From NCBI GenBank assembly GCA_051294375.1, contig JBJCIZ010001242.1, positions 1-14,009 on the forward strand: a stretch of DNA of 14,009 nucleotides, written 5' to 3'. Positions 1 through 14,009 of this stretch are shown one piece after another. The notes beneath the pieces were generated by a model. That model was given only the letters and a program-made list of their open reading frames with translations, was not told where the DNA came from and searched no databases. Position 1 is the stretch's first letter. Each line of letters begins with the position of its first letter. The translations under genes and the position numbers were made by a program. The DNA comes from Paraspadella gotoi. Lineage: Eukaryota; Animalia; Chaetognatha.

Positions 1-1790
1 TCTTTGTTTTTTTAAATTGGTTTTATTTCTTTGCCTGCCGAAAAAAAATAAGAAACCTAACGATCTTTGGAAATATCGTCTGCCCGGGGCTTTATTTAAC
101 ACCGTTTCTTAATCATACCTCTTTACTTTTAGATTTCAGGTCGTGTAATAATCAGCTTGGGGTTTGTCTTAACTCTCATATTGTACAGTTTGTGAAAAGA
201 AAACCGTCTTGCCTGTTTTTTTTTAAGTTTTATATTTCTTTTTTTAAAAAATATCGGTAAATAATACGATTTATTTCTGTTATTTTTTTAAATGTTTTCA
301 TAATTACTTTTTTGAATCTCAAGTTAGTAAATAGTTTTCGTTTTTTTCTTGTGTATAGGGATGAAATATAAGGAAGAACGAATTTGTTTTTAAGTCTATT
401 TTGTGATCCGCCGTAGTTGAGAGAAAGTCTACATAAAATTAATAGGTCAGAACGAAAGAGAGAGAGAAGGAGACATATTATAAATAAGAAATGGAAATGG
501 TTTCGTTTGTTTGAATAGAAAAGATATTTAATTAACATGTCCTCTAACCGCAATTTTACAACCTGCGATGATGTATTGTGCTAAATAAGTGATACGGTTA
601 ACGTTCTTTATTGTCTTTTTTTCTTTGATCATAGGTCGTTTTCTCCTTGTTGTGAATATTTAAGGAAGTTATAATCTTTACTGCTCTTTTGTAGTCACAA
701 TTGGATAAGTTGGTGAAGAAAGAAAAGACTGCGTTTTATTTTCCTTGTGGTTTTTAAGAGAGTTGGGTTATCATTCTTGTATCTTCTGAGAGAATATCGT
801 CTGTCCGGACTTTAGTATGTTATAAACAGTTTTTATCCCTTATAATGACTGGGCTTTAGAAAAGATCTACGTATTATACACGATGTTTTGTGGACTCTTA
901 TATTTTCTTTTTACTAAATTGGAAAAAAGAGAAGCGTTGTTTGCCCAGTTTTTTTTTAAAGTCGTTTTTATTTTTTTTTACATTGAAAAAATGCGTGTTC
1001 TGATTAAATTGCTTTAAAGTTTCATCCACAAGTACTTTTAGCGAAAACAGTTCGTTTTCCAAATCGGTGTATTTAATCGAACCTGTGTTTATCTGATTTG
1101 AGAGTGAGAGAAAGCTCATAAATATTAAAAGAGAAAAAGAGGAGGAGAAGGAGACATAAAAATAAATGTAGAGGAAATTATGTTTTAGGTTTGGGGAAAT
1201 AAAAAAAGATATTATACTGTAACTGATCCACTCGACCGCTGCCAATTGTTTATTAGCAAACCTCGTATGAAATGTTAATAGTTGGCAAAGTATTTAACGT
1301 TTTTATTTCTTTTTTCTTTGAAAATAGGTCGTTTTCCGGGTGGTTTTAGAAAGGTTTTTTTATCTCTTTTTTAACTATTGGAAAATGCACGCCGTTTTTT
1401 CTTGTGTGTTTTTAAAAAAGTGTGTTTGTCTCTCTTTGGAAATATCGTCTGCGCTTGGAGTTGTACTACGTTTTTTTAATCACTTTTTTGCTTTAGAAAA
1501 GTTTCGTTTTTAATAATCAGTGTTTATTGTTTTATATTTTTTTTTTCAATATACATTGGAAACGCTCTTGGCCGGTTTTTTTAAAGTTTTATTTTTCTTT
1601 TTACATTTGGAAAAAGTCGGGGTTATTCTGTTCTGTTATTTTTAAAAAGTTTTCATCAATCTTATTTACCCTAGAGAAAAAAAGTTTTGTCTTTGTACTG
1701 AAGTTCTTTAACGTGCGTCTTTATATATTTTTGTTCACTTTATACTCTAAGCTACGAGATAGTTTCTGACGAATTTTCTTGGCCTATAAA
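1..1790. repeat. Degenerate T-rich tandem repeat, unit ~650-720 bp, ~2.5 copies (host flank)
   Basis: Motifs recur collinearly: AATATCGTCTG at 72, 793, 1441; ATAGGTCGTTTT at 631, 1324; GCTTTAGAAAAG at 853, 1490; a TGCC/TGGCC-GTTTTTT-AAGT block at ~210, ~942, ~1570. ORFs here are low-complexity F/L/K-rich. Confidence 0.75.
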
Positions 1791-1801
1791 ACACAGGGTT
1801 T

Positions 1802-2029
1802 TGTAATATCTATTGTAATATATTAAGGTAAACAAATACAAAATATATTCAAAAGAGAAACGTTTCCTTCGGAGCCCACGGCTAAAATACCACAGTTTAC
1901 AGGAAGAATCGGCGAAGTACAAATTGTTTACAATTAATCTCTTTTATTTACATTTACAACTGGCTGAGAGGAACAAAAGGAAAAATAAAGAACCGACATT
2001 TGATTCGGTTGCACCTCGATATTCTGACA
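1802..2029 (-). repeat. Candidate 3' LTR (~228 bp, TG...CA)
   Basis: Minus strand begins TGTCAGAATATC right after a purine tract. The other end reads TGTAATATC on + (imperfect terminal inverted repeat) close to where the tandem repeat stops. Minus-strand AATAAA at 1943-1948. No second copy in the window to confirm it. Confidence 0.5.
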
Positions 2030-2038
2030 TTCCCCCCT
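2030..2038 (-). promoter_or_regulatory. Candidate polypurine tract (PPT)
   Basis: Minus strand AGGGGGGAA directly followed by TGT, the usual PPT/LTR junction pattern. Confidence 0.6.
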
Positions 2039-2282
2039 AAAATATAATTAATAGAACTTATAATTAATTATTGAAACAAAACAAATGGAGGTTTAACAGA
2101 ACGTAAGATTAACTGTGGCCGAAAGACTATAGCAAACAGTAAAAGCGAGCAAAACAAAAGGCAATAGTAATATACGAAAAGGAATTCAACAATCAATTCA
2201 AATGTTTACTAATAACCAGGGCGACTACGCCTTTTATTGGAATCTAGGGCCGACCTCGAATATTGATCGGTCATTGGTTACA

Positions 2283-2290
2283 TATATAAA
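2283..2290 (+). promoter_or_regulatory. TATA box of antisense transcription unit
   Basis: TATATAAA with inverted CCAAT (ATTGG) copies upstream (~2236, ~2273). No ATG between it and CAAAATG|GTAAG at 2360-2371. Confidence 0.55.
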
Positions 2291-2363
2291 GAAAACAGAA
2301 AGATATCAATCAAATACCAATACGGATATCGAAAAAATCGCCGCCAAAATTACGGACGACAAA

Positions 2364-3506
2364 ATGGTAAGCTAAATTTTGGAATAAACACTCGCCATCG
2401 AACAGTCGAAACTACATATAACTAAGAATTTACTTAACTCTAAATTAAATATACCAGAATGTTTTCTTTAATAATTTTTATCGCCATCGCTGCTTCGATC
2501 GCCTCAGAGCCGCTGGACCCTGAAGGGGAGCTGAAACTCTTATGTAGTCACCCGCAATTTTCGAATTCGGGCCTATGTAAGGGCGAGGTGACCTCGACGG
2601 GAACGGCGGCCATTTTACCGCCTTCGACTGTTTCTCCCATCCGAACAAGGGTCGGCGATTCGGTCAAGGCCCACGCCTTGGGTTTCGTTGAGAAACTTTT
2701 CGTCTCTATTGGAAGCGCTGTAGGACTCTATATCTCAGCGGTTTTAGTTTTACGTTTTCGGGTAAAGATGTCCTGGGTAGAAGCCATCACCTTGGCGTTG
2801 GCGTCATGCCGCGGTTCGAACGCCAGGTGTGTCTGGAATATACACAGAGACTCTGACCCTGGAGACGATATTGAGATGCGCTCCGTAAAAGTCAGCTATG
2901 TTTAAAAATTTTTAATTAAAAATAAATTTCACGACGGAGCTCAAGATGTGTTTTATTTGTATTTTAATAATTTTTAGGTTAATTTTAAAATTTATTTTAA
3001 ATTAGTATATTTTATTCAGGCGCCAGCCCACATCGAATTACTCACCAAGCTGGGATGGACGGTCGGACATCGTTGTCTCATAGAGGTTAATCAGCACGGA
3101 GCACTCGGCACATGCCAAACGGATCAGCGATGGATCTACTTAATCATCATCACATCGCTATCACTCGCCATGGCGCTTCTCGCCATTCGATGGGTCATTC
3201 GCAAATTCCAATATTGCGGTAAGCATGAAACAACACAACATAATATGAAACACAGAACACAAAATAAATGTTTGATATATATTTTGTCAAAATAATCAAT
3301 TACCTCATCAATTGATATAATTATTCATCTCCCCTTTTTTCTTTTTTTTTACAGTTCTTACGATGAGCTCATCTTTCTGCCTACGAGCAATCTGCTGCTG
3401 TTTACGGACAGAGGCAGCAGCCTCCGTCACTCCCGTTGCCAATCAATCGAAAACTTCGGCAGTCACCACGCCGAAAACGTCAAATTCCGTCATCGAGATC
3501 CCTTAA
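2364..3506 (+). CDS. Spliced 117-aa single-pass small membrane protein (exons 2364-2366, 3020-3218, 3355-3506), FAST-like architecture
   Basis: ATG|GTAAGC donor (2367), TTTTATTCAG| acceptor (3019), G|GTAAGC donor (3219), 23-nt pyrimidine tract + ACAG| acceptor (3354). Joined exons are 354 nt and open to TAA: MAPAHIELLTKLGWTVGHRCLIEVNQHGALGTCQTDQRWIYLIIITSLSLAMALLAIRWVIRKFQYCVLTMSSSFCLRAICCCLRTEAAASVTPVANQSKTSAVTTPKTSNSVIEIP. Exons are more GC-rich than the intron flanks. ATTAAA at 3520. Confidence 0.7.
2459..2905 (+). CDS. 148-aa predicted type I membrane protein of unknown function
   Basis: ATG start, signal-peptide-like MFSLIIFIAIAASIA, C29-x10-C40, TM LFVSIGSAVGLYISAVLVL, basic RFRVK, C-terminal SYV. 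GC-rich island in AT-rich DNA, followed by AATAAA. Confidence 0.7.
   Translation: MFSLIIFIAIAASIASEPLDPEGELKLLCSHPQFSNSGLCKGEVTSTGTAAILPPSTVSPIRTRVGDSVKAHALGFVEKLFVSIGSAVGLYISAVLVLRFRVKMSWVEAITLALASCRGSNARCVWNIHRDSDPGDDIEMRSVKVSYV
2921..2960 (+). terminator. Polyadenylation signal for the 148-aa ORF
   Basis: AATAAA at 2921-2926, 15 nt after the stop, followed by GT/T-rich GATGTGTTTTATTTGT at 2945-2960. Confidence 0.5.
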
Positions 3507-3636
3507 AGGAAACCATCTGATTAAAGCCATCGAATTTATTTTCTAAGTAAATAATTATTTTAATAGCATTAATTCTAACAATATTGATCATCCTAGTCGA
3601 ATATACACATTCTTAAATGGCTCCATCTCCACCAAG

Positions 3637-4254
3637 TCATTCCTTGACGAAGGTGACAGTCTTTTCTCTACCCATCACAGTAACGGTCCTAGTCGAGAAG
3701 TCAGACGTCTCCAACGACTCGAATAGCCAGTTAAGAATAGTTCGCACGAGATCAGTGCCACCGGGGTTCAGATGGATCGCATCACGATCATACAGCGGCG
3801 CGCATATACTATACCCAAGTGCTCTTGGTAGTGTGAGACATCCGTGACGAACATGTATATGTAATGGGTGAACCGGACGTATCGATTTGTCGATAAGAAA
3901 TGACGCATCGACAAAACTACCTCTATCAACCGTTAGCCGGGGAATAAGGGACATTGTAACAATGTGTACATTAGGATATAGGCTCCCGGCCAAAGAGACC
4001 AATTTCCGAAATTCGACTAAAAAAGATTCAACGGATAAATCTTTATCCAGATCATTTCCTCCTCCCATAATAACAATCGCCGAGAATTCACGAGTATTTC
4101 TACGCAGAATCTCGGTAAAGTGGCGGAAACGCCCGCCCGTGACGGACGTGGTGGTTACATCAGGGAGCTTCCCTTGCAAACGCCGTACATGGGAGTCGCC
4201 AAGGATCCAGTAGCCTTTTGTCACTCCTAAATGGGTCGAGACCATTTTCCCCAT
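3637..4254 (-). CDS. SGNH/GDSL hydrolase (esterase/lipase) ORF3
   Basis: Block I ILGDSH, block II GG, block III MGGGND, block V DAIH, so S, G, N, D and H are all present. First ATG at 4254 (second at 4245 in AAAATGG context). The TTG start at 4296 in the ORF track lies in a pyrimidine tract. Confidence 0.88.
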   Translation of the reverse strand: MGKMVSTHLGVTKGYWILGDSHVRRLQGKLPDVTTTSVTGGRFRHFTEILRRNTREFSAIVIMGGGNDLDKDLSVESFLVEFRKLVSLAGSLYPNVHIVTMSLIPRLTVDRGSFVDASFLIDKSIRPVHPLHIHVRHGCLTLPRALGYSICAPLYDRDAIHLNPGGTDLVRTILNWLFESLETSDFSTRTVTVMGREKTVTFVKE

Positions 4255-4268
4255 CAACCGGTAGTAAT

Positions 4269-4302
4269 CTGATAAGGAAAGGAAAACAAAAGGCAAATTA
4301 AT
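4269..4302 (-). promoter_or_regulatory. 3' splice acceptor for ORF3 subgenomic mRNA
   Basis: Minus strand CATTAAT-TTGCCTTTTGTTTTCCTTTCCTTATCAG|A: branch-like TTAAT overlapping the pol stop, long pyrimidine tract, CAG. Exon begins at 4268. Confidence 0.7.
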
Positions 4303-7300
4303 GACGGTTTATCTTCTTTATTACTTCTCTCGCTTGATCTATGTCAAGATGTGAACGTATTAATTGACACACTGGCAACAATAAAATTTCATTGTTAACG
4401 ATGTTTTTGACTCTATATATTCCAGTCCCTACTCTCTCCAAAACAAGAAACGCGGTCACAACCTTGGCCTGCAATTTCTTGTTCATGTTCAGAGCAAAAG
4501 ACATGCGTTTCCGAAACACAATTTCATCCTTCTTTAAAGCTTCTTTATTATCAGAAGGATTCGAATAGGTTTTATACGAAATTAAATTTGCATAAGCTGC
4601 TAACCTAATCTCACGATGCATCTTTAGCAGCTGTTCGAATTCATCTTCAACCGGTCCTCTCCCTTCAAACACATCGAGAAGGGGAGTTAAACATTTCATC
4701 GGATGACGCCGAGTAACTTGAAACGGACTTCGACCGCCAAGGGAGATAGAGGGCGTCATATTAATTTGGAATTCCACCTTTTTCAACACCTTAGCCCAGT
4801 TTTGTAAAGTAGGTTCATTCTCCAGCATTTTTAATATACGAATTAGGCAGATTTGATTTAAACGTTCTGAATATGCCTGATGTTTACTAGTATAATTACT
4901 TTGTCTTACTTTTACTCCTAGAGCATCGAGAATTTTTCGATCGATCCTTTTCTGAGTAACACATTTCCCATCAACAACCACACAGTCCCACAAACCGTGT
5001 GATTCGAACAACTTAAGGAAAACTTTGGCTACTTCCTCGGCGGAAGCACTCCGAGTGGGAAACAGAAAACATTCTCTCGAAAAGTGATCGCGCATGCTCA
5101 AAATATAACTGGCGTTGGAGACGCCCGCTCCTGAAGATCTCGGGAGTGGGCCCAAAAGATCACAGGAGAGCATCTGGCGAGGGCCCGCAGGGAGCATGCT
5201 AGAGGGCACCTCCTTAACCGTTTGTTTAATATTATAACTTATACAGACATGACAGGTTTTCAGTTTTTCCTTAACCAGCCTATTCATACCTGGGGTGTAA
5301 TATTTCTGGGCAATTAATTTAAACGTAGTCTGAGCTGAACAATGCCCATAGCTTTCATGCGTTTCCCAGAGAACTTCAAACAGGAAATCTTTATCGATCA
5401 AAACCAGAAAATCAGGAGAATCGCTTTCTCTCACGAAAATTCTGTAAATTATTCCTTGTTCATTCATCTTAAATAGAGAAATATGCCTTAGCACAGTAAG
5501 GTCCAACGAATCTAGTAACAGACATTCATTCTTGTCTGGCGTAGTAGATGGATCAGAGATCCATAACTTCCACTTAACAATGGAAGGGGATTCAGCTTGC
5601 AATACTTTTATCTTTGTAAGAAACGGGTCCCGGAGTTCAGGTAACTGGATATCCTCATATTCATCTGTAATTTCTAAAACCTTTGTCCCGCTGAGGATCT
5701 CCTCAGAAGACGAAATGAGCGCTTTCTCTTTATCATCATGCGCATTAGAAAATTTTTGATTGGGAGGATTTTTATAAAAATGCAAATGCAGTAAATCACA
5801 ACAGCAAGTGCAGTGAGAATCACCTGTGCGGTCATATAACACACAGGTACAGGAGACGCATTTTGAGCGTATATTTGGACCTTTCATTTTGAGTCGAGTT
5901 TTACGTCTAGCTAGACGCCCGATTTTAACATCACCACCGGGTAGGTTAGATTCGGCATACAACCCAGAGGGTTGGTCCGCCCTGGACACTCGCCCAGTGG
6001 TAGCCTCAGTCGTAGACACCCCCAAACTAGATTCTGAACTTTCCAAACTTATATCTACATTTTTAAGTTTTGCCAAGGGGCCCTTTTTACCCGCCTCAAA
6101 ATACCTATTCATGACTTTCCTCTTGTCACTAGAGAAAAGACTTGAAAGTGGGACAATACCACCATGAGAGTTATATATGACTAAGTTACAAAATACATTC
6201 CCAGCAGTGGGTGCATCATCAGACACCTCATCTCTGGGCAACTGTCTCGTTAGCTGATCCGCAGCATTTAAAAACGAAGGAATAAAACGGACTGTTATAT
6301 CAAAATCTTGTATATATGTCATGGCTCTAGCGACTCGCTCACTACAAATATCCATACTGACCCAGTAGGATACTACTCTACTGTCCACAAAAACGTGTAC
6401 TGGACAACCAATTAAGTAGTGGCGGAAATGCCGTAAACTTTCTGACAAAGAAAACAATTCTTTCAGATAAATCGGCAGTAATGTGTCGCTAGGCGTAAAT
6501 GTTTTGGAGAAATACTGTAACAAGTACATCCTCTTCACGTCAGGTGGCGCTCCAGCAAGAATCTCATGCTCAGAGGGCAACTGCAATTGGCAAAGCACTG
6601 AGCCGAGAGCATCCTTGCTAGCATCCGTGAACAAAACATAGTCGTCCCCTTCTATAGGGGCACGCAATACTCCGGTCTTACTGTCCAAGAGTATATCAAT
6701 GCAACGATGGAACGCCTTTTCCTCTACATCACCCCATTTGAAGCGAACTGAAGCTTTCGCCATTTTCCTCAGAGGAGCTGCTGCTTCGGTCAGGTTCACC
6801 TTATGGCTGTACCAAGCAAACTTACCAAGCAAACTCTTCAAACCAGCTTTGTCGGTGGGCGGCTTAAGATTACGCAATGAAGTAGTTTTGTGAGCAGGAA
6901 CGCGGTGAATGGTTTTATAAGAAACCGCATAACCCAAAATCGTTTGCTGTGAGAGAGCAAGAGAAACTTTCGCAGGATTAAATTTCATGTTAAAGTGGCT
7001 CATAGTAGCATAGAATTCTTCTATGTCATCCAAGTGGGACTCGTGATCCATTGAGGCGACAGCATAATCGTCAATGAAAACAAAGCAAAAAGGCATCTTT
7101 TTGCAAATGAAATTTGACACCTTTTGGGCATCCTGAGGTGCAGATTTCAGTCCCATTGCATAACCACAGAAGACAAAGATCTTAGACTGTGCATAAAATG
7201 CACCAATGTCTTGTGAATCCTTGTGTATCGGGAGCTGCCAGAAATAATTGGAACTATCGAGGCACGATATGACCTTATATTTCGACACTTTGTCAAGTAA

Positions 7301-8848
7301 CTCATCCATGAGCACCATGCGATAAGCACGAGACTCAATGAGCTTGTTCTGGGACCGATAATCAATAGTGAGCCTATTTTTGAGTTTGGTCTCACCAGTA
7401 ATCGGGTTAGTAATATGACTACTGACAATGTGCGGATTCGCAATGTATCGGGAATCAGTTACCTCGCGTATTATTTCTCCCTTAAGGAGCATCTTAACAT
7501 AGTTCTCCAAGATCTCCGCTTTGGCTGGGGACATCCGGCGGTACCTGTCGATAGTAGGGGGTGGATCCTTTATCAAAGGGATTTTAATAGGAGGTATACG
7601 TACTTTCTCCTTCATTTGGCGCCAACGGCCAGTCCAAAATATCCCCCGATAATCCCAACACAAATCTTGATGTTTTTTCAAAATTTCCTCAGCCTTAAGG
7701 GGCTCAGACTCCTTAAGTTCTTTCCTTAGATCCTCCCATTTAAACTCCGCCAGGAACTTCTCCTTATCGGGCCACCATTCATCCTCCTTCACATCCCTGT
7801 TTCTCTCTTTTTCTCTCTTTCTGTCGATCGTAAAATCAAAGTCCAATTCGCCACTCTCACTCTCTCCCTTCCTCTCAGGAGGAGTGAATTTCATCCCTCG
7901 CTCCAAAACTTCATCCGTCTGATGAGCATCCAGCTTCGAACCCGGAGGAAGGGAAAAAACATCGACAGGATCATCGGAGCGAGACGAACAAACATCCGAA
8001 TGGTGAGAATCATCCCGTACTCTAAAAAATTTAGTCACATCACAATCTTCATCATCGTTTTCAAAAACAACATCACCGAGAGATTGATTAACCCTAATAG
8101 ATCTATCATATTTATTCGTATTAGCAATCAAAACATAATAATTTTTTACCTTCTCTTCAAAATGAACCCCATTAACAATAATGCCATCATATGGGTCAAC
8201 AGGGATAAGCGCATGTTTAGTATTCGGGAAAACATATGACGATAGACGAACAGGAACAGGAGTAAGTGATTTCGCTTTCAATATAACGGGTAACGGGGAA
8301 TAAAAATAAATGGGTTCCTGATCGACAGAAATATTCATGTCGGCATGAGAGATTCGATCACGAACGTCAATTTTATCATACAATTGGACACGTTCGTCAA
8401 AAATATGCAATAAATTATTACTATAATCAATCATACATTTATTTTCTCTTAACCCTAACACATCGCTACCCAATAACATAGGAAAATCACCATTTACAAT
8501 GTGAACAAAAACAGACAAAATAACATTAGAAATGCGAACTTTCACAATAGCATAATATTTACATGTGACCTTACCTCCGATTCCGTTCAAAACTCTAGGT
8601 CTAGCAAAAGATTTAATATTTTTAATATTTAAACGTTTAGCTTCAGAAGCGGGCATCAATGTCCTATCACTGCCCGTGTCGATTTCAAAATAAGACGGAA
8701 AGAAATTTCCGTGAACAGAATCTTCAGAAATATCACATCTCAAAAATAAACTTTTAGCTTTACCTTGATCGAGATTAACATTTTCCCGTTCCTCTATTTC
8801 ATCTACTAAAGTCCCTTTAATGGACTTCGCTGCCTCTAGGCAGCTCAT
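4298..8848 (-). CDS. pol: Pol polyprotein (aspartic protease, RT, RNase H, DDE integrase), 1516 aa
   Basis: PR IDTGS (8672-8680) and LLGSD; RT FIDD (7067-7078); RNase H FTDAS (6617-6628), YFSK, KEL, VFVDS, NAADQLTR; integrase HHCC (5243-5359), core D (CDLLGP), D (VVDG), E (YSER) spaced D-34-E. No stops or frameshifts. Confidence 0.96.
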   Translation of the reverse strand: MSCLEAAKSIKGTLVDEIEERENVNLDQGKAKSLFLRCDISEDSVHGNFFPSYFEIDTGSDRTLMPASEAKRLNIKNIKSFARPRVLNGIGGKVTCKYYAIVKVRISNVILSVFVHIVNGDFPMLLGSDVLGLRENKCMIDYSNNLLHIFDERVQLYDKIDVRDRISHADMNISVDQEPIYFYSPLPVILKAKSLTPVPVRLSSYVFPNTKHALIPVDPYDGIIVNGVHFEEKVKNYYVLIANTNKYDRSIRVNQSLGDVVFENDDEDCDVTKFFRVRDDSHHSDVCSSRSDDPVDVFSLPPGSKLDAHQTDEVLERGMKFTPPERKGESESGELDFDFTIDRKREKERNRDVKEDEWWPDKEKFLAEFKWEDLRKELKESEPLKAEEILKKHQDLCWDYRGIFWTGRWRQMKEKVRIPPIKIPLIKDPPPTIDRYRRMSPAKAEILENYVKMLLKGEIIREVTDSRYIANPHIVSSHITNPITGETKLKNRLTIDYRSQNKLIESRAYRMVLMDELLDKVSKYKVISCLDSSNYFWQLPIHKDSQDIGAFYAQSKIFVFCGYAMGLKSAPQDAQKVSNFICKKMPFCFVFIDDYAVASMDHESHLDDIEEFYATMSHFNMKFNPAKVSLALSQQTILGYAVSYKTIHRVPAHKTTSLRNLKPPTDKAGLKSLLGKFAWYSHKVNLTEAAAPLRKMAKASVRFKWGDVEEKAFHRCIDILLDSKTGVLRAPIEGDDYVLFTDASKDALGSVLCQLQLPSEHEILAGAPPDVKRMYLLQYFSKTFTPSDTLLPIYLKELFSLSESLRHFRHYLIGCPVHVFVDSRVVSYWVSMDICSERVARAMTYIQDFDITVRFIPSFLNAADQLTRQLPRDEVSDDAPTAGNVFCNLVIYNSHGGIVPLSSLFSSDKRKVMNRYFEAGKKGPLAKLKNVDISLESSESSLGVSTTEATTGRVSRADQPSGLYAESNLPGGDVKIGRLARRKTRLKMKGPNIRSKCVSCTCVLYDRTGDSHCTCCCDLLHLHFYKNPPNQKFSNAHDDKEKALISSSEEILSGTKVLEITDEYEDIQLPELRDPFLTKIKVLQAESPSIVKWKLWISDPSTTPDKNECLLLDSLDLTVLRHISLFKMNEQGIIYRIFVRESDSPDFLVLIDKDFLFEVLWETHESYGHCSAQTTFKLIAQKYYTPGMNRLVKEKLKTCHVCISYNIKQTVKEVPSSMLPAGPRQMLSCDLLGPLPRSSGAGVSNASYILSMRDHFSRECFLFPTRSASAEEVAKVFLKLFESHGLWDCVVVDGKCVTQKRIDRKILDALGVKVRQSNYTSKHQAYSERLNQICLIRILKMLENEPTLQNWAKVLKKVEFQINMTPSISLGGRSPFQVTRRHPMKCLTPLLDVFEGRGPVEDEFEQLLKMHREIRLAAYANLISYKTYSNPSDNKEALKKDEIVFRKRMSFALNMNKKLQAKVVTAFLVLERVGTGIYRVKNIVNNEILLLPVCQLIRSHLDIDQAREVIKKINRH

Positions 8849-8857
8849 ATTATGTCA
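8829..8857 (-). promoter_or_regulatory. Candidate gag-pol stop-codon readthrough signal
   Basis: GAA TGA CAT AAT ATG: pol is in frame with gag. UGA-C context, and a GCUGCC-UAGA-GGCAGC hairpin begins 10 nt after the stop. Confidence 0.5.
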
Positions 8858-11218
8858 TTCAAAATCAGATTCGTGGAATTCATAGTCCTCGAAATCATTC
8901 GAAAAGGCAACAATATTTTTAACGCCATCTTTCCCTATTTTAGGATCGCTCCCTTTCGAAGGGAGGGCCGCTCGAAATTTCTCCTTCGCCGCAATAACCT
9001 TCGTCACATCTTCTGGACATCTACGACAAAGAAGAGAAACATGCCTCCCATTTTCGTTGTACTGTTTACAAAACAGACAATATTTTAAAGAGCATTTTAT
9101 CATGGCATGCCCGTGAGTAAAGCATTGAAAGCAACAACCAGCCGGCATTTTTTTCTTCTCGGCTGCATCAAAGAATTTCTGCATCCGGCTCTTCTTTCCA
9201 ACGAAGTAAAAATAATCATTCAAATCGTCGTCATGATTATCGTCGTCGCCGGAAACGGAATCCGAATCATCGGACGCCGGATAGGAACGGGCGGTCATCA
9301 CTCGCCGCTGTGGTGAAGGATGGGCAGACGAGGAGGAAGACGAACCCCCAACATAATCACGTGAGTCGGTGTGATAAGCACGTTGTGGACGAGACGATCT
9401 ATCTGGTCGGTCTCGTTTATCTTTCACTATATTATCATGTAATGCTGAAACGTCATCAACTATATCGGTAAATTCTTTTTTCCAAAAATTCGTATGACGG
9501 AGAGTATCTTTAATCTCCCTATTATTCAAACCCTCTATAAACTTCCATTTGTAAGATTCGACTGACCGACCAAGTCGATCACAGAACCCCTGAAAACGTA
9601 CAGAATATTCGTAGATATCCTCAACACCTTGTTTGAGAGATCCGAATCCTTGCTCCAAGGCAGATTCGTAACTGGGGAAACAGACACGGAAAATTTTATC
9701 GAAGAATTCGCTTACATTAAATACAGTAGTCTGTAACATAACTCTATCACCAGTAGTCTTAATTTTACCCCGGAAATGTGCACAAGCAATTAAACATTTC
9801 ACTCTCTCAGGAGTATCGAAAAAATAATTATTGATATCGATTTTTAGACTTGTTTCTAAAGAAATATATTCTATAATGTCTTTACAATCCTTAATAATAG
9901 TTTTAATAACTTTATTAGATTTATCAATAATTTGTAAAACATCCATTTCAGATAAACGACGATTCTCACGGTGATCTTCACCTGTTCCCTGGGAAGGAAA
10001 ACCACCGCCACCGTCGCCGCCAGCACCGCCGCCAGCGCCGCCGCCAGCACTGCCGCCGCGTCGAAATCCTCGGCCTCCTCTCCCACGAGGTTGTCGTTGT
10101 CCAAAGACTCCGAAGGCGTGAGAATATTCGTCGTCGTTTCTTCCTCTCGCCGCAGCTCCGCCGACCGTCTGCTGCTGGCGCGGATAGTAGCCAGGATCAG
10201 AGGATCGAAACGATCCCCTCGACGGACCGAAACCGCGATTGGCGGACATGGCCGGCCGGCCAAAACCGCCACGGTTAGGACGCTGGAAATGTTCCCTTTC
10301 TTCGTTCGACGAATAGCCAAAACAATCTGGATGACTCTGCCGCGGCCGTACTGCTGGTTCCATAGACAAAGCTGCGAGTCGATTCTGCCTCGAATCAACG
10401 GCCTCTGGTTTCGACTCCGCTGGAATTGGCACCGGAACTCGCACCGGAACTTGCACTTGGCCCGGATTTGGAGGAGGAGCAGGTGCAGTGGCAGGAGCAG
10501 GGGCAGAAGCAGGAACAGCAGCAGGAGCAGCAACAGGAGCTGCCGGAGCCATTGTCGTCGTCATAACAATCTTCGGAGAAGTGTGAAGAGTAGTTCCCAG
10601 GTTAGTAACAGTCCCAGGAAAAGGAGAGTTGAAAGGATTGAAATCAGCTGCAGGTGCTGTTTTGACGGGTATAGGAAGACGATAAGGATTTCTTTCTCCA
10701 CATTGTCGGCAAAATCGGTCTGAGGCCTCACAGGGAGAGTGAGAACAAACCGTCTCAGTCCCACGGTCTTGAGTAAGGCTCTCAGTATTTGTTGTTATTG
10801 TCGCCACAGGAGGAGCAACATGTGCAACGGAAGCGGGCGAAGAATGAGGAAGTCTCAGAGGAGGAGGTGGAGGGAGTAGTTCCGTTGGGAAAAGGACCTC
10901 AAGATCCAGATGTTCCTCAGGATCCTGCATCTCACGATCTGGACCAGCTGCACTATCCACGAGAACGGGGCGTGTCACAGGAAGTCGCTCATCAGTTTCC
11001 TGTTCGCCTTCCAGTCTATCGACGCAAGTACGTAGCTGTCGATAGTTTTCTCTTAACTGCTCCAGGGCGCGGTCAAGGTTTCCTTTGGGAACTCTTCCCC
11101 TCTTCGTACAGACAAAATTGTATTTATTTGTATTTTCTTTGTAGTGATGCGGGTCGTCCTCCCAGACAAAACACTTGTCGCAGTATTGTCCAGCAAGAGG
11201 ACAATCAGAGAGATCCAA
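8855..11218 (-). CDS. gag: Gag polyprotein (true start uncertain; frame open to 11305)
   Basis: MHR-like LKQGVEDIYEYSVRF...FIEGL (9527-9637); CCHC knuckle CFQCFTHGHAMIKC and a second CLFC-x8-H-x4-C (9026-9133); long Pro/Ala- and RGG/Gly-rich N-terminal half. Listed start is TTG; first ATG is at 10930. Confidence 0.9.
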   Translation of the reverse strand: MDLSDCPLAGQYCDKCFVWEDDPHHYKENTNKYNFVCTKRGRVPKGNLDRALEQLRENYRQLRTCVDRLEGEQETDERLPVTRPVLVDSAAGPDREMQDPEEHLDLEVLFPTELLPPPPPLRLPHSSPASVAHVAPPVATITTNTESLTQDRGTETVCSHSPCEASDRFCRQCGERNPYRLPIPVKTAPAADFNPFNSPFPGTVTNLGTTLHTSPKIVMTTTMAPAAPVAAPAAVPASAPAPATAPAPPPNPGQVQVPVRVPVPIPAESKPEAVDSRQNRLAALSMEPAVRPRQSHPDCFGYSSNEEREHFQRPNRGGFGRPAMSANRGFGPSRGSFRSSDPGYYPRQQQTVGGAAARGRNDDEYSHAFGVFGQRQPRGRGGRGFRRGGSAGGGAGGGAGGDGGGGFPSQGTGEDHRENRRLSEMDVLQIIDKSNKVIKTIIKDCKDIIEYISLETSLKIDINNYFFDTPERVKCLIACAHFRGKIKTTGDRVMLQTTVFNVSEFFDKIFRVCFPSYESALEQGFGSLKQGVEDIYEYSVRFQGFCDRLGRSVESYKWKFIEGLNNREIKDTLRHTNFWKKEFTDIVDDVSALHDNIVKDKRDRPDRSSRPQRAYHTDSRDYVGGSSSSSSAHPSPQRRVMTARSYPASDDSDSVSGDDDNHDDDLNDYFYFVGKKSRMQKFFDAAEKKKMPAGCCFQCFTHGHAMIKCSLKYCLFCKQYNENGRHVSLLCRRCPEDVTKVIAAKEKFRAALPSKGSDPKIGKDGVKNIVAFSNDFEDYEFHESDFE

Positions 11219-11844
11219 AAGACGCTGCTGTTGGAGACGACACTTCTGACGAAGTTCGTGGTACTCTTCAAGTTTGTTGCTGGAACCGCAAAGGAGACGT
11301 ACACATCAATACATTGAATAGCCTTCCTTTATACAGAAATTATTATCTACATTAATTTTAATAATTAGTTTATTCATCCTTTTACTATAGAATGCTGCAT
11401 ATTTTACATATTAAAATATAAGATAATTAACGAATACATAGTTATTACAATTTTAACTAGAATAATTTGTACGAACTGTTTATATATTTTTTTTTATATT
11501 TGCAATGTTATCTTTTGTTTAAAATACTTATATTTGTTTATTAATCCTGAGGCAAACCTGCCTCGGTCTGATACTCGATTTGTTGTGATGGCACTTAATA
11601 GGCTCTTTACTTCTGTGTCGACAAGGGCTTCCATATTTCTATTCACCCCGCGAAACGTACATAAAGGCCTTTTAATTAATTTCTATATGTTTTATATGCT
11701 CATTAGCAACACATTTTCCTTTCTTCATTTATTCAGCTATATTTACTTATAAGGTTCCCTATTATCGATTAAGCCCGTGGTTTCGAGATCGTCGTAAACA
11801 CACGGCTATTAGTTTATCATATTCATACTTTATGTTTGTTTTCA

Positions 11845-12129
11845 TTAAATTTTATGTAATGTTCTGTGTTCCCCAACAAGCACCCCCCATGTGAAACAAA
11901 CATAAACAAAACAAGGTGAATGAATGCATTCGAAGTTCGAACCACGACAAATGCAAACACTTGCCATAAAACAAAATATAATCAATAGAATTAAAACATT
12001 AACTGACTTCGTTATTTGTTCTGAAGACGGATCCGGAATAGCGGTCGTAACAGCCGGATCACTTAGGATGAACAGATCAGGGCCGAAACCGGCGTCCAAA
12101 AGGATGTCCGCAGTAGTCGGTGAGGACAT
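11845..12129 (-). CDS. 94-aa Cys-rich small transmembrane protein (sORF upstream of gag)
   Basis: ATG at 12129 (MSSPTT...). Acidic/Pro N-terminus, hydrophobic VLILLIIFCFMASVCIC, then CRGSNFEC and a second hydrophobic patch. Pyrimidine tract + AAG|G acceptor candidate at 12213. Confidence 0.5.
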   Translation of the reverse strand: MSSPTTADILLDAGFGPDLFILSDPAVTTAIPDPSSEQITKSVNVLILLIIFCFMASVCICRGSNFECIHSPCFVYVCFTWGVLVGEHRTLHKI

Positions 12130-12610
12130 ACGAGAACGCCTCAATCGCGTCGCAAAGTTTATTATCAATTACGAAATTAGATCAATTTCACAACCCGCAA
12201 AATAAAGATAACCTTAATAAAGGAAAAGTATATTTAAGAAAAGGAAGTAAACAAATAAATGTACCAAAACTAAACAAATAAATCAAAACACGCGATGCTC
12301 TTTTGTCAAAAACTTTAGCGAAATATCAAATTTGAACGATCCCGCTAGATGTCGCAGAACGACGGGCAGAAAAAACGCAAAACGTAAGATAAGACAAAAG
12401 AACAACACGTGCACAATGAAGAGAGAAAAAAAATTTTAAAAGAAAATTTAAAAAAACTTTAAACCATCAATTAATTTACTCATGTCTCAATATTATCTTA
12501 TAACAAAGAAAACGAGAAAACGAGTCGTAAAAATAACGCAAAATTAATCCAAAGCGAGAACGAACGCAATCAATAGGAGTTTCGGCGAAAACGCACACAA
12601 AGTCAGAGGA

Positions 12611-13327
12611 CTATATCTCGTCTTCCCCAGTCTCATCATTGTTCCACACAAGAGCGTTTCTGACTGGTGGGCCGAATAAATGAGTAACCCACCCCATCGC
12701 CGCATGATGGGCGTGCCAAAACCGGAGCTCCAACGGGGTAGCTCCCATGAGAAGAAACATTTCCGGCCGCACGTAGAACAAGGAGGACGACAGATCTCCT
12801 ACGGAGGGAATATGCAACCTCTCCGCCATGATGCGTGAGAAATAATCCACATCCAGTAGGAAATCCGGGTGAGGGTCGTATGAGCGTACCTCGCGAATGT
12901 TTTGGAATATCTGACCGTCAGAGTGAACCCCATCCCAGAATCCCAGGGACGTCACTCTAACCCTCCGACGGCCCACCGCCATGTCGTCCCAAGAACGACC
13001 AAGTCCAGTGCGGAGCGTCGCCATCTCCGAGCGACGCCCATCGTCCAGCAAAACAACGCCGAGTGCCTCACTCGGCCACGACGAGAAGTATCTCTTCATC
13101 GCCGTATCGTCGCAGAGTCGCAGGTCGTACATCCGTTCCCAGTAATACCCAGGAGTAATCCGCATCCTGGTAACGCTAGAGGCTGACTCCTCGGTCATCA
13201 TCGAGTCCATAAGCCTCGGGACCGGAAACCCATGGCACCGAACATGAGTCGGTCTGCCATTGAAACGAGTCTCGATGAACTGGGCGTAGACCTCCCTCGA
13301 CGCATAGAACGACTCTATCGAATTCAT
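12611..13327 (-). CDS. 238-aa hypothetical protein, no family recognised
   Basis: ATG-to-TAG ORF matching a GC-rich island between A-rich non-coding tracts. Globular-looking composition. Acceptor-like TTCTCGTTTTTTTAG| 54 nt upstream (exon start 13381). Confidence 0.7.
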   Translation of the reverse strand: MNSIESFYASREVYAQFIETRFNGRPTHVRCHGFPVPRLMDSMMTEESASSVTRMRITPGYYWERMYDLRLCDDTAMKRYFSSWPSEALGVVLLDDGRRSEMATLRTGLGRSWDDMAVGRRRVRVTSLGFWDGVHSDGQIFQNIREVRSYDPHPDFLLDVDYFSRIMAERLHIPSVGDLSSSLFYVRPEMFLLMGATPLELRFWHAHHAAMGWVTHLFGPPVRNALVWNNDETGEDEI

Positions 13328-13833
13328 AGAGCCGGCGTAACGAAACGGAAGCGCAATTTGTAATTAAATCCGTAAGCGAAACTAAAAAAACGAGAATAGG
13401 TAGAGTTACTCCGCAAACAAAACCAAAACGAAAAAACGAAAAAAACGAAAAAAAATGTAAACGTAAAACGAAATGATAATATTTCCAAAACGTAGCGATC
13501 GCTGGCAAGAAGAACGCAAAATTCAAAATTTCCAGACGACAAAATTCCAGAAAATATACCATCTCGGAGGGATGGATGTCCGCATCCATCAAAAGCATCG
13601 AGACAGTCCGTTTTTCATTGGAGGCCTTCGGACCCTCCGGAAACGTGAGAAAAAAAAATAATAAAAAAATCGAAAGGTCAATATTTATTTAAAAAATAAT
13701 TCTGCCCCTACATTCGACAAACGTCATATATAGCGACGAAGAGATAATTTTTATAGCGCACTCCCGTCGATATGCAGGGGAAACCAGGTTTATCCTCTAA
13801 CCCAATTTAATTATTTCATACGGATTAACGTCT

Positions 13834-13860
13834 ACGTCGACGTCGCTTCACGTGAAGCGA
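13834..13860. repeat. Overlapping perfect palindromes (10 bp and 18 bp)
   Basis: ACGTCGACGT at 13834-13843 and TCGCTTCACGTGAAGCGA at 13843-13860. Confidence 0.9.
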
Positions 13861-13937
13861 AGGGTCGAGTTTAACATCTACACGCGCAGATGTGAGACTT
13901 TACCCGGGGGATACCCACTTAAATACTTATAATTATC

Positions 13938-13969
13938 ACTTACATATACACACAAATATCACTCACCCG
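13938..13969 (-). promoter_or_regulatory. Two consensus 5' splice donors in the putative leader
   Basis: Minus strand CGG|GTGAGT (GT starts at 13966) and TAT|GTAAGT (GT starts at 13943). Confidence 0.45.
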
Positions 13970-14009
13970 ACCCCACTTAAGCAGCGGTAGCGCACAGAAA
14001 CGTGGGGAC

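Follow-up and report, generated by a model that had tools for sequence, protein, structure and literature searches.

The retrotransposon and its antisense strand

We analysed 14,009 nt of Paraspadella gotoi DNA (assembly GCA_051294375.1, contig JBJCIZ010001242.1, positions 1-14,009), referred to here as the window. The window is a single long Ty3/gypsy LTR retrotransposon carrying gag, pol and a GDSL-esterase ORF3 on the minus strand, and a domain scan recovered gag followed by pol in the protease-RT-RNase H-integrase order of gypsy elements. On the other strand from gag-pol, in the interval from the esterase ORF3 stop codon to the 3' LTR, lies a candidate antisense gene whose pieces of 3, 199 and 152 nt, joined at canonical GT-AG ends, give an open frame of 117 aa. 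An initial annotation of the locus had proposed these three exons, and both their coordinates and the open reading were reproduced. That annotation had overlooked a further frame of 148 codons, with a predicted signal peptide and transmembrane (TM) segment, nested within intron 1. The introns and the nested frame were called from sequence, and the features of the window are as follows.

1802..2029 (-): probable 3' LTR of about 228 nt, with a TG start and adjoining the polypurine tract; the far end could be 1814
2030..2038 (-): polypurine tract
2202..2363 (+): in-frame stretch upstream of exon 1 that would lengthen it by 54 codons, starting at ATG 2202; hydrophilic and lacking a signal peptide; frame open from 2133
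2364..2366 (+): ATG directly before the exon-1 donor, in an A-rich start context
2367..3019 (+): intron 1 as proposed, GT 2367 to AG 3019, 653 nt, enclosing the nested ORF
2459..2905 (+): nested 148-codon ORF within intron 1, 51% GC
3020..3218 (+): exon 2, with the outer Cys pair, the TM helix and a basic amphipathic stretch
3219..3354 (+): intron 2, GT 3219 to AG 3354, 136 nt
3355..3506 (+): exon 3, with Cys76, Cys81-83, a Ser/Thr-rich tail and the stop codon
3637..4254 (-): ORF3, a GDSL/SGNH esterase of 205 aa with its catalytic motifs and an MGxxxS start (PF13472, E 1.7e-5, a match that does not reach the curated cut-off)
4298..8854 (-): pol, an open frame of 1518 codons, with the domains protease, RT, RNase H, integrase
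8855..11305 (-): gag, an open frame of 816 codons (PF03732, E 2.4e-4, again short of the curated cut-off)

In a homologue search with the RT-RNase H region of pol, 6 of 5328 passed, all of them unnamed proteins at 24-28% identity; judged by sequence, pol is very divergent. The domain scan gave no dUTPase family match in pol, and no env family was matched among the 9 frames scanned against Pfam. Gag and pol share one frame with a single stop codon between them (8852-8857, minus strand). Pol carries a long acidic linker between protease and RT and a Cys/His-rich insert between RNase H and integrase (about 5750-5880, minus strand), and gag has a long N-terminal part (about 10700-11250, minus strand) with two Cys clusters followed by Pro/Ala-rich and Gly/Arg-rich stretches.

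For the esterase, none of 91 candidate homologues passed at E 0.001. The best minus-strand acceptor and donor by site score are 4269 and 13966, which suggests that the esterase could be expressed from an env-like spliced mRNA joining donor 13966 to acceptor 4269. Its MGxxxS start may be a site of myristoylation. Downstream of the esterase, the 3' LTR (1802..2029) could house an antisense promoter; the LTR ends are unconfirmed because no second LTR was found within the window.

Splice signals, first exons and diverged copies

By simple weight scores, donors 2367 and 3219 rank 7 and 6 among the 676 plus-strand GTs, and acceptors 3019 and 3354 rank 31 and 1 among the 789 plus-strand AGs. The exons have 51-52% GC, whereas the last part of intron 1 has 16% and intron 2 has 24%; a candidate poly(A) signal lies at 3520 (+). 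Introns this AT-rich and an A-rich start context would suit an invertebrate animal host. Exon 2 is the sole internal exon this strong, open and TM-bearing in the whole window on either strand. A comparable strong open TM exon arose in 2 of 1000 local composition-keeping shuffles of 2040-3636, a figure that is optimistic because the thresholds were taken from the real exon. The open frame alone is weak evidence, since exons 2 and 3 stay open in 7.4% of shuffles. Judged on these signals, exons 2-3 look like a real gene whose first exon is ambiguous.

This ambiguity bears on the earlier description of an "ATG-only" first exon giving a 38-aa N-terminus with no signal peptide, which did not hold up as the only option. 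ATG 2364 closes an open frame of 78 codons in which a further ATG, at 2202, is in phase; a stop-free in-frame ATG this far upstream occurred in 0.2% of 5000 shuffles. The start context is more A-rich at ATG 2364 than at ATG 2202, so leaky or alternative starts may be possible. Three further phase-0 donors, 2588, 2762 and 2827, the last of them the top-scoring plus-strand donor, also join upstream ATGs in frame to exon 2. Depending on the first exon chosen, the part before the TM segment could comprise 38, 44, 80 (with a signal peptide) or 92 residues, and the route through donor 2762 would add a second TM segment. As read from these frames, ATG 2364 is one of several possible in-frame starts, and the N-terminus is ambiguous.

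The nested ORF (2459..2905) encodes a predicted signal peptide, Cys29 and Cys40, one TM segment near residues 80-98, a basic patch and a tail. An open frame of this length occurred in 0.9% of shuffles. With a candidate acceptor of its own at 2457 (rank 96 of 789) and an AATAAA at 2921, it could possibly serve as an alternative last exon. It shares no similarity with the antisense exons. In the ESM Atlas, where we treated scores as meaningful from 0.9, its best match was an unnamed protein at 0.82; an influenza M2 look-alike scored 0.77, with a low recognition value for the query. Its AlphaFold model was poor (pLDDT 57). The ORF ends in S-x-V, which we take to resemble a class I PDZ-binding motif.

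One sequencing run, X1, presumed rather than recorded to be RNA, carries part of the region (0.18 of words). An X1 contig matching window positions 2405-2823 showed no difference and so carries no information on selection in the nested ORF. A diverged copy of the antisense gene was present as one contig, about 94% identical over 2936-3577, with 37 substitutions (36 listed) and 14 indels (12 listed); since this is a single contig at depth 3.5, the differences may be errors. In the proposed frame, 13 of the 21 exon substitutions were silent, where 30% would be expected (p=0.002); the other plus-strand frames gave only 3/21 and 5/21. Third-position changes numbered 14 of 21 (p=0.002) and the rough dN/dS was 0.26. 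All seven Cys codons remain Cys. Only 1 of the 12 listed indels fell in the exons (p=0.001), with 9 of the 12 in intron 2. The raw substitution rate was 6.0% in exons versus 5.2% in non-coding sequence (p=0.73), and the candidate poly(A) signal at 3520 is altered. We also considered a minus-strand reading of the silent-change bias; the mirror frame has the same 13 silent changes but contains four stops, and this reading was rejected.

The initial annotation had looked to conservation of splice sites and frame among copies. The three covered splice sites and the stop codon bear no listed change and the silent bias agrees with that expectation, but the one listed indel that falls in an exon removes 2 bases at 3209, close to where exon 2 ends, and may put the copy out of frame; of its 14 indels, two were not displayed. 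A second X1 contig (2383 nt, depth 20.5) aligned solely over 3366-3415, where the cysteine cluster is encoded, and agreed there in 42 of 50 letters (chance about 7e-6). In its unaligned flank a T-rich tract and CAG stand exactly 11 bases before the position corresponding to 3366, the same distance as in the window, and the contig is open and Ser-rich for the 10 codons displayed after 3415. On this alignment, the contig is a distant relative that keeps the exon-3 acceptor, phase and motif while its intron has diverged. Neither of these two contigs shows linkage to pol or esterase. The substitution pattern makes it likely that the antisense gene is under selection for its protein. Splice ranks, shuffles and selection in the diverged copy together support the earlier claim that the retrotransposon bears an antisense, spliced gene encoding a small membrane protein of the single-pass type, and we consider it very probable that the gene is real.

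Plus-strand splicing over the element was seen elsewhere in X1, as GT-AG joints 9360/9952 (depth 4.2) and 11027/11145 (depth 2.9) in one contig each; for the former, the listed 9952-10288 piece is identical to the window. Introns 9361-9951 and 11028-11144 (+), antisense to gag, are spliced in this run, and these joints indicate that plus-strand spliced RNA exists over the element. Neither joint over gag has an evident protein product, so some antisense splicing here may be cryptic. These plus-strand introns could also belong to a long antisense or silencing-precursor transcript. Junctions 2366/3020 and 3218/3355 were represented by no joint among the X1 contigs, which show presence and not absence. 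The sole contig across intron 2 and acceptor 3019 is unspliced, as in genomic-sense RNA, pre-mRNA or DNA.

The predicted protein and comparable systems

In the 117-aa reading, cysteines stand at 20, 33, 67, 76, 81, 82 and 83, the peak 19-residue hydropathy (2.33) begins at residue 39, R58, R62 and K63 are present, and the tail is 33% Ser/Thr, all of which agrees with the initial annotation. Directly after the TM segment the net charge is +3, and no other part of exon 2 has a higher amphipathic moment. The loop between C20 and C33 is not hydrophobic (mean Kyte-Doolittle 0.24). An AlphaFold check, also proposed earlier, was run on exon 2 alone as a single sequence and bore out part of the expected structure: the model contains a two-strand hairpin (17-24 and 27-34, exon numbering) and a long helix (36-64) with a mean pLDDT of 70.5, but only the helix is confident, the hairpin reaching about 50-70. 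At that low confidence, the hairpin register would place the two outer cysteines opposite each other. Taken together, these predictions support a single-pass small membrane protein.

Protein and fold searches used exon 2 alone rather than the whole spliced 117 aa, so features of the tail are absent from them. Exon 2 had no homologues among 5.8 and 1.84 billion proteins. Two HMMER matches in the set of 1.84 billion proteins were rejected as tandem-repeat proteins, their scores being sums over 7 and 10 short stretches. The ESM Atlas gave no usable exon-2 match, and language-model recognition was low, which is not informative on whether the protein is real; Foldseek with the exon-2 model returned nothing at E<=0.001 in the viral or PDB libraries. 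Viral and metagenome contigs contained no related locus. A 17-base exon-3 pattern occurred at at least 118 loci, none of them related by blastn or tblastn among the matches listed. Rfam gave no match, nor did Pfam for any of the three exons, the nested ORF or five other frames.

The initial annotation had likened the protein to the p10 FAST fusogens and had described the resemblance as architectural rather than homologous. Statements on published systems, here and below, refer to the available portions of the cited papers. The p10 ectodomain, about 40 aa long, has a hydrophobic patch enclosed by a cystine loop of 11 residues; the TM segment is followed at once by a palmitoylated dicysteine and then by a polybasic motif (PMC3961370, PMC12945298). 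Compared with p10 of avian and Nelson Bay reovirus, the predicted protein has an outer part of similar size, about 38 aa, provided that translation begins at ATG 2364, a pair of outer cysteines, one predicted TM segment, and inner cysteines with basic residues (PMC3961370). Its length and single predicted TM segment fall within the p10 range of about 100-200 aa with one TM, and the Cys pair of the cystine loop is present and kept in the diverged copy. The details fit less well. The cysteines here enclose 12 residues in a polar loop, in contrast to the 11-residue hydrophobic-patch loop of p10 (PMC3961370). There is no TM-adjacent dicysteine; with the TM segment ending near 57, the first inner Cys is 10 residues away and the triplet 24. 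The three basic residues (58-63) are placed before the inner cysteines and not after them, and a myristoylation motif is absent: none of the four candidate ATGs is followed by a Gly codon. Exon 2 showed no sequence or fold similarity to p10. The FAST-like layout extends to the small size and the single predicted TM; the fit to the cystine loop and the polybasic motif is partial, that to the short ectodomain depends on the first exon, and the adjacent dicysteine and the myristoylation motif are absent. With no sequence, profile, language-model or fold relative found, the likeness, as far as sequence can tell, is one of layout only.

FAST-like small proteins have only recently been tied to envelope-free retrotransposon spread. 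Voichek et al. described sORF2, a class of small FAST-like proteins of env-less insect MDG1-group Ty3/gypsy elements, proposed to tether or locally merge membranes where capsids gather (PMC11952523). The sORF2 proteins measure 63-107 aa with an outer part of about 30-40 aa, all 105 candidates are sense-strand, MDG1 transcripts are unspliced, and the proteins failed in heterologous assays (PMC11952523). The MGxxxS/T motif occurs in 4 of 6 Drosophila members and served as a filter for the 105 (PMC11952523); this demand for a myristoylation motif is a limit acknowledged by the authors (PMC11952523, PMC13486581). Like sORF2, the protein described here would be a small single-pass protein of an env-less gypsy element, predicted N-out, with a basic amphipathic stretch past the TM segment. 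The amphipathic ectodomain and basic/amphipathic tail of sORF2 have counterparts in hydrophobic moments of 1.8 near the start of exon 2 and 2.15 after the TM segment, for which no null was computed. It has 117 aa, and some Lepidopteran sORF2s also lie downstream of pol (PMC11952523). Unlike sORF2, the gene is antisense with two introns and offers a Cys pair and cluster in place of MGxxxS/T; two of the first-exon options also give a longer outer part than the 30-40 aa or so of sORF2 and FAST proteins. The sORF2 screen could not have found an antisense gene of this kind because it took unspliced, myristoylated ORFs. By analogy, sORF2 of env-less MDG1 elements is the best functional precedent.

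In position and orientation the gene resembles the antisense extra ORFs between pol and the 3' LTR (aORF-3R) of maize Grande (gene23), RIRE2, Retand (TRP28) and Boty, which encode nuclear or DNA-binding types in plants and fungi, with a promoter of its own shown for Grande (PMC7264820, PMC11963269, PMC4408406), and which in plants are proposed to be regulatory (PMC7264820). Those genes, too, have no database homologues. Antisense coding kept among copies is likewise found here, in one close copy and one distant relative whose contigs show no linkage to pol. The available text of PMC7264820 deals with plain ORFs, uses the word "intron" 0 times and calls for a search for antisense spliced transcripts. 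Two introns and predicted membrane proteins set the present locus apart, and no Pfam match to TRP28 or a plant mobile domain was found in exons 1-3 or the nested ORF.

Spliced antisense genes and antisense membrane proteins are each known from retroviruses. The antisense genes hbz of HTLV-1 and asp of HIV-1 are both transcribed from the 3' LTR; for hbz this does not depend on sense transcription, splicing comes with alternative N-termini and the product HBZ is nuclear, whereas ASP is a membrane protein that has cysteine triplets and two TM segments (PMC10186651). The likeness to our locus lies in antisense coding, in splicing for hbz and in membrane location and Cys triplets for ASP; these viruses belong to a different family, and homology is not expected. 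The asp gene of HIV-1 overlaps env.

Among animal elements, the bdelloid rotifer LTR elements Vesta and Juno carry a GDSL or small TM ORF3 proposed to act at membranes (PMC5408684). The present element shares with them a GDSL esterase at the ORF3 position of a gypsy-like element and differs in lacking a dUTPase match in pol; the available text on Vesta and Juno describes no antisense spliced gene (PMC5408684). The literature screened, as titles and abstract openings of mostly non-subscription papers, contained no report of an intron-bearing antisense membrane gene in an LTR retrotransposon. What is new here is the orientation, the introns and the nested second gene.

Proposed role and competing readings

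In the explanation that we favour, a promoter in or near the 3' LTR would give rise to an antisense RNA, from which splicing would yield at least one small membrane protein. The 117-aa form lacks a signal peptide and carries a net charge of +3 after the TM segment, so it would insert N-out/C-in, a prediction underlain by the positive-inside rule. The outer cysteines would staple a short hairpin. On the inner side, the basic amphipathic helix and the Cys cluster would gather the protein into patches at the plasma membrane, provided that the cysteines are palmitoylated, which we only infer. At these patches the protein would hold membranes together or merge them locally close to assembled capsids, the action suggested for sORF2, and the esterase and the nested signal-peptide membrane protein may be its partners. 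The introns would persist since, facing away from the genomic RNA, they would not be stripped by splicing in each copying cycle; the logic is that of intron-reporter assays, in which the intron is opposed to genomic RNA (PMC12786077).

By analogy with sORF2, such a protein may have a role in envelope-free passage of element particles between cells, which we regard as quite possible, if somewhat short of probable. In its favour we counted the 9 frames with no env match, the splice ranks, the 2/1000 null, the selection data and the sORF2 precedent; against it stand the exclusively sense-strand orientation of the 105 sORF2 candidates, the missing or weak p10 hallmarks and the lack of any homologue or fold match in the searches above. 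A weak point of this transmission role is that the cells making capsids need not be those in which the antisense gene is on. That the protein is a true fusogen we consider plausible, though less likely than not. Should it be fusogenic, the sORF2 idea would extend to a non-myristoylated, Cys-rich type under separate transcriptional control; if not, the gene would still represent an undescribed membrane function of a complex retrotransposon. In either case, an antisense intron-bearing gene is a hiding place in which accessory genes escape ORF-based transposon annotation, and it shows how an RNA-copying element can keep a gene with introns.

The same evidence for a real gene fits equally well with a regulatory or defensive membrane protein, expressed from the 3' LTR when sense transcription is off, that alters the host surface or blocks entry or spread of related elements and carries out no fusion. 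The weakness of the FAST hallmarks adds to this reading, as do the 3' LTR-driven, spliced hbz, independent of sense expression, the antisense membrane protein ASP with its Cys triplets (PMC10186651) and the regulatory role proposed for the plant antisense extra ORFs (PMC7264820). However, the plant and HTLV products that have been localised are mainly nuclear (PMC7264820, PMC10186651), and the combination of no recognisable env, a second membrane ORF and an esterase would point to a membrane step in the element's own cycle. We think a regulatory or defensive function rather unlikely.

A viroporin-like protein or budding helper would use a small oligomeric TM segment and an acylated amphipathic helix to bend or permeabilise membranes at release. 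M2/E-style small proteins are the comparison for such a role. The short outer part with its Cys pair, the single TM segment, the amphipathic helix and the Cys cluster would all suit it, and the nested ORF has its weak influenza M2 look-alike (0.77). That score is below 0.9 with a low recognition value, though, and belongs to the nested ORF and not to this protein, exon 2 itself having no sequence or fold match in the searches made; we judge this role improbable.

Equally improbable, in our estimation, is that a piece of a host gene was captured backwards with its introns and is carried passively, in which case the silent bias would derive from the host gene and the X1 contigs would be host paralogues. 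Reverse capture would explain the kept introns, and the contigs show no linkage to pol or esterase. Such an origin sits poorly with the failure to find a homologue among 5.8 and 1.84 billion proteins, with a close copy that is about 94% alike in its introns too, in a run that also holds other 89-96% variants of the element, and with the unspliced intron of the distant relative, as genomic-sense transposon RNA or DNA would have. That there is no gene, only chance splice signals in AT-rich DNA around GC-richer islands, is very improbable: its own junctions are not in the RNA data, raw exon divergence equals non-coding divergence, the only close copy has one listed frameshift and language-model recognition is low (which is not informative on reality), but third-position bias, indel avoidance, the acceptor phase kept in the distant relative and the 2/1000 null all speak against chance.

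The transmission role can also be extended to the whole element, which would then belong to a deep unnamed gypsy lineage with an antisense envelope-free kit: a 3'-LTR promoter, alternative splicing and polyadenylation, a FAST-like palmitoylated fusogen, a signal-peptide partner and a sense esterase. We regard this extension as distinctly unlikely; were it true, an entire class of retrotransposon fusogens would have gone unnoticed in ORF-based screens, these being spliced and backwards.

Three further observations concern other parts of the window. Upstream of gag lies a 250-codon sense ORF (12611-13363, minus strand) with an acceptor candidate at 13382; it had no Pfam match, one X1 contig agrees with it over 12659-13363 to about 89%, gaps making up 3 letters, and it is likely to be another accessory gene. 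In the integrase region, an X1 contig of a related copy contains a 61-base duplication at 5404-5464. Finally, positions 1-1800 form an AT-rich, loosely repeated flank in which 20-27-nt words recur about 650-720 nt apart; depth in X1 reaches about 890, and the flank is probably a satellite-like or other repeat.

Follow-up and report, generated by a model that had tools for sequence, protein, structure and literature searches.

A pair of small membrane-protein genes, one lying wholly within the predicted first intron of the other, runs opposite the gag and pol genes of a diverged Ty3/gypsy retrotransposon in the chaetognath Paraspadella gotoi. Tentatively, and at slightly less than even confidence for the reading as a whole, we regard the pair as a conserved two-gene membrane cassette that is likely to be borne by the element and likely to be switched at intron 1 by a choice between splicing and cleavage. 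Here, 'the window' denotes the whole stretch of DNA that was analysed (14,009 nt, contig JBJCIZ010001242.1). The position of the cassette, antisense and beside a Ty3/gypsy element, adds to what a first-pass annotation had found.

LTR elements are already known to carry antisense accessory genes and, separately, small fusogen-like genes, and it is their combination that appears to be new; a literature search, with subscription journals and Repbase mostly outside its scope, returned no description of a spliced, nested, antisense pair of membrane-protein genes. We know of no established function for the antisense extra ORFs of LTR retrotransposons. The known fusogen-like retrotransposon proteins are encoded on the sense strand, unspliced and mostly myristoylated. 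The cassette adds two unnamed protein families that have retained about 29% identity, and it exemplifies a kind of putative element gene that is invisible to ORF-based screens. The proposed switch would be compact, with a single ATG serving two unrelated proteins, both of them small and suited to direct expression and testing.

The retroelement on the minus strand

To judge by its gene content, the window is a diverged Ty3/gypsy (Metaviridae) retrotransposon that carries gag, pol and an SGNH esterase ORF (ORF3) on the minus strand. Gag is followed by a pol with the domain order by which Ty3/gypsy elements are recognised, that is protease, RT, RNase H and integrase. In Pfam, the gag product matches PF03732 (E 4.5e-4) and that of ORF3 matches PF13472 (E 1.4e-5), both under the gathering score, and every SGNH catalytic motif is present in ORF3. 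Named elements are only distantly related to the RT–RNase H region, whose best matches, at 38% and 31% identity, are two unnamed proteins; it groups with them on long branches (SH-aLRT 96 and 99) in a tree made by a quick method from 45 of the 78 rows (89 in all) that passed a length filter, where attraction between long branches is possible. Neither an env-type ORF nor an LTR pair or long direct repeat is present in the window, and Rfam and tRNA scans of it were empty.

Gag and pol share one frame and are separated by a single TGA, which is followed by two in-frame codons and then the ATG of pol (8857–8848, minus strand), a candidate site of stop readthrough. Upstream of its first ATG the gag frame continues through 125 open, Cys-rich codons (11305–10931, minus strand) that would require a splice or a non-ATG start. 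Upstream of gag lies a sense ORF of 238 aa (13327–12611, minus strand) with no Pfam match; a T-rich acceptor immediately precedes it, donors lie at 13966 and 13943, and a diverged copy of it occurs in sequencing run X1, which is guessed to be RNA and is kept as contigs that carry no strand. Positions 1–1700 of the window hold degenerate repeats that recur every 650–700 nt or so and have a high summed depth in X1; they could belong to an LTR or form a tandem array at the 3′ end, of the kind known in Retand. The sequence TATATAAAG occurs at 1727 (minus strand) and 2283 (plus strand), outward-facing and about 550 nt apart, which on sequence resembles the divergent promoter pair expected in an LTR. 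Two plus-strand GT..AG joints with good donor and acceptor motifs lie inside the gag frame in X1 contigs (9360/9952 and 11027/11145), and spliced antisense transcripts cross gag in this run, itself only guessed to be RNA.

Layout of the cassette

The cassette runs antisense to the element's genes; 130 nt separate the end of its last predicted exon from the ORF3 stop codon (Table 1). No ATG occurs from the TATA candidate to the start codon at 2364. Joining 2364–2366, 3020–3218 and 3355–3506 yields a protein of 117 aa; left unspliced, the same ATG opens a 3-codon uORF that stops at 2373–2375. An ATTAAA at 3520 lies past predicted exon 3. The 148-aa ORF and its AATAAA sit within intron 1 of the 117-aa gene, as the first-pass annotation had stated, the intron itself being predicted; an AATAAA downstream of the ORF is at chance level, arising in 25% of shuffles of 2906–3019.

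Table 1. Features of the cassette and of the neighbouring element genes, in window coordinates
Feature	Position	Strand	Remarks
TATA box candidate, TATATAAAG	2283..2291	+	putative, for the antisense transcript
Start codon, 117-aa gene	2364..2366	+	sole coding part of exon 1; GTAAG donor at 2367
Predicted intron 1	2367..3019	+	653 nt; contains the 148-aa ORF
Branch-like CTTAAC and proximal CAG	2433..2457	+	weak; distance and phase not conserved
148-aa ORF	2459..2905	+	ATG 2459, stop 2903–2905; C-terminal S-Y-V
ATTAAA (2915) and AATAAA (2921)	2915..2926	+	candidate intronic polyA signal; T-rich sequence 3′
Predicted exon 2, 117-aa gene	3020..3218	+	phase-1 donor at 3219
Predicted intron 2	3219..3354	+	136 nt; pyrimidine tract 3328–3350
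Predicted exon 3, 117-aa gene	3355..3506	+	Cys cluster on amphipathic stretch, then S/T-rich tail
ORF3	3637..4254	-	205 aa, SGNH/GDSL esterase-like; motifs GDS, GGGND, DxxH
pol	4298..8848	-	1516 aa; protease, RT, RNase H, integrase
gag	8855..11305	-	frame open from 11305; 691 aa from ATG 10930

All three introns or junctions of the cassette are predicted from the DNA. Run X1 leaves 2064–2336 uncovered, and 2366/2458, 2366/3020 and 3218/3355 are absent from its listed joints, which is evidence neither way; the three joints that it lists in 1700–4400 have non-canonical ends and stem from diverged copies. A contig identical to the window (2405–2823) runs unspliced through 2457, which proves little because another contig is unspliced across the distal acceptor and intron 2 and the contigs are strandless.

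The nested 148-aa protein

Sequence comparison identifies the nested ORF as a real gene whose frame is under selection. A full HMMER scan of 1.84 billion representatives recovered three clusters of homologues at 28–34% identity (E 1.4e-4 to 5.9e-4); the cluster members together with a metagenome locus, L003, form a family set of 20 sequences from four lineages. The frame is kept from signal peptide to tail in 20/20 of them, partly by construction, as they were found as ORFs. Among the X1 differences listed inside the ORF, 11 of 18 are synonymous, seven are not and none creates a stop, against an expected synonymous share of 0.25 (P 0.001, for the 18 differences within 40 listed of 118 rows).

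The protein has a hydrophobic N-terminus (predicted signal peptide), an S/T/P-rich stalk, a TM segment at about 79–100, a basic RFRVK and an SW amphipathic helix. The hydrophobic N-terminus, a Cys-x-His...Cys motif, the TM segment, the SW helix and a cytoplasmic Cys are common to all family members, with Cys29-His31-Cys40 and the cytoplasmic Cys124 invariant. With about 60 residues ahead of the TM segment and a hydrophobic N-terminus in all four lineages, it is predicted to be a type I surface protein and not FAST-like, FAST proteins being without a signal peptide and having an ectodomain of fewer than about 40 residues. Class I PDZ ligands carry a C-terminal S/T-x-V/L/I. The first-pass annotation had read S-Y-V as such a ligand pattern, hinting at cell-junction targeting; the pattern is indeed present in the window but is kept in just 10/20 family sequences, from 2/4 lineages, the others ending in S-Q-C (6) or Q-Q-V (4), and junction targeting through this candidate PDZ-type tail is a lead.

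The structure model of the 148-aa protein is poor (pLDDT 51) and found no viral fold match at E up to 0.001, and a word-index protein search returned nothing (0/64 candidates). The 148-aa ORF, exon 2 and exon 3 matched no Pfam family at E up to 0.1, PDB sequence searches with the cassette proteins gave 0 matches, and an exact look-up of window proteins in a protein collection gave 0/5. Atlas offered for the 148-aa protein only leads under 0.9, among them an M2 cluster at 0.77, a score lower than that of chance hits. Neither product matched a named host protein, a weak negative with most records nameless.

The 117-aa protein

Exon 2 encodes a short helix, a predicted beta-hairpin that Cys20 and Cys33 would close, a TM segment at about 38–58 and, after it, a basic amphipathic RWVIRK with three basic residues in six. 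A model built from two sequences (mean pLDDT 77) consists of a helix, a two-stranded hairpin at 17–34 that holds both Cys, and a TM helix. The complete product is predicted to cross the membrane once, to have no signal peptide and to place 37–39 residues outside. Twelve residues separate Cys20 from Cys33 in the window and in L003 alike, a predicted loop, and about five separate Cys33 from the TM segment. The exon-2 model found no viral fold match and no PDB match at Z >= 5; Atlas gave no lead for exon 2, and a word-index search with the two-sequence exon-2 alignment gave 0/1 candidate.

That both products carry a Cys loop, a TM segment and a basic motif, as previously noted, is accurate at the level of coarse features, but there is no detectable homology behind it (probability 0.3%, E 0.21), and homology of the 117-aa to the 148-aa product was rejected. 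A signal peptide is predicted for the 148-aa product only. A myristoylation motif, or Gly2, occurs in neither product nor in their L003 homologues.

Conservation of the nesting

Comparison with a distant relative shows that both frames are conserved, at about 29% protein identity, and so is the way in which one is nested in the other; the nesting is old. L003, the only locus obtained from 192 stretches in a metagenome scan and hence a single independent case, is 1220 nt long and ends after its second donor. It has an ATG directly followed by a donor (ATG|GTGAG, 45–47/48; ATG|GTRAG in both loci), a nested homologous ORF of 145 aa at 160–597, a distal acceptor that ends at 688, and an exon at 689–893 that is homologous to window exon 2 and closes with a phase-1 donor; its intron 1 measures about 640 nt, against 653 nt in the window. 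Window exon 2 and the positionally equivalent L003 exon match at E 2e-7. The exon-2 ectodomain alone scores 60 against L003, a value that 0/20,000 shuffles reach and that compares with 23 for the next-best L003 frame, and when the 159 nt that precede the L003 ORF are shuffled, ATG-GTRAG arises in 55/20,000 cases.

No counterpart of exon 3 was found in the 327 nt after the L003 donor (best score 24), and the basic residues after the exon-2 TM segment are absent from L003. Its region at about 965–1180, after the second donor, contains a unit of about 104 nt twice in tandem and no PPT-like site; the lack of exon 3 and of such a site would fit a longer intron or a 5′ or solo LTR context. Scans of viral contigs with RT, the 148-aa alignment, the exon-2 alignment and P0004 returned no relative, and scans of prokaryote genomes returned nothing. 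The pol alignment found two loci among 18 stretches of viral contigs: L002, a 27-codon match, and L001, a distant env-bearing gypsy element that was used only as a control. In L001, env occupies 3669–5684, a PPT-like site follows it at 5794, and a 131-aa Cys-rich ORF lies at 6675–7070.

Relation of the cassette to the element

The cassette quite probably belongs to the Ty3/gypsy element. It stands directly after ORF3 with no boundary between them, and several versions of it occur in X1 alongside diverged pol copies: at least three versions of the 148-aa ORF are present in this run, in which pol and the ORF upstream of gag are also represented by diverged copies, and a related contig matches the exon-3 DNA at 3366–3415. 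Antisense ORFs past pol that have a promoter of their own also have precedents, in Grande, RIRE2, Retand and Boty. Being antisense to the element's genomic RNA, the introns of the cassette would survive reverse transcription.

It is unlikely, although it would account for the canonical introns, the TATA candidate and the polyA signals, that the cassette is instead a small multigene family of the host, or a repeat in its own right, beside which a gypsy element inserted. Apart from the window, no locus in the viral, prokaryote and metagenome collections scanned has the cassette together with pol, so that no second locus ties the two; long X1 contigs that match the 148-aa ORF and exon 3 do not match ORF3 (80% likeness), and a minus-strand AATAAA at 3540 could terminate the element RNA before the cassette. 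Against an origin in the host stand the absence of any LTR or target-site boundary between ORF3 and exon 3, the repeats and diverged copies that span the whole window in X1 and, weakly, the failure of both products to match a named host protein. To our knowledge, an LTR element normally never ends 100 nt past its last ORF without an LTR.

A further observation concerns the pyrimidine tract of intron 2, which on the minus strand (3350–3328) is a run of 23 purines with TG directly after it (3327–3326). It is PPT-like, and it is the only such non-coding minus-strand match downstream of ORF3; a looser PPT pattern finds the site after env in the control L001. As the PPT of the element the tract is a lead, and the intron alone would fully explain it. 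If the tract were the PPT, the 148-aa ORF and exons 1 and 2 would fall within the 3′ LTR.

Access to the nested reading frame

An either/or output from one upstream promoter is likely, and whether the 148-aa ORF is reached through an unused donor and intronic cleavage, followed by reinitiation, is in our estimate an even call. Transcription from a single promoter (TATA at 2283) would give an RNA whose first ATG directly abuts the donor. Where intron 1 is spliced to 3020, this ATG would start the 117-aa protein; where the donor stays unused and the RNA is cleaved near 2945, it would give just the 3-codon uORF, 83 nt beyond which ribosomes would start again on the 148-aa signal-peptide protein. 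No ATG lies between the donor and the nested ATG in either the window or L003 (joint shuffle chance 0.03), and the uORFs, of 3 codons in the window and 9 in L003, stop 83 and 85 nt before the nested ATG. A point against intronic cleavage is that L003, after its nested ORF, has GATAAA as its only polyA-like hexamer and no canonical AATAAA.

The first-pass annotation had likewise proposed one promoter and two mutually exclusive membrane proteins. The nested ORF and the either/or output stand as real and likely, respectively, whereas the route that it favoured, in which the donor at 2367 picks the proximal (2457) or the distal (3019) acceptor and the second of two overlapping ATGs is read, seems rather improbable. 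The motifs that it named do exist, namely the branch-like CTTAAC at 2433, about 20 nt upstream of the CAG at 2455–2457, and an ACCAG that ends 1 nt before the ATG at 2459, and a 2366/2458 join does leave the first ATG with a frame of 22 codons. L003 too has an AG near its nested ATG, an AAG 9 nt before it, in frame and with 9/14 pyrimidines, which would allow a proximal splice there. The proximal acceptor has 6 pyrimidines in 14 nt, compared with 9 and 13 for the two other acceptors of the gene, but the two joints seen in X1 contigs use acceptors with 8 and 11, and the former suggests that weak acceptors can work here. Initiation at closely spaced AUGs has a precedent in NB/NA of influenza B. 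On the other side, an AG near the nested ATG is at chance level (a YAG within 12 nt in 21% of shuffles, any AG in 44%), and its distance and phase differ between the window, where it lies 1 nt away and out of frame, and L003. A related X1 copy has A in place of G2457, although in a gappy stretch with 8 listed insertions that could place an AG elsewhere. The base at -3 affects the context of a start codon, and the proximal splice would change it from A to T for the 148-aa ATG, while the out-of-frame first ATG would retain its A.

A promoter of its own inside intron 1 would make the nested ORF a separate transcription unit and dispense with a switch altogether. A weak TATA-like stretch at about 2416–2423 could serve such a promoter, and the env of the Oikopleura Tor3b/4b elements, reported to be expressed from an internal promoter, provides a precedent (PMC4402516). 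We consider this unlikely: only 92–112 nt separate the donor from the nested ATG, the window has no consensus TATA between 2283 and 5773, none is evident by eye at 48–159 of L003, and the matching uORF spacing of 83 and 85 nt would be a coincidence. For the route by cleavage and reinitiation, this spacing compares with an optimal reinitiation distance in mammals that is given as about 78 nt (PMC6614817).

Possible function

By analogy, and with no env-type ORF in the window, our leading suggestion is that the pair would act in membranes at cell contacts and aid the capsid transfer of an env-less element, a possibility that we rate below even, and ORF3 is a possible third part of such a transfer module. 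A role in fusion would be favoured by the 117-aa protein of the window, whose ectodomain, Cys spacing, TM segment, basic helix and Cys cluster fit the p10 plan. About as plausible, and likewise short of even, is a cassette that is borne by the element and whose proteins are not fusogens but ion-channel-like, receptor-blocking, adhesion or host-signalling accessories. The missing basic patch in L003 exon 2 and the absence of myristoylation would agree with this, as would the signal peptide and PDZ-type tail of the 148-aa protein, a combination commoner in scaffolded surface proteins; the M2 cluster from Atlas is a lead at most.

A far-reaching version of the transfer idea, which we think quite improbable, would have an env-less lineage with a two-part transmission module, in which the 148-aa protein is an attachment or junction anchor and the 117-aa protein a p10-like fusogen, the antisense RNA starts in U3 of the 3′ LTR, one ATG toggles between the two, and the intron-2 tract doubles as the PPT. 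If this were true, a solo LTR would suffice for the 148-aa protein whereas the complete fusogen would need a full element, and ORF screens would miss the fusogen because its first exon codes only for Met.

Comparison with known systems

The 5′ splice site in the IgM heavy chain gene competes with an intronic cleavage site. The choice proposed at intron 1 would be of the same kind, yet the IgM switch exchanges the C-termini of one protein, whereas the window would exchange the whole protein, because exon 1 codes only for Met.

The closest likeness of the 117-aa product is to the p10 FAST proteins, with which it shares a predicted short ectodomain, a predicted Cys loop and a TM segment, besides a basic patch and putatively cytoplasmic Cys residues seen in the window (PMC3961370, PMC12945298). 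The p10 ectodomain is described as 36–40 residues long with a cystine loop, 11 residues between the Cys, and a two-residue linker and 13-residue MPER before the TM segment (PMC3961370), and pistolvirus p10-like candidates as having 10–14 residues between the Cys (PMC12945298). The single predicted TM segment, the predicted lack of a signal peptide and the predicted ectodomain length of the 117-aa protein all agree with this plan, and its Cys spacing of 12 falls in the range of the candidates. Where p10 has a membrane-proximal polybasic patch and palmitoylated Cys, the window has three basic residues after the TM segment and a Cys cluster in predicted exon 3; L003 exon 2 has no such basic residues. 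The differences are that no sequence or fold match exists, that the loop lies nearer the TM segment with no MPER, and that p10 FAST proteins are encoded by RNA viruses while the 117-aa gene is putatively that of a retroelement. With no MPER, and with the basic patch absent from L003 exon 2, we do not file the 117-aa protein as a FAST member.

Among retroelements, the capsids of Drosophila MDG1 elements are reported to reach the oocyte from the soma by means of a FAST-like protein (PMC11952523). As in the sORF2 of the MDG1 group described there, the setting is an env-less Ty3/gypsy element, the protein is small and single-pass with a short ectodomain and a basic amphipathic tail, and some MDG1-group and insect sORF2 genes also lie downstream of pol. 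That study gives 105/105 insect FAST-like candidates as sense-strand, chosen by an N-myristoylation motif among unspliced ORFs, and mentions two Drosophila sORF2 that likewise have no such motif. Neither MGxxxS/T nor the sense orientation is found in the cassette, and unlike sORF2 as described, the 117-aa gene is antisense and spliced, begins with an exon that codes only for Met, encodes a protein with a Cys loop and without Gly2, and harbours a second membrane gene in its intron.

Antisense ORFs between pol and the 3′ LTR are documented in maize Grande (gene23), rice RIRE2, Retand and fungal Boty (PMC7264820, PMC11963269). They resemble the cassette in being antisense past pol, with a promoter of their own and often near tandem repeats; their proteins, in these accounts, are nuclear or predicted to bind DNA (TRP28), while the window pair are predicted membrane proteins from spliced, nested genes, and neither TRP28 (PF04195) nor another DNA-binding domain was detected in the 148-aa ORF, exon 2 or exon 3 (Pfam, E up to 0.1). 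In the bdelloid rotifer element Vesta, an SGNH esterase ORF with intact catalytic residues is reported past pol, and other Vesta clades have a small Cys-bearing TM ORF3, the latter proposed as env substitutes (PMC5408684). The window resembles Vesta1, by ORF content only, in having an SGNH ORF with catalytic motifs after pol, but the extra ORFs of Vesta are described as single ORF3 types, whereas the window combines an esterase with two antisense membrane genes.
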